Shown here one piece after another: positions 1 to 64,000 of a stretch of 64,000 nucleotides of DNA. The DNA is taken from the NCBI GenBank assembly GCA_963675745.2, contig CAXXWX010000019.1, positions 288,001 through 352,000 on the forward strand, written 5' to 3'. Numbering within the stretch: position 1 is the first letter of the stretch; each line of letters opens with the position of its first letter. The translations under genes and the position numbers were made by a program. A model generated the notes under the pieces. It made no database searches. It was not told the DNA's origin and was given only the letters and a program-made list of their open reading frames with translations. The DNA is from Phycisphaerae bacterium. GTDB taxonomy: Bacteria > Planctomycetota > Phycisphaerae > UBA1845 > Fen-1342.

Positions 1-2
1 GC

Positions 3-233
3 ATCAACCAGTGTCTGGCACGTACGATCATGACCAGCCTGACCACGCTGGTGGTGTTGCTGACCATGTACATTTTCGGCGGCACCAGTATCCGCGGCTT
101 CAATTTCTGCATGATCATCGGCATCATCACCGGAACCTACTCGTCGGTCGCGGTTGCCGCGCCGTTGCTCATGCTGGCCCTGCGCCGTGAGGCCGTGCGT
201 GCGGGAGCCTCGATGGAGACCACGCCGGCGTAA
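3..233 (+). CDS. secF: Protein translocase subunit SecF (or SecDF fusion), 3' end; partial at window edge
   Basis: Open frame from window start reads INQCLARTIMTSLTTL...FGG...GIITGTYSSVAVAAPL, the conserved SecF C-terminal RT..TS.TT and GTYSS motifs. Confidence 0.9.
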   Translation: MNQCLARTIMTSLTTLVVLLTMYIFGGTSIRGFNFCMIIGIITGTYSSVAVAAPLLMLALRREAVRAGASMETTPA

Positions 234-332
234 AACGCTGGTGGTTGGCCGGCGACATCGGTTGTATAATTTCGGCCGGGTGCGCGGCAGGGACGTCGCC
301 GCACCCGGCCTTTCTTTGGCGAGGTTGGACCG

Positions 333-1403
333 ATGCGTACCGAAGTCAAAGCCGGCATCATCGCCGGGGTGATTCTGTTGGCCGCTCTGATTATCTACGT
401 GTCCACGCGGACCGGCTCGGAAGGCGACGTGAGCTTCGACAATCCGAGTCGGACCGTCGCCGGCAGCGCCGAACCCGCCGGCGACAAACGCCCGGTCACA
501 CCAGGTGGCTCGCGCGCGCGGCCGGGGGGTTCGCCCTCGGCATCGTCGCAGACTCCCCCACGACGCGCCACGACACCACGGACCGGCACCAATACCGCTA
601 CCAACACCGACACTGATGCCGACCCGCTGCGGACAGCCACCGGTAACCGCGCCACGCACTCCACGCCGCCACGCAGCACAACGCTGACCGGCACGCCGCA
701 TTCAACCACGCCCGCCGGTTCGCGCAGCACGGCCGCCCGCGGTGAACCACCGGCCCGTTCTCTCGATGATCTCGACCGAGCGGCCGGCGAGCGCACCGCA
801 TCAACGCCGGATCGTGATCCGGCCGGCGACTCACAAGCCCCGAACGGCACCCGCGCCAGCGAGAATCCGTACCGTAATTTTGTCAGCCTCCCGGATCGTG
901 CCGCTGACGCACGCCGCGAGACAAACCCGGCTCCACCGCCCACTCGTCGCACGACCCCGGGCGGTACAACGCCGCCGACTCCAACGCCCCGGGCGACCGG
1001 CACAACGTATACCGTCGAACATGGTGACATCTTCATTCACATTGTTCGCGACCATTACGGCGATGGAGATTATTGGCGGGCCGTCGCCGCCGCAAACCCG
1101 ACCATCAACCCGGACCTAATCCGTCCGGGTCAGAAGATCATCCTGCCGCCCAAGGACCAGGTGGTCAGCCGCACGACCACGCGCCCCACGCCGCCCACGC
1201 GCGGCGAATCCAGCACCACGCGCCGTGCCGCGGCAGGCGATCAGGCCGTCTACGTGGTCGAGAGTGGTGATACGCTGACCAAGATCGCCGAGAACATCCT
1301 GGGCGATGGAGCGCGTTACAACGAGATCTTCGAGTTGAATCGGGACCAGCTCGAGTCGGCTGACGAGATCCAGGCCGGCATGAAGCTGAAGATGCCGCGC
1401 TAG
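333..1403 (+). CDS. Membrane-anchored protein with two C-terminal LysM peptidoglycan-binding domains
   Basis: N-terminal TM helix, long T/P/R-rich linker, then YTVEHGD...IRPGQKIILP and YVVESGDTLTKIA...IQAGMKLKMP. Confidence 0.9.
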   Translation: MRTEVKAGIIAGVILLAALIIYVSTRTGSEGDVSFDNPSRTVAGSAEPAGDKRPVTPGGSRARPGGSPSASSQTPPRRATTPRTGTNTATNTDTDADPLRTATGNRATHSTPPRSTTLTGTPHSTTPAGSRSTAARGEPPARSLDDLDRAAGERTASTPDRDPAGDSQAPNGTRASENPYRNFVSLPDRAADARRETNPAPPPTRRTTPGGTTPPTPTPRATGTTYTVEHGDIFIHIVRDHYGDGDYWRAVAAANPTINPDLIRPGQKIILPPKDQVVSRTTTRPTPPTRGESSTTRRAAAGDQAVYVVESGDTLTKIAENILGDGARYNEIFELNRDQLESADEIQAGMKLKMPR

Positions 1404-1455
1404 GATCGTTTCCACCTCGATTGTCTCGCGCGTACTGCGCCGTGGCGGCCGCGCC

Positions 1456-1535
1456 GTAGCGGCCTGCGCCTCGCAGGCCGTCGGCACGAGACGGCGTTTC
1501 CGATATCAAACGGCCGGCGGGGCGCCGGCCGCTAC
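1456..1535. repeat. Inverted pair of GTAG-family REP-like palindromes (REPIN-like)
   Basis: GTAGCGGCCTGCGCCTCGCAGGCCG at 1456-1480 (+) and GTAGCGGCCGGCGCCCCGCCGGCCG at 1535-1511 (-), between convergent genes. Confidence 0.75.
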
Positions 1536-1656
1536 GCCTTACACTCATGCGTAGCGCTAAACACAAAACGCCCCCAGCGGAAACCACTCCAGGATCTGCG
1601 CGACATTTGCCGCGCTCCGGGCATATCACCGGGTATCGCGTCCCGGGCGATTCCGC

Positions 1657-2445
1657 TCAGTACGCCGGGGCTTCATCAACGCAATGGCTGCGTTCGTACA
1701 GAGCGCTGACCAGGGCTGATCCAAACAACAATACGCCACTCAGCGCAAGCCGCAGCGCGAAGCCTGCCAGCGCCGCAGGCGCGCCATAGTCGCCGACCAT
1801 CGGCTCGAGCAGGGCCCGCGCCCAGTGCAGCGGCAGCGCGAGCCCGAGCCCGTCACTACCCGGCAGCGGGCAGAGAAACGGCCCGACGGCCAGTAACGTC
1901 AACATGATCCATGCCAGCAGGAACACCAGCCCCGCGGCCACCCAGCCCAGGTTCCGCTGTGTGCTCGCGCGCAGATTGAATTCACGGCGTGGGCGACTGC
2001 ATTCGAGCCGGGCTCCCCAGACCTGGCTGAAGTAGATGAACGCCGCGAAGCCACCCGCAAAACAGGCAAACAGCAAAGCACCACCCACCACGCGCGCGAC
2101 GCTCGATGGCGGCGCCGGTGAGAGGGTTGCGACCGCAGCGCTCAGCACGGCGCACAACGGCAGCAGATACCACGCGCCGCCGCGCAGACGTACCCATGCG
2201 TGACGGTGGTCCAGCCGGCGCTGGTGCGCTTCCAGATCAGCCCGAACGACGGCCGGGTCGCCGAAGTCGGCGATCGCCGCGTCAATGGCCAGTGTTTCAG
2301 ACAAACCCGCCGCGTGTTTGTCGGCCACACACTGCTCGAGGTGGCCGCGCAGCTCATCGGCGACTTCCGCCCGCCGCTGAAGGCTCAGGTTGCTGTTTGC
2401 CAACACCGCGTCCAAATGGGCTCCGATCCGGGCTTGATCAGACAT
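1657..2445 (-). CDS. PadR-associated membrane protein with permease-prefix (HAAS-like) N-terminal domain
   Basis: EVADELRGHL...AIADFGDP N-terminal motif followed by several TM helices; overlaps the padR stop. Confidence 0.8.
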   Translation of the reverse strand: MSDQARIGAHLDAVLANSNLSLQRRAEVADELRGHLEQCVADKHAAGLSETLAIDAAIADFGDPAVVRADLEAHQRRLDHRHAWVRLRGGAWYLLPLCAVLSAAVATLSPAPPSSVARVVGGALLFACFAGGFAAFIYFSQVWGARLECSRPRREFNLRASTQRNLGWVAAGLVFLLAWIMLTLLAVGPFLCPLPGSDGLGLALPLHWARALLEPMVGDYGAPAALAGFALRLALSGVLLFGSALVSALYERSHCVDEAPAY

Positions 2446-2776
2446 GGGCGGGCCCTCCCAGCACGAGCGTCATGCCGTTGACGAGTGTCTCCCATTGCTG
2501 CGTGCGGCGTTCGAGCTGCTTGCCACCCCGCGCCGTGATTCGATAAACACGTCGGCGTCGTTGCCCCACGCCTGATTCCCACGCCCCCTTGATCCAGCCG
2601 CGCTCCTCCAGTTTGTACAACAGCGGGTAGAGCGTCCCTTCGCCGAACTCGAAAATCCCCGCGCTACGGCGTTTCAGCCGTTCGACCAGCTCGTAGCCGT
2701 GGCCGGGCGCCCGCGCCAACACGGCGAGGACCAGTGTTTCCGTAGTGCCCTTCAGGAGTTCCTTGTCGAGTCGCAT
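2438..2776 (-). CDS. PadR-family transcriptional regulator
   Basis: LLKGT..LVLAVL...HGYEL...EGTLYPLLYKLE..GWI...RRRVYRIT..G. Confidence 0.95.
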   Translation of the reverse strand: MRLDKELLKGTTETLVLAVLARAPGHGYELVERLKRRSAGIFEFGEGTLYPLLYKLEERGWIKGAWESGVGQRRRRVYRITARGGKQLERRTQQWETLVNGMTLVLGGPAHV

Positions 2777-2780
2777 GTTT

Positions 2781-2825
2781 ATACCTCGTATAACAAAGTA
2801 TTACGCGCATTTGACCCCCTGTCAA
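2781..2825 (-). promoter_or_regulatory. Sigma70-like promoter and candidate PadR operator
   Basis: TTGACA at 2825-2820 with TAATACT 16-17 nt downstream; imperfect palindrome ATACCTCGTATAACAAAGTAT (2781-2801) next to the start codon. Confidence 0.55.
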
Positions 2826-2923
2826 GAAGTGATTCGTTTCAAGCACCCCCGAGAAAGCGTGCCGGGCCGCGGCGGCCGCCGACTTGGCGTTTCCTGACCG
2901 GCGAGTCGCCTTTCGCACGCGTA

Positions 2924-4093
2924 CTACGAGTCCGTCCGCACCACGTTAATATCGTGCTGGGATAATTCGGCAACGTATTGATCGAGCGGGACCGATACCT
3001 CCAGCGGTCGGGCCCCGGGCGCGATCAGGCCGCGCGCCTGCATGTGAGCGACCAGTGCGGCGGGAAACGCGGTCGTGCGCTCCATTGCGGTAAGACCCGT
3101 GGCGTAGTCATGGCGATCCAGCAGGTCGTAGCGCAGCGTGCGCGGCTTGCCGGCGTGGCGCCCGCTGACCGTAACACGCAGAACAGCCAGGTCGCGCACT
3201 TCCGGAAACGTCAGACGATCTTCAAACAAGCGACGGAGCACGCGATGTGGCTCGAGCACATTACCGTCGCGCAGTTCGACCCGCGGCTCGAAACAGCCCA
3301 GTTCGAACATCGCGCGGATCACGGCGAAATGACCCGGATAGCGCACGGTCTTGTAATCATATGACTCCAGTTTGCCCGCAAACGTGTCCGCACACGTGCT
3401 TGTCCCGCCTGACGTTACCGCCGCCTCGCATTTGCCCACCGGCGGCGGAAACTCGATCCCTTCCACCTCGGTCAGCGTGGGTACACTGCGCTTCTGGCCG
3501 CCGCGGAGAAACTCGCCCTGGCCGCTGTATTCGTTGATGAGCCCCTCAAAGTTGAAAACCAGTTTGTAACCCAGCGGACCAACCGGGCGCTCCGGCAACC
3601 CGCCACAACGCACCTGAACGTGTTGCGGTTCGTCGAGCGCCGCGATGCCGTGTGCGGCGAGGATATTGCCCAGCCCCGGTGCCAGCCCACAATCCGGGAC
3701 TACGCTGACACCCCGGGCACGCGCGGCCGGATTCAGCTCCAATTGGCTGCGTACGACCGTCGTATTGCCTCCCAGATCACAAAATGAGACGCCCGCCTCC
3801 ACCGCCGCCCGCGTCAGCGCCGTGTTGAAGCGATAGGGCACCGCGGAGATGATGACGTCAGCGCCTCTGACGGCGGTCACCACACCGGCGGGATCGCCGA
3901 CATCGCACGCGATCGCGCTCAGTTCGGCGGTGTTTAGCGGCAGGAGCCCATGAAGCCGGTCAAGCGCGGCTCTACAGATTCCGATGTCAACATCCGCCAG
4001 CGTGATCCCGCGCGCCTCGCCACGTTTCGCCAGATCGTAGGCCAGCGCGACGCCTTGTCGGCCGGCCCCGAGCACGACGTACCGAAAGCTCAT
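2924..4093 (-). CDS. Saccharopine dehydrogenase / lysine 6-dehydrogenase family oxidoreductase
   Basis: VLGAGRQG Rossmann motif, DLGGN, DCGLAPG, GGLP..P..PLGYKLVF, YKTVRYPGH, AMERTTAFP. Confidence 0.9.
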   Translation of the reverse strand: MSFRYVVLGAGRQGVALAYDLAKRGEARGITLADVDIGICRAALDRLHGLLPLNTAELSAIACDVGDPAGVVTAVRGADVIISAVPYRFNTALTRAAVEAGVSFCDLGGNTTVVRSQLELNPAARARGVSVVPDCGLAPGLGNILAAHGIAALDEPQHVQVRCGGLPERPVGPLGYKLVFNFEGLINEYSGQGEFLRGGQKRSVPTLTEVEGIEFPPPVGKCEAAVTSGGTSTCADTFAGKLESYDYKTVRYPGHFAVIRAMFELGCFEPRVELRDGNVLEPHRVLRRLFEDRLTFPEVRDLAVLRVTVSGRHAGKPRTLRYDLLDRHDYATGLTAMERTTAFPAALVAHMQARGLIAPGARPLEVSVPLDQYVAELSQHDINVVRTDS

Positions 4094-4147
4094 CCAAATA
4101 CCTCCGACGGTTGATTGCCCGTTATTCAGTCACCGCGCGCGTGGCCC

Positions 4148-4711
4148 TTATACGCCGGATAGCCAGGGCTTGTCAGCGCCTCCGCCGGCTTTGTTTTCAT
4201 AGCGCGCCAGCACGAACAGAGCGTCCGACAGCCGGTTCAGGTAGCGTTGCAGATCGCCGCTGACGGGCTCGGCCTGTCCAAGCCGCAGAACCACACGCTC
4301 CGCGCGCCGGCACACCGTGCGGGCCACCTGGAGTGCCGCCGCCACACACGTCCCGCCGGGCAGTATGAAGTTTGCCAACGGATCCAACTCTGCCGAGAGC
4401 TCATCAAGCACCGCTTCCAGTACCTCAATGTGGCGGGGTTCAATGCGGTTTGCGGGCGGCACGGCCGCATTCGTATTCGGCATGCTCAGCTCGGCACCGG
4501 CGCGCAACAGGTCGCCCTGCACACAGTGCAGTACCTCCAGGCCGCGCTCGCTCGGGCCGTGTGCGGCGGCAACACCGATAACGGCGTTGAGCTCATCGAT
4601 GGTCCCATATGCTTCGACGCGCAGGGCTGTCTTGGCGACCCGCGCGCCATTGCCGAGCCCTGTTGTTCCGTCATCGCCGGTGCGTGTGTAGATCTTCGCT
4701 TTGCGTGGCAC
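4148..4711 (-). CDS. PduO-type ATP:cob(I)alamin adenosyltransferase
   Basis: KIYTRTGDDGTTGL, EAYGTIDELNA, FILPGG, ARTVCRRAER, YLNRLSDALF; GTG start inferred at 4711. Confidence 0.93.
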   Translation of the reverse strand: MPRKAKIYTRTGDDGTTGLGNGARVAKTALRVEAYGTIDELNAVIGVAAAHGPSERGLEVLHCVQGDLLRAGAELSMPNTNAAVPPANRIEPRHIEVLEAVLDELSAELDPLANFILPGGTCVAAALQVARTVCRRAERVVLRLGQAEPVSGDLQRYLNRLSDALFVLARYENKAGGGADKPWLSGV

Positions 4712-4889
4712 GGTTGAATCTCCCGAGGCCCAGGTCCGCGTCGCAGCAGGTTTGCGCAAGTTCACTTTCATCTGCGGCAAATGTTTCCCACGCTTCCTAT
4801 TGTAAGGGTTGAACCGCGCCGACCGTAAGTCGCGGATACGCCGCATACCGACCGGCTGATAGCCGAATCGTGGGAGTGGAGACTAGCTG

Positions 4890-5315
4890 ATGGAAGACTG
4901 GAAACGTGCGTTTGCTGACAAGCTCAAGGATGTCCAGTCCCACTGGGTCAAGCAATTCGATGTCATGATGGACCAGCACATCACACCGGCCTTTGACGAG
5001 TTGGAAGGTTTCGTGCGCAACGTTGGCTTCACAACGTCATCGCCGATGCGCGAAGACGACCGGCGCTCGTTGAAATTCGAGCTCGCCGAGAATGCGTACC
5101 TGCTGATGATCTTCCGCTCGACGGGCATCGGTGAGTTTGAGCTGCGGTGCGAGTCATTCGCGCCCGGACAGGAACCGGTCTTCACAAAGCAGACGGTGCG
5201 CGTCGTCGAGGTGGACAATGCCTGGGCGGAGCGCCGATTCCAGGTCGCGCTCGACGCCTTCGTCGATCACCTGGGCTCCACCGAGGTAGCGGCCGAGCCT
5301 GAACTGGTCGCGTGA
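4890..5315 (+). CDS. Hypothetical protein (141 aa)
   Basis: Genome-like codon usage, GGAG RBS, fills the gap between flanking genes; no motif recognised. Confidence 0.7.
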   Translation: MEDWKRAFADKLKDVQSHWVKQFDVMMDQHITPAFDELEGFVRNVGFTTSSPMREDDRRSLKFELAENAYLLMIFRSTGIGEFELRCESFAPGQEPVFTKQTVRVVEVDNAWAERRFQVALDAFVDHLGSTEVAAEPELVA

Positions 5316-5356
5316 TAACGTCGTAACCCGCCCAAGTGAATAGCGCCTACCGCGCC

Positions 5357-5381
5357 GTAGCGGCCTGCACTCCGCGGGCCG
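5357..5381 (+). repeat. GTAG-family REP-like palindrome
   Basis: GTAGCGGCCTGCACTCCGCGGGCCG, near-identical to 1456-1480. Confidence 0.7.
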
Positions 5382-5451
5382 TCGGCGCGCCGGGTGTTCT
5401 GCTGGGTGCCATGCCGACGGCCGTTTGCGTCGGCATGTTTTTCCATCGCCG

Positions 5452-6738
5452 CTAGGTCAACGGGTTGATCACCAGGCCGCTGGCCAGCTTCGGGTAAAAG
5501 AACGTGCTCTTTTGCGGCATCAGGTCGCCGGCCTGACATACCCCGCGCATCTCTTCCATCGTGGTCGGCTGCATCAGAAACGCGGTCCCGCTTGTGTCAT
5601 TGGCGACGTTCACCGCGTCCGCGTCGGACTTGATGTAGCGTACCTCGGGGGCCTTGCCGTCACAGAGCTTGGGTGTCACCACGCCGTCAAGCACATACGC
5701 GTGCAGGAACGCGAGTCCGAGCTTGCGCCACGCCGCGCTGCGCTCGCCGGCGACGCTGTCAAGGATGTTCGCGTCCTTCGGACGCAACGCGATAAAGGCA
5801 CGGCTGTCCTGGTTGTAAAACGAGATCGCCTGCGGACCGAGTTCGGCCAATTCGCGAACCACCGCCTCCGGCTTGCTCGCGCTCAATACCTTTACTTCGA
5901 GCAACGGGTCGGCATCGAACAGATCGCGCGTTACGACCACGCCGGGGAGCACGCGATGCGTCGGCAGAATCAACAGGCCGGGATCTTCCATCGCGCAGAA
6001 CACGGTCAGGACATAGTTCGCCGGGTGGTCGGCGGGCAGCTCACCCTTCTGCTCGATCAGCCAATCGCGATACAGCATTGCCGTGCCGCAGCGATGGTGC
6101 CCGTCGGCTATGAATGTCGGTTTCTCCGCCATCAGGTCGCGCACGGCGGAAATCACGCCTGAATCGGTAACGGCCCACATGTGGTTCTCAACTCCGTCGA
6201 GCGTGCCCCGCGCCAGCGGCTTGTCCGGACGGGCGGCATCCAGCCGTTTGGCCACATCATTGGCGGCATCGGGATACAGGCCGAAAATGGGGCTGAGGTT
6301 GGCCTCGCAGGCTTTGGTCAGACACAGGCGATCCTCTTTCGGCCCGCCGAAAGTCTTCTCGTGCGGAAAGATGCTGCCTTGTCCAAACGGCTCCAGCTTG
6401 AGGCGGGCAAAAAACATCTTGCGCACATACTCAGTGCCGCCATGCGTGTAGCGCTGGTGATAGACATAGACGGCCGGCGTCTGATCACGGACCATCGCGC
6501 CATCGGCCAGCCAGGTGTCCAGTTCCTGGCGCGCGCCGGTGTAAGCCTCGGGCGGCCCGGCGGCTTTCGGCGGCGTGTGAGGAAGGTCGATCTTCACGAA
6601 GTTATGACGATCCTGCGCCAGCAACGCAAGTTTGTCTTCGTTACTCAGCACGTCATAAGGCGGTGCGAGACGTGCTGACAGGTCAGTGTCGCTCCCGGTG
6701 CCGTAGCGGATGGCGGCAAACGGTCGGATTTCGCTCAT
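5452..6738 (-). CDS. DUF1015 family protein
   Basis: IRPF.A.RY, APPYDV, PHEKT, IADGHHR, ILPTHR, MPQKSTFFYPKL.SGL. Confidence 0.9.
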   Translation of the reverse strand: MSEIRPFAAIRYGTGSDTDLSARLAPPYDVLSNEDKLALLAQDRHNFVKIDLPHTPPKAAGPPEAYTGARQELDTWLADGAMVRDQTPAVYVYHQRYTHGGTEYVRKMFFARLKLEPFGQGSIFPHEKTFGGPKEDRLCLTKACEANLSPIFGLYPDAANDVAKRLDAARPDKPLARGTLDGVENHMWAVTDSGVISAVRDLMAEKPTFIADGHHRCGTAMLYRDWLIEQKGELPADHPANYVLTVFCAMEDPGLLILPTHRVLPGVVVTRDLFDADPLLEVKVLSASKPEAVVRELAELGPQAISFYNQDSRAFIALRPKDANILDSVAGERSAAWRKLGLAFLHAYVLDGVVTPKLCDGKAPEVRYIKSDADAVNVANDTSGTAFLMQPTTMEEMRGVCQAGDLMPQKSTFFYPKLASGLVINPLT

Positions 6739-6918
6739 TCGGTCTTCCTTTCGGCTGTCTATGCCACGTCCACGGTTGTGGCGGCACGTGCCGCCTTCCG
6801 TTGACCGGCCACCTGGAAACCACTACATTTATCCGGCGGTCCCGTTATTCGGTGTGGGCACCGCATGGCTGGGCAGAAAACCCTCATTCGTGCCACGTGT
6901 ACCCGGAGGCAGTCACCC

Positions 6919-9900
6919 ATGTACAACCAGCGGCTCGCACGCGTGTCTGTGGTCACGCTCACAGTGCTCGCAGGTATTATGACTACCATCTGGCTGGGCG
7001 GCTGTCCACTCGCCCCTCAGCCCCAGCAGCCGACAAGCGCCCTCGACGGTTCGGGCGCGGATTCAACAGACGGGACCGACGGTACCGATGGAGGCACAAC
7101 GACGCCATCCGGGCCCAACGATCCACGTCCGGTAACCCCCGCAGGCGGCGACAGTAACGAGCCCACGGAGCCCGTGGAGCCGTTCGACCCGTTCATACCG
7201 GTCGACGGCGGGGGCGACGGTGGCGGTGACGGCGGCACGATTCGACCCGTTACGGTCGAACTCATCGAGCCCCTCTCACGGCTGCAAGTTCCCAGTGGAA
7301 CCATCATCGATATCGCCTTTACCGCAACCGATCCCGACGGCGCCCTCGAGACGCTCCAAGTCGTACTTTTCCGCGACAACAACGCCGACGAGGATCCCGA
7401 CGATCTCGACGACGACGGCGAGATTACCAGCGCTGATGCCGTCTTTGAACGCACCAGCACCAGCTTCGTTGCCGGTGCAACCAACCGCCTGTCTCTAAAC
7501 ACATCCGACATCTTCGATGCCGGCCTGCTTAACGCCGAGAGCTTCGGGCGCTTCGTCATCGGCGTGAGCTCCAGCGACAATCTCGGCCGCGAGGCTTTGG
7601 ATTACTCCCCCCGAGCCCTGATTCTCAAGACCGAGATCCCTGCTATCTCCCTCACCGGCCCCGTGACACCGACCAGCCCGCTGGGCATCGGCACGCCGGT
7701 CTCGATCGATTTCTTCGTTGAGGATCCTGACAACGCGCTGTTGCCGCAGCCCGATGGCCTGAAGATCATCTATGCCAAGGACGACGATGGCGACGCGCAG
7801 CCGGACGCCGGCCAGGCGATCAACACCATCGACGTCGTTAATCTCGGCGTCGGCGAAAACTCCTATTCATTCGACACACGCCGCCTGCTGGATGAGGGGC
7901 TGCTCGACGCCACCGGCGGCGGACAGTTCGTCTTCGGTGTGAGTGCCAGCGACAATGTCGGCCGGACCTATCAGCATTGGTCAGGTGGCACCGTCACGGT
8001 CGAGAGCATCGCACCCGGCGGCAGCATTAACTCGCCGGCCGGTGCGACCGCGATCCGCCCGGGCAACGCGCTCGAAGTGGTCTTTACCGTCACCGATCCC
8101 GACACCGTCCTGCTGGCCCAGCCTAACGGCATCAAATTCGTCATCGCCCGTGATGAGGACGGCGTCGCCGGGGCTGACGAAATTGTCTTCACCGACGCTG
8201 CCATGACCTTCGCGGCCGGCCAGCACACCTATGCGGTCGACACCAGCATGTTCACGAAACAAAACCTGCTGGACGCTGATGGCAATGGCACATTCCTGGT
8301 CGGCTTTGTGATTGCGGACATTTTCGGCCGCACAAACGCGGTTTACGCACCGTGGCAGCTTACCGTCGATAACGTCAAGCCCGTCGGCGTGATGTTCAAG
8401 ATGGCGACGCCCGACGACAACCCGCCCACCGACGATGGTGACCCCTTGCTCACCCCGTCGGTCGACCCAAGCGATGCGGACTATCCGCTGTGGATCGATC
8501 CCGAGAACCGCTTGATGACCATAAAGGGACGCGTCGGCTTCTGGTTCCGCACGACCGACACGTCCGACCTGACGATCAAGATCTGGGCCGACACCGACGA
8601 CGATGCCACTGGCGACACTGGTACGCTCGTTGCCGAGGCAGTCGCCGAAGCCGGCACCAACGTGGACACCGCGCTCAGTATCGACCTGACTGACCTGGCG
8701 CCGGACACGTACTACTACTACGTCACGATTGCCGACGCCGTCACCAGCGATCCGTACGCCTTTTACGCGCCGACACTTGATGACGGAAGTGACGATATTC
8801 GCCTCGGTCTGACCAAGCGCCTGGTTGGCGAGTTCCGGCTCGAACGGCTCACCGTGGAGCCTGATGATCCCCAGGATTCCGAGGGCGTCGTCTTCCAGGG
8901 TGTCAACTTCAATGACCTGGGTGGTTCGTCGCTCGCCGGCGTACCCAGTCTGAACGACGACAACGGCGATGGTGTGATCGACGAGAACGACAACGCCGAG
9001 TTCATCATTGGCGCGCGCTTCGGTAAGGCTTACATCATCGAGAACAACGGCGTCGGGTTTGGTGAGGCTTACCTGCTCTACGGCAACGCCGGCCGACTGT
9101 CCGGCACCAGGCCGTTGAACACCGTCGGAAGTTCCATCGACGGAATTGTCTTCCCAGGTATCCGCACACCGCGGGCCGCTGGGGCAACGGTTCCTCTGCC
9201 ATCCAACCCCGTTCTCACGTATCCGGCCAACGAGAGCACGCGCTGGACCGCCGGTCTTTCGGATGTCACCGTTGTGCCCGACATGGACGGTGATGATCGC
9301 CCCGAGCTCGTGTTCAGCTTCCCGCGCGTCGAGTCGGTCTCGCTCAGCGTCACCAGCCCGTCAGTTCAGCATCCGGAACTGGTGCCCGATCTTAACGCCA
9401 TGGGAAATCTCGAATACAACGCCTGGTATGGGCTTGTGCCTTCGTGGCACGTCAACGAGTCGCAGTTTACGCGTGGCGGCGTTGTCGTCGTGTCCAGTCA
9501 CAACGAGCTGCTGCAGTACCCGGATCTGCTCAACCGCAAGGCCGACCGCGTTATTGACCTGCACGAAGTCGGCCAGCTCTTCAGCAGCATGAGCCGGCCC
9601 GATCCGGTTATCTATCCCGCGCTGGTCTTCTCGCGCGGCGACACTTGTGCTGATTGCGATGGCGACCTGAGCAACGGTTGGGATGCGGGCGACAACGCTG
9701 ATCCTAACAACCCGACGCCGGGCAATTGCGGCGACGACAACTGCGGCGATCCCACGGATGGACGCGAAGAGCAGATCGCGCGCTGGGTCATCGAGTGGGA
9801 CATCGCGTTCAACAACCAGGGCCCCGGCGGATTCCTCCAATCATGGACGGTGCCACCCGCCGAGCCGCCGCTGGCGAACCCGGCCTCGTGGCCGTACCCG

Positions 9901-11940
9901 ACCGGGCTGGGCTTCCCGTTGTTCGCCTACCCGAATATCTGGGCCGGGGACGTGGCATTCTGCGAGGACAAGTGCGAAATCACCAATGAGTGGTTTTCGT
10001 GGTTCCCGACTCTGCCTGGTACTACGCTGGCCGGCACACCTTCCTGGGCGACCACCGGCGATCCGTACCACGATCCGCTCCCGCAGTGCTACGAGGACAG
10101 ACGCCAAGCGCCTGACGTCGAACCGGATCCCCCGTGCCCGCCGGATGTGGATGAGACAGCCACCGATTCGGACAACGATGGCATCAACGACTGCCCGGCG
10201 CCGACGCTGGCTGACACGGCCACATTCACCACCTATCCCGACGCTGGCGGGGCCATAGCCTGGACCGGCTTCTACGGGCCCTATGTCTATCCCCGCGTCA
10301 GCGTAACGACCGGCGACACATTCCCGACGCCGATCGGCGCCCGCGTGCTCGGCCAGGAGCTTGACGACCAGTTCGGTACGGCCGTGGCTTCGGACGGAAC
10401 CTGGCTCATGATCACCGCGCCAAACCGCACGGCCAACGGTAATCACTACACCGATGATGTTCCCGCACTGACCGGCTCGCGCAACCTGTCGGGCGTGGCC
10501 TATCAGTTGCGCACGCTCTCGCCGGGTTCCAATGGAGTGAACCGCTCGCAGCTCTGGCTCGAACGCGAGGGCGCATACAATCCCGACACCGGTCAGTTCA
10601 CCTTCCGGTTTGGTGATCCCGAAAACCCCAACTGGACCATCACCCGTTGGCCGCAGGTTGACGTCGAGGACTTCACTCGGACCGACTACACCATGCCGGT
10701 GCCGCACAACTACATCATCGAGGCGATCGGTTCCAAGCGCGGCTCCGTTGACATGTACAACCGCGCGATGGGAGCCACGTGTCCGCCGGAATACAATGCC
10801 GGCGAAACCGGCGCTGATGCCGCTGGCATAACCGCGTTCACGCCGTACCCGGTCGGTACCGCCGGCTATTACATGGACCGCACACCCCAGATCGTGGGGC
10901 CACACGAAAACGCCAAGCTCTCCTTCGTCCGGGCATTGGGCGACGTGAACGATGACGGTGTCAACGATTTCGCCGTCGGCTCCCCCAATATCCGCAAGAC
11001 GGTGCCGGGCACGCCGGTTACCTTCAGTGCCGATCCAGCCGACACCGTCGGTTCGATCTTCATCGTTTACGGCCGGCCGACCGGTGTCGAGGGTGATTAC
11101 CTGCTCGAACAGCTCGCGCTAGACATCAACGACAACAGCCGCCTGAACGGCGTCCTGCTCCAGGGCTCGAAGGTTGGCGAGACGCTAGCACGCGTCTTTG
11201 ATGACGCCGGAGACTTTAACGGCGACGAAATCGCCGACGTGGTCATCGGCAATAAACAGGCCAATAACGGCACCGGCGAGGCGATTGTCCTCTTCGGCGC
11301 CATTGACCTGGTCAGCCCGGCCGGCGGTTGGACCCCCGACAACATCCCCGCAGGCCGCGCCATCCGATTCGTCGGTGAAGCCGTGGGTGACCTGGCCGGT
11401 GCCAATGTCACAGGCGTCGGCAATATAGATGCCGACACCAAGAAGAGAAGCACCGTCGATCCGGTTTCCGGTGAGACCATCATCGAAGACACCGGCATCG
11501 GCTTTGACGATATCCTCATCGCCGCGCCGAATGCCGATGTGGATCTCGACGGTGACGGGACGATTTCAAGTGACGAGCAGAGCGTCGGCAAGGTCTATCT
11601 GATCTACGGATCAGATGAGCTTTCCGGCACCATCAACCTCGCCGATGTCGGGACCGTCGACGTGCCCGGAGCCGTCTTCATCGGACGCAGCGGCGGCGAT
11701 CAGCTCGGTGGCGGTCAGAAGCTCATCGGCGGCACCAACCCCAACTTCGATGATCCCGCTGTGCCTGATTCCTACAACGTTCAGGCTTTCTCACGCGGCG
11801 TGGCCCAACTGGGCGACATCGATGGTGACGGAGCCGACGACCTGGCGATCAGCGCCATGCTCGGCGACGTGCTCGGACGCCAGGATGCCGGCGAAGTCTA
11901 CGTCATCTACGGTCGCAAGGGTGAGGGCGCCCCGGACTAG
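6919..11940 (+). CDS. Giant acidic lipoprotein with Ig-like repeats and FG-GAP (integrin-alpha-like) repeats
   Basis: GGAGG RBS before ATG 6919; lipobox WLGGC; repeated GD.N.DG..D..IG/AP and G..Y..YG motifs; three ~125 aa beta-rich repeats. Confidence 0.85.
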   Translation: MYNQRLARVSVVTLTVLAGIMTTIWLGGCPLAPQPQQPTSALDGSGADSTDGTDGTDGGTTTPSGPNDPRPVTPAGGDSNEPTEPVEPFDPFIPVDGGGDGGGDGGTIRPVTVELIEPLSRLQVPSGTIIDIAFTATDPDGALETLQVVLFRDNNADEDPDDLDDDGEITSADAVFERTSTSFVAGATNRLSLNTSDIFDAGLLNAESFGRFVIGVSSSDNLGREALDYSPRALILKTEIPAISLTGPVTPTSPLGIGTPVSIDFFVEDPDNALLPQPDGLKIIYAKDDDGDAQPDAGQAINTIDVVNLGVGENSYSFDTRRLLDEGLLDATGGGQFVFGVSASDNVGRTYQHWSGGTVTVESIAPGGSINSPAGATAIRPGNALEVVFTVTDPDTVLLAQPNGIKFVIARDEDGVAGADEIVFTDAAMTFAAGQHTYAVDTSMFTKQNLLDADGNGTFLVGFVIADIFGRTNAVYAPWQLTVDNVKPVGVMFKMATPDDNPPTDDGDPLLTPSVDPSDADYPLWIDPENRLMTIKGRVGFWFRTTDTSDLTIKIWADTDDDATGDTGTLVAEAVAEAGTNVDTALSIDLTDLAPDTYYYYVTIADAVTSDPYAFYAPTLDDGSDDIRLGLTKRLVGEFRLERLTVEPDDPQDSEGVVFQGVNFNDLGGSSLAGVPSLNDDNGDGVIDENDNAEFIIGARFGKAYIIENNGVGFGEAYLLYGNAGRLSGTRPLNTVGSSIDGIVFPGIRTPRAAGATVPLPSNPVLTYPANESTRWTAGLSDVTVVPDMDGDDRPELVFSFPRVESVSLSVTSPSVQHPELVPDLNAMGNLEYNAWYGLVPSWHVNESQFTRGGVVVVSSHNELLQYPDLLNRKADRVIDLHEVGQLFSSMSRPDPVIYPALVFSRGDTCADCDGDLSNGWDAGDNADPNNPTPGNCGDDNCGDPTDGREEQIARWVIEWDIAFNNQGPGGFLQSWTVPPAEPPLANPASWPYPTGLGFPLFAYPNIWAGDVAFCEDKCEITNEWFSWFPTLPGTTLAGTPSWATTGDPYHDPLPQCYEDRRQAPDVEPDPPCPPDVDETATDSDNDGINDCPAPTLADTATFTTYPDAGGAIAWTGFYGPYVYPRVSVTTGDTFPTPIGARVLGQELDDQFGTAVASDGTWLMITAPNRTANGNHYTDDVPALTGSRNLSGVAYQLRTLSPGSNGVNRSQLWLEREGAYNPDTGQFTFRFGDPENPNWTITRWPQVDVEDFTRTDYTMPVPHNYIIEAIGSKRGSVDMYNRAMGATCPPEYNAGETGADAAGITAFTPYPVGTAGYYMDRTPQIVGPHENAKLSFVRALGDVNDDGVNDFAVGSPNIRKTVPGTPVTFSADPADTVGSIFIVYGRPTGVEGDYLLEQLALDINDNSRLNGVLLQGSKVGETLARVFDDAGDFNGDEIADVVIGNKQANNGTGEAIVLFGAIDLVSPAGGWTPDNIPAGRAIRFVGEAVGDLAGANVTGVGNIDADTKKRSTVDPVSGETIIEDTGIGFDDILIAAPNADVDLDGDGTISSDEQSVGKVYLIYGSDELSGTINLADVGTVDVPGAVFIGRSGGDQLGGGQKLIGGTNPNFDDPAVPDSYNVQAFSRGVAQLGDIDGDGADDLAISAMLGDVLGRQDAGEVYVIYGRKGEGAPD

Positions 11941-11980
11941 AAAACCGGCGGCAATCTCCGGCATGTGAAGTAAACTGAAC

Positions 11981-12013
11981 ACGGGCCCGCGTTTGAAAGG
12001 AACGCGGGCCCGT
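11981..12013. terminator. Strong hairpin, probable terminator between convergent genes
   Basis: ACGGGCCCGCGTT-TGAAAGG-AACGCGGGCCCGT, perfect 13-bp stem. Confidence 0.7.
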
Positions 12014-12097
12014 TCTCCATATCGCTCCAAGCAACGGCGGACGTTTCGCCAGCCGCCGGCTGCCGCGCACGGCGCCCCACGGTCCGCTGTGGGGAGC

Positions 12098-12151
12098 TGT
12101 GGCACAGGTTTTCAACCTGTGGGTATCCACCGGTTACAAACCGGTGCCACA
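12098..12151. repeat. TGTGGCAC-type REP-like double hairpin
   Basis: TGTGGCACAGGTTTTCAACCTGTG...CACCGGTTACAAACCGGTGCCACA with terminal inverted repeat TGTGGCAC/GTGCCACA; a related half copy lies at 34684-34707. Confidence 0.65.
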
Positions 12152-12163
12152 GGGGGGAGGGGG

Positions 12164-13846
12164 CTACGCGGTGATATCGGCCGCCTTGGCGGGAATATCG
12201 ACTGCCTTGGCGCGCGCGACCTCGATCGCCTCCTGATAGCCGGCATCCACATGGCGTATAACACCCGTCGCCGGATCAGCCGTCAGGACGCGCTGCAATC
12301 GCTCGGCGGCGGCGTCCGTGCCGTCCGCGACGATTACCTGGCCCGCGTGGATGGAGTACCCGATGCCCACGCCCCCGCCGTGATGTACCGAGACCCATGT
12401 TGCCCCGCACGCGGTATTGACGAGTGCGTTCAGGATTGGCCAGTCGGCGATGGCGTCGGACCCGTCCTTCATGCCCTCTGTCTCGCGATTGGGTGATGCG
12501 ACAGAGCCGCAATCAAGGTGATCGCGCCCGATTACCAGGGGCGCCCGCACCTTTCCGCTGCGTACCAGGTCGTTGAAGATCAGCCCCATCTTGGCGCGTT
12601 GGCCATACTTGAGCCAGCAGATGCGCGCGGGCAGGCCCTGAAATGCGACCCGCTCCCGCGCCAGGCGAATCCAGCGACACAGGTGTGTCTCTTCCGGGAA
12701 GGTCTCCAGGACGGCGTCGTCCGTTGCCGCGATATCCGCCGGATCGCCTGACAGGGCCGCCCAGCGGAACGGTCCGGCACCCTCGCAGAACAGCGGCCGG
12801 ATGTACTCGGGCACAAAGCCGGGCACATCAAAGGCGTTGTCCACGCCGGCCTCTTTCGCGTGGCCGCGCAGGTTGTTGCCGTAGTCAAAGCAGACCGCGC
12901 CGCGCTGCTGGAGCTCCAACATGGCGCGCATGTGCTCGGCGATCGTGCGATATGACTCACGCGTATACTTGTCGGCGTCACTCGCACGCAGCGCAAGTGC
13001 ATCGGCGTAACTCATGCTGTTGGGCACATAGCCGTTGAGCGGATCATGGGCCGACGTCTGATCGGTCAGCACATCAGGCGTGAGGTTGCGGCGCAGGAGT
13101 TCGGCGAGCACGTCTGCGATGTTGGCTTGCAAACCGACGGACAGTGCCTCGCCGGCGTCGCGCGCCGCGGCCACCCAGTCGAGAGCTTGGTCTATGTCGT
13201 CGGTCATCTTGTCCAGGTACTTGGTTTGCAACCGGCGCTCGATGCGCTGCGCGTCGACCTCGACGCCGAGAAACACGGCTTCGTTCATCGTCGCGGCCAG
13301 CGGTTGGGCGCCGCCCATCCCCCCGAGTCCGCCGCTGACCAGCAGCCTGCCCTTCAGTGATCCACCGAAGTGGCGCACGGCACACGCGGCGAACGTCTCA
13401 TACGTGCCTTGCAGGATGCCTTGCGTGCCGATGTAGATCCAACTGCCGGCGGTCATCTGGCCATACATGGTCAAACCGAGGGCTTCGAGACGGCGGAACT
13501 CATCCCACGTCGCCCAGCGCGGCACCAGCAGCGAGTTCGCGATTAACACGCGCGGCGCGTCGGCGTGCGTCCTGACCACGCCCACCGCACGCCCCGATTG
13601 CACCAGCAGCGTTTCATCAGACTCGAGCTTTCGGAGCGCGGCGACGATCCGGTCGAAGTCGGCCCAACTGCGCGCGGCACGCCCCGAACCGCCGTAGATG
13701 ATGAGCTGCTCGGGTAATTCGGCCACGTCGGGATCGAGATTGTTCATGAGCATGCGCAGGGCGGCTTCCTGCTGCCACCCCTTGCAGGAGAGTTCGCCGC
13801 CGCGGGGGGCGCGAACGGTTCGCGGGCCGGACGTCGTAGTGGGCAT
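12164..13846 (-). CDS. hutU: Urocanate hydratase
   Basis: [76 protein letters not shown] 13846 with AGGAGG RBS. Confidence 0.97.
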
Positions 13847-14085
13847 GGGCGCGCCTCCTGGTTCTGCCGGGAGCGATGAGTGGACGATTGCGCAAGTACC
13901 AGACTGTGAATAATAGAGCATTTTAAGCTCTTGCGCAGCAACCGGCAGCCACGCCAGCCGTAGAATCCTCGGGCGCTAGCTTATCGGCGGTGCGGCGGCC
14001 GGGCGCTACTTGATCCGAATAGACGCTGGCACGCCGGACGTACTGCGATTAAGCTCGCCGCTCGATCGCCGTGGAGGATTGGTTG

Positions 14086-15528
14086 ATGTTGCCGCGTGTG
14101 TCCATCGTTTTCGCATTGCTGACTGTCGTCATCGGCGCGCCGAATCTGCGTGCCGGCGAGCCGCTCGACTTGGTGCCGGCCGACAGCATGTTGACCTGGC
14201 ATGGCCGGGCATTTCCCGATGCGCCGGCACCCGATGCCGGGCCGACGTCACTGGATCGGATCATCGCCTCCGTCCCGCAGATGGTCGGTGAGCGCATGAC
14301 GCGTGGTCAGCGCATCAGCCTGCGCATCCTCCAGGCGTGCGGCCAGATGATCCGCTACCGGCACTGCATCGCGCTGATCGACGCATCGGCGATCCCGGCC
14401 GGCCGGCATCCCGACTCACGCCAGGCCGACGAGCTGCGCCTGGTCATGATTGTGGACACCAACGGCAAATCGGGCCCGTTTCTCAGCATCATTCAGACCG
14501 CCGCCAGCGAGCAGACCAACACCGAACACGCCAAGCTGGTCAAGAAGCACGCCGAACGCTGGGACTACACCGAGTTGCACGATGCGCGGCTGCCGGACTG
14601 GTACATCGTTGCGTGGGGCGAGATTGACAACCACTTCGTGCTCACGCTCGGGCGTGACGTGTGGCCGCGGATCGCCGGCATCGCTGCCGGCAAAGAGCCC
14701 GGCCTGTCGCGTGATCCGTGGGTGAGCGAGCACCGCGGTGAGCGGGGCCGCCACGCGCTGATCGAGATTATCGTAGACGCCGCGCGCATGCGCTCGCGGC
14801 TGGATCCCCTGATCCACAATTGGGTCAGCGAGTTCTTTGAGGTCTGGGGGGCGGGGAAGATGCAACGGGCGCACTGGGCGTTGGGGCTGAACGAGCGCGC
14901 GATGTACTGCGTCGCGAGTTTCCTCATGTCCGACGAAGGTGACGCCACGCACACGGTTGAGCGCGTGTTTGCTGACTCGGCCGAGAAGGATCCACGGATT
15001 CTCAATCTCGTGCCGTCCGGCTCGCGCTATGCCATTTACCGTGTGCCCACCTCCGAGATCCTGGTCAATTTCGTTCGCAGCCTGTTCGTCTGGCAGTCGG
15101 ATACCGCCCGCGAGCGGGCCGGCAAGCTGTGGGCCGAGATCCAGGAGGAATTCGGCTTTGATGCGCAGCGCGACGTGCTCGATCACCTCGGTGAAGTGGC
15201 GATCCTGCACAATTACCCGACGCACCCGTTGCGCCTGCCCGTGTTCTTCACGACGCTGATTGAGATCAAGGGCGATGTGAAGCAGGTTCGCAAGACGGTT
15301 GACGTGATGTGCGCGGCGTGGCAGGAGGGGCTCGACCGCGAGGCGGAACGCTCCGCTGCGCTGAACCCGATCCGGCTCAATCGTGACACTGATGGCATGT
15401 GGTATTTCCCGCTGGGGCCGTTCTTCAATGGGCTCGCGTGGAAGGTCACGGATCGCTATCTGGTGATCTCATGGTCGCCGATGGCCTTGCGACAATACCT
15501 GCGTGAGGCCGGCGATCGGCTGAAGTAG
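14086..15528 (+). CDS. Secreted hypothetical protein (possibly DUF3352-like)
   Basis: GGAGG RBS, signal peptide, long ORF with genome-like codon usage; family guess from the general architecture only. Confidence 0.65.
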   Translation: MLPRVSIVFALLTVVIGAPNLRAGEPLDLVPADSMLTWHGRAFPDAPAPDAGPTSLDRIIASVPQMVGERMTRGQRISLRILQACGQMIRYRHCIALIDASAIPAGRHPDSRQADELRLVMIVDTNGKSGPFLSIIQTAASEQTNTEHAKLVKKHAERWDYTELHDARLPDWYIVAWGEIDNHFVLTLGRDVWPRIAGIAAGKEPGLSRDPWVSEHRGERGRHALIEIIVDAARMRSRLDPLIHNWVSEFFEVWGAGKMQRAHWALGLNERAMYCVASFLMSDEGDATHTVERVFADSAEKDPRILNLVPSGSRYAIYRVPTSEILVNFVRSLFVWQSDTARERAGKLWAEIQEEFGFDAQRDVLDHLGEVAILHNYPTHPLRLPVFFTTLIEIKGDVKQVRKTVDVMCAAWQEGLDREAERSAALNPIRLNRDTDGMWYFPLGPFFNGLAWKVTDRYLVISWSPMALRQYLREAGDRLK

Positions 15529-15571
15529 TCGGCGTGTCGGCAGACCCGCGCGCCGCCGTTCCACGCACCAT

Positions 15572-15651
15572 GTAACGGCCGGCGCCCCGCCGGCCGTCGA
15601 ATGTCAGGCACGCCGTTGCGCGCCGATGGCCGGCGCCTCGCCGGCCGCCAC
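15572..15651. repeat. Degenerate inverted GTAG-family REP pair
   Basis: GTAACGGCCGGCGCCCCGCCGGCCG (15572-15596, +) and GTGGCGGCCGGCGAGGCGCCGGCCA (15651-15627, -). Confidence 0.65.
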
Positions 15652-15726
15652 AGTTGAATACGACTTTGACGAAATGCGTCGTACAGTGGCGCCGCCGGCG
15701 CCGAGCGCTGCAATGCGGAGACCCCG

Positions 15727-16587
15727 ATGCGAATTGGACTTTTGACAGCCCTGGACAGCCACGATGTGGCGTTTCTCGCAGGGTTGGGCTTTGAGAGTTT
15801 CGAGCTGCTGGCCTGGCCCGGACACCCGTTCGATCCGGCCAAGGTCACGGAGCGACAGATTGATGAGCTTAAATCACAGCTTGCCGCCCACGATGTCGAG
15901 CTGAGCTCGGTCGGCTATTACGACAACCACCTCGATCACACCAGGCAGCCGCTCGTCAAGGAGCACTTCCTCGGCCTGATGAAGGTCGGCAGGAGCCTCG
16001 GCACCGACGTCATCGGTACCTTCACCGGTCGCGACCCGGAGAAGTCAATCGTCGACAACATCCCCGCGATCAGGGAGTATTGGTCCGAGATGGCGAAGCG
16101 CGCCGCCGACATGGGTATGCGCATCGCGTTTGAAAACTGCCCCATGTTCCACCATCACCCGTTCCGCGGCATCAACACGGCGTTTACGCCCGGTGCATGG
16201 GAACGCATTTTTGACGCCGTGCCGGCGGACAACATTGGTCTCGAATGGGATCCCTCGCACCTGATCTGCCTGCTGATCGATCCGGTTCCGACCATCCGCC
16301 AGTTCGCCGGCAAAATCTTCCACGTCCACGCCAAAGACGCCGAAGTGTGCTGGGATGTCGTACGGCGTGAGGGCATCTGGGACGAGGGGGCGGTGCGCCA
16401 CCGCATGCCCGGCCTCGGGCAGGTCAACTGGCGCGAGGTGATCAGCGCGCTTATCGAGGCTGGCTACGAGGGTAATCTCGACATCGAAGGCGCCCACGAC
16501 CCGGTCTATGGCGGCAAGCTGGAAGAGGCCGGCCTGCGCGTCGGCCTCAATGCCCTGCGCCAATACGTCCCGAAGACAAGCACGTAG
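15727..16587 (+). CDS. Sugar phosphate isomerase/epimerase (AP-endonuclease-2 TIM barrel)
   Basis: IAFENCPM, GLEWDPSHL, IFHVHAKD, RMPGLGQVNW, LDIEG.HD metal ligands. Confidence 0.9.
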   Translation: MRIGLLTALDSHDVAFLAGLGFESFELLAWPGHPFDPAKVTERQIDELKSQLAAHDVELSSVGYYDNHLDHTRQPLVKEHFLGLMKVGRSLGTDVIGTFTGRDPEKSIVDNIPAIREYWSEMAKRAADMGMRIAFENCPMFHHHPFRGINTAFTPGAWERIFDAVPADNIGLEWDPSHLICLLIDPVPTIRQFAGKIFHVHAKDAEVCWDVVRREGIWDEGAVRHRMPGLGQVNWREVISALIEAGYEGNLDIEGAHDPVYGGKLEEAGLRVGLNALRQYVPKTST

Positions 16588-16647
16588 CCAAGCGCGCACG
16601 CCGCTTGCGCCGCTGCCGTCCTGCGCGCGATCATCATCCGCGCGTCT

Positions 16648-17166
16648 TCAGCGTGGACTACGTTCAAGCTCAACCACGCCCCGCAGGTCCGGCGCGCGCA
16701 GCTTACCGAACAGATCCGCGACCCAGCCCTCGTTGACGTCAGACAGGTCTATTGTGAAGTAGTCAGGATCGAGGCCCTGGAACGAGCTCGCGAGACTGCG
16801 GTCGACCAGGAAAACGATTTTCTCCTCCTCCGTCCCAACGTCAATACCAACGCGACAGGTACAGACGGGCGCGAATCGGAACAGCGCCTCGTATGATATG
16901 CACGCTCCTTGCAGGGTATACTCCACCTCTGATTCGGACATTGCCCGGCCAAGTGCGTCGAGGATTACGGGATCTTCACACCTGACCGTCCGCCAATGTC
17001 CCGCGATCTCGATTGACGTAATCTTCTGCTCCCCGCCGCCTTTGAGGCAGCTTCTTAAGGCTGCATGAGCCCGCATACACGCATAGAAGTAGGCGAATCC
17101 CAGCCCAAGTATCAATACGACACTGGACCCCGCCACGGTCACCCACAATCGCCGCCTTGTTGTCAT
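16648..17166 (-). CDS. Hypothetical membrane-anchored protein, atypical composition
   Basis: N-terminal RRR followed by a TM helix; visibly more AT-rich codons than its neighbours. Confidence 0.55.
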   Translation of the reverse strand: MTTRRRLWVTVAGSSVVLILGLGFAYFYACMRAHAALRSCLKGGGEQKITSIEIAGHWRTVRCEDPVILDALGRAMSESEVEYTLQGACISYEALFRFAPVCTCRVGIDVGTEEEKIVFLVDRSLASSFQGLDPDYFTIDLSDVNEGWVADLFGKLRAPDLRGVVELERSPR

Positions 17167-17222
17167 TCCGTCCACGCGCACAAGACTCACGCGGCACCCT
17201 CGCCGAGCGAGGTTGCACGACG

Positions 17223-18038
17223 CTACATTCGACGAGAAACGGTTCTAAAACTTCGCGCCCTTTGTGGGATCATTACCCCCACGAGGGGGCCCGAACCGAG
17301 CCAGTATTGAATATACTCCTGGTCGACGTATTCGACTTCCAGGTCGCGGTTAAGCCGCATCATCCCGCCTCGGTGCGGGCCCCATAGGATATCTCCATCA
17401 GCCCCGGTTCGCGTGATCAGATCGCGGATCGAGTTTCCATGCTGGTACAGATCCTGAAATATCTCGTTGAGAGGTTGCTCATTGTCGCTGTCGCGCTTGA
17501 AGCGCCAGAACATCCGCCCGTCCAGAAACGCAAACCCCTCGCGCAAGTAGCTGCCGCGCGGGCTGGCCTCGCGATTGGGCTGGTTGACCGAGGCCGGCCT
17601 GAGCGTGTAGCGGAAGCGGCCTTCGCCGCGCGGCCATCCGGCCTTGGCGGATGGGCACACGAAGATCGCCTCACTGCCGCCCAGGTACGGCCGCCCGATG
17701 AGATTCGGCAACGAATTGGGCCAGTAGTCCACATTGGGCTGCTCGCCGGGAGCATCGGGGAAGAGCTTGAACGGGTCGCACTTCTCATTGGGGACCGCGT
17801 TGGGATCGGCGCCGAAGACCAGATTGACCATGGGCGACCAGACATATGGCACGCGGCCGTTGTTCTCGTTCATGTACCCCCAGAAACCGGTCGAGACCTG
17901 ACGCATATTCGATGCGCAAATGCACCGCTTGGCCTGGTCGCGCACCGCTTTCAGCGACGGGAGCATGATCGAGATCAGCACGGCAATGATGGCCACCACC
18001 ACCAGCAGCTCAATAAGCGTGAATGCCCGCTTGCGCAT
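17223..18038 (-). CDS. Prepilin-type N-terminal cleavage/methylation protein (planctomycete pseudopilin, DUF1559-like)
   Basis: [31 protein letters not shown]...C.SN; C-terminal H-X9-D ([12 protein letters not shown]); GAGGAG RBS. Confidence 0.9.
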
Positions 18039-18070
18039 GATCAACTCCTCAACGTATCGGCGTGATCTGC

Positions 18071-19438
18071 TTACTTACCGGTAAGAGACGCGACAAAGCT
18101 GTCGATGTCTCCGTTGTTCACATAACCGTCCTCATTCGCGTCGTTCGCGCAGAAGAAGTCACAGGTGAACTGGGCTTCCCACGTCGCCTGGTCGTCGAGC
18201 GCCACGATGAATGCATCGATGTCGCCATTGTTGACGAAGCCGTCGCAGTTGGCGTCGCAGCGCGTCGTGCCGGCACAGGGATCGGTGGCGGCGGCGACGA
18301 ACACCGCGTCATATCCGACGGTGTTGCCGAAGACCGGGTCGGCGCTGTTGCTGAGGCCGAAGCCGGCGGCTTCGAGGTAGATGTAGCTCGTGGCATCCAC
18401 CGGCAGCGCTGCCAGAACGACCGTGTCGAAATAGCCGCCCAGGTCACCGGTGAAGTCGGTCAGCGCCAGGCCGCCGTTGCCCGCCGCCGTGAAGTCGTCG
18501 GTCCCGCTGCTGCTTCCGATAGAGGCAGTTCCGCCGAGCGCGGTGTTAAACGTGTTGCCAACCTGAGACACATCAACCAGCGGCCAAAGAGTGCTTCCAA
18601 GTCCCTCTCCGGTGAGCACCGGGAATGTTCCGCCAACCGGGTCGCGCTGCACGAGCCAACCACGAAATGTGCCCAGAAACTGCATGCTGCCCAGCACGTC
18701 GGGCGACGAGCCGGCGGGGTCAATCGAGTCTTCCCACAGCTCGTAGCCGAGATTGTCGATTTGATAAACGCCGCTCAGCGTGCCGCTGTTGCCCAGGAAC
18801 GGTGTCAGCGTTCCGCTGCGAGTGTCGATGCCGGGGTTGATCGGGCCGTTCTTCGAGCCATCGGGTTGCGTGCCGGCGATGGTGATCAGAATCGTGGCGG
18901 TTTCAGGAGCCTGCCCCGGGCCCCCCTCATTCGTGCCCAGCGTGTCAATGTCAACGAGTGTTACCGTCCCGCCTGACGTGTCGGCGTTGAGCTCAATGAA
19001 GCTGTCCGTGCCGGGGATTTCGACGGGCGTCGCGCCGCCGACCGGCACCAGGCTGCGGGGGGCGTTGGGGTCGCCATCAAGATCGAGCAGTGGTCCGCCC
19101 AGAAACTCAATCCCCATAAGCGGGTTAAAGCTGATGAACGGCACCGATCCACGCCGGTACAGCATGCTGAGCGAGCCGAACTCGTTCGGCTGATACATCA
19201 GGTTCTGCGGCAGGATTCCGTAATATGGCACGGTGGGGCCGACGTCGCTGGTGCCGGCCAGGCGGTCGCCGTCGTAGAAATCGGGGTAGTTTCCGACTCC
19301 GTTGTCGCCGGGCACCGAGCGTGCGACCCCCGGATACAGCAGCGTGTCGACGCCGTTGAGCAGGTAATACTTCTCCGCGCTTGCGCTGGCCGCCAATAGG
19401 CAACCCAGGACGATTGTGAGCAAAGTGTGTTTGATCAT
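18071..19438 (-). CDS. Secreted protein with C-terminal dockerin/EF-hand-like duplicated domain
   Basis: Signal peptide ending ASA; C-terminal [17 protein letters not shown]...[17 protein letters not shown] repeat. Confidence 0.85.
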
Positions 19439-19548
19439 CTCATCTTTCCCATTGAACGGGGTGTCTTCACGAAAATCAGACTACGCGCATATACAACCGC
19501 TACCGGTCGAGCAAGGCGCTGTCAGCAATTCAGTTATAAGAACGGTGA

Positions 19549-20097
19549 TCAGAAGCGGCGGGGTGGGGCCGGGGGGGCGCGGTCAACCGCGCAGGCGCGT
19601 ATGAGAAGCTGAAAACGTGGCGGCAGCACGGCGCAGGTGAGGCGCTCAATAGCCTGCTGCAAGCTCGCTCGCTGTTGCACGCGACTTGAGCGGGACCACG
19701 CGCGGTTCCCGGGTAACAGGCCGGGCCGCACCTCGGCGAGCAGGTGGACACAGCCACCGGCCAGCACGATCGCCTGCCAGGGCTCAATCGCCAGCGCGTC
19801 GCCATCCGTTACCAGCCGATGGGCCACGCCCGCGTGCAGCAGCAGGCTGATCAGGCAGAAGCTGATCAGCGCTCGACGCTCGCTGGGCAAGCGCAGCCAA
19901 CTGACATCGACCAGCTTCAAAATGAAGAACGCCTGCGTCACCATCAACAGCAGCAGACGCACCAGGTCGAGATCGCTCGGCGAGGTGACGCGCAACAGGG
20001 CGAACAACGCCGGCAAGTGACCCACGAACATCGCGGACCAGAAGACGACCCGCGCGGTACCGCTTCGTGTTCGTCGGTGTTTTCGTAGCACGATCAT
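19549..20097 (-). CDS. Membrane protein ending in RAPP (candidate ribosome-arrest leader protein)
   Basis: Three to four hydrophobic segments, basic linker, C-terminus ...AVDRAPPAPPRRF*. Confidence 0.65.
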   Translation of the reverse strand: MIVLRKHRRTRSGTARVVFWSAMFVGHLPALFALLRVTSPSDLDLVRLLLLMVTQAFFILKLVDVSWLRLPSERRALISFCLISLLLHAGVAHRLVTDGDALAIEPWQAIVLAGGCVHLLAEVRPGLLPGNRAWSRSSRVQQRASLQQAIERLTCAVLPPRFQLLIRACAVDRAPPAPPRRF

Positions 20098-20248
20098 CGA
20101 CTCAGATACAGACTATTGGCGCAACGCCGCTGTCGCGCGGTGATTATCCTGCGCCATCGGGGTCTCGAACGCAAGTACTATCTGGCGGGAATGTGAGGGG
20201 GTGCAGGCCGACAAGTCGTATCCGGCTCAGTACCGCGTGGTCTGGCAC

Positions 20249-20287
20249 AAAATAAACCCGTCCCCGGCCGCGGGGGCCGGAGACGGG
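20249..20287 (-). terminator. Rho-independent terminator after clpC
   Basis: Minus strand CCCGTCTCCGGCC-CCCGC-GGCCGGGGACGGG followed by TTTATTTT. Confidence 0.8.
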
Positions 20288-20330
20288 CCGATTTCAGATT
20301 CGCAGCACGCGCGCAACCCGCGCGATGCCA

Positions 20331-22856
20331 TCAGGTCGATTCCGCCGACGCGACCGGCTCCGGTTGCGGCTCTTCCTCCGCCGGCTCGTCCAATCCCTCG
20401 AATAGGAATTTCTTCTCAGCGCCAGCGTCGGAGTCCTTGGCAACCGTGATACGGACCACGTTCTTGCCGGCATACTTGCCGCGCAGGATGTCTTCGGAGA
20501 GCGGGTCTTCGATCAGGCTCGAGATGGCCCGGCGCAGCGGACGCGCGCCGAATTTCTCGTCGGTACCCTTCTCCAGCAGCAGTTCGCGCGCGTCGGCGGT
20601 CAGATCCAGTCGCAGTCCGCGTTCCTTGAGGCGCGCATCAACCTTGCTGATCTCCAGCGTGATGATGTTTGTGAGATCGTCATGGTTCAGCTTGTGGAAC
20701 ACGACCACCTCGTCGAGACGGTTGATGAACTCCGGCCGGAAAGCATGCTCAATCTCGGTCGTCAACATCTCCTTCATCTTGGAGTAGTCGATGTCGTCAT
20801 CGCGCTTCATGAAGCCGAACGGATCCTGGCTCATGATCTTGTCCGCCCCGATGTTGCTGGTCATGATCAGAATGGCGTTCTTGAAGTCCACATGGCGCCC
20901 GAACGAATCGGTCAGCCGGCCTTCCTCCATGATCTGGAGCAGCATGTTGAACACATCCGGGTGCGCCTTCTCGATCTCGTCGAGCAGCACCACCGCGTAA
21001 GGACGGCGCCGCACGCGTTCCGTAAGCTGTCCGCCTTCCTCGTAGCCGACGTATCCGGGGGGGGCGCCGATCAGGCGGCTGACATTGTGCTTCTCCATGT
21101 ACTCGGACATGTCCATGGTGATCAGCGCCTCTTCATCGCCGAAGAGGAACTCCGCCAGAGACTTGGCCAGTAGAGTCTTGCCCACACCGCTGGGGCCCAG
21201 GAAGACAAACGAGCCCATCGGGCGATTCGGGTCCTTGAGCCCGCTGCGGCTGCGGCGGACCGAACGCGCGATGGCGCTGATCGCCTCGTTCTGGCTGATG
21301 ACGCGCTTGTGCAGCTCTTCCTCGAGTTGCAGCAGACGCGCGGCCTCTTCCTTCTCGAGACGCGTCAACGGAATTCCGGTCATGCTGCTGACAACTTCGG
21401 CGACGATGTTCTCGTCAACCACCCCGTCAACTTCCTTTGAGCGGTCCTTCCACTTGCGCTCCATCTGCTCTTTCTTCTGGCGCAGCGTCTCGCACTTGTC
21501 GCGCAATTCGGCGGCACGCTCGTAATCCGCATTCTTTACCGCCTCGTCCTTCTCGCCCGCCAGGCGCTGGGCCTCGCGCTCCAGATCCGCCAGGTCCGGC
21601 GGCAGTGTCATGCTCTTGATCCGGATGCGGGCACCGGCCTCGTCAATAATGTCGATGGCCTTGTCCGGAAGCACACGCCCCGTGATGTACCGGTGCGACA
21701 AATGCACGGCGTTTTCGAGAGCCGCTTCGGTGATCTGTACCCGGTGGTGGGCCTCGTAGCGATCGCGCAAGCCGCGCAGAATCTCCAGCGTGTGTTCGGT
21801 CGTCGGCTCATCCACGTGAATCGACTGGAAGCGGCGTGCCAGCGCCGCGTCCTTCTCGATGTACTTGCGGTATTCGTCAAACGTCGTGGCGCCGATGCAT
21901 TGAATCTCGCCGCGTGACAGGGCGGGTTTCAGCACGTTGGAAGCGTCGATGGCGCCCTCGGCTCCGCCGGCCCCGACCAGCGTATGCAGCTCGTCGATAA
22001 ACAGGATCACGTTGCGCGCTCGGCGGACTTCGTTCATAACCGCCTTGATACGCTCCTCAAACTGGCCGCGGTATTTCGTGCCCGCAACCATCATCGCCAG
22101 ATCAAGAATGACGATGCGCCGTTCGTGGAGGATCTCGGGCACCTGATGGTTGATGATCTTCTGGGCCAATCCTTCAACGATCGCGGTTTTGCCGACACCC
22201 GCCTCTCCGAGCAGGACCGGGTTGTTCTTCAGACGCCGACAGAGAATCGTGATGACGCGTTCGATCTCGTTGATGCGTCCGATGACGGGGTCGAGCTTTC
22301 CGCCGCGCGCCAGTTCGGTCAGATCGCGGCCGAAGGAATCGAGGGCGGGGGTTTTGCTCTTGCCTTCCTTCTTACCCTCGGGGGGGCCGCTCATGGTGGC
22401 GGCTTCCTCGGATTCGACGCCGGCGCCGAGCAGATTGAGCACCTCTTCACGGACATCCTCAAGTTTCAGCCCGAGGTTCATCAGGACCTGGGCGGCGACG
22501 CCATCCTGTTCACGCAGCAACCCGAGCAGCACGTGCTCGGTGCCCACGTAGTTGTGGTTCAGATTTCGGGCCTCTTCGATCGCATATTCTATAACCCGTT
22601 TGGCACGCGGGGTTTGCGGCAGTTTCCCCATAGTCACCATTTCGGGACCGCTCTTGACGAGCTTCTCGACTTCGAGGCGGATTTTCCGCAAATCGACGCC
22701 GAGGTTTTTGAGGACGTTCGCCCCGACCCCTGAACCCTCCTTTACCAGCCCCAGGAGGATGTGTTCGGTGCCGATGTACTCGTGGTTGAACCGCTGGGCC
22801 TCCTGGTTGGCCAAGGCCATCACCTTGCGGGCGCGATCCGTAAAGCGTTCGAACAT
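20331..22856 (-). CDS. clpC: ATP-dependent Clp protease ATP-binding subunit ClpC
   Basis: [12 protein letters not shown], two Clp-N repeats, GEAGVGKT and GPSGVGKT Walker A, UVR-like M domain ([10 protein letters not shown]), GAPPGYVGY. Confidence 0.97.
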
Positions 22857-23131
22857 AACAACTTATCTCCTTGAGCGGTTGCGTGCTACGTCGGCGCGGC
22901 ACCGAGTGAGTCACGCCGGAGTGTCCGCAACCTGAAGATTGTAGTCGGCGCTGATCATGCCAGCAAGCGCCCGCCTTTGCGTTACCGTTTCTATCGGTCG
23001 TGAGGGCTGCCGGATAAAGGCGGGTGACCGCGGGCGAATTGTGGCGATGACGCGATGAGGCAACGAGGCACAGAGGATGGTGTGCCGGGTTCTGACGGGG
23101 CTTGCGGCCGGTGCGTTGCTCCGGCCGGCGG

Positions 23132-23653
23132 TCAGCGCAACCGCTCGTCACAGATCTCGCGATACAGGCGATGGCGGTCCAATCTGCGCACGCGCTCCCA
23201 TGCCCGGCGCGCGGCTGACGCATCACCAGTTTTGGTAAGTACCTGGGCGAATCGATAGGCCACTAACAAGTCACGCTCGGCCATATCCGCGATCGGTTCC
23301 ATCGCCGCCAGCGCCTCATCCGCCTGGTTATTCGCGAGACACGCACTTACGGCGCGCAGCGTCGCGTCGCGCACTTCGGCCACGGCCTGTTGGCGCGCTT
23401 CGCGCAGACATGATCCCATCCGCAACTGCGCTCCGAGGTAGCTCCCGCCACACAATCCGATTGCCAACCCTTGCAGCCATCCCGGCGCGTCATCGGGAAA
23501 CAGGAGTGTCGCGATGATCGCGTAGTTTGCGGTTACGGCAAACAGCATGCCGACAGCCAGTCCGGTCCACAGGCGTCCGACCAGAATCATCCCGCCGCCC
23601 GGAACGACCAGGTTAAACAGCTTGATGCCGACGTCACGTGCGCTAGGTGCCAT
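23132..23653 (-). CDS. Membrane protein with C-terminal TPR-like helices
   Basis: NLVVPGGG motif with 2-3 TM helices then TPR-like helices; start overlaps the upstream stop. Confidence 0.65.
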   Translation of the reverse strand: MAPSARDVGIKLFNLVVPGGGMILVGRLWTGLAVGMLFAVTANYAIIATLLFPDDAPGWLQGLAIGLCGGSYLGAQLRMGSCLREARQQAVAEVRDATLRAVSACLANNQADEALAAMEPIADMAERDLLVAYRFAQVLTKTGDASAARRAWERVRRLDRHRLYREICDERLR

Positions 23654-24774
23654 TAGTGCCGCTCACCGGTAATAGCGGCCGACTCGACCGCGCTGCGGTA
23701 CAGCTCTTCCAACATGGGCAGCCGCCCCGAGATCGCGTGATGCTGTGCGACGTACGCTGAGGCCGTCTCGAGCACGCCGACGACTTCGCGGCGTCGTTCG
23801 AGCAATCTGGTCAGGTGATAGGCCAGCTCCTGGGCGCTGCCGGGCGTGAACTGCACCGATGTCTGACCTTCGATGTGCCACTCCGCGGTCTGGTCGCGCG
23901 ATGTGACGACGAACACGCCCGAAGCCATCGCAACCAGCGGGCCGACGGCGACAGCGCGTTGCCAGGCCGGCACGACGAGAATATCCGCGGCTTCGACGGC
24001 CAGCTCTCCAAAGCGGGATCCCTCGACGAGCGAGAAACACCCCTCGACACCGTGTTCGCGGATAATCGCCCAGGTGCGCTGCTCTCCCGTGCCACGACCC
24101 ACCAGGGCCACGTGCAAATCGTGGTTTTGCCGGTACAACACACTGATGGCCTCGATGAGCACCGGCAGACCGGTGTGTCGATCCAGCCGCCCGGTCCAGA
24201 CAATAGCGCGCGTGCGACCTTCGGTGGGTGGGCGCGGCTTATCCGGCAGATCAATCGCCGGAAGCAACACATCGACGGCACCCGACATGGCCGGGGCGCG
24301 GCGTGCGATCGCGGACTGCTGCGGCAGGCAACTGGCGAGAATGCGCTCGTTGGGATGCTGCCCGTGTCTGATCACGTTATCCACATCATCACGCGACGTG
24401 ACATAGATGATGAGCGGCAGTCGCGCGAGTCGCGTCCATTTGCTGATGACGCCGAGTCCAGCCGTACCCCACAGGTGAACGACGTCCGGTGGCGGGATAA
24501 AGCGGCCGCTGAGCTGTCTTTCGAGCCGCCAGGCGCGCCAACCGTTCAGGGCGGCGACTCCCTCGACCGGCGCGGCGCCGTCGACCACATCAGCGGCCGA
24601 CCCCTGGTCATCGGACATCACGATCGAGACGACGTCGCGTCCGGGCAGGCCGCGCACCACCGCTCGCAACATGGGGCCAAAGCGCGCCAGGCAGTCGGCG
24701 CCGATGACGTGCAGCACGCGGAGCGTTGCCTCCGCGTTGGGTTCGTTGGATGGTTCGACGACGTTCAGCGCCAT
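23653..24774 (-). CDS. Glycosyltransferase family 4-like protein (degenerate catalytic motif)
   Basis: LRVLHV, PDVVHLWG, WTGRLD..TG, ADILVVP...LVAMASG; start inferred at ATG 24774. Confidence 0.75.
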   Translation of the reverse strand: MALNVVEPSNEPNAEATLRVLHVIGADCLARFGPMLRAVVRGLPGRDVVSIVMSDDQGSAADVVDGAAPVEGVAALNGWRAWRLERQLSGRFIPPPDVVHLWGTAGLGVISKWTRLARLPLIIYVTSRDDVDNVIRHGQHPNERILASCLPQQSAIARRAPAMSGAVDVLLPAIDLPDKPRPPTEGRTRAIVWTGRLDRHTGLPVLIEAISVLYRQNHDLHVALVGRGTGEQRTWAIIREHGVEGCFSLVEGSRFGELAVEAADILVVPAWQRAVAVGPLVAMASGVFVVTSRDQTAEWHIEGQTSVQFTPGSAQELAYHLTRLLERRREVVGVLETASAYVAQHHAISGRLPMLEELYRSAVESAAITGERH

Positions 24775-24854
24775 GACAAGCGGAAGATAGCATGGGGGGC
24801 TGTGAGAAGTAAGCAGTCGCGAGTAAGAAGTAAGCTGGGTGCGCTTGAGACCGG

Positions 24855-25019
24855 CTATGAGTCGCGCTGCTTTGGCCGATCGGTCATGACGCGATAGAAA
24901 CAGAACCCGCTCAGCGCGAGCACGAGTGCGATGGCCGTGACCATTACGATCCAGCCGGCGGTGGTGAGTTTGCCCGTTACCGTTTCGGCCGCTTCCTGGG
25001 CCAGCAACTGCACGCTCAT
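24855..25019 (-). CDS. Small single-TM protein (54 aa), MetS-like NSS transporter accessory subunit; absent from ORF track
   Basis: Translated by hand: MSVQLLAQEAAETVTGKLTTAGWIVMVTAIALVLALSGFCFYRVMTDRPKQRDS*; GGAGG RBS; ATGA overlap with the NSS stop. Confidence 0.8.
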   Translation of the reverse strand: MSVQLLAQEAAETVTGKLTTAGWIVMVTAIALVLALSGFCFYRVMTDRPKQRDS

Positions 25020-26857
25020 GACGGACCTCCCGCGGCACCGATGACGACATCGTGGCGTTTGACATCCGCATCGATGCGCGAGCGGATCGCGATATCGCTC
25101 AGCGCGAAGATGCCGATGAATACCAGCACGAACCCCACAAACACCATCCGGGCCACCATTGCCAGCCGCTCGGCGTTGGCACGGTTGGCGGCGGCGTCCT
25201 CGGCCAATGCAGCCAGCGCGATCTTCAGCACCAACGACGCTTCGTATTCGTCCGCGAGTACCAGGCGGGCGCGCGCCAGCACGTTTTCCTCGGTCTGTTC
25301 CGGATCGTCCTCGACTTCCAGCTCAGGATACGCCTGACGCAGCGGCGCCTCATACGTCAGCAGCTCCGCCCGCTCGCCGGCCATATCCGGACTCATGCCG
25401 ACCACACGCTCCCAGCCGTTTTCCCATACCCACAAGCCAAGAATGACCGCCAGGAACGTCGGCGTGATGAAGCGCAGCATGAACGGCATGAATGCGGGGA
25501 GCTTGAACGATGCGCCGCGGTTGGCTTCTTCAACGCCACGCTTGGCCCCGATGACGAAGCTGAAGATGATGACTTGCCCCAGGGCGGCGAGGATCATCGC
25601 GAAGTTGCACCAGAAATCGGTGAAGTCGAGGGCCTGGGCGTTTTCACTGTAGTACATGATCAGCGCCGCGCCGGCTAGCGTGATCAGCCCGAGCAGGCCC
25701 ACGCTTGCCGTTCGCCGCATGCCAAAGCCGTCTTCGAGAAATGCGATCGCCGGTTGCAGCATGCTGATCGAACTCGTAACTGCGGCGAGGAACAACAAGC
25801 CGAACCACATGGCGCCGAAGAACGAGCCGAGCGGCATGTTGTGCATGATCGATGGAACGGTGAAGAAGCCGATCGCGAAAGTTGACTCGCCCACCGATCC
25901 CGGACCCAGGAACAAGAACGCGGCCGGCACGATAATCATGCCGCCGAGAATCACTTCGCAGAACTCGTTCGTGCTCGAGGCGCTGAGCGAGGTGAGCACG
26001 ACGTCGTCGTCGCGTCGCAGGTAGCTGGAATAACACAGGATCAGGCCGAAGCCGACGCTCAGGCTGAAGAAGATCTGCCCCGCCGCCGCCAGCCAGGTGT
26101 CGGTCTTTTTCAGCGCGGACCAGTCGGGGTTCCACATCGCGCCGAGGCCGCCCTCGATCGTCCGTCCTTCGACGACGTTGTCGAGCGTCAGCACGCGGAT
26201 GAGCACGATGATCGCGCAGAGAATCAACAGTGGCATGGCCATCAGGCAGAACTTCTCAATGCCCTTGGTCACGCCGCGATAAATGATAAAGAAGTTGACC
26301 ACGAAGCAGAACAAAACGAGCCAGAGCATGGCGCCGCCGTACATCGCCCCGTTCTGGCCCATGGCGAACGCATTGACGCCGAACGCCTGCGAAGCCTCGA
26401 CCACGTCTGTGCCGGCCTTCTCCGCACTGCTGAAGATCTGGGCGAAGCCGCCGCTGGCGAATTGCAGGAAGTAGCGCAGGCACAGTGCTTCGAGCAGGAC
26501 GTAGTACATATACACGCCGACGGGCACCAGCAGCGCCAGCGTGCCGACCATTCGGCCGAGTACGTTGTCTGACAAGGCGTGGAAGATGCCCGGGGCGTTG
26601 TTCTGGCCGTGGCGTCCGCCCAGCCGACCGATCGTCCACTCACACCACGCGATCGGTATGCCGACAACCAGAAAGCTGATGATGTACGGAATCATGAATG
26701 CGCCGCCGCCGTTGTTTACGGCGACGCCGGGGAAACGCAGGAAGTTACCCAGCCCGACGGCCGAGCCGGCGACCGCCAGCACGACGCCGATGCGCGACCC
26801 CCATTGCTCGCGACCGACCGCTTCGCCCTGCGTGTTAGTGTTCGGCGCCGTGCTCAT
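25016..26857 (-). CDS. Sodium-dependent transporter, neurotransmitter:sodium symporter (NSS/LeuT) family
   Basis: REQWGSRIG..LA.AGSAVGLGNFLRFP, NGGGAFMIPY, QIFFSLSVGFG, AAVTSSISM. Confidence 0.95.
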   Translation of the reverse strand: MSTAPNTNTQGEAVGREQWGSRIGVVLAVAGSAVGLGNFLRFPGVAVNNGGGAFMIPYIISFLVVGIPIAWCEWTIGRLGGRHGQNNAPGIFHALSDNVLGRMVGTLALLVPVGVYMYYVLLEALCLRYFLQFASGGFAQIFSSAEKAGTDVVEASQAFGVNAFAMGQNGAMYGGAMLWLVLFCFVVNFFIIYRGVTKGIEKFCLMAMPLLILCAIIVLIRVLTLDNVVEGRTIEGGLGAMWNPDWSALKKTDTWLAAAGQIFFSLSVGFGLILCYSSYLRRDDDVVLTSLSASSTNEFCEVILGGMIIVPAAFLFLGPGSVGESTFAIGFFTVPSIMHNMPLGSFFGAMWFGLLFLAAVTSSISMLQPAIAFLEDGFGMRRTASVGLLGLITLAGAALIMYYSENAQALDFTDFWCNFAMILAALGQVIIFSFVIGAKRGVEEANRGASFKLPAFMPFMLRFITPTFLAVILGLWVWENGWERVVGMSPDMAGERAELLTYEAPLRQAYPELEVEDDPEQTEENVLARARLVLADEYEASLVLKIALAALAEDAAANRANAERLAMVARMVFVGFVLVFIGIFALSDIAIRSRIDADVKRHDVVIGAAGGPS

Positions 26858-26954
26858 GGCGGACTCAATCTCCTCAGCCTGTGCGCCGCACGTCGCAGCG
26901 CATCGCAATACCGCTGTTTGCCAACGTGCGGCAGACCACCGCGTTGCCGCACAT

Positions 26955-28709
26955 TTACGACGGGCGTCCCGCCCGCTTGAACTCGCCGGCGTCCAACCGC
27001 CGGAAATAACGCCGCGCAGCGCGGAGTACGACCGGCAGCAGGATGATCGTGCCGATCAGGTTTGGCACCAGCATCATCGCGTTCAGCCCGTCGGCCAGGT
27101 TGACAAGTGCTTTCAGCTCGAGCAGCACGCCGAGGAAGATCACCACGACGTAGGCGAGCTTGAATGGGATGACAGCGCTGTCGCCGAAGAGGTACGACGC
27201 GCACGTCTCGCCGTAGAAACCCCAACTGATCATGGTTGAGAAGGCGAAGAACAAGGCCGCGATCGGAATGAAATAAGTTCCGAAGCCGGGGATGCAGCGG
27301 TCGAAGGCGAGGGTGGTCAGGCCGATGCCGGCGCGGAAGAGGTAGATGTCGGTGCCGGGAGTGAGGAGCGCCTGGTCGGCGGCCAGTTGCGCGCGGCCGT
27401 CGTCGTCATCGGCGTACACGAGCTCCGCCGTCACGCGGCCGGGATTTTCGCTATCGAGCGCGGCGATGTTGATCTTGATTTCCTCGAACATGCCGGCGTG
27501 CTGCGTCGGGCGCTTCGCCAGCAGCGTCTCGCCGATCACGCCAACCGAGCGGTCGGTCAGATCGATCTGCACGTTGACAACCTGCTGGCCGGACTCAGCG
27601 TCTAACGCCGGCGCACCGATCTCCGCGATCGTGCCTACGGGGCCGCGCGCCAACGCGCCGGTAATCAGGATGACCAGGCCGGTCATTGTGCAGACAACGA
27701 TCGTGTCAACAAACGGGCCGATGCCCGCGACGACGCCCTCACGGATCGGCTCGTTGGTCTTGGCCGTTGCATGGGCGATCGGCGCCGAACCGAGGCCGGC
27801 CTCGTTGGAAAAACAAGCCCGCCGAAAGCCCTGGCTCACGGCGACCCACACCATCACGCCGAGGAACGCTCCCTCGCCGGCGGCATCTGAAAACGCGTGG
27901 CGGAAGATCGAGGCGAAGAGCTCGGGTACGAGGCTGATGTTGACGAGAATGACGATGAGCGCTCCGGTGACGTAGATAATGCACATCGACGGCACGAGCC
28001 GCGACGCTACCTGGCCGATGCGCCGGATGCCGCCCAGCATGACCAGGGCGGCCAGCGACGCCAGGATCAGCCCGACCGCAATCCGGATCGCCCACTGCAC
28101 TTCGATAGTCAGTCCGCCGGCCAGGTGTTTGCCGAGATTCACGTAAACCTGGGCCACTTGCTGGGCCTGAAACGTGTTGCCCATGCCGAAGCTGGCAATA
28201 ACCGTGAACACGGCGAAGGCGACGGCGAGAACCTTGGCGAACGCGCGGATCGCCGGCCCGCGCCCGCCGCCGATGCCCAGCTCGATGTAGTACATCGGCC
28301 CGCCACGATACTCGCCGAAGCGGTCCTTGCGGCGATACATCGTCGATAGCGAGCAGGTGGTGAATTTAGTGGCCATGCCGAGCAGGCCTACGATCCACAT
28401 CCAGAACAGCGCGCCGGGTCCGCCGAGCGTGACGGCAATGGCGACGCCGGAGATGTTGCCCAGGCCGATCGTGGCCGAAAGGGCGGCGCAGAGGGCCTTG
28501 AAGTGCGAAATATTGCCTTCATCTTCCGGGTTGTCGTACTTGCCGCGGATGACCGCGAGGCCGTGCGTGATGATACGCCACTGGATGCCGAAGGTCGTGA
28601 CAGTGAACAACAGCCCGGCGCCGGCCAGCAGCAGGGCGACGGGGGTGCTCCACATGTAGCCGGAGAATGCTTCCAGCGCTGCGATCCATTCGGCGTCGGC
28701 AAGCAGCAT
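26955..28709 (-). CDS. Alanine/glycine:cation symporter (AGCS family)
   Basis: ALSATIGLGNISGVA, GGPGALFWMW, GGPMYYI, FSNEAGLGSAPIAHA, FAFSTMISWGFYGE. Confidence 0.95.
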   Translation of the reverse strand: MLLADAEWIAALEAFSGYMWSTPVALLLAGAGLLFTVTTFGIQWRIITHGLAVIRGKYDNPEDEGNISHFKALCAALSATIGLGNISGVAIAVTLGGPGALFWMWIVGLLGMATKFTTCSLSTMYRRKDRFGEYRGGPMYYIELGIGGGRGPAIRAFAKVLAVAFAVFTVIASFGMGNTFQAQQVAQVYVNLGKHLAGGLTIEVQWAIRIAVGLILASLAALVMLGGIRRIGQVASRLVPSMCIIYVTGALIVILVNISLVPELFASIFRHAFSDAAGEGAFLGVMVWVAVSQGFRRACFSNEAGLGSAPIAHATAKTNEPIREGVVAGIGPFVDTIVVCTMTGLVILITGALARGPVGTIAEIGAPALDAESGQQVVNVQIDLTDRSVGVIGETLLAKRPTQHAGMFEEIKINIAALDSENPGRVTAELVYADDDDGRAQLAADQALLTPGTDIYLFRAGIGLTTLAFDRCIPGFGTYFIPIAALFFAFSTMISWGFYGETCASYLFGDSAVIPFKLAYVVVIFLGVLLELKALVNLADGLNAMMLVPNLIGTIILLPVVLRAARRYFRRLDAGEFKRAGRPS

Positions 28710-28897
28710 AGTGATCAACCTGAAGAGGAGACGATTGCAGCGACCCGCACAACCAGAATGGGGCGTAGCCTATCTGGCGCCAGGCGCGTTTGCAAGCAAT
28801 CTCTGTACCCACCGCCTGGGCGCCGGCAGCGGTGCGCGCGGTGGACCGTGTCTTCAGGCTGTCGGGGGGCGGTGTATAGTCGGCCAGGCGGCGGGCG

Positions 28898-29305
28898 CTA
28901 CTTGGCGGTGGCGTCGATATCGTCGTCCGCGAAGATCAACTCAAACCCGATCTTGTAACCGCCGGCCGTCAGGGTTTCGTGGCAGACTCTGGCGGCCACC
29001 GTGCAGACTTGTTCATCAAAGCGCAGACGGATAATGGCCAGTGTGTTCTCGGGGATTGGCGTGCGCGTCTTCGCCATGATGCCGGCGCGAGAAATGTTCA
29101 GCACGGACGCGCTGCAGTGCATCGGCTGATTGTCAGGTCCGTGGCAAGCGATTTCCGCCATCCCGGACGCCAACCGATAACGTTCCTCCTCACGGCGGGC
29201 AATGCGCTCATCAACGCCACGCGCCGGTGCAATGAGCACCTGCCGGCGCCACTCGGAACGGGTCAGGATCGGCAATTGCGCGGATGTCTGTGTCGGTTCT
29301 GTCAT
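28898..29305 (-). CDS. PilZ-domain protein
   Basis: RxxxR (REEER) and NxSxxG (NISRAG) c-di-GMP motifs, C-terminal IGFE. Confidence 0.75.
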   Translation of the reverse strand: MTEPTQTSAQLPILTRSEWRRQVLIAPARGVDERIARREEERYRLASGMAEIACHGPDNQPMHCSASVLNISRAGIMAKTRTPIPENTLAIIRLRFDEQVCTVAARVCHETLTAGGYKIGFELIFADDDIDATAK

Positions 29306-29478
29306 GTGGCATGAAATCGACAGAATCACCGCCGGCCTGAAGTGACGCCATTTCACGATTGCGCCACGGGCGTGAGAGGCGCTTAACTCACGTGCGCTTC
29401 AAAGAACGCCGATTATCCAGTCTGGTGGGTGTTGTCTGACTCCGGATGCGGCTCGCACCCGGACTGTGAGGGTGGATT

Positions 29479-30603
29479 ATGAGTTCGTTGGTTTGCGTTC
29501 ATGGCGTGCCGGACATCACACAGGAGATGATACCGGACTTTCGTCTTACCCCGGAGACTGCTGACCGCGCGGCGCTGCTCACCGCCATCGGGAGCGTCGA
29601 TCTGGTAGCCGTCATACTGGACATTGACACACCGACCGCCTTTTCGCTGATCGTTGCGATCCGCGAACTGAAGCCGCAACTGGCGATTATCGGCGTAACG
29701 GCGAAAAATGACGCCAAGCACGTCATCGAGGCCTCGCGCAACGGCTGTAGCCAGGTCACGACGCGCCCGATCGACCCGAATGACCTCACAATCGCTCTGC
29801 GCCGGGCTCTCGGAACCCACCTGGGAAGCGAACAGTCCGCCCAGACGATCGCTCTACTGGGCACGCGCGGCGGCTCCGGCTGTACGCTGCTCGCCTGCCA
29901 CATCGGCGTCGAGTTGGCGGTAGCTTCTAGAGAACCCACAGCGCTTTTCGACCTCGACCTGGAGTTTGGCGGCGTGGCCCAGGCGTTTGACATCGAGCCC
30001 AAGTTCACCATCGCGGACCTCGCCCAGGTTGGTGAGCCGGACGCCATCGTCTTCAAGAAGGCCGGCCATCAGGTCATCAACAATCTGCACATGTTTGCGC
30101 GCCCTCATGAAATCAACGAGGCGCACGCGCTCAATGAAGTGGCCATGGCCCAGGTGCTCAATGCCGCCCGCGGGCTGTACAAGCATCTCGTGATCGACTT
30201 GCCGCCTTACCTGACTCCCGTCACAGGCGTCGCGATCGAACGGAGTGACCGGCTGTTGGTAGTTGTCCAGTTGACCGTTCCGAGTCTGACCAACGCCGGA
30301 CGCCTGTTGGATGCCTTACACCATGAAGGCGTCAACGAAGACCGCATCGACATAGTCGTCAACCGCTACAAGAAAGGTACACATCGCTGCTCGATCGAGA
30401 TGGTCGAGGAGAAACTCGGTCGGCAAGTGCTCGCCATTGTGCCCAGTGACTACCAGGCCGTACGCATCGCAACCGACAGCGGCCGGCTGTTGCCCGAACG
30501 CAACCCGGTGCGCACGGCGATCCGCGAACTGGCCGGCAAACTGAGCGGTGAGCGGCGCGAGGTGCCCAAGGGCTGGCTGTCAAAGCTCGGCCTGGGGCGC
30601 TGA
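29479..30603 (+). CDS. CpaE/TadZ-like pilus localisation protein (receiver-like domain plus degenerate MinD/ParA ATPase)
   Basis: Receiver-like N-terminus; deviant Walker A GTRGGSGCT; DLDLEFG; VIDLP; VVNR; PSDY. Confidence 0.8.
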   Translation: MSSLVCVHGVPDITQEMIPDFRLTPETADRAALLTAIGSVDLVAVILDIDTPTAFSLIVAIRELKPQLAIIGVTAKNDAKHVIEASRNGCSQVTTRPIDPNDLTIALRRALGTHLGSEQSAQTIALLGTRGGSGCTLLACHIGVELAVASREPTALFDLDLEFGGVAQAFDIEPKFTIADLAQVGEPDAIVFKKAGHQVINNLHMFARPHEINEAHALNEVAMAQVLNAARGLYKHLVIDLPPYLTPVTGVAIERSDRLLVVVQLTVPSLTNAGRLLDALHHEGVNEDRIDIVVNRYKKGTHRCSIEMVEEKLGRQVLAIVPSDYQAVRIATDSGRLLPERNPVRTAIRELAGKLSGERREVPKGWLSKLGLGR

Positions 30604-30814
30604 TTTCCATCCCGCACCCACTGGGGGGCGACGCGCGGATGGCGTGTCGTGGTGACACACGCGCACAGGCGCCAAGCAGGCCGCCACCCGACCCCGTCCA
30701 TCTGACCTCCCGCGCTGCCCAGCTTGCGAGTGGTCGCCAAAGTGCTTATCAATACATAGCCTGCGGTGTCCTCTACAATCCTCGCGACTGCTGTGGTTCC
30801 CCGTGGAGTCAGAC

Positions 30815-32200
30815 ATGGCTGAACATGACCTGGTGATTATCGGTGCCGGCCCCGGCGGATATGTCGCCGCGATCAGGGCCGCCCAACTTGGACTCGACGT
30901 CGCCTGTATCGAGAAGGAGACTCGGCTGGGAGGAACCTGCCTGCGCGTGGGGTGCATCCCCAGCAAGGCGCTGCTTGAGTCCAGCGAGCAGTTTCTCGCC
31001 GCCAGGAACTCGCTCGCCGAGCACGGGGTGCGCGTTACCGGCGTGAAGCTCGATCTCGCGGCGATGATGAAGCGCAAACAGACGATCGTCGACGGTCTGA
31101 CCCAGGGCATCGAGGCGCTGTTCAAGAAAAACAAGGTAACACGTTACCTCGGCCAGGCGACGCTGATAGGGCCGCGGCAACTGGTGGTGCGCGGCGCGGA
31201 CGGCGATCAGGAGTTGGCGGCCGACCGAATCATGATTGCCACAGGCAGCAAAACATCGGGCCTGCCCGGAGTCGAGCTCGATTATGACCGCATTGCAACC
31301 AGCACCGAGGGCCTTTCGTTTGACCAAGTGCCGCGCAAGCTGGTTGTCATTGGCGCCGGCTATATCGGGCTCGAACTCGGGTCGGTGTGGAGTCGGCTCG
31401 GTAGCGAAGTGACCGTGCTCGAATACCTCGACCGAGTCCTGCCGGGCACAGATCTGGAGATTGCCAAGGAAGCGCAGAAGCTGCTAAAACGCCAGGGGCT
31501 GACATTCAAGTTGGGCTGTCGCGTCACGAGTGCCACGCTCAAGGGCAAGAAATGCACGGTGACATGTGAGGGCATAGACCCGATCGAATGTGATCGCGTA
31601 CTGCTGGCGGTCGGCCGCCAGCCAAACACCGACGGATTGGGGCTCGAGAACGTCGGCATCGAGCTCGACCCACGCGGGCGAATACCGGTTGACGAGCATT
31701 TCGCGACGGCAGTACCCGGTATCTTCGCCATCGGAGACGTAATTCGTGGGCCGATGCTCGCCCATAAGGCCGAGGAAGAGGGCGTCGCCTGTGTCGAGCG
31801 GATGGTGCGCGGACACGGACACGTCAATTACGACGCGATTCCAGGGGTGGCGTATACACATCCCGAGATCGCCACGGTGGGCCAAACCGAGGAACAGCTC
31901 AAGGAGTCGGGCACGCCTTACCGCAAGGGTGTTTTCCAGTTTCGCGGGAACGGTCGCGCGCGGGCCCTGGGTGAGATCGACGGAAAGGTCAAGATTCTGG
32001 CGCACGAACAGACGGACCGAATCCTGGGTGTGCATATCATCGGGCCGCGGGCCGGCGACCTGATCGCCGAGGCCGTTACCGCCATCGAGTTCGGCGCCAG
32101 CAGTGAAGACCTCGCGAGAACCTGTCACGCCCATCCGACGCTGGCCGAGTGTCTCAAGGAAGCCGCGCTGGCCGTCAACCAGCAGGCGATCCACATGTAA
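30815..32200 (+). CDS. lpdA: Dihydrolipoyl dehydrogenase (E3)
   Basis: IGAGPGGYVAAIRAAQLG, GGTCLRVGCIPSK, GPMLAHKAEEEG, HAHPTLAE. Confidence 0.97.
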   Translation: MAEHDLVIIGAGPGGYVAAIRAAQLGLDVACIEKETRLGGTCLRVGCIPSKALLESSEQFLAARNSLAEHGVRVTGVKLDLAAMMKRKQTIVDGLTQGIEALFKKNKVTRYLGQATLIGPRQLVVRGADGDQELAADRIMIATGSKTSGLPGVELDYDRIATSTEGLSFDQVPRKLVVIGAGYIGLELGSVWSRLGSEVTVLEYLDRVLPGTDLEIAKEAQKLLKRQGLTFKLGCRVTSATLKGKKCTVTCEGIDPIECDRVLLAVGRQPNTDGLGLENVGIELDPRGRIPVDEHFATAVPGIFAIGDVIRGPMLAHKAEEEGVACVERMVRGHGHVNYDAIPGVAYTHPEIATVGQTEEQLKESGTPYRKGVFQFRGNGRARALGEIDGKVKILAHEQTDRILGVHIIGPRAGDLIAEAVTAIEFGASSEDLARTCHAHPTLAECLKEAALAVNQQAIHM

Positions 32201-32268
32201 GTCCGCGCGGCAAGTGCCGATTCGATTCGTCTTCCCGGCTATCCCGCGCCCGCCGCATGACCGTGCGT

Positions 32269-33258
32269 CTATGACTCGGGCGGTTTCCAGCCATAGGTGA
32301 CGTACTCGCGGTCAAACGTGCCGTCCGCATAGAGATTGACCAGCGCATAGCCCGGCGCGCATTCATAGTAGTCGCCGCGCCACCAGGCTCCGCTCACCGC
32401 GCCGCCACACAGGTACGACGCGCCCAGATAATCAGCGCGGTCAACCAGGTGTATGTGCCCGCTGAGGCACACTTTGACATTACTGTGCTTGTGGAACAGG
32501 TCCTTGATCCGGCGGGCATCGACGTGCATCAACGCGGCCGGCACAACCCACTCGCCCGTCTTCTCCAGATCGCCGTCAAAGAACACGCACACCGACAGGA
32601 TCGGTTCATGCGATAGGAGTAATACCGGCGTGCTCGGATCAGTGGCAGCCAGATCGGAGGCGAGCCACTCGAATTGCTCATCGTCGAGCCGGGCCTCATA
32701 GCCATTGCCGACCGGAAATGTGCTGTCCAGGAAAATGAAGTGCCAGCCGGCCCGATCAAAGCTGCGATACGGCTTCTGCATGCCGAAGATTTCCATGGCC
32801 CACTTCTTGCCGAAACGCGGCTCGTTGCCGGTCGTTTTGGCCTTGGGTTTGTTCAAACCCCACACGTCGTGGTTGCCGATGCAGGACTCGACCGGGAGTG
32901 AGCACTCCGCCTTGAGCATCCGTTTCCACAGATCCCACTGAAGCTGCGTGCGCTGCTCGTCGGCGGCCAGGCTGTCCATGATCGTGTCACCCCCGGTAAA
33001 GATCACATCGGCCTTGTCGGGCTGGCTCTGGACGTGCGCGAGGCAGGCGGCGAAGCCCTCGGGGGCATTCCGTTCCGGCGCGAGATGAATATCCGTCAGA
33101 TGGGCGATGCGCAGCACGCGCTTGCGCGGTGACTTCGCGCCGTCCGATTGGGCCTTGGCGGAAAGCGGCACGCCCAGCGCCGCTGCCGCGGTTGCCACGA
33201 CACCGGTCGTGATGAGTTGCCGGCGAGTTGGGTTTGTTACATTGACTTTGGGGTCCAT
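32269..33258 (-). CDS. Tat-exported metallophosphoesterase (calcineurin-like)
   Basis: TRRQLI twin-arginine signal; DIH, GGD, GNHD, SHEP, GHIH motifs. Confidence 0.9.
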   Translation of the reverse strand: MDPKVNVTNPTRRQLITTGVVATAAAALGVPLSAKAQSDGAKSPRKRVLRIAHLTDIHLAPERNAPEGFAACLAHVQSQPDKADVIFTGGDTIMDSLAADEQRTQLQWDLWKRMLKAECSLPVESCIGNHDVWGLNKPKAKTTGNEPRFGKKWAMEIFGMQKPYRSFDRAGWHFIFLDSTFPVGNGYEARLDDEQFEWLASDLAATDPSTPVLLLSHEPILSVCVFFDGDLEKTGEWVVPAALMHVDARRIKDLFHKHSNVKVCLSGHIHLVDRADYLGASYLCGGAVSGAWWRGDYYECAPGYALVNLYADGTFDREYVTYGWKPPES

Positions 33259-33375
33259 GGCGCTCCCTTCCTGGGCTGTTCAGACCTGTCACGGGTTGGC
33301 GAAGTGACTCGCGTGCATGGTATCCTCTGCGCGGGGCAACTGGCAACTCGGGCCCTATTGCCGCGGGAGACTGTC

Positions 33376-34383
33376 ATGCGAGCGATGGTGTTGGAGAACC
33401 GCGCGTCGATCGAAACATCACCTCTAAAGCTGATCGAGTTGCCTGATCCACAGCCGGGCCCCGGCGAATTACGCGTGCGCGTGCACACCTGTGCCATCTG
33501 TCGGACAGACCTGCATGTGATCGAAGGGGACTTGCCCCGCCAGAAACTGCCGATTGTCCCCGGCCACCAGATTGTCGGCGTAGTTGACGCTGCTGGTCCG
33601 GGCTGCCGGAGGGAGGCCGTCGGTAAACGTGTCGGCGTTGCCTGGCTGCGGCACACGTGCGGTACCTGCCGATTTTGTCAGCGCGGCCACGAAAACCTCT
33701 GCGAGTCGTCACGCTTCACCGGCTATCACGCCGATGGCGGCTATGCCGAGCTGGCGGTCGTGCCTGAGCAGTTCGCCTACGAAATCCCCGACGCGTTCAG
33801 CGACAACGATGCGGCGCCGCTGCTGTGCGCCGGAATCATCGGCTATCGCGCGCTCAAACGTTGCGCTATTCCGCGCGGCGGGCGCCTGGGCTTGTACGGT
33901 TTCGGATCGTCGGCACACGTCGTGATCCAGATTGCGCTGTACCGTGGCTGCGAGGTCCACGTCGTCAGCCGAAATGACAACCATATCGACCTGGCCCGCA
34001 AGATGGGTGCGAGCTGGGCCGGGAAGCGCGCCGAACAAATGCCGGTGAAGGTCGACGCCGCAATCATCTTCGCCCCCGCAGGAGAGCTGGTGCCGACGGC
34101 GCTGGCGCAACTGGAGAAGGGGGGCACGCTCGCACTGGCCGGCATCTACATGACCGACATCCCGCAGATGCAATATGAGCGTCACCTGTTCTATGAGCGC
34201 GACATCCACTCGGTAACCGCCAACACCCGGCTGGACGGGCGCGAGTTGCTGGACGAGGCGGCGGAAATCCCCATCCGCCCGCACGTGACGACCTACCCAC
34301 TGGCCGACGCCAACCGCGCCCTGCAAGACCTGAAGGGTGATCGCATCGATGGCACCGGCGTGCTTAGGGTTAGCGATGGTTGA
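33376..34383 (+). CDS. Zinc-binding alcohol dehydrogenase family protein
   Basis: CRTDLH, PGHQIVG, CGTCRFC...ENLC structural Zn site, LLCAGIIGYRAL, GLYGFG. Confidence 0.93.
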   Translation: MRAMVLENRASIETSPLKLIELPDPQPGPGELRVRVHTCAICRTDLHVIEGDLPRQKLPIVPGHQIVGVVDAAGPGCRREAVGKRVGVAWLRHTCGTCRFCQRGHENLCESSRFTGYHADGGYAELAVVPEQFAYEIPDAFSDNDAAPLLCAGIIGYRALKRCAIPRGGRLGLYGFGSSAHVVIQIALYRGCEVHVVSRNDNHIDLARKMGASWAGKRAEQMPVKVDAAIIFAPAGELVPTALAQLEKGGTLALAGIYMTDIPQMQYERHLFYERDIHSVTANTRLDGRELLDEAAEIPIRPHVTTYPLADANRALQDLKGDRIDGTGVLRVSDG

Positions 34384-34528
34384 CACTTCACCGTCCGGGC
34401 GGTTCTGATGTCGCACCGGTGAATGAGCGAGCCCGCGAGGAGAATCCAGTCCATGCCCTGCCCACGGTGGTCATCGACCAGCCCCAGCCGTCCCGCGCAT
34501 GACCCTGGCTGTCTGGTGTTCCAACCCC

Positions 34529-34707
34529 GTAGCGGCCTGCGCCCCGCAGGCCGCCGGTGCGAGAGGACGCTTCCGTCGGTGTGCCACGGCTCTGTGAGCC
34601 GTGATGCTCGCTCGAAAACCGCACTGCTCAAGAGCAGGGGCACACTTTCTGGGAATGGCCCGCGCCCCGCCGGCCACCACGGTTGTGGGACCGGCTTCCA
34701 GCCGGTC
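34529..34707. repeat. Cluster of three REP-like families, nested arrangement
   Basis: GTAG REP 34529-34553 (+) with partner 34680-34656 (-) enclose the pair GTGCCACGGCTCTGTGAGCCGTG (34581-34603) and CACTGCTCAAGAGCAGGGGCAC (34622-34643); TGTGGGACCGGCTTCCAGCCGGTC follows at 34684-34707. Confidence 0.65.
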
Positions 34708-34764
34708 AAGACGACGGCCGACAAGGGTATCGGTCGCCGCACAGCTCGCCCGCGTGACCGATGC

Positions 34765-36186
34765 ATGTCCCGCACAGTCGGCCGCGCTATCGTCATACTG
34801 GCCCTGGCCGGTCTCGGCGGCTGTCCGCGCTGGCTGCCCGATCCGGGCTTCGTACCCATCAGTGACCACGGTTTTGACGCCGCGGACAACGCCCGTGATT
34901 TCAACGACTATCCCTGGGCCATGGAGTATTTCACGCCGGACGGTGTGGCTGAGGGTCACCTCTACGTCGCGACGGGCAACAGCGTGGTTAACCAGGTGCT
35001 GTGGCAGGTGGGTGTCGATGTCGCGGCCGACCCGCTGTTCCGTCCGGGCGAGATTCGTCGCTACCGCCCCGACCTGGGTCCCAAGACCTGGGAGAAAGTC
35101 TACGACCAGCGCGACACGGATGACGGCCCCGCGTGGCGCTCGTCCGGCTTCCGCGCCATGGCGACCTACACATCCGCCGCAGACGGCGTGACATACCTGT
35201 ACTGCGGCACGTTTGGCGACAACCCGACGTTGCTGCGCAGCCCGAGCGGCGACCCCGGCACCTGGGAGACGGTCTGGTCGCACGACACGCGCGGCTCCAT
35301 CCGTGACCTGGCCCTGCACGACAGCAAGCTGTACGTGGCCGTAACGCACGAGATGCAGTGGCCGATGCTCGTCGGCGAGATCTTCATGACCGACGGAGAC
35401 ACCGTCACTCGCGTCGTGGATGACGGATTCGGCAATCCCTTCAACATCGGCGTGTTCGCGCTGCGGTCGTTTAATGGCTGGCTGTACGCCGGCACGATGA
35501 ACATTGTCCAGGGTTACGAGGTGTGGAAACTCGCCGGCCCCGACGGGCAGGCCACCCCGGTGCCGGTGATCACCGGCGGCGGACCATCACGGGCCAACAT
35601 CGCCGTCACCGAAATGCGCGTCTTCAAAGACAGGCTCTATGTTGCCTCGCTGCTTTTCCTGGGAGTCAACTTCGCGGGCGACACGTTTTGGCGCGGGGCG
35701 GACATGGTGCGCGTCAACGCCGACGACCAGGTGGATATTGTCGTCGGTCCGGGATCGCTCGGCGGCGTGGGCTCGGGCCTCGGCAGCCTGGCCAATGCCT
35801 ATCTCTGGTCGCTCGCCGTCCATCAGGACAAGCTCTACTGCGGCACGTGGGATTCATCCAGCATCGTGCCGGTCGGCGCCGAATACTGGCGGGATATACG
35901 CCGCACCGTCAACCAGGCCCTGGGCGTGCCGGTGTTTCAGAACGACCCCGCGCAGCTTGGCATCAACCTGCTGGACTTCCCGTCGATATACAGCACGATA
36001 GTCGACAACGGCGGTGAATTGTGGTGCTCCGATGACGGCGTGCGCTGGGACCCGGTCTTCACCAACGGCCTTGGTAACTACAACAACTACGGCGTGCGGA
36101 AGATCGTCTCGGCAGGCGATACGCTCTACGTTGGACTATCCAACGTAATCGACGGCTTGGAAGTGTGGATGCGGCGGGAGGAATAG
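34765..36186 (+). CDS. Lipoprotein, predicted beta-propeller, function unknown
   Basis: Lipobox LGGC; repeated LY(V/C/A)GT blades and DGFGN..N motifs. Confidence 0.75.
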   Translation: MSRTVGRAIVILALAGLGGCPRWLPDPGFVPISDHGFDAADNARDFNDYPWAMEYFTPDGVAEGHLYVATGNSVVNQVLWQVGVDVAADPLFRPGEIRRYRPDLGPKTWEKVYDQRDTDDGPAWRSSGFRAMATYTSAADGVTYLYCGTFGDNPTLLRSPSGDPGTWETVWSHDTRGSIRDLALHDSKLYVAVTHEMQWPMLVGEIFMTDGDTVTRVVDDGFGNPFNIGVFALRSFNGWLYAGTMNIVQGYEVWKLAGPDGQATPVPVITGGGPSRANIAVTEMRVFKDRLYVASLLFLGVNFAGDTFWRGADMVRVNADDQVDIVVGPGSLGGVGSGLGSLANAYLWSLAVHQDKLYCGTWDSSSIVPVGAEYWRDIRRTVNQALGVPVFQNDPAQLGINLLDFPSIYSTIVDNGGELWCSDDGVRWDPVFTNGLGNYNNYGVRKIVSAGDTLYVGLSNVIDGLEVWMRREE

Positions 36187-36273
36187 TGGGGGAGGGTTCA
36201 GATGGGAGGGTTTGGGGTTTGGCGTGCATGCCGCCGCGCTATTACTAGACCCTCTCTTCCGAATGGACGACGC

Positions 36274-37065
36274 ATGCCCGAGATCTACCCCAACGTGCTT
36301 ACGCTCGTGCTTTGCGCGCTGATCATGGCCGGCGCGCAGCTCATCTACGCCACCGTTGGGTTTGGCGCCGGCATGTTCGCGGTCGCGCTGCTCGCTCTGG
36401 TTCTGCCCGACCTGGCCGACGCGGTCACGATCTTGTTCGTGCTGACGGCCGTAACAGAGGTCTGGGTGCTGGCTCACGCGTGGCGCTCGGCCCGTTTCTC
36501 GTTGCTGCTCGGCTTGCTGGCGCCGATGGCGTTGGGAATGTGGATCGGCACCCAGTGGCTGGCGAGCGCCGACGTTGCCGGCTTGAAGCGCGTATTGGGC
36601 GTTGTCGTTGCGCTTGCCGGTGTGTGGTTTCTCTATAGCGCGGCGCGCTCCGCAGGCACGCCTGTCGATCCGCCGGCGGCCGGCGTCAAGCGCTCCCGCT
36701 GGAAAGACTGGCTGAGCCTGCCGGCGGGCTTTGCCTCGGGTGTGCTGGGCGGCCTGTTCGGCACTGGCGGACCGCCCGTGATCATCTTCCTCAGGGGTCA
36801 TGGACTCGACAAGGGCGCGTTCCGGGCCACGCTGCTGTGGTATTTCCTGATCATGACCTGCGTGCGGGCCGTGACGTATGTGCGGGCGGGCCTGCTGACA
36901 GGACACGAGGTCATCGCCGCGGCATGGCTCTTGCCGGCGTCCATCGGCGGCATGCTGGCGGGCATGCTGCTGCACCGGCGGCTGGCGGAGCGACATTTCG
37001 CAATCGCAGTGTCGGCGTTGCTGGTGGTTCTCGGCGGAATACTGCTGCTCGGCGCCGGCAAATGA
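36274..37065 (+). CDS. Sulfite exporter TauE/SafE family membrane protein
   Basis: GFGAG, GF.SGVLGGLFGTGGPP, FRATL; multiple TM helices. Confidence 0.88.
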   Translation: MPEIYPNVLTLVLCALIMAGAQLIYATVGFGAGMFAVALLALVLPDLADAVTILFVLTAVTEVWVLAHAWRSARFSLLLGLLAPMALGMWIGTQWLASADVAGLKRVLGVVVALAGVWFLYSAARSAGTPVDPPAAGVKRSRWKDWLSLPAGFASGVLGGLFGTGGPPVIIFLRGHGLDKGAFRATLLWYFLIMTCVRAVTYVRAGLLTGHEVIAAAWLLPASIGGMLAGMLLHRRLAERHFAIAVSALLVVLGGILLLGAGK

Positions 37066-37122
37066 ACCCCCCGGCTCCGAGCAGAACGTCCACTCGCGTC
37101 CGTCAAACCTACTGTGTTCTGT

Positions 37123-37145
37123 GCGTCACGGCTCTGTGAGCCGTG
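37123..37145 (+). repeat. CACGGCTCTGTGAGCCGTG REP-like palindrome
   Basis: Core identical to the copy at 34585-34603. Confidence 0.65.
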
Positions 37146-37157
37146 CTTTCCCAGCGC

Positions 37158-37272
37158 CAACGGTGCCAGAAAATCTTCCTGACACCTTTGCTGTTTTCTG
37201 ACACCTTTGCTGTTTTCAACGGTGCCAGAAAATCTTCCTGACACCTTTGCTGTTTTTGACACCTTTGCTGTT
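37158..37272. repeat. 59-bp tandem duplication built from (A-B-B)x2 units
   Basis: A=CAACGGTGCCAGAAAATCTTC (37158, 37217); B=CTGACACCTTTGCTGTTTT (37179, 37198, 37238, and a variant at 37257). Confidence 0.9.
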
Positions 37273-37274
37273 CC

Positions 37275-37370
37275 CGGACGAAGAAGGAACGGCGTTCGGT
37301 GCTGAATGGGCTGGGGCGTGATGTCACGTATGAGTACGACACGGAGTACGGTTGCGCTTGTGATAGGCAT
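37275..37370 (+). pseudogene. Possible RHS/YD-repeat gene remnant
   Basis: Reads RTKKERRSVLNGLGRDVTYEYDTEY with no start codon; resembles an RHS (GN)RTKK...VTYEYD repeat. Confidence 0.3.
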
Positions 37371-37479
37371 CGCCTTCGTGCGTCGCGTGCGGGCGGGCCA
37401 GGGAAAGACGAGATGCTGTTCAACGTTGTGAAGAGGCCGCTTGACCAGGGCCCGGTCTTGATCGGATAGGCGGAGGACG

Positions 37480-40104
37480 CTACGGAGCCGACGGATCAGA
37501 CGTCGCCGGGGCGATCTCTGACTTGCCGCGGTACTCTTCCGCCTGTTCAGGTTTTCCCCAGGCCTCGTAGAGTTCGATCAGCGCTTCGCGAGCGTTGTTA
37601 GTCCGCTCGTGCTGGTCGCCCAGCGTGACACGCAACGCCTCATAGGCTGCGGTCAGATGGGTCTCCGCTTCCTCGAACCGCTCCAACGCCGTCAGGCACT
37701 TGCCCAAGCCGGTTTGCACGATGAGTGTGCCGAAGTGCTCTGCGCCCAGCACTTCCGCATGGGTGGCAAGCGATTCGGCGAATATGGGCGCCGCTTCGGC
37801 CGGCCTGCCCAGCTCCAGCAGTATTGAGGCCAGATTGCATTGCATGGCCAGTCGAAACGGGTGCCGCTCGTCGAGCACGCCATCAACGCTGGCCAACGCC
37901 TCTTTGATCAGCGCCTGCGCTGCGACCAGGTCACCTTGGCCCTGCAACAAGCTGGCCAGGTTGTTGATGGACGCCAATGTGTTGGGATGGGTCGGGCCGA
38001 GCACCCGGCGCTGGTGTTCGATGGTCTCGCGCAGGATGTGTTCCGCGTCGGCGGTTCTTCCGAGCTTTCCGAGCGCGGTGGCGAGAATCGTGTTGGCATA
38101 GAGCGTCACCGGATGGTCCGCACCGCCGTCCCCGGCGCAGTTCGTCACGATCTCGCGCATCAGCGGCTCTGCCTCATCGGGCCGCCCGAGGGCAAGCAGC
38201 AGAGTGCCCAGGTTGCAACCCGCCGCCAGCGTGTCGCTATGAGCCGGTCCCAGCCGGGCGCGCATGCGCTCATACGCCTCGCGCTGCAATGGCTCGGCTT
38301 CGGCCAGGCGCCCGAGATCCTTTAGCAGCGTGGCATAGTTGTTCGTCGCTATGATCGTCTCAATATGGTTGTCACCCAGTTGCCGGCGGTGCAGGGCCAG
38401 CACCTCTTGCATTAGCGGCTCCGCCTCGGCGAGATGTCCCTGATCGAGAAGCAATGCCGCCAGGCTGTTCATCGAGATGAGTGTATCGATGTGCGTATTG
38501 CCGACGCTCGCGCGCCGAAGTTCGAGCGCGCGCTCCAGGTGCGTCCGCGCCTCAGCGTAGAGGCCCAGCTTCTGATAGGTCGTGCCAATGACCATTCGTA
38601 CGGCCGCCTCGACTTCGGGCTGGTCACGCAGCTCGACTGCAACGCGACTCGCGGCGGCGTCGAGCATCTCCCGCAACGTCACGTCTCGGCCGCGCGTGTT
38701 GGCGGGGTCAACCGACGAGAGCATCGCCTCAATGAAGGCACTGACCTCCTTGGTCTGTTCGTGTGCGCTCTCCGCGGCATCGCGCTGCCGGGCGGCCACG
38801 CGCGCTTGCCAGCCCGCCACGGCAACGCCGCCAACAAGCGAGAGCAGAACGACCGCCGTGGCCAGCACGCCGAGACTGTGCCGGCGGATGAATTTCGAAG
38901 CTCGATAGCCCATCGTGTCGGCGCGCGCTATGACTGGCAGGCCCACCTGGTGTCGCCGGATGTCCTCGGCAAACTGCTGGGCCGACTCATAGCGGCGCTG
39001 CGGCTCCTTGCGCAGAGCCATCAGCACGATGTTGTCGAGATCGCCACTGAGTCGGCGGCGAAGGCGCTGCGGCTCGCCGTCGCGCATGCTGCTGACGATC
39101 TCCGGCGTGAGCCTGACGACGCTTGACCCGTCCGACGACCTCACCTCAACGACGCGCCGGATGGCCGTACTGGGCTTCTGAAGTTCCGCCTCGCAGATGA
39201 CGCGCTCGATATCCTGCGGCCGGTTGCTATCGAACCGATATGGACGGTGTCCGGTCAGCAATTCGTAGAGGATGATGCCGAGCGAGTAGATGTCGGTGGC
39301 GGTCGAGATTGCCTGCCCGCTCACCTGCTCGGGGCTGGCGTGCTCCGGCGTCATCACCTGCATCCCCGTCACCGTCATCGCGCCCGCTCCGGCGGCCGGC
39401 GCGTCGTCAAGCAGCTTGGCGATGCCGAAGTCAAGCAGCTTGGGCACGCCATCGGCGGCAACGAGTATGTTCGCGGGCTTCAGATCGCGATGAACGATGA
39501 GGTTCTGGTGAATATACTGCACCCCCGCGCAAACCTGCCGGAACAGCAACAGCCGCTGCGAGGTTGGCAGCTTCTGATTGTCGGCGTACTCCGTAATCGG
39601 GACGCCCTCGACGTACTCCATCACGAGATACGGCTGTCCGTCATCGGTGACGCCACCGTCGAGCAGCCGGGCGATGTTGGGGTGGTCGAGGTTCGCCAGC
39701 AATTGCCGTTCACGCAGAAAGCGGCGCAGGGCATCATCGCTTTCGAACCCGCGCTTGATCAGCTTGACGGCGACGGTCTTCTCATACTGGCCATCCGCAC
39801 GAGAGGCGGCAAACACGCTTCCCATGCCCCCCGCACCAATCACGCGTTCCAGTCGATATGCACCCACCAGCGAGCCGACCCGCCGTTCGTCCGCCCGGCC
39901 GTCCGGAATGGCAAACTCATCGCGTGCCGTAGGTGTCCGAAGGAAGTTGCCGCCCCCGTCCGCCGCCAGCATCCCCTCGACCTCGGCGCGCAGCGCCTGA
40001 TCGTCGCCACAAGCGGTTTGGAGGAACGCCGCGCGATCGTCCGGGTCGCGCTCCAGCGCGTCGTGAAAGAGCTCTTTGGCGCGCTGCCACCTATTATCCG
40101 TCAT
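37480..40104 (-). CDS. Membrane Ser/Thr protein kinase with extracytoplasmic TPR repeats
   Basis: IGAGGMGSV, VAVKLI, HRDLKPANIL, DFGIAK, SPEQ; TM helix; multiple LG..H..TL...NNLA TPR repeats. Confidence 0.95.
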   Translation of the reverse strand: MTDNRWQRAKELFHDALERDPDDRAAFLQTACGDDQALRAEVEGMLAADGGGNFLRTPTARDEFAIPDGRADERRVGSLVGAYRLERVIGAGGMGSVFAASRADGQYEKTVAVKLIKRGFESDDALRRFLRERQLLANLDHPNIARLLDGGVTDDGQPYLVMEYVEGVPITEYADNQKLPTSQRLLLFRQVCAGVQYIHQNLIVHRDLKPANILVAADGVPKLLDFGIAKLLDDAPAAGAGAMTVTGMQVMTPEHASPEQVSGQAISTATDIYSLGIILYELLTGHRPYRFDSNRPQDIERVICEAELQKPSTAIRRVVEVRSSDGSSVVRLTPEIVSSMRDGEPQRLRRRLSGDLDNIVLMALRKEPQRRYESAQQFAEDIRRHQVGLPVIARADTMGYRASKFIRRHSLGVLATAVVLLSLVGGVAVAGWQARVAARQRDAAESAHEQTKEVSAFIEAMLSSVDPANTRGRDVTLREMLDAAASRVAVELRDQPEVEAAVRMVIGTTYQKLGLYAEARTHLERALELRRASVGNTHIDTLISMNSLAALLLDQGHLAEAEPLMQEVLALHRRQLGDNHIETIIATNNYATLLKDLGRLAEAEPLQREAYERMRARLGPAHSDTLAAGCNLGTLLLALGRPDEAEPLMREIVTNCAGDGGADHPVTLYANTILATALGKLGRTADAEHILRETIEHQRRVLGPTHPNTLASINNLASLLQGQGDLVAAQALIKEALASVDGVLDERHPFRLAMQCNLASILLELGRPAEAAPIFAESLATHAEVLGAEHFGTLIVQTGLGKCLTALERFEEAETHLTAAYEALRVTLGDQHERTNNAREALIELYEAWGKPEQAEEYRGKSEIAPATSDPSAP

Positions 40105-40675
40105 TGGTGGGCTCCGGCTGGAGTCGCTGTCGCAACCAGGCTTTCGCCGCCCGCCACTCGCGTTCGATCATCCGGAGCGAAAGCCCGAGCAGGTCCGCCA
40201 CCTCCTCGTTCGTGAGTCCGCCGAAAAAGCGCAACTCGACGATGCGGACCGGTTGCTGGTCTTCCTGCGCCAGTTGCCCGAGCGCTTCATCCAAGGCCAG
40301 CAGATCGATGGCCCTCGATTCGAACAGGGCGACGGCGTCATCGAGCGGGATGCGCCGTTGCCCACCGCCGCGCTTGGCGGCTTTGCGGCCGCGGGCGTGG
40401 TCGACCAGGATCGACCGCATGGCGCGTGCCGCCAACCCGACAAAGTGGCTGCGATCGGCGGCGACCGCCTGGCTCTGGTTGATCAGTCGCAAATAGGCTT
40501 CGTGAACGAGCGCCGTCGGCTGAAGCGTGTGTCCGGGCCGCTGGCGGCGCAAGTAGCGGCTGGCGAGCTCACGCAATTCCTGGTAGACGATCGGCAAGAG
40601 CTTGTCCGCCGCGCGTTGGTCTCCGTCGCGGAGACCCTTGAGAACGTTCGTGGCATCATCCGACGAACCCGACAC
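40094..40675 (-). CDS. ECF sigma factor, kinase-associated (TIGR02999/ECF43-like)
   Basis: VYQELRELA, HTLQPTALVHEAYLRL, ARAMRSILVDHAR...KRGG, VELRFFGGLT..EVA; overlaps the kinase start. Confidence 0.93.
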   Translation of the reverse strand: MSGSSDDATNVLKGLRDGDQRAADKLLPIVYQELRELASRYLRRQRPGHTLQPTALVHEAYLRLINQSQAVAADRSHFVGLAARAMRSILVDHARGRKAAKRGGGQRRIPLDDAVALFESRAIDLLALDEALGQLAQEDQQPVRIVELRFFGGLTNEEVADLLGLSLRMIEREWRAAKAWLRQRLQPEPTNDG

Positions 40676-40887
40676 GGTGCTGTCTGCCCGAGCAAGAGTG
40701 ATCGATTGGGCGGTTTTCCGCCGACCTCTCGCCATTGTACGGGCATTGTTCGACGCTTCACAAGGAGGCCGGGTGTGCGCGCGTTGGCATGATGTCTCAG
40801 CGACGGCTTGCCGGGTTCTGTCGGCCTCCTCGACGTGATGGCGGCTACGGCACCTTCGCCCCCGACACCGCGACCGCCGCCGCTAGC

Positions 40888-41397
40888 TCAGGCCCCGATC
40901 ATTACGGTGAAGCAACCCAGGGCGACGGCGCCCGGCGGGCCTTTGCACTCGGTGATGTCGCTTACCCGCGCGGCGGGCTTGTTGCCGATGTACACCGTTG
41001 TGCTGCCCGGCGGCAGGATCGTCCCACCAACGTGCGGCTTGAGCACGTCGACCATCGGGCAGACGTGCGGGTCGCCCACGCAGGCGGCGGGCAGGAGGCC
41101 GATGAAGACACGCGCCGCGACGCCCGTCACGATCGGGCCGATCACGCCGCCATGAGCCGTCAGATCACCCAGTCGGGCGGCGGGCATGCCGGCTCCAGGC
41201 GTCGGCGGCCCGGGGATTTCAGGCGGCTCGGGCGCCGGGCCGTGCGCTTCCTCAAAAGCCGCCTGGTATGCGGCCTTGTCAGCCTCGGTGGTCGGCGTGC
41301 CGTCGGGATGTTGCTCCGGCGGTTCGAAGTCCTCGTAATAGCCCGCGACGGCGTGCGCCTGGCCGGCCGCGGCGTTGCACTGGTCTTCAAGGCTCAT
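40888..41397 (-). CDS. PAAR-domain protein with ~70 aa acidic/Pro-rich N-terminal extension
   Basis: PAARLGD..AHGG, PAACVGDPHVCP...PH.GG, PAARVSD..EC. Confidence 0.92.
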   Translation of the reverse strand: MSLEDQCNAAAGQAHAVAGYYEDFEPPEQHPDGTPTTEADKAAYQAAFEEAHGPAPEPPEIPGPPTPGAGMPAARLGDLTAHGGVIGPIVTGVAARVFIGLLPAACVGDPHVCPMVDVLKPHVGGTILPPGSTTVYIGNKPAARVSDITECKGPPGAVALGCFTVMIGA

Positions 41398-41445
41398 GGC
41401 TTTGCATCTCGCCGTTAACGCGGCGCAGCATGCGCCGCGACTTAA

Positions 41446-43593
41446 TTACGCCGAGCGCTTCCTGGCTCGGACCTTGTCCATGGCACTGGGTTTGGCATAC
41501 TCACGCCCCAGGCCCCACTCGGCGTCGTTGAAGTACTTCTGCGCCACTTGCCCCACCGTCATGCCACTCCACGCACTGTTGATCGACTGCCGATTCCTGG
41601 TCTCGCCATCTGCGTGACTCTGGACGAAACTTGTGGCATATGGAGTGTTCCTGGCAACCGAGTCATTGAACTGTTGATACCACCGATAGATGCGTTTGTC
41701 CCGTTTCAGGAGTGACTTCAGCGTATGCTCAAACTTCTGAAGATGCGGGCTCTTGTAGTCGCGGCAGGCCTTGGCCACATCGGTGAGAATGTCGATGGCC
41801 CCGCCGACGGCCGCCAGCGCCAAGCCGAACGGTGCCAGCGGCGGCAACAACGCCACCGTGAGCCCACCCATTACAAACCCCTTGCCGCAGTACGAACCCA
41901 CGGCGTAGTGGAAGTCCGTGCCATTGGCCTTGCCGGCGGTGGAATACAGCGCGTGAATCGCCAGCCCGAAATCGACGCCCGCCGTTAGCAGCCCGCCACC
42001 CTTCTTGATCACCTTGGCGCCCGGCATGTACGTTTGGATACCCTTGAACTGCGTCAGCTCGAGTCCCACCTCGGCGATGGTCTTCGCATTCTCGATCTTC
42101 TGGACCATGGTCTGCCGCTTGTTGGTGTCCAACATGATGCTCGCGAGCTTGAGCCCGGAGACGGCAGCGTTGAAGGCCTTCATGCTGATGTGGTCGTCTG
42201 CTTGATTGAAGAAGTCCGTGGCATCGACTCTTTGATCGACCAACCTGAGCGAGAACAACTGCTTCTGGAGACGTGCGGCCGCCTGCGGTTTGGCCTCCTG
42301 CACGGATTCCAGGAATGCGGTTGCGGCTACAAGATCGGTGCGTAACTGCGAGAGCTCCCGGCCCAGCTTCAACGTGCCGAACGAACTGGCGATGTCGATC
42401 CATCCGCTCCGCAGCTTCCGCAGCCAACCCGCGTTGGTTTTGGACCATTCAACACCCTTGCGAACGGCCTCATCAAAGAGTTGCTGATTGCTCTTGACTG
42501 CCGTTTGCGTCGAGCTGAGGAACTTGCCGACGTGCAGGCGATAGATGGTGTCAGCCTCGTCGGTTCGCGCCAACAGCGCGTAGGCCTGCCGATAGACCCT
42601 TCGGTATTTATATGGGATGTAGTCCTTGCCGCGCCGGCTGGCCTTGAGATAGCGCTGCTCGTAGCTCTTGTCGAAGAACTTCTCGAATTGCTCGTGATGA
42701 TCGCGGCAGCAAAGAACCTCACGCAGTCGCCGGGCGACCCAACTGATGCGGCGACCGTAATAGCGCTTGGCGAAATATGCGTACCGCTGCTTGATCTTCT
42801 TGCCCAGGGGCTCCATGAGCTCCTTGCGCAGCAGCAGCGTCTCGTGGTAACACCCAACGGCCTTCGCCGTGTTTCCGGAGTAGACATTTCGCAGCCACCG
42901 GTCGTAGCGATAGCTGCCCCAGCCGGCGTTCAGGTTGGCGGCCTGATCGACCAGCGCCGCGCAGGCCGTCAGATTGCCCAATCGCCTTGCGGCGTTCTTG
43001 AGCAGCCGTTCGAGCACACGCACGAGGCGCTTCGTGTGCAGGTAGTACAGCGGATACGAGCACGGCACGTGCAACGGCACCCAGGGCTTTCTTTTCTTCA
43101 GGAACGCCCCGATCTCGGTGTGCTTGCAGCCGCACAGCAGCTTTTGCCGGCGCAGCTTTTTGAGCGAAAGCTGCCGACTCATGTAGCGGAGGTTCGGCGT
43201 CCACAGGAACAAACCGAAGTCCTTGCGCGGGTGGACCTTGATCAGCTCGCGCCGGTAGGCCCACTTGGCCATCGAGTTTTTGACGACCTGCCACCAGGGC
43301 TTGAAGTTGCGAACCTCGAGCAGCAGCTCCCCGGACGCACCGCCGGACCGCCCGATCACGACCTGGTTGTGCACCGTACCGTTGGCGTCTTTCCAGGTGA
43401 CCGGGTGCAGGAATCCGTCGCAGTCGGTGTATGCGAGCCCCATGCGAATGCGGTCGGCGGGGGTGCCAAGGAAGTACTTGGGGTCGCGATTCAGCGAGTA
43501 CCAGACAACGTACTGGTTCACGGCCAGATGCGGCCGCCGGCAACCACAGCGTTTCTTGTGATAGAGTCGGATGGGAGGCAATGCTGCGCCCAT
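41446..43593 (-). CDS. Putative VgrG/PAAR-delivered effector; very basic, with C-terminal Gly-rich hydrophobic helices
   Basis: 715 aa ORF tightly coupled within the vgrG-PAAR run; K/R/Y-rich; hydrophobic stretch GGLTVALLPPLAPFGLALAAVGGAIDIL near the C-terminus. Confidence 0.65.
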   Translation of the reverse strand: MGAALPPIRLYHKKRCGCRRPHLAVNQYVVWYSLNRDPKYFLGTPADRIRMGLAYTDCDGFLHPVTWKDANGTVHNQVVIGRSGGASGELLLEVRNFKPWWQVVKNSMAKWAYRRELIKVHPRKDFGLFLWTPNLRYMSRQLSLKKLRRQKLLCGCKHTEIGAFLKKRKPWVPLHVPCSYPLYYLHTKRLVRVLERLLKNAARRLGNLTACAALVDQAANLNAGWGSYRYDRWLRNVYSGNTAKAVGCYHETLLLRKELMEPLGKKIKQRYAYFAKRYYGRRISWVARRLREVLCCRDHHEQFEKFFDKSYEQRYLKASRRGKDYIPYKYRRVYRQAYALLARTDEADTIYRLHVGKFLSSTQTAVKSNQQLFDEAVRKGVEWSKTNAGWLRKLRSGWIDIASSFGTLKLGRELSQLRTDLVAATAFLESVQEAKPQAAARLQKQLFSLRLVDQRVDATDFFNQADDHISMKAFNAAVSGLKLASIMLDTNKRQTMVQKIENAKTIAEVGLELTQFKGIQTYMPGAKVIKKGGGLLTAGVDFGLAIHALYSTAGKANGTDFHYAVGSYCGKGFVMGGLTVALLPPLAPFGLALAAVGGAIDILTDVAKACRDYKSPHLQKFEHTLKSLLKRDKRIYRWYQQFNDSVARNTPYATSFVQSHADGETRNRQSINSAWSGMTVGQVAQKYFNDAEWGLGREYAKPSAMDKVRARKRSA

Positions 43594-43594
43594 A

Positions 43595-44419
43595 TTATGC
43601 GTCCTCTTCCTGTCGGGTCATCGGTCGGCTGTCGCCGGCGGAGGTCGCCGTGGTCGTTCCGCCTTTCTGGCAGAGATTGCCACTGGCCACGCGCGTGTCC
43701 TCGGTCAATTCGAGTTCCTGCTCGGCGTCCTCATCCTCATCCGAGTCGACCTCGTCGTCGTCGCGCTCGTCCCCTTCATCATCCGCGCGGGATTCCTCTT
43801 CGAGCATCTTCGCGGCGGAGGGCAACCGGTCCTCCTCCTCAATCTCGCCGACTTCCTCGTCGTCATCCGCGTCGTCCGGTTCATCGTCCACTGCGGCCTG
43901 CTCATCGTCCTCGCTGGACTCGATGGCGTATTCCTCGTCATCGAAAGCGAAATCGGCAAAATCCGGGTCAACGGCTGCCGCTTCCTCCTCGTCACTCAGC
44001 GCCTCACCCATCAGGTCCGGCTTGTTGAAGTGGCTGTCGTCCAGCGGGAGATACTCGAACAGCAGCATCGTCGCCGTGGCGCGCGTCTCGGTCTCTTTCA
44101 AATCGAGCGTGCACTGGTAGCACTTGCGCGGCTTCAGCTTCGTGAACGTCACACGCACCCAGCAATCCTCGATGATCTCGCCGTCCTCGCCGAGAACCAG
44201 CGTTTGCCGATACGCACCGTCGTGGCTTTCGAGTGTGATCTGGTCGTCTTCGTATTGCTCGTCGATCGCGTGCAGCGGCAGGTAGATCGTGTAGGTGCGC
44301 TTGACGTCCAGGACGTTGTCGGCCGCGCCGCGCCGCACGCGTGACGATTGTTCGAGCGTGTGCTCTTCTTGTTGCATGGTCATGTCCCGTGTTGCCGGAA
44401 GATCATCGCGCCGCCGCAT
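43595..44419 (-). CDS. Very acidic hypothetical protein (beta-rich domain plus D/E tail)
   Basis: TGATG-coupled to the upstream gene (alternative start 44383); ~110 aa D/E-rich C-terminal tract. Confidence 0.75.
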   Translation of the reverse strand: MRRRDDLPATRDMTMQQEEHTLEQSSRVRRGAADNVLDVKRTYTIYLPLHAIDEQYEDDQITLESHDGAYRQTLVLGEDGEIIEDCWVRVTFTKLKPRKCYQCTLDLKETETRATATMLLFEYLPLDDSHFNKPDLMGEALSDEEEAAAVDPDFADFAFDDEEYAIESSEDDEQAAVDDEPDDADDDEEVGEIEEEDRLPSAAKMLEEESRADDEGDERDDDEVDSDEDEDAEQELELTEDTRVASGNLCQKGGTTTATSAGDSRPMTRQEEDA

Positions 44420-45270
44420 CAGCAGCCATACGCCGCGCGAAGCGCGTCCCGTGTCAATTCGTCAATCTTCCCTGTCGGACGCAGCTCGTGGCGTTGTTGA
44501 AACAGCCGCAGCGCCACGGCGGATTGGTCGTTCCACTCGCCGGTCACCTCGACGTCGTAGCCGAGGTTATGCAGCCGCGCCTGCACGCCGCCGTATTCGG
44601 TGAGTGGGTCGAGCGCCCCCAGGGCCAGGTCAAACGTCTCTCCGCCGTTCGTCAGCGTGAGCACGCCGCACCGTGCATCGGGTGCGATGCGGGTGGTGAT
44701 CCGTCCGTCGGCGTCGGTCGTGCCGGCTTGTTTGACTCCGTCGATCTCGAGCGTGTACGGCTCATCCGCGCGGGGCTCGCCTTCGAGGCGCAAGACTAGT
44801 CGAAGCTGTTCCAACCCTCGACGCTGGAAACGATGCCGCTGTTCGGTGGCCCCGGGCTCCTCCTTGCGCCGCAGCTCAGGAACGTGCACGCGGTCGCCGG
44901 CGCGCAGAAGATTCGGGTCGTGCCGCGCAGTGCGCAGCGCCCTGTTCTGTGCATCATCCCAGATGGTCTCCCACAAGTGCCCGCGTTCCCAGGCGATGCT
45001 CGCCACACAGTCGCCCGCTTTGACCACGTATTCGCCGTCGCCAACAGGCCCGGTCTCTGGGAGATTGTCGGGCGCGGCTTGCGGCGTCTGCGGCGTGCCA
45101 TTTGCGGCCGCGCTCTCTTCGTCAACCGCCGTCTCAGCGCCAGGGTCGCGCACGACCTGAGGTTGTTGTCGGCGTCCGTTTCGACGTTCCACTTCGGCGC
45201 GAAGTTCGGCCGCGCGCTTCTGCCGCGCGCCCAGACTGGGTTCGCTCGTTGTTTCGGTTTGGTCGGACAT
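44419..45270 (-). CDS. LysM plus transthyretin-like domain plus PG_binding_1 protein
   Basis: YVVKAGDCVASIA...PNLLRAGDRVHVP (LysM); PY.LEIDG...GTTDADG; VQARLHNLGY...ALRLFQ..HEL.PTG; TGATG overlap with vgrG. Confidence 0.85.
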   Translation of the reverse strand: MSDQTETTSEPSLGARQKRAAELRAEVERRNGRRQQPQVVRDPGAETAVDEESAAANGTPQTPQAAPDNLPETGPVGDGEYVVKAGDCVASIAWERGHLWETIWDDAQNRALRTARHDPNLLRAGDRVHVPELRRKEEPGATEQRHRFQRRGLEQLRLVLRLEGEPRADEPYTLEIDGVKQAGTTDADGRITTRIAPDARCGVLTLTNGGETFDLALGALDPLTEYGGVQARLHNLGYDVEVTGEWNDQSAVALRLFQQRHELRPTGKIDELTRDALRAAYGC

Positions 45271-47864
45271 CAAATACGCTCCCAGCATTCGGCGTCGAGG
45301 TTCGGGAAACAGATCTGGCACGTGCCGGGCTGGATGCCGTCAACGTGGGCCAGTCCGTTGGCATCCAGCGAACCCCGGCGGACCTTGCCATCGGGCAACT
45401 TGAGTTCGTAGACCTCGCTCGGGATTGGAACACCGGCCTCGTCGACCAGCTCGATCTCAATCCAACTGGTCTGGCACTCCGCACCCGCGGCGGGCTTAGC
45501 TTCGGGCCCTGCGCTTGCAGGACTTGCGGATTCGGGCTCCGCGTCGCGGTCATAGCGCGTGTCCTTACCGTGCTGCACGCAGTCGGCTTCGGTGGGCGGC
45601 TCCGGCGCTTCGGGCGCCGTGACCTGCGCCATCACCGGCGGCGCCACCGGGACGCCGGGGATGCTGTTCAGATGCACCGTCTGGCCGTCAATGTGCACGC
45701 CGCTGGCGTCGATGATGATGCTGCCACCCAGCCCGCGGAGCTCCAGTGTCGCACCGGCCTCGATCTTGATGTTGCGGGCCGATGCCTCGTACGTTTCGGA
45801 GACCTCGTGCTTATGGTTGCAGCCGTAGTGTTCGACCACGTCGCTCTGAACATCGGTCGAGTGCGTCCCGGCGACCTTGATCGAGACCTTGCCGTTGACG
45901 GCCAGCGATTCGTCGCCGCCGGTCTCCGCATTGTGGTTGCCGTCGATCTTGAGGTGGTGGTTGTTTTTGACGAGTTCGATGCGGTCGTTGCCCACGGTCA
46001 GGTGGCGGTCGCGCTCGATGTTCTCGACCCGGTCGTTCTTGAACCGGATGTGAAGGTCCCGCTGCCCGTAGATGAGCATCTGTTCCGAGCCCTTGAGATC
46101 CTCAAAGCGGATCTCGTGCGAGCCGCCGCCGCCTTTCGAGCTGCGCGTTTTGATGACGCTCTTGGTCTTCTCCTTGGGCAGCTCGTAGGGGGGCATGTGG
46201 TCAGCGTTATAGACGCGGCCGGTGATGATCGGCTTGTCGGGATCGCCTTCGAGGAAGTCGACGACAACCTCCTGCCCGACGCGCGGCAAAAACATCATGC
46301 CGTAGCCGCCGCCCGCCATCCCCTGGCTGACCCGAATCCAACACGAGGCGTTCTCGCCGAACCGCCCCGCCCGATCCCAGTTGAACTGCACCTTCACGCG
46401 GCCGTATTCGTCGGTGTGAATCTCCTCGCCTTCGGGGCCCACCACGCGCGCCGTCTGTGTTCCCCGCATCAGAGGCCACGGCGTCAGTCGCGCCGGCCGA
46501 TAGCTGACCGAAGCCGGGATGCACTCGAAGCAACACTCATAAACGGGGGCGATGTGATCCGCGATGTTTGCGGCGGCGACGTCTTCCAGCAGATTGGGGA
46601 TCGACAGCGTCGCCGCCGGATTGCCGCCGGAAGCCTCGGCCACGGCCGGCAGGTCTCGGGATACCTGGCCCGCGTGGTAGAGCCACTGTGTGAGCGCGCG
46701 GCGCGCCGTTGGATCTCCGGAGCTCAATCGCGACGTGATTTGCAGCAACGCGTCGGCCAAGTCGCGAATAGCAGTGTCTTCGGTTTGCCGGGCCGCGATG
46801 AGGGACTGGTGCAGACGGGCATCAAGTACGCCGTTCTTGCCGCTGACACTCGCAGTCGTGTGCGTCGTGGATTGCCGTCCCTGGTGCGTTACCGTGGTCA
46901 GCAGATACGGTCCGTTCAACCCGCCTGGGTGCTCGGCCAGGTCGAATGTCCGTCCGGGAGTCAGGCGCGGGCTGTTGCTCTGCCCGGTGCCAACGATGCG
47001 GCTCGCCTGGAACTCCTCGGCGCGGAGCGCGGCCAGGTCTCGTCCGGGCTTTTGTTCAGAGTATTCACCGGGATAGTCGAAGAACTCCAGCGCCCTGTCG
47101 CGCCCGCAATCGCCGTCAACCTGTAGGTTCAGCCCGGGCTTCCTGAAACTGAAGTCATTGAGCACCACGGCGCCCGGTCGAACCGATTGGCCGAGCCGGA
47201 AGCGAGAGACGTGCTCCTCGGGCGCGTTCATCCCGGTCGGCGGGCGGTAGGCCAGCGTGGTTTCCCCGGTAATTGAGCCATACGTTGCCGCGCCGCCGTC
47301 GTCGAGGACAAGGACGTGGCAGTCCTTTGACTGCTCGAAGTACCAGCGGATGCCCTCCTCTTCCATCAACCGACAGATGAAGTTGTAGTCTGTCTCCCGG
47401 TATTGGACGCAGTACTCGCGGGGAGCATATTCGCGCTCACTCAGATCGAACCTGACGCGATCCTGGGCGATGTCTCCCTTGGTGAGCACGTCCGAGATGA
47501 TCTCGGGCACCGTCTTGTTCTGATGTATTCGCGAGTTGTACCGGTGGGTCAGCAGCCAGAGGCTGGGCATGAGCTCAGCGCGATAGTACGTCCGCTCAAC
47601 CGCTTCGCCGGTCATTTCGAAGCTGCTGACGATGCCGTGGAACCACTTCTCGCCGAAGTCTGTCTTGATCGTCAGCACCGCCGGCTTGCCGACGATGTCG
47701 TCAAAGACGGCTTGGGCGCCGATCGAGACCAGCTCGATCTCGAACCGGTACATCTGGCAAAGGCCCTCGCTTCCGCGATAGCGATCGACCAGGAACTGGG
47801 CAGGGTCACCATCGCCGACCTGAAATGCGATCTGAGCCGTACTGAGATCTTGAACCAGTGGCAT
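45270..47864 (-). CDS. vgrG: Type VI secretion tip protein VgrG with internal insertion and C-terminal extension
   Basis: REYCVQYRETDYNFICRLMEEEGI, EEIHTDEYGRVKVQFNWDR, SCWIRVSQ, PRVGQEVVVDFLEGDPDKPIITGRVYN, EIRFED. Confidence 0.96.
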   Translation of the reverse strand: MPLVQDLSTAQIAFQVGDGDPAQFLVDRYRGSEGLCQMYRFEIELVSIGAQAVFDDIVGKPAVLTIKTDFGEKWFHGIVSSFEMTGEAVERTYYRAELMPSLWLLTHRYNSRIHQNKTVPEIISDVLTKGDIAQDRVRFDLSEREYAPREYCVQYRETDYNFICRLMEEEGIRWYFEQSKDCHVLVLDDGGAATYGSITGETTLAYRPPTGMNAPEEHVSRFRLGQSVRPGAVVLNDFSFRKPGLNLQVDGDCGRDRALEFFDYPGEYSEQKPGRDLAALRAEEFQASRIVGTGQSNSPRLTPGRTFDLAEHPGGLNGPYLLTTVTHQGRQSTTHTTASVSGKNGVLDARLHQSLIAARQTEDTAIRDLADALLQITSRLSSGDPTARRALTQWLYHAGQVSRDLPAVAEASGGNPAATLSIPNLLEDVAAANIADHIAPVYECCFECIPASVSYRPARLTPWPLMRGTQTARVVGPEGEEIHTDEYGRVKVQFNWDRAGRFGENASCWIRVSQGMAGGGYGMMFLPRVGQEVVVDFLEGDPDKPIITGRVYNADHMPPYELPKEKTKSVIKTRSSKGGGGSHEIRFEDLKGSEQMLIYGQRDLHIRFKNDRVENIERDRHLTVGNDRIELVKNNHHLKIDGNHNAETGGDESLAVNGKVSIKVAGTHSTDVQSDVVEHYGCNHKHEVSETYEASARNIKIEAGATLELRGLGGSIIIDASGVHIDGQTVHLNSIPGVPVAPPVMAQVTAPEAPEPPTEADCVQHGKDTRYDRDAEPESASPASAGPEAKPAAGAECQTSWIEIELVDEAGVPIPSEVYELKLPDGKVRRGSLDANGLAHVDGIQPGTCQICFPNLDAECWERI

Positions 47865-48269
47865 GTTTCGAAAACCCCGTGTTGTGAGGCAAAGCGGGTC
47901 AATTCAACGCGGTTGGGCCCCGGCATGTCCGTGCTCACGGCCTGTCGTCTGCCGAAGGACCCGAACCGTCTTCACAGGGGTAAACGAAAACGAGGCGAGT
48001 GACCCGCCGACTTTTCCGCGTCAGGAGCCGGGAGCCCGGTTATCCCGGGCCGTTCTGGCAAGGTTTGCCCGGTGCTGCAACGCCGGGACGATCCCTCATG
48101 AATGCATAACTCCCCACTCAGCAACGTGTTACGCTTGCTCGCCGACGCTTGGTGGTCAACTGATGTGGTCAGCCACGTGTTCCGTGAAAGAGCCCATTGT
48201 CACAGAAGGTGGAGGTTCTGAGCCGGTGTGGTAGTCCGCGAGTGCCTCTACAGCGCGTGACGGGCCTGC

Positions 48270-48390
48270 TTCTCGACCTTCTGGAACACCGTGCGCGCCT
48301 TGGTGGATCGAGCAGACCGGCCGCCAATCGTACGAGCCGCAGATCTTCGACGATCGCAAGGTCGTGCTGCTGGTCAAGCCGGTGACGGAC
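48270..48390 (+). pseudogene. Frameshifted coding-like remnant
   Basis: High-GC3 codons reading FSTFWNTVRA then, after a 1-nt shift, WWIEQTGRQSYEPQIFDDRKVVLLVKP; no start; parent not identified. Confidence 0.3.
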
Positions 48391-48497
48391 CATGCCCCGC
48401 AAGGAGCATGCCGCCGAGCTCCGACGATTCTGATCCACTCAAGAAGGTTCGGCGCCGAGGGCTTTCCCGAACGTGGCGGGGCGGCGTCGAGACACAG

Positions 48498-49838
48498 TCA
48501 TTTGGTTTGTGGTTGCCCGGGTGACGCGTCTGGCGGACCGCCGTTCGCCGTCTTCTTCCTGCCAAACTCGGGGTCAATCTTCACTAGGGCCGCCACGATG
48601 AAGCCCGGGATTGTGGCGATCATCACCCACACGAAGAAGTGCTGATACCCGAGGCATTCCTGGAGCCAGCCGCTGAACATGCCTGGCAGCATCATGCTCA
48701 GGGCCATGAACCCCGTACAGATTGCGAAGTGGGCCGTCTTGCGCGGCCCCTCCGCGACCATGATCATGTACAGCATATACGCGGTGAAGCCGAACCCGTA
48801 TCCAAACTGCTCGGCGGACACCGCCACGCCGATGAGGACCTGGCTGGATGGTTGCGCGTACGCTAGGTAGACGTACACAAGGTTCGGCAGGTTCATCATG
48901 ACCACCATCGGCCATAGCCAGCGGCGCAGGCCGTGCCGCGAAATAAGCAGCCCGCCCAGGATCCCCCCAGCCAGTAGCGCGATCACACCAAGGGTGCCCT
49001 TGATGACGCCGACCTGGCTGGTGTCCAGCCCCAGCCCGCCGGCGGTAGGTTCATCCAGAAGAAACGGGTAGGCCAGCTTGACGAGCTGGGCTTCCGCGAA
49101 GCGGTACAGCAGCAGGAAGGCAAGGATGATGACGATTCCATCTTTCTTGAAGAACTCGGCGAATACCATGAAGAATTCGCCCGCCAAGCTCCGGCGTTTC
49201 TCGCGGCCCCGACCGACGTCCTCCGCCGGCCGAGGAAGCACGAAGAAGTGATAGATGAACGCCGCCAGGAACACGCCGGCTACCGCGAACATCGTGATCT
49301 GCCAGGCCGTCCGTATCTGGCCGAGCCGCGTTTCGAGAGTCCCGGCGAGGACGACCAGCGCGCCCTCCCCGGCGACCATGGCGATCCGGTAGAACGTGGA
49401 GCGGATGCCGACGAAGGCGGCCTGTTGGTGCTGTCTCAGGCCCAGCATGTAGAAACCGTCGGCGGCGATGTCGTGCGTGGCCGAGCTGAACGCCATCAGC
49501 CAGAGGAACGCGATCGTGTACTGGAAGAAGCGCGGCGCCGGGATCGACAACGCCACCAGCGCCAGCACCACGCCGATCACAGCCTGCATGAGCACGGTCC
49601 AAAGGCGTTTGGTGCCCAGCAGGTCCACCACCGGGCTCCACAGCGGCTTGATCACCCAGGGCAGATACAGCCAGCTCGTGTACAGGGCGATGTCGGTGTT
49701 GGAGATGCCCAGGCGCTTGTACATGATGACTGAGACGCTCATCACCATGACGTACGGAATGCCCTCGGCGAAGTAGAGTGTGGGAATCCAGGTCCACGGA
49801 CTGGCATTCCGCACCGTTTTGAGTTGCGCGTCCGACAT
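48498..49838 (-). CDS. AmpG-like MFS transporter
   Basis: LYFAEGIPY, LYLPWVIKPLWSP.VD, SATHDIAADGFY, EQFGYGFG. Confidence 0.9.
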   Translation of the reverse strand: MSDAQLKTVRNASPWTWIPTLYFAEGIPYVMVMSVSVIMYKRLGISNTDIALYTSWLYLPWVIKPLWSPVVDLLGTKRLWTVLMQAVIGVVLALVALSIPAPRFFQYTIAFLWLMAFSSATHDIAADGFYMLGLRQHQQAAFVGIRSTFYRIAMVAGEGALVVLAGTLETRLGQIRTAWQITMFAVAGVFLAAFIYHFFVLPRPAEDVGRGREKRRSLAGEFFMVFAEFFKKDGIVIILAFLLLYRFAEAQLVKLAYPFLLDEPTAGGLGLDTSQVGVIKGTLGVIALLAGGILGGLLISRHGLRRWLWPMVVMMNLPNLVYVYLAYAQPSSQVLIGVAVSAEQFGYGFGFTAYMLYMIMVAEGPRKTAHFAICTGFMALSMMLPGMFSGWLQECLGYQHFFVWVMIATIPGFIVAALVKIDPEFGRKKTANGGPPDASPGQPQTK

Positions 49839-50207
49839 CTCTCGCCTCCGGCGAAGTGCGGCGGTTCAGACCGGGCAGCTCGCACACCACGCCGCAGTGA
49901 ACCGCGCGGAGTTTCCCACTCCCTGTAGCCGCCCGTGCAGCCGGCGTGTCGGGAGTACGAGTTCAGGCGCGTCTCCACACAGCATCCATGCAGAGGCGCT
50001 CCCAACGTCCGGTGGCGTTACAGCCGCCACTTGGACCAACAGAATACCAGATTTGGCCATCGCGCGCGCTTGATGGCGCTAGATGCGGATGAACTCGAGT
50101 TGTGGCCAAGGATATGAGCTGGCGCTCTGCCCGTTACGCGTGGCAAGCACGCGGGACATCGGGCTGCGCATCGGGAGCCGCGCGAGGATGCTCACACATG
50201 CGTTCGG

Positions 50208-51725
50208 TCACTCGGCCGGCTTCAGCCGAAGTCCCCTTGGTACAACGACACGGTCAATGAGCTCAAAGAGCCCCTGCACCAAAAGCGCCAGGACGGCGGC
50301 CGGGATTGCGCCCTGCATGATCACGCCGTAGTCGTTGAGGCGGATGCCGGTGAAGATTGGTTCGCCGAAGCCGCCGGCGCCGATAAAGCCGCCAAGCGTT
50401 GCGAAGCCGACATTGATCACGGCTGCTGTCTTGACTCCCGCCAGAATCATGCGTGACGCCAGCGGCAGCTCGATACGCCACAGCCGTACCCAGCCGGGAA
50501 GACCAAGAGCGACGGCGGACTCCCGCAGTTGCGGCGAGATGCCGCGCAGACCGGCGTGCGTATTCCTGACAATCGGCAGCAGGGAATAGAGGAAAAGTGC
50601 CACGACCGCCTGCGGATAGCCAAGTTCGTCAGAGAAATAGCTCACCGGACGAATCAACAGCACCAGCAGCGCGATGGCGGGAATCGTCTGGATGATCCCG
50701 ACGACGCCGAGGATCGGCTGGGCGAGTTCGGCCTTGTGGGCGGCGATGATGCCGAGGGGAATCGCCACCAGCATCGCGGCCACGAGCGATACCGCCACCA
50801 TGTTCAGGTGTTCCGCGGTATAGCGTGCGATATCGCGCGCGATGCTCTGATCTCGCACGTGAGACTGAATCCCCTTCGCATCTGCCAGGAAATCCGCAGC
50901 GACCTGGCTTTCGCTCTGCCGGTCGAGCTCCACCCGTGCGTTCATGTTCATCATCGCCGTTTCGTCAATCGTGGCCTCCAGGGCGTGGAGCGCGGCGACG
51001 ACCTCTGGCGCTCGTTGCTCCAGTTCGGCGCGATAGACGAAGACGGCGTGGTATTTCGGGAAGTGCTCGAGATCGTCCTCAAGCCGTCGCAGTTCGAGCT
51101 TGCGGATCTTCGCGTCGGTCGCGTACAGGTCGGTGACCTGAATCACGCCGTTGTCGAGCGCTTCGTAGGCCAGCGCGTGTTCGAGCCCGCGCACGTCTTG
51201 ATGGGGCAGTCGATAGCGTTGAGCGAGTGCGTCCCAGCCGTCGGCACGCTTCATGAACTCATTGCTGAAACGGAGCGTGAGCTCGGGATGATCGCGCAGG
51301 TCGCTGATACTGCGGATTCCCAGCTTGGCGGCGAGCTCTTCCTTCATCCCGATGACGTAGGTGTTGTTGAAGCCGAGCGGATCGGTCATCCTGAGGCCGG
51401 ACTCGGCCAGCTTCTTACGAAGCGCTGCTACGCCGCGAACATCCTGGCCGGCAAAGATCTCCTCGCTCATTGTGCCGGTGTACTCGGGGTAAATGTCGAT
51501 CTGCCCCGCCAGCAGCGCCTCCCAGAGCAGCCGGGTGCCTCCCAGTCCTCTGGCGTGTTCCGCCGGGAGTCCTTCGTTTTCCACAAGATGGGCGGCAATC
51601 TCTGCCAGGATGACAGATTCGGTAAATGATTTCGAGCCGATATGCACCGGCTCCGGATCGCCGGCGAACGCCGGGCTCAATAGAGCGACGAGGATACAAA
51701 TCGCAGCGTTTCGTTGCCGGTTCAC
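50208..51725 (-). CDS. Osmoprotectant/quaternary-amine ABC transporter, fused substrate-binding and permease protein
   Basis: IGSKSFTES, DIYPEYTGT, FNNTY, EF..RADG; then QTIPAIAL, LLPIVRNT, ATLGGFIGAGG.G. Confidence 0.92.
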   Translation of the reverse strand: MNRQRNAAICILVALLSPAFAGDPEPVHIGSKSFTESVILAEIAAHLVENEGLPAEHARGLGGTRLLWEALLAGQIDIYPEYTGTMSEEIFAGQDVRGVAALRKKLAESGLRMTDPLGFNNTYVIGMKEELAAKLGIRSISDLRDHPELTLRFSNEFMKRADGWDALAQRYRLPHQDVRGLEHALAYEALDNGVIQVTDLYATDAKIRKLELRRLEDDLEHFPKYHAVFVYRAELEQRAPEVVAALHALEATIDETAMMNMNARVELDRQSESQVAADFLADAKGIQSHVRDQSIARDIARYTAEHLNMVAVSLVAAMLVAIPLGIIAAHKAELAQPILGVVGIIQTIPAIALLVLLIRPVSYFSDELGYPQAVVALFLYSLLPIVRNTHAGLRGISPQLRESAVALGLPGWVRLWRIELPLASRMILAGVKTAAVINVGFATLGGFIGAGGFGEPIFTGIRLNDYGVIMQGAIPAAVLALLVQGLFELIDRVVVPRGLRLKPAE

Positions 51726-52474
51726 TGAGCTGCCCCCTGGGGCGCTTCCAGTGGGCTGCGCTGTGCATTGGCGAACTCGGTGACAAACGCGTCGGCCGGC
51801 GAATCGAGCAGATCACGAAACGATCCCAGTTGCACGATGCGTCCCGAGCGCATCAGGACAATCGTATCGCCGAAATAGCCGGCCTCGCCCAGATCGTGCG
51901 TAACCATGACGACTGTCTTTCTCAGCGTGCGGAAGATCGAGCGCAACTCCATTTGCAGCGTGCTGCGGATCATGGGGTCGAGCGCGCCCAGCGGCTCGTC
52001 CATCAGCAGCACATCCGGATCGAGCATGAGCGCCCGCATCAGGCTGACCCGCTGACGTTGCCCGCCGGAGAGTTGGGCCGGATATCGATCGAGTCCGCCC
52101 GCCGGGAAGTGCGTCAACTCGATCAGTTCTTCGAGACGGCGCGCGATGCGCTGTGCATCCCACCTGAGGTAACGCGCAACGAGAGCGACGTTGCCGCGCG
52201 CGGTCAGATGCGGAAACAACCCGCCATCCTGAATCACGTATCCCATCTTGCGGCGCAGCAGTAGAGCGCTCTCTGGAGTGAGCGTCTCTTCTTCGAACCG
52301 GACCTGCCCGGTATCGGGCAGGGCGAGCCCGATCATCAGACGCAGCAGCGTGGACTTGCCGCAACCGCTCGGCCCGATGAGGACGGTGGTTCGGCCGGGC
52401 TCGATCGTCAGGTCGAGTGCGTCCAGCGCCTTGACCGTGCCGAACCGCTTCGAGATGTTACGGAGTTCAAACAT
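51722..52474 (-). CDS. Osmoprotectant ABC transporter ATP-binding subunit
   Basis: GPSGCGKST, GYVIQDGGLFPH, LSGGQRQRV, MDEPLGALD. Confidence 0.93.
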   Translation of the reverse strand: MFELRNISKRFGTVKALDALDLTIEPGRTTVLIGPSGCGKSTLLRLMIGLALPDTGQVRFEEETLTPESALLLRRKMGYVIQDGGLFPHLTARGNVALVARYLRWDAQRIARRLEELIELTHFPAGGLDRYPAQLSGGQRQRVSLMRALMLDPDVLLMDEPLGALDPMIRSTLQMELRSIFRTLRKTVVMVTHDLGEAGYFGDTIVLMRSGRIVQLGSFRDLLDSPADAFVTEFANAQRSPLEAPQGAAQ

Positions 52475-52566
52475 GACGCGCCCCGGCCCGGGCCTGGCGA
52501 GGCTGCGTCGCGGATTGCCGCCGGCGCGCGATAGCAGAGGGTGATCGCTGTGACATGCAGGTTGCC

Positions 52567-52881
52567 CTAATCGTCGTCGCCATTGGCACCGTTGAAGTTA
52601 TCGCCGCGCTCGTCAATCTCGCCGCACTCAATCGCCTCAACGGTGTCGACAAGCCACTCGAGGTCACCGGCCTCCATATCCAACTCGACTCGCAGAACTA
52701 CGAGATCCTCTTCGTGTCCTGTCGCAGTGGCGAGGTCCCACTCGTGACTTCCGCGAACGACTTCCTCCTCGTCTGTGGTCGTATCGACGGCAATGACAAC
52801 ATCCACCTCCGCGAGTAACTCGCCGGCGTCGCTTGCGCGCAGCTCGTCAATCGAGATTGTCGTGCCGTCCAGATCACTCAC
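52567..52881 (-). CDS. Small acidic hypothetical protein
   Basis: 104 aa, D/E-rich; GTGA overlap with the methyltransferase stop. Confidence 0.7.
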   Translation of the reverse strand: MSDLDGTTISIDELRASDAGELLAEVDVVIAVDTTTDEEEVVRGSHEWDLATATGHEEDLVVLRVELDMEAGDLEWLVDTVEAIECGEIDERGDNFNGANGDDD

Positions 52882-53723
52882 GGCACGTCTACCGCATGAG
52901 CGTTTGCTTCCGCCTGACGTACCGCTTCCTCCGGCACGTCACGGTGTTTGACCCCGACGATCGCCACGTAGTGGAGTGGGTGGCGATCTGTGGCCAGGCG
53001 GTGCTGGTAGCGTTGGCGCCGCCGTACTTCCAGCGTGCCATCATCCACCATGGCCCGCACGAGACCGGAAAAGCCGGAAGGATCTCCGTTCGTCAGAAAG
53101 TCCTCCTTGATGTTGAAGGCAACCCACCCTCCCGGCTTGATCAGATTGAACGCGGACACGAAAGCCGAAACAGGAATGTCACCAAAGCCGAGAGCGGCGA
53201 CACACGCCAACGCGTTGAAGCGGTAACCGGCCAGCTCTCGTCGCTGCCCATCACTCAGGTCGGTCATGTCAACCACGTGATAGTTGTCGTACAGCCCTGG
53301 GCGGTCGCGTTCTGTGGCCTCGGCGGCCTCGTCGATGATGTCGACGCCGACGATGGAGTCAGCTCCCATATCGGCGAGTTCCTCACCGACCATGCCGTTA
53401 CCCGCCCCGAGGTCGAGCACGCGCAAGTCCTCCGCGGACGCGTCGGCATCCGAGGCCAATTCGGCTTCCAGCAGCTTGCGCACGACATTCGGTGAATCAC
53501 AGCGCAGAATGTCGTAGATGATCTTCTCGTAAAGCCCCGGGACCGCGAAAAGCTCGTCGTAGTCGTGGAATCGGATTTGACGCCATTCGTCGTCCACGCG
53601 GACAACGCACCATTCCGCATCCTGCGTCATGGACAGGCTCGGCTCAGGCAAGGCTACCTGAAGTCTGCCGTTTGTGCGGGTTGAAGCTTGTCTTTCGGAT
53701 GTCTGGGTTACACAACTCGTCAT
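52878..53723 (-). CDS. Class I SAM-dependent methyltransferase
   Basis: VLDLGAGNG motif I, VGVDI motif II, LIKPGGWVAF. Confidence 0.9.
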   Translation of the reverse strand: MTSCVTQTSERQASTRTNGRLQVALPEPSLSMTQDAEWCVVRVDDEWRQIRFHDYDELFAVPGLYEKIIYDILRCDSPNVVRKLLEAELASDADASAEDLRVLDLGAGNGMVGEELADMGADSIVGVDIIDEAAEATERDRPGLYDNYHVVDMTDLSDGQRRELAGYRFNALACVAALGFGDIPVSAFVSAFNLIKPGGWVAFNIKEDFLTNGDPSGFSGLVRAMVDDGTLEVRRRQRYQHRLATDRHPLHYVAIVGVKHRDVPEEAVRQAEANAHAVDVP

Positions 53724-53757
53724 GAATACAGCACTCCGTTTCTTACTTCTATTAACA

Positions 53758-54348
53758 TCACTGTTGTTGGTTTGGATTCGTCCCGCCCTTCTGCTGCTTG
53801 GGCAGCGCCAGGGCTTCCGCCGCTACTTCCGTGGAGATTGTCTCGGCTTGCGTTCCCGCGGTTCGCGGGTCCACAGGCCCAGCCACCAGCAGCGGCGATG
53901 CGTCGAGCATTTCGACGTCCATCATCTCCGCGATTCGCTGGAGCGACGCCAACGTCTGAAATCGCTCCCAGTCCTTCAGTTTCGCGAGCTCCGTATGGAA
54001 CCGGTCCTGCAACAAGGAAGGCGCTCTCTCGAGTAGGTCTCGTCCGGCCGGCGTGATCGTGATGTTGACGCTGCGACCGTCCTGCCGGTGGCGTGATCGC
54101 TCGACGTGGCCGGCTCGTTCCAAACGTTGGACGATGCCGGTCAGCGTCGGCTGGCCGAGATGAAGGGCCCGCGCCAGCGCCCCGATCGAGCAATCCCCGA
54201 GACGCTCCGCGGCCCGCAATGTGGCGAGCTGTGGCCACGTCAGGCCGACTTCATGCACGAGGTGGCGAGAGTGCAGATCCACCGCTCTGATGATCCGCCG
54301 CAGCGCTGCAACGATCTCGTCCTCGACTGTCAAGGGATTGCTCACCAT
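53758..54348 (-). CDS. MarR-family regulator (EctR/CosR-like)
   Basis: ALRRIIRAVDLHSR.L...GLT.PQL, TLTGIVQRLE..G.V.R...DGRS, PSLLQDRF...L..WE...LASLQRIAEMMD...DASP. Confidence 0.88.
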   Translation of the reverse strand: MVSNPLTVEDEIVAALRRIIRAVDLHSRHLVHEVGLTWPQLATLRAAERLGDCSIGALARALHLGQPTLTGIVQRLERAGHVERSRHRQDGRSVNITITPAGRDLLERAPSLLQDRFHTELAKLKDWERFQTLASLQRIAEMMDVEMLDASPLLVAGPVDPRTAGTQAETISTEVAAEALALPKQQKGGTNPNQQQ

Positions 54349-54381
54349 CCACTAGGCCTCACGAGATTAGATTGAACTAGA

Positions 54382-54410
54382 ACTATATCCCCCTTTCTAC
54401 AAACATGCAA
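54382..54410 (-). promoter_or_regulatory. Sigma70-like promoter of the marR operon
   Basis: TTGCAT (54410-54405), 17-nt spacer, TATAGT (54387-54382). Confidence 0.6.
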
Positions 54411-54668
54411 GCCGGCGGCGGGCGCGACGCGGTGATCATAATTGCCGATATATCATATTGTTACATTGCGTAGCCGGGCCGGGGGCCAGCCATGCTGTCC
54501 GCGATTGATTTTTTCAATAGAATGGAGCGTGCGCCCTGGCGCGGCCGTCTCCGCGGTAAGAACGGCCGGCCTGGGAGCGATGTGCCCCGGTGAAGTCGGC
54601 CGGATTCCTCGGGGGATTGCGATCCGCGCTAGCTTGACGGGTTCCTCTGCGGCCTTAAGTTGAGCACC

Positions 54669-55793
54669 ATGAAACGCCTTCTGATCGTAGTTGCGCTGGC
54701 AGTGGTCATCGTGGGGGCACTTGTGTGGAGCCAGTCTCACACCGGTCCCTTCTTCGTGTCCGGCTTCATCGAGTCACACCAGATCAGGGTGGGGTCACGC
54801 GTGGGTGGCCGTGTCAAGACGGTGCACGTGGCGGAGGGGCAGGCCGTCGCTGCGAACGACCTGCTTCTTGAGTTGGAGCCGTACGATCAGCGCGAACGGC
54901 TGGCCGAGGCCGAGGCCGCGTTGAGAGCCAGGGAGGCGCTGCTGGCCAAGCTTGTGGCTGGTCCTCGTAAGGAGGAGATTGGCGGCGCGCAGGCCGCACG
55001 CGATCGGGCGCAGGCCGCGCTTGACAAGGCGGTCGCCGGACCGCGACCGCTGGAGATTCAGATTGCCGCGGACGTGTTGGCGCGGGCGACGGCCGAATTG
55101 GTCAAGGCTCAGCAAGACTATGCGCGCGTCAAGAAGCTGTTCGACGATGGACAAGCCGCCGAGGAGGAGATGAACGCCGGCACGCGCGGATTGGCGGTCG
55201 CTGAGGCGAATGAAGCCCAGGCTCGTGACGAACTCGCCCTGCTGCGCGCGGGCACGCGCGCGGAAGACATTGCCGAAGCGCGGGCCCGCCTGGCGGAGGC
55301 GCAGCACACGCTGGACTTGCTCGATTCCGGCACACGTCAGGAGGACATCACCGAGGCGGAAGCGACGGTTGCCGCGGCGCGGGCCGCGGTGGCTGTGATC
55401 CAGCGGCAGCTTTCCGAGCTGACCGTGCGGGCGCCCCTCGACAGCGTGGTCGAGGCGGTGGACCTGCGTCCCGGCGATCTGATCGCGCCCAATGCCCCGG
55501 TCATCGCGCTGAACGATCCGTCCGAGCTGTGGGTCCGCGCTTATGTGCCCGAGGATCGGCTCGATCTTGAACTGGGGCAGTCGGTTGCCGTGCGTGTCGA
55601 TTCGTTTCCCGACCATCGCTTCGCCGGACACATTGCTTTCATCTCGCGCCACGCTGAGTTCACACCTTCCAACATCCAGACTCCAGAGGAGCGCAGCAAA
55701 CAGGTGTTTCGCATCAAGGTCGTGTTAGACGATGGGCGCGACGTGCTGCGGGCCGGCATGGCTGCGGACGTGTTCCTGGAGACGTCGGAATGA
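54669..55793 (+). CDS. HlyD-family periplasmic adaptor (YbhG-like)
   Basis: N-terminal TM, SGFIE...VGSRVGGRV, coiled coil, LWVRAYVPE, AEFTP.NIQT.EER. Confidence 0.92.
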   Translation: MKRLLIVVALAVVIVGALVWSQSHTGPFFVSGFIESHQIRVGSRVGGRVKTVHVAEGQAVAANDLLLELEPYDQRERLAEAEAALRAREALLAKLVAGPRKEEIGGAQAARDRAQAALDKAVAGPRPLEIQIAADVLARATAELVKAQQDYARVKKLFDDGQAAEEEMNAGTRGLAVAEANEAQARDELALLRAGTRAEDIAEARARLAEAQHTLDLLDSGTRQEDITEAEATVAAARAAVAVIQRQLSELTVRAPLDSVVEAVDLRPGDLIAPNAPVIALNDPSELWVRAYVPEDRLDLELGQSVAVRVDSFPDHRFAGHIAFISRHAEFTPSNIQTPEERSKQVFRIKVVLDDGRDVLRAGMAADVFLETSE

Positions 55794-56749
55794 CCGCAGT
55801 CAATCCGGTGGTCATTGAGGCCAACGGGCTGACACGCCGGTTTGGCGATTTTACCGCCGTGCGCGAGGTCACTTTCCAGGTTGCCAAGGCGGCGATCTTC
55901 GGTTTCCTCGGCCCGAACGGCAGCGGCAAGTCAACCGTGATCCGTATGTTATGTGGCGTGCTGCGGCCTACCGATGGCCACGGGCGCGTGTTGGGGTATG
56001 ACGTTGAGCGCGAGGCCGAGGCGATCAAACGCCGTATCGGCTACATGTCGCAGAAATTCAGCTTGTATGCCGACCTCAGCGTAAACGAGAACATGGACTT
56101 CTACGGTCGCATCTACGGCCTGAGCCGCGCGCGGTTGCGGAGCCGAAAGGAGGAGCTCTATGACCTGTGTGGCATCCGGCCGTTCGCACCGCGGCTGGCG
56201 GGGAAGCTCTCCGGCGGCTGGAAACAGCGGCTGGCGCTGGCGTGCGCGCTGATTCACGAACCCGAAGTGCTGTTTCTCGATGAACCGACAGCGGGCATCG
56301 ATCCGGTCGCACGCCGCGAGCTGTGGGATCTGCTGTTCGAGCTTTCGGGGCGCGGCGTGACGCTCTTTGTCACGACGCACTACATGGACGAGGCGGAGCG
56401 CTGCTCGCAAGTCGGCTATATCTACCTGTCACGCCTGATTGTCAGCGGCAAGCCGGCCCGGCTGAAGGAGCTGGATACGGTCACGCCGCAGGGCATGCGG
56501 CGGGTGGAAATCGCGTGTCCGCAGCCGACCACCGTTTTGCAGCGGTTGCGCGCGCTCGCCGGCGTGCGCGACGCGACACTGTTCGGCGAGATGCTGCACG
56601 TGCTGGTTGACAACCAGCTCACCGATGCGGCGCTGATCGAGGCCAGCGGGCAGGATGCCGCGGCTGTCGCGGTGCGGCCCATCGCGCCCACGCTTGAAGA
56701 CGTCTTTGTCACGCTCAGCCGCAGCGAAACGGAACGGAGCCGGTCGTGA
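55790..56749 (+). CDS. ABC transporter ATP-binding protein (YbhF-like)
   Basis: GPNGSGKST, GYMSQKFSLY, LSGGWKQRLAL, LDEPTAG.DP, TTHYMDEAE. Confidence 0.95.
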   Translation: MTAVNPVVIEANGLTRRFGDFTAVREVTFQVAKAAIFGFLGPNGSGKSTVIRMLCGVLRPTDGHGRVLGYDVEREAEAIKRRIGYMSQKFSLYADLSVNENMDFYGRIYGLSRARLRSRKEELYDLCGIRPFAPRLAGKLSGGWKQRLALACALIHEPEVLFLDEPTAGIDPVARRELWDLLFELSGRGVTLFVTTHYMDEAERCSQVGYIYLSRLIVSGKPARLKELDTVTPQGMRRVEIACPQPTTVLQRLRALAGVRDATLFGEMLHVLVDNQLTDAALIEASGQDAAAVAVRPIAPTLEDVFVTLSRSETERSRS

Positions 56750-57891
56750 GTGGATTGCTGGCGGTATTGCTGAAGGAGTTCGCGCACATCCGCCGCGAGC
56801 CGGCGACGCTGGTCTTCGCATTTATCATACCGGTCTTTCAGCTCACGATCTTCGGCTATGCCATCAACACGACAATCGAGGATATCCACACCGTCGTCTA
56901 CAACCTGGACGGGCGCCAGGATAGCCGTGAACTGGTCGCGGCGTTTGAGAACTCGCGGAAGTTCAAAGTCGTCGGGCAAGTGTTCAGCGAGGAGGCTTTC
57001 GAGCGTGCCATGGCGTCTGGTCGCGCGAAAGTCGGTATCAAGATCCCGCCCGACTACACGGGGCGCCTGCTTCGTGGCCGTCAGGCAACCGTGCAGGTTC
57101 TGATCGACGGCAGCGACTCTCAGGTGGCGACGACCGCGCTCAACAGTGCGGCCCTGCTGGGATTGAACCGCTCGCTGGCGCGCGGCTTTGCATACGCCGA
57201 GGCGCGGCAGGCGGCGGTGGCGCGTGATCCGGCCGGTCGACTGGCCCTGCCGATCGAGGTGCGTCCGCGGCTGCTCTACAACCCGAACCTGGAGAGTGCG
57301 CACTTTTTCGTGCCCGGGCTGATCGGGATCATCATGCAGCTCGTGACGTTGTTCCTCACCTCGTTTGCGATCGTCCGCGAGCGTGAGCTGGGTACGCTTG
57401 AACAGCTTTTTGTCACCCCGGTGGGGCGCGCCGGACTCATGCTGGGCAAGCTGATTCCGTACGCGCTGATCGGCTTTGTGGAGACCCTGATCGTGTTGGC
57501 GGTGATGGTCTTCGGCTTTGACGTTCCGATCCGTGGCGATCTGGTGCTTCTGTTGCTGCTATCGGTGCTCTTCCTGTTCACGGCCTTGGGACTCGGCTTG
57601 CTGGTCTCGACCCTGGCCAAGACGCAGCTTCAGGCCATCCAATTTGCGTTCATCATCATGTTGCCATCGATCCTGCTATCGGGATTCGTGTTTCCACGCG
57701 AGGCCATGCCGACGCCGATGTACCTGCTCAGTTTTGCGATCCCCGTGACGTATTTCATAGAGATTCTGCGGGGGATCATCCTGCGCTCCGCCACGTTTGT
57801 GGACCTGATGCCGCACATACTCGGGCTGGTGATTTGCTGTGTGCTCGCATTGGCGCTGAGCATCGCGCGCTTTCGGAAGCAATTGGATTAA
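56746..57891 (+). CDS. ABC-2 permease (YbhS/R-like)
   Basis: KEF.HI.R, LYNP.L.S..F.VPG, IVRERELGTLEQL.VTP, LLSGFVFP. Confidence 0.93.
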   Translation: MSGLLAVLLKEFAHIRREPATLVFAFIIPVFQLTIFGYAINTTIEDIHTVVYNLDGRQDSRELVAAFENSRKFKVVGQVFSEEAFERAMASGRAKVGIKIPPDYTGRLLRGRQATVQVLIDGSDSQVATTALNSAALLGLNRSLARGFAYAEARQAAVARDPAGRLALPIEVRPRLLYNPNLESAHFFVPGLIGIIMQLVTLFLTSFAIVRERELGTLEQLFVTPVGRAGLMLGKLIPYALIGFVETLIVLAVMVFGFDVPIRGDLVLLLLLSVLFLFTALGLGLLVSTLAKTQLQAIQFAFIIMLPSILLSGFVFPREAMPTPMYLLSFAIPVTYFIEILRGIILRSATFVDLMPHILGLVICCVLALALSIARFRKQLD

Positions 57892-57926
57892 GCGCGTGCT
57901 GGTCGCCGTCAGATACGGTGCGGCGG

Positions 57927-59960
57927 CTACGGATGATCCACGCCGGCTGGAGCGCGTGACATGTGTACCGTGAAGGTTGTCCCGCGACCGACCTCGCTTT
58001 CCACTTCCAGCCGCCCGCCGTGATTCGCCATCAGCCGGCAGGCAACGGCGAGCCCCAGGCCGGTGCCCTTGCCGGGTTCCTTGGTTGTGAAGAACGGATC
58101 AAAGATGGATTCGCGGAGCTGCTCGGGAATGCCGCAGCCGGTGTCAGTGACGCGCACGAAGACCTCATCTACCTCGGCATCGTGGCCGGTTTCGACGGTA
58201 AGCGTGCCATGCTCGTCCATGGCGTCGGCGGCGTTGACAAAGAGGTTGACGAAGACCTGCTGCATCTGTGATTCATCCGCGACAACAGCGGGTCTCTCCG
58301 GATCATAGACCCGCACAATGCGGATGTTCTGGAAGCTGGCCTGCTTTTCGAGCAGGGCCAGCGTCCGCTCCACGACGCCGGTGATATCGCAGCGCACCAC
58401 CTGGGCGTCGCGCTGCCGTGAGAACTCGAGTAGTTCGCGGACGATCTTGCGACAGCGATCGGCCTGGGCGACGACTTCATCGACGTCGGCCCGGAGCTGG
58501 CTGTCTTCGGGCAGCTGTTCGCGGATGAGCGAGGCGAATGTCAGAATCCCGCCGAGCGGGTTGTTGATCTCATGGGCCACGCCGGCGGCGAATCGGCCGA
58601 GCGCCGCGAGCCGTTGTTGGCGGTCGAGCGCCGCCTGCGTGTTGGCGAGCTGTTCGTTACGTTCGCGCACGCGCTCATCGAGCGCTTCGGTCCATTCCTG
58701 GGTGTGCTGTTCCAGCAGGCTGTAGCGCTCGACGTTCATCTCGTGAATACGGTCGAGCATGGCATTGAACGAGCTCGATACCAGGCCCAGCTCGCTGCGG
58801 TCCCGAACATCGACACGGCATCCCATGTCGCCCGCGATCACGCGCTGTGAGGCGGCGACGATTTCCTCGAGCGGGCGCATCAGGCTGCGCGTCAGCAAAA
58901 CCGTGACGAGCACGATGAGCGCGAAGCAGAACAGAGCGATGGCGGCGAACATCATGCTGACACGGTTGCGGACCGCCGTGTAGGTCTGCTCGCGCAGGCC
59001 GACCCCGAGCATGCCGATCCGCGCGCCCGCCAGGTCAGTGATGGGTTCGTAGGCGGCGATGTACCATTCGTCCAGCACCACCGCCGGCCCGTTCCAGTTC
59101 TCGCCGTTTTGCATGACGGCGGCGTAGACCTCCGGCGAAACTCGCGTACCAAGCGCGCGCCGCCCATCGGCGGTCACGATGTTCGTGCTGATGCGCTGCC
59201 CGTCCTGAAAGATCGTGATTACGCCCGGATAGCCGGTTGCGGGGCCCCGGCTGGACGAGACTGTGGCCGCCATGGCATCGACCATGCGCAGGCCGTTTGC
59301 ATGACCGTCCGGGTCGTCGCGATCGTTCAGCAGTTGCCCAGCGTACACCACGGCGGCCACTTGGCCGTCATCATCCATGACCGGCGCGGCGGCCAGAAGC
59401 ACCAACCCGGCTCTCGGCGGCGTCGCATCGGCCGCATCGGCGGCGAGGCTGTATCGAACGCGTTCGGCGAGGCGCGGATCTTCCGCCGCGAGGATTGCCA
59501 GTCGTACAAGAGTGGGGCCGGCGGCTGACTCGCCGCGCAGCGCACGGGCTATCGGGGCCAGCTCGGTGACGCTCCCGCCGCCGGATTCGGCTCCGGTTGT
59601 GCGCAGGATCACGTTGCCGGCGGCGTCGGCGACGGAGAGAAAGTCGATGCGGCTGCGCGTGCGGACCGCGCGCAGGTAGCGCTGCGCGGATTGCCGTTTC
59701 ACCGTGTCGAACAGCGCCGGCGCATGCTGGCGGCCGGCCAGCAGATCAACGCATTGACGCAGGGTGGCGAGGCGGTCGACGTAGATGCTGCGGACGGCGG
59801 GCAGGTCATAGTCGACCTGCCGCTGCGCCTGCTCCATCAGCGCCATTCCGGTGACGCGGATTCCTATGACGGACGTGGACACGCCCCCGACAATCAGCAC
59901 CAGCGCGTAGCTGCTGACGATGCGCCACTTGAGCGAGTGCGTCCAGGCCGGTAGTTGCAT
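57927..59960 (-). CDS. Membrane sensor histidine kinase (Cache/HAMP, NtrB-like core)
   Basis: Two TM helices, Cache-like RISTN...[43 protein letters not shown]. Confidence 0.93.
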
Positions 59961-59962
59961 GG

Positions 59963-61114
59963 TTACTCTGCCGCCGCGTTGCTACCAGGCCCACTCGCGC
60001 CCGCAGGCGCGTCGGCGCGTGGCAGCGACACCGTGAAGGTCGTGCCGCGTCCGGGCTCGCTGGCGACCTCGATCGAGCCGCCGAGTTCCTCCGCGATCCG
60101 CCGGCAGATCGCCAGCCCCATACCAGTGCCTCCTATGCCGGCCGTGCTGTTGTCCCGGACGCGGTAAAACTCTTCGAAGACATGCGGCAGTTGTTCCAGA
60201 TCGATCCCGATGCCGTCATCCGCAACCGCCAGCGCCACCCGGTCCGACTCCGCGCCGGCCGTCAGGGTTACGTGCCCATCCGGCCGGTTATACTTGATCG
60301 CGTTGGACACAAGGTTTGAGAGGAGCATGCGCAGCGCGGCGGCGTCGGCGGCAACCGGCGGCAAGTCCGCGGGCAGCGTGTGACTCAGCGACACCGGGCG
60401 CTGGGCTGCCGCCGCCGCGAAGTCATCCAGAATTTCGTTTACCAGCGCCGGTAACGCCACGGGTTTCGATTCGGCGGCAAGCTGGCCACTGTCGATCCTC
60501 GAGAAGGCGAGCCAGTCCGAGATAATCTGACGCATCTCGGTGATCTTCTTGCGTGAGCGGTCGATCCACTCGCGCGGCTGGGGCGCGAGGGTCTCGGCGG
60601 CCTGGTGCGTCAGCACGTCGAGGTACTGCTGCACCGCCCCCAGGGGGGACTGCAACTGGTGCGAGACAAACGTGATGAACTTGCGCGCCTGCGCCGCCTT
60701 TTCCGCGCGCAGCCGCTTGGCCTCCTGGCTGAGCCGCCAGCGTTCCGCCGCGCGGTGGATAATCGCGCGCAACTCATCCGCCACGAACGGCTTGGGAATG
60801 AAATCGTAAGCGCCGCTTTTCATGGCTTCGACGGCGGTGTTCACCGTGGCAAAGCCCGTGATGACGACCACGACAATATCCGGGTCGATCTCGCGGACGC
60901 GGTGAATTACCTCGATACCACCGATGCCCGGCATCTTGAGATCGGTAACCACAACTCCGGGGCGAATCTCCGCTACCCGTTTGAGCCCCGATTCACCATC
61001 GGGATAGGTTTCGACGGTATAGCCGACACGCGACAGAGCGGCCTCGCAGGCCCGGCGCATGGTCTGGTCGTCGTCGATGATGATGATCGGGTCGGCGCCC
61101 GCTGTGTTATCCAT
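59963..61114 (-). CDS. Hybrid response regulator-histidine kinase (REC-HisKA-HATPase)
   Basis: IIDDD...TDLKMPG...KPF; VSHQLQSPL; NLVSNAIKYN; DDGIGI; GTGMGL. Confidence 0.92.
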   Translation of the reverse strand: MDNTAGADPIIIIDDDQTMRRACEAALSRVGYTVETYPDGESGLKRVAEIRPGVVVTDLKMPGIGGIEVIHRVREIDPDIVVVVITGFATVNTAVEAMKSGAYDFIPKPFVADELRAIIHRAAERWRLSQEAKRLRAEKAAQARKFITFVSHQLQSPLGAVQQYLDVLTHQAAETLAPQPREWIDRSRKKITEMRQIISDWLAFSRIDSGQLAAESKPVALPALVNEILDDFAAAAAQRPVSLSHTLPADLPPVAADAAALRMLLSNLVSNAIKYNRPDGHVTLTAGAESDRVALAVADDGIGIDLEQLPHVFEEFYRVRDNSTAGIGGTGMGLAICRRIAEELGGSIEVASEPGRGTTFTVSLPRADAPAGASGPGSNAAAE

Positions 61115-61222
61115 GCCAGTGACTCCCACTGGAATCGAGCTTGACAGCGACGGAAGAACGACGCGGAAGCGTGCGTGCTTCGCGGCCCGGCAGCATGGTG
61201 CCATTACGCCGCGCGCCGGTCA

Positions 61223-61239
61223 TGCAGGTTCGCGGCCAA
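61223..61239 (-). promoter_or_regulatory. Possible sigma54 -24/-12 site
   Basis: TTGGCCGCGAACCTGCA (GG-N10-GC), about 110 nt upstream of the hybrid kinase start. Confidence 0.3.
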
Positions 61240-61261
61240 CCGGCAACCGTCGGGGCGGTGG

Positions 61262-61663
61262 CTAGTGTTCGAGCATCTTCCGCACGGCGGCCAGGAATTT
61301 CGTGATATCGAGCGGCTTTGTCATGTACGCGTCCGGCGTAATCATGGCCGTGTCACCGCTCATCGGGAACAGGGCCTCCGGATCATCCTGTACTGATGAC
61401 ACCATCAGGATTGGGATGTCGGCGGCCGGGCCGCCCGCGTGGGCGCTTTTGAGCGCGTGTACGGTCGTGTAGCCCTCTACCGGGCTTTCCATCATTATGT
61501 CGAGGACGATCAGATCGGGCGGGTCGGTGCGGACGGCCTCGCGCCCCGCTTTGCCGGTGTTGGCCTCAGTGACCACGTAACCCTCGCCCTCCAGCAGGGC
61601 GCGCGTCGAGGCGCGGTAGTCATCGTCGTCGTCAATGATCAGGATCTTGGCGGTGCTCGCCAT
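61262..61663 (-). CDS. Single-domain response regulator
   Basis: ILIIDDD, PDLIVLDIMM, MVSS, KPLD. Confidence 0.92.
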   Translation of the reverse strand: MASTAKILIIDDDDDYRASTRALLEGEGYVVTEANTGKAGREAVRTDPPDLIVLDIMMESPVEGYTTVHALKSAHAGGPAADIPILMVSSVQDDPEALFPMSGDTAMITPDAYMTKPLDITKFLAAVRKMLEH

Positions 61664-61766
61664 CGGGGCTCCTCCAGGTCAGGTTGACACACAAGTCCGA
61701 ACGCGGCGCCACCCGCGTGCAGCCATTCTACGCCGCAGGGCCCACACTCGGGCACCACGACGCGCT

Positions 61767-62168
61767 TCATCGCCCCAGCAGGCGGCGGACCGTCGCCAGA
61801 AACTTGGGGAGGTCGAGCGGCTTGGCCATGTACTCATCCGGCGTAATCGCGCGCGTGTCGGCCACCCAGCCGTACAGGGCTTCCGGGTCCTGCTCGATGG
61901 ATGACGCCATGATGACAGGGACATCGCGCACGTGCGCATACTCCGGCGAGCAGCGCAGTGCCTGGATGATGGAGTATCCTTCGCTGAGGTAGCTCATCAC
62001 GACGTCGAGCACGATCAGGTCCGGCTTGTGGGCGCGGGCGAGCGCCAGGCCCGCGGGGCCCGAGTCGGCTTCGAGAACCTCGTAGCCCTCGCCTTCGAGC
62101 AGGGCGCGCAACGAGGCGCGATAGTCGTCGTCGTCGTCCATAATCAGGACGCTCGTCGCTTTGGCCAT
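61767..62168 (-). CDS. Single-domain response regulator (paralog of its neighbour)
   Basis: VLIMDDD, PDLIVLDVVM, MASS, KPLD; ATG 62168. Confidence 0.92.
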   Translation of the reverse strand: MAKATSVLIMDDDDDYRASLRALLEGEGYEVLEADSGPAGLALARAHKPDLIVLDVVMSYLSEGYSIIQALRCSPEYAHVRDVPVIMASSIEQDPEALYGWVADTRAITPDEYMAKPLDLPKFLATVRRLLGR

Positions 62169-62619
62169 CGGAAACGGCTCCGCGATCAAGACTCCGCCCG
62201 TTCCCTGCCCAAGTCCCCAACGCCGCGTGCTAATTTCGAACTGATATGCGCAAACCAGCACATTTCACGCGCCGGCGTGGGACCGCGGGCGGGTCGCCGC
62301 GACGCGCGAACTGAACCCGCCGGCGCGTAGTATACCACGACGCTATTTGCTCGCGAGCGGCAAAACGCATCATGGCGGAGAACGCATCGCGGCTTCCGGG
62401 CGTTAGGGCGGCGGCCGCGGCGGACAACTCGAGGTCGGACCATGGCGGTGGTATCCGCGGGCCGGAGTCTTGGTGTCCCTCGGTCATTGCACCGTTTAAT
62501 CGGCGAAGGGAACATGGTGTTGTGATCGTCCCCCGAAATGTGAGCACCATCAGTCAGTTCGGTGCTCGCGACAATGACGAAACGGACGTGGCGAAATCGA
62601 AGGTGGAGGGTGCGACGAA

Positions 62620-63192
62620 GTGAGCATCATCGCGGTAAGCCGGATTCAGATCTTTGAGCCGAAGGCGGAGTGGTTCCACCGCGGGCCGGGTGGGATACAT
62701 GGCCTGGCGCACGAAGCCCGGGTACTCATCTGGACCCAGGTGCTATCCGCGCTGGCACACGATGAGGGGCTCCGCGTCGATCCAGACGTCCTGGGCTGGG
62801 CGGCCGCTATCCACGATACACAACGGTGGAATGAGGGTGTCGACTCGGAGCACGGCGCGCGGGCCGCCGCCTGGATCCGGAGTCACTCTGACGTGCTTCC
62901 GCCATCGGTTCCGCTGGATCGCGTCGCCTGTCTTTGCCGCTGGCACGTCCCGCCCGATGAAAGCGCTCCCTCGGTGACGGATGAGCTACGGGTGTTTAAG
63001 GACGCCGACGCGCTTGACCGTTGGCGCATCGGCGATCTTGACCCGTCTTATCTGCGCATCGCGTCCACAAAGCGACTGCTCGACGCAAGCCACTTGCTCT
63101 GGCGCGCAACCAGCGATCTCGATGACAGCCCGCAGGTCTTCTCGGAGATTGTGAGGGCTGGTATGAGGATTGGCGTTGTGCGCAACGGATAA
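62620..63192 (+). CDS. HD-domain metal-dependent phosphohydrolase-like protein
   Basis: HG..H..RV, AAIHD, HG.RAA, WH, DADALDR.R; GGAGG RBS with GTG start. Confidence 0.8.
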   Translation: MSIIAVSRIQIFEPKAEWFHRGPGGIHGLAHEARVLIWTQVLSALAHDEGLRVDPDVLGWAAAIHDTQRWNEGVDSEHGARAAAWIRSHSDVLPPSVPLDRVACLCRWHVPPDESAPSVTDELRVFKDADALDRWRIGDLDPSYLRIASTKRLLDASHLLWRATSDLDDSPQVFSEIVRAGMRIGVVRNG

Positions 63193-63432
63193 GCGCGTCG
63201 CCGCACAGGGGTAATCCAATCGAGTAACCGGCTGACCGTCAGTGTAGAACCGGCGATGACCAGCCGGCTTACACCTGTATGCCCGCATCTGCGCCCATCA
63301 GTTCAAGCCGGCCGTTCTCACGCGCAAGGCCGGTTTTGGAAGGCGGGCCTGGTTTCGTTAGAATGGGGGCACTGGGGACGCAGGACAGGGGGTTTCCGCC
63401 TGTGCAAGGGCGGACAGGCGAGGTAAATGGGC

Positions 63433-64000
63433 ATGAGCATCCGCTGCAAAGCAGTCTTGACGACCGTCGCGCGCCGCAACGTCACCGCCCTTACCGCCGT
63501 CACGCTCTCGTGCCTGTTCCCGCCGCAGGTGCTCTGTTGGGACGTACAACGTGAAACGGTGGCCTTCTCCATCGATTACACAACCACCTGGGGCCAGAGC
63601 GTCTACGTTCTAGGTGATATTCCCGAACTGGGGGGCGACAACCCGGCTTATGCCGTGAAGCTCGAGCCTGGCAGCTACCCGCTCTGGCAGGCCTGCGTGG
63701 CGATCCCCAAGAGCACGAGCTTCAACTTTCAGTACACCTGGCGATATGACGATGTGCCGCAATGGTCCGACCCGGCCAATCACAACCCGATCGGAACTCC
63801 GACCAGCAGCTCGACCGGATCGGGGGATGCCCGTCCGACGCGCAAAGGTCTTTACTACCACAGCACCTGGAGTGCGCCGGTCATCCACTGGCGCATCGAC
63901 GGCGGGGCCTACACCGCCACAGACATGGGAGCCTTTGGACCGGGTCGTACGGCGGGCGAGACGCGCTGGCGCGCTCTGGGACTGGGGCAGGCTGAAAGAC
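63433..64000 (+). CDS. Secreted protein with N-terminal CBM20 starch-binding domain; partial at window edge, not in ORF track
   Basis: Hand translation: signal-like N-terminus then VAFSIDYTTTWGQSVYVLGDIPELG...YPLWQACVAIP...F.FQY; frame stays open to the window end. Confidence 0.8.
   Translation, partial: MSIRCKAVLTTVARRNVTALTAVTLSCLFPPQVLCWDVQRETVAFSIDYTTTWGQSVYVLGDIPELGGDNPAYAVKLEPGSYPLWQACVAIPKSTSFNFQYTWRYDDVPQWSDPANHNPIGTPTSSSTGSGDARPTRKGLYYHSTWSAPVIHWRIDGGAYTATDMGAFGPGRTAGETRWRALGLGQAER

Follow-up and report, generated by a model that had tools for sequence, protein, structure and literature searches.

The spike of a T6SS is formed by a VgrG trimer with a PAAR cap. In Proteobacteria, T6SS islands such as the P. 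aeruginosa vgrG islands and the Vibrio auxiliary clusters carry vgrG, a loading factor, an effector, and PAAR away from the core, and are used by the core. A bridging role between VgrG and effector has been demonstrated for a LysM protein (Wang et al. 2023, PMC10673891), and the same paper reports PG_binding_1 as limited to gamma-proteobacteria. The C-terminal TTR domain of EAEC VgrG recruits the cargo Tle1 (PMC13373197). Tke5, which together with VasX and Ptx2 belongs to the BTH_I2691/VasX family, has five predicted hydrophobic helices (PMC12909789). The ECF43 pair EcfK/PknS of Xanthomonas citri is encoded within a T6SS cluster and was shown to control the T6SS (PMC13147305, PMC6653060); the Thr-containing consensus of ECF43 region 2.2 is QTTA (PMC13147305).

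An ORF check of the window (the whole 64,000-nt stretch of DNA that was analyzed) confirmed, coordinates included, the seven co-oriented minus-strand ORFs of the original prediction, with their TGATG overlaps and 1-nt gap. A VgrG spike protein (864 aa; 45270..47864, minus strand, as are all features below) is followed by a 283-aa protein with LysM-like, TTR-like, and PG_binding_1 domains (44419..45270), an acidic protein (pI 4.05, net charge −61; 43595..44419), a basic 715-aa protein (pI 10.1, net charge +63; 41446..43593), a PAAR tip protein extended at its N-terminus by an acidic, Pro-rich stretch (PF05488, 67 bits; 40888..41397), a sigma factor (40094..40735), and an 874-aa kinase (37480..40104). 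The stop codon of vgrG (TGA, 45272-45270) overlaps the start codon of the second gene (ATG, 45270-45268), which gives the latter its length of 283 aa; the second and third genes are joined by a TGATG overlap at 44421-44417, and the acidic gene (TAA ending at 43595) is separated from the 715-aa gene (ATG at 43593) by 1 nt. The distance from the 715-aa gene to PAAR is 48 nt and that from PAAR to the sigma ORF 152 nt, and the sigma and kinase ORFs overlap by 11 nt. A read-derived contig covers 37227-46010 with zero differences; since it probably comes from the source sample, it is not an independent confirmation. There is no tRNA within the window. A planctomycete-like host, as proposed, is consistent, if indirectly, with the lack of FtsZ/tubulin matches and the three weak DUF1559 matches in the 91% complete genome.

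The VgrG matches TIGR03361 with 578 bits (cut-off 186) and VgrG_rel with just 54 bits (cut-off 275), and is thus of the T6SS and not of the eCIS Afp8 type. It consists of a gp27-like hub (residues 33-332), an insert (339-438), an OB fold, a gp5 beta-helix, and a C-terminal TTR domain. The insert of about 100 aa, which has no match in Pfam or the PDB, is conserved and common to the core-cluster VgrGs of relatives. The TTR profile matches residues 783-833 of EAEC VgrG (6sjl, E 1.5e-4) and VgrG2b (6h56, E 1.2e-4), and a prealbumin-like Pfam family was matched in 17 of 34 members; a TTR domain at the VgrG C-terminus is also what the EAEC VgrG-Tle1 system has (PMC13373197).

The original prediction noted that hcp, tssB/C, baseplate, and membrane-complex genes are absent from the window, and this was borne out: the window has no TssC, Hcp, or TssF-type match, and genome-wide searches place all such matches on contig C1. 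That contig carries the one T6SS core of the genome (tssK, L, M, a tagF-like gene, tssA, B, C, hcp, tssE, F, G, clpV, and a tssBC gene). A 224-aa TssJ candidate before tssK has no Pfam match and is conserved in relatives. The C1 core is without vgrG, and the vgrG in the window is the only one that two profiles found in the genome, which is 91% complete, so that a second vgrG could be missing. A second PAAR gene lies on contig C3. Among the 11 closest relatives, whose VgrGs are 53-65% identical to that of the window, vgrG lies directly after clpV in eight, alone in two, and at a contig end in one. In a tree computed with the insert left out, the window VgrG nests with core-cluster VgrGs (support 0.96). 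Taken together, the vgrG-less core, the single vgrG, and its position within the core in eight of 11 relatives point to a displaced module. We conclude from synteny and the tree that the five genes from vgrG to PAAR appear to supply spike and cargo to the only T6SS of this genome, as a module moved away from it, and that the ancestral place of vgrG would have been between clpV and the tssB-tssC fusion gene. Functionally, the island does not look like the orphan it was originally taken for, while its description as a VgrG-PAAR spike with cargo is supported. No DNA scar common to the island and the C1 core was present among the 40 matches listed. Our best explanation of the locus as a whole, to which we give a probability of about 0.75, is that such a displaced module has a sigma-kinase pair next to it by chance. 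A VgrG trimer capped by PAAR would then complete the machine encoded on C1, and the C1 core would depend on the displaced gene, the only vgrG found. As in the Proteobacterial islands, vgrG, a loading factor, an effector, and PAAR are set apart from the core; here, however, no vgrG besides the displaced copy was found, the host is planctomycete-like, and the VgrG bears the conserved 100-aa insert.

The three genes after vgrG, for the 283-aa, the acidic-tailed, and the 715-aa proteins, move as one cassette. The cassette is also present in T6SS clusters of two distant genomes, one from Sedimentisphaerales and one from Thermodesulfobacteriota, where it follows tssG-clpV-vgrG and no sigma or kinase gene accompanies it. 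In the 283-aa protein of the window, a PG_binding_1 domain is matched and the LysM match is below cut-off (E 0.03), reaching E 4e-4 in a homologue; hhalign identifies the middle domain as a homologue of the TTR domain of VgrG (probability 97.5%). Proteins of this type follow vgrG in 32 of 53 relative loci and occur in 22/28 T6SS-positive versus 0/32 T6SS-negative relatives. The protein is a probable effector-loading adaptor or co-effector. Judging from domain homology and the literature, it probably docks on the C-terminal TTR domain of VgrG and loads the cargo. Like the LysM, PG_binding_1, and FIX-like loaders, it has a gene of its own, placed between those for VgrG and the toxin; it differs from those described in the cited passages in that three domains are fused, one of them TTR-like, and in that an acidic second partner is interposed (PMC10673891).

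The 715-aa protein is the founding member of a family without a name, which has 19 representatives; no Pfam family scores over cut-off. Its layout comprises a beta-rich N-terminal domain, a long helical body, and a Gly-rich hydrophobic hairpin at about 560-605, and a hydrophobic peak of 1.59-2.61 was found in all 17 family members tested. In the structure model (pLDDT 71), helices span 558-581 and 584-611, and the C-terminal stretch 616-714 consists of helices only, mostly at pLDDT 70-90; an earlier model from three sequences was set aside (pLDDT 38). A PDB profile search and fold searches gave no PDB match; for the model, the best Foldseek E value was 0.016, and the best VIA Z score, 8.8, was to generic helical bundles. 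Atlas leads for the cassette proteins were all below 0.9. The protein resembles the VasX family in having an N-terminal alpha/beta delivery-type domain, a helical body, and Gly-rich hydrophobic helices (PMC12909789), and a VasX_N cluster came up weakly in Atlas (0.86, under threshold), as did Ptx2 at Foldseek rank 28 (E 0.26). However, the 715-aa family has no VasX_N or MIX Pfam match, and its N-terminal domain was barely probed by the fold searches. It also differs from the VasX family, as described in the cited part of the source, in having one hairpin versus five helices, about 700 versus about 1000 aa, no DUF4123 adaptor in the locus, and no C-terminal beta-rich immunoglobulin-like region (PMC12909789). 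A pore-forming protein would normally be expected to have more than a single hairpin. The protein is probably a membrane-acting T6SS effector; that, as cargo, it would act on the target membrane through the hydrophobic hairpin is our leading proposal, at roughly even odds.

The acidic protein consists of a conserved beta-type domain of about 120 aa and a variable Asp/Glu tail. Its domain has no detectable kinship with the TTR domain (hhalign 0.2%), and the Atlas lead for it was a Sec63 Ig-like domain (0.85). In three independent lineages, the net charge of the acidic partner is the approximate mirror image of the effector's (−61/+63, −51/+46, and −10/+13), and a further pair stands at −6/+2. 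Across the effector family net charge spans −21 to +63, so basicity is not a conserved feature. A complex prediction for the effector and the acidic protein scored 0.00 with an uncertain fold of the partner, and was used neither way. Candidate roles for the acidic protein are those of a chaperone/adaptor or of an immunity protein. As a dedicated partner, it might keep the effector inactive and soluble before loading, its tail offsetting the positive charge; this is the role that we tentatively favor. Such a putative electrostatic chaperone-adaptor would be unlike the folded DUF4123, DUF1795, and DUF2169 adaptors. It is a speculative and rather unlikely combination that the locus unites a new effector family, a dedicated partner whose disordered acidic tail cancels charge, a LysM-TTR-PG-binding bridge, and an insert-bearing VgrG in a little-studied planctomycete T6SS.

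The sigma factor matches TIGR02999, which we take to correspond to ECF43, with 212 bits (cut-off 126), and PF07638 with 190 bits. The Thr of its LQPTAL motif is encoded by ACG at 40516-40514, as predicted. The kinase is of the Hanks type, with Pkinase and TPR matches, intact catalytic motifs, a TM segment at about 406-436, and a TPR array. The sigma-kinase pair is one of 11 paralogues in the genome. A sigma70-like promoter candidate for it, TTGTGA-18-TACAAT, was found at 40734..40763. This site is not significant alone (two sites found versus 1.9 expected), and a similar −10 hexamer precedes 10/10 distinct paralogues versus 18% of random windows. Because the −10-like box overlaps with the ATG that comes first in the sigma ORF, translation probably begins instead at GTG 40675. 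The kinase appears to be the cognate partner of the sigma factor, and the original assignment of the pair to the EcfK/PknS type of anatomy held for the sigma type, the Thr motif, and the kinase-TM-TPR layout. A QTTA-type motif (QPTA here), a co-encoded kinase-TM-TPR receptor, and a kinase of similar length (874 versus 833 aa) with a like N-terminal extension are common to both pairs, but the pair described here is one among 11, does not recur beside orthologous vgrG genes, and, in the literature cited, a target is known only for EcfK/PknS (PMC13147305, PMC6653060).

The claim that the pair induces the spike cassette fared less well. In such a model, the kinase phosphorylates the sigma factor, which switches on the spike module as EcfK/PknS do in X. 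citri; since this vgrG is the only one found, the whole T6SS would be switched by controlling the tip alone. Besides the shared anatomy, including an N-terminal extension of about 83 aa, the model draws on a chance of 3.6% that an ECF43-type sigma lies this near vgrG in the window genome, on four relatives' vgrG loci with such a sigma, and on the patchy occurrence of ecfK/pknS among Xanthomonadales T6SS clusters in the cited part of the source, with which poor conservation of a local link would be compatible (PMC6653060). Yet the four loci, out of 53, compare with 1.96 expected (P 0.13, not significant), and no ECF43-type sigma was near vgrG in 60 loci of the phylum (of about 125 phylum vgrG matches), versus at least 0.70 expected. 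In combination, four of 113 other vgrG loci stand against about 2.7 expected by chance, of which the 0.70 part is a lower bound. In one genome (G094), a sigma about 9 kb downstream of vgrG, past an opposite-strand gene, lies just outside the range counted and is not included in the 0/60. In two of the relatives, the sigma gene is divergent and within 2 kb upstream of vgrG (0.24 expected, P 0.024, a comparison chosen post hoc), and in a third case it lies beside a vgrG-less cargo module (L117). That vgrG-PAAR loci never sit beside such a pair nearly holds: there is none beside nine core-type orthologues (0/9) or six loci with the same cargo (0/6), the exceptions being a few unrelated vgrG loci with an ECF43-type neighbor. 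The sigmas near vgrG are 45-56% identical to that of the window and not orthologous, no relative's sigma exceeds 60% identity to it, and their tree lacks resolution; what looked like a clade specific to sigmas next to vgrG (support 94/66) turned out to be widespread and to include genomes that have no vgrG. A Gibbs motif search of 43 vgrG upstream regions returned three different weak motifs, none of them shared. Among 71 vgrG-positive genomes across the phylum, 47 lack a TIGR02999 sigma, and one relative (G056) shares the T6SS type but lacks a sigma of this kind. EcfK/PknS-like control of this locus is therefore unsupported, and we consider induction of the module by the pair improbable. Coincidental adjacency, raised as a caveat in the original prediction, is the better reading: the sigma and kinase are very probably a self-contained, phospho-activated ECF43 unit with a promoter of its own, a chance neighbor in a variable region. 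Much less probable still is that the island is a decaying relic or part of an extracellular contractile injection system. It does lie apart from the core, and a search of five relatives, run without a positive control, did not find the genes that flank it. But all its ORFs are intact and coupled, and the presence of an intact T6SS core on C1 argues against a relic; the TIGR03361 score is far above cut-off, and the phage/eCIS sheath family PF04984, matched in 3/14 controls, had 0 matches in the 91% complete genome. A relative of the same genus (G002) likewise has vgrG genes outside the core.

The cargo genes of the displaced module allow two further alternatives. The acidic protein could provide immunity in the classical way, with the 715-aa protein acting as a toxin in the cytoplasm, where its basic surface might bind, for example, nucleic acid or anionic lipid. 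The acidic gene is the only one that always adjoins effector homologues (directly upstream in the four loci with intact upstream DNA, L138, L139, L140, and L142), and its product has no hydrophobic segment and a complementary charge. We nevertheless regard this as unlikely: the gene lies upstream and not downstream of the effector; tail-less remote homologues of its domain precede other, unrelated long ORFs in one genome (G381), as adaptors do; in Thermodesulfobacteriota-type loci, a separate secreted 342-aa gene downstream of the effector could encode the immunity protein; and, as noted, basicity is not conserved. If instead the cargo were directed at eukaryotes such as protist grazers, the absence of an immunity gene would follow, and indeed none lies downstream of the 715-aa gene in the window or in L138. 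Weak leads, in Atlas to RTX N-terminal and translocator-like proteins (0.85) and as an RTX match in one of 16 family members scanned (E 0.004), would fit such a target, but every such lead is under the threshold of its tool. Moreover, a LysM and PG-binding partner suggests a walled target, and an antibacterial pair, a VRR-NUC nuclease and its TsiV immunity protein, is among the neighboring cargo in relatives. A eukaryotic target is thus doubtful, somewhat more so than the immunity reading, and we retain the proposal of a membrane-acting effector with a dedicated acidic partner.

The locus provides a small testable set: a putative membrane effector, a charge-matching partner hypothesis, and a three-domain loading protein. 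In genomes with up to 44 such sigmas, the presence of a sigma-kinase pair next to vgrG is not a reason to infer an EcfK/PknS system, as this locus illustrates. A literature search found no paper devoted to planctomycete T6SS. T6SSs are common in this planctomycete group and most of their cargo is unnamed: 40 of 66 genes scanned downstream of vgrG have no Pfam match at E 1e-4, and vgrG was detected in 27/60 relatives and, across the phylum, in 92/401 genomes.

The seven genes of the island (37480..47864, minus strand) stand as originally described: the sequence bears out all seven open reading frames, both TGATG overlaps, the gap of 1 nt and, at 40516-40514, the Thr codon. Family scans of the window identified VgrG (TIGR03361, 578 bits), PG_binding_1, PAAR, a TIGR02999 sigma factor and a kinase with TPRs; genes 3 and 4, encoding an acidic and a 715-aa basic protein, respectively, matched no family. 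GC content is level throughout the region, and a single read-derived contig, probably from the same source sample, is continuous from the kinase into vgrG. The host genome yielded weak DUF1559 matches and no FtsZ match, which would fit a planctomycete host. The island is bordered on either side (about 37115-37280 and 48235-48390) by short dispersed repeats that also occur on other contigs; among the matches listed, the two do not match each other.

The original prediction directed attention to tss/hcp or eCIS genes elsewhere in the genome, and a T6SS is indeed present. In the 91% complete source genome, one T6SS core was found, on contig C1, the window vgrG was the only match to both VgrG profiles, and no phage-type sheath was detected. 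The core comprises tssK, tssL, tssM, a tagF-like gene, tssA, tssB, tssC, hcp, tssE, tssF, tssG, clpV and an extra tssB-tssC fusion, and contains no vgrG. Of 60 relatives, 27 have VgrG, with 53 loci in all. Eleven copies at 53-65% identity were located directly after clpV (8), alone (2) or at a contig end (1), and a tssB-tssC fusion was seen 3' of the cargo genes in five of the eight clpV-vgrG loci. In the source genome and a same-genus genome, clpV is followed directly by the fusion, with no vgrG in between. In a FastTree phylogeny, the window VgrG clusters with core-cluster copies (support 0.96). An insert of 95-100 aa, left out of that alignment, separates hub and OB fold (residues 339-438; window 46551-46850, minus strand) in 14 of the 53 VgrGs aligned, including all nine core-cluster types; insert-less VgrGs have 4-12 aa at that place, and the insert has no Pfam or PDB match. 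The position of vgrG in relatives, the tree grouping and the common insert together show that the island is the spike module of the C1 system, moved away from its core.

Two genes at the end of the C1 core (159709-161976) are retained in relatives with the same T6SS type: one, of 96 aa, belongs to no family, and the other is the second TssB-TssC gene, the fusion (606 aa). Several relatives partly retain, at the same place, a protein of 1605 aa that is encoded upstream of the core (locus L005, 3176-7993) and has an Ig-like domain and a weakly kinase-like N-terminus. A second PAAR gene, on contig C3 (locus L009, 1009-1650), has a helical insert, is preceded by two genes of unknown function and has no vgrG nearby. 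Within the same family, a second type of T6SS (G011, G018, G023, G032, G033 and other relatives) has up to seven scattered vgrG genes per genome; among its cargo are metallophosphoesterase, amidohydrolase, Hcp-peptidase C39 fusions and numerous proteins without a name.

The C-terminal domain of VgrG matches the TTR (transthyretin-like) domains of EAEC VgrG and VgrG2b, and it has a homologue in the middle part of the 283-aa protein (hhalign, 97.5%). The 283-aa protein comes after vgrG in 32 of 53 loci; its profile, made from vgrG-type loci themselves, has matches in 22/28 relatives with vgrG or hcp and 0/32 without. LysM, PG_binding_1 and FIX-like domains encoded between vgrG and toxin have been described as loading factors, and for LysM a bridging role between VgrG and effector was demonstrated (PMC10673891, partial text); by analogy, the 283-aa protein would bind VgrG and cargo.

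A search of 1.84 billion proteins gave 19 representatives of the 715-aa protein, which has no Pfam family above cut-off and no PDB match. In its structure model (pLDDT 71), the N-terminal domain is beta-rich, the body is helical and two helices (558-611) are hydrophobic; the hydrophobic stretch occurs in 17/17 members tested and contains the invariant G570, G577 and P588. The layout resembles that of the BTH_I2691/VasX pore formers (PMC12909789, partial text), but a test for their C-terminal beta region was negative. Pfam scans gave no match to the MIX domain that these effectors have at the N-terminus, a region to which the fold searches gave little coverage. Our best guess, at about even odds, is a membrane-acting effector. 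Six further loci with effector homologues were examined. Two of them, in a Sedimentisphaerales and a Thermodesulfobacteriota genome, keep the window's gene order downstream of tssG-clpV-vgrG: 283-aa homologue, acidic gene, effector; this triad also occurs in two metagenome loci, and the effector is only partial in two more. Beside the triad (L138 10746-14029, L139 14579-17864, also L142 and L143) lies a second cassette encoding a LysM-TTR-PG-binding protein, a short PG-binding-like protein, a zincin-like metallopeptidase and a HEAT-repeat protein.

The acidic protein combines a conserved domain of 120 aa with a tail that differs in length. Partner and effector carry net charges of -61/+63 in the window, -51/+46 in L138, -10/+13 in L139 and -6/+2 in L140 and L142; since the last three loci are closely related, the match spans three lineages, and we regard it as a lead, not a result. 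Tail-less remote homologues stand before other long ORFs in 1/400 phylum genomes, which makes a role as adaptor or chaperone likelier than one in immunity. There are precedents for scattered vgrG islands, for loading by TTR and LysM, and for ECF43 pairs; the new elements are the effector family, its charge-matched acidic partner, the VgrG insert and a fused bridge protein that occurs outside Proteobacteria. In the literature searched, chiefly open-access, nothing was found on the effector family or with planctomycete T6SS as its subject.

ECF43 is marked by a Thr within a QTTA-type motif and by an N-terminally extended receptor of kinase-TM-TPR layout (PMC13147305, partial text). The window pair has all of these, with an extension of about 83 aa, so that the anatomy of the EcfK/PknS-like pair originally proposed stands. 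Eleven sigmas of this type occur in the source genome, eight adjoining a kinase, and relatives have 0 to 44 each. Because the window sigma has its own sigma70-like site (40763-40734), with a like -10 hexamer in 10/10 distinct paralogues (versus 18% of random windows and 3.4/10 in shuffles), the pair looks like a separate unit. Two ECF43 sigma genes, at C15 62915 and C27 6585, are identical, including 200-bp upstream regions, and represent either a duplication or an assembly duplicate (contamination estimate 6%).

The proposed control of the cassette by this pair, in the EcfK/PknS fashion, fared differently and appears improbable. The chance of sigma-vgrG proximity like the window's in this genome is 3.6%, in two relatives such a sigma lies upstream of vgrG at a distance of less than 2 kb (P 0.024, post hoc, with 0.24 expected), and ecfK/pknS is likewise patchily distributed among Xanthomonadales (PMC6653060, partial text). 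However, in the fetched flanks of the relatives' vgrG loci, which are kin and not independent, the sigma was found at 4 of 53 (1.96 expected, P 0.13), no significant excess, and it was absent from all nine core-type loci; the six other cargo loci lack both sigma and kinase. Phylum-wide, 0/60 vgrG loci lie near such a sigma (at least 0.70 expected; one near miss), and 47 of 71 vgrG-positive genomes have no ECF43-type sigma at all. The window sigma, besides its own promoter-like site, has no close orthologue among relatives (60% identity at best). ECF43-type sigmas and vgrG may both collect in variable regions. In three relatives, ECF43-kinase pairs are divergent from vgrG or a cargo module (L072 6987-8717, L101 7973-8750, L117 10304-11411), and these are the likeliest places for a true EcfK-like link.
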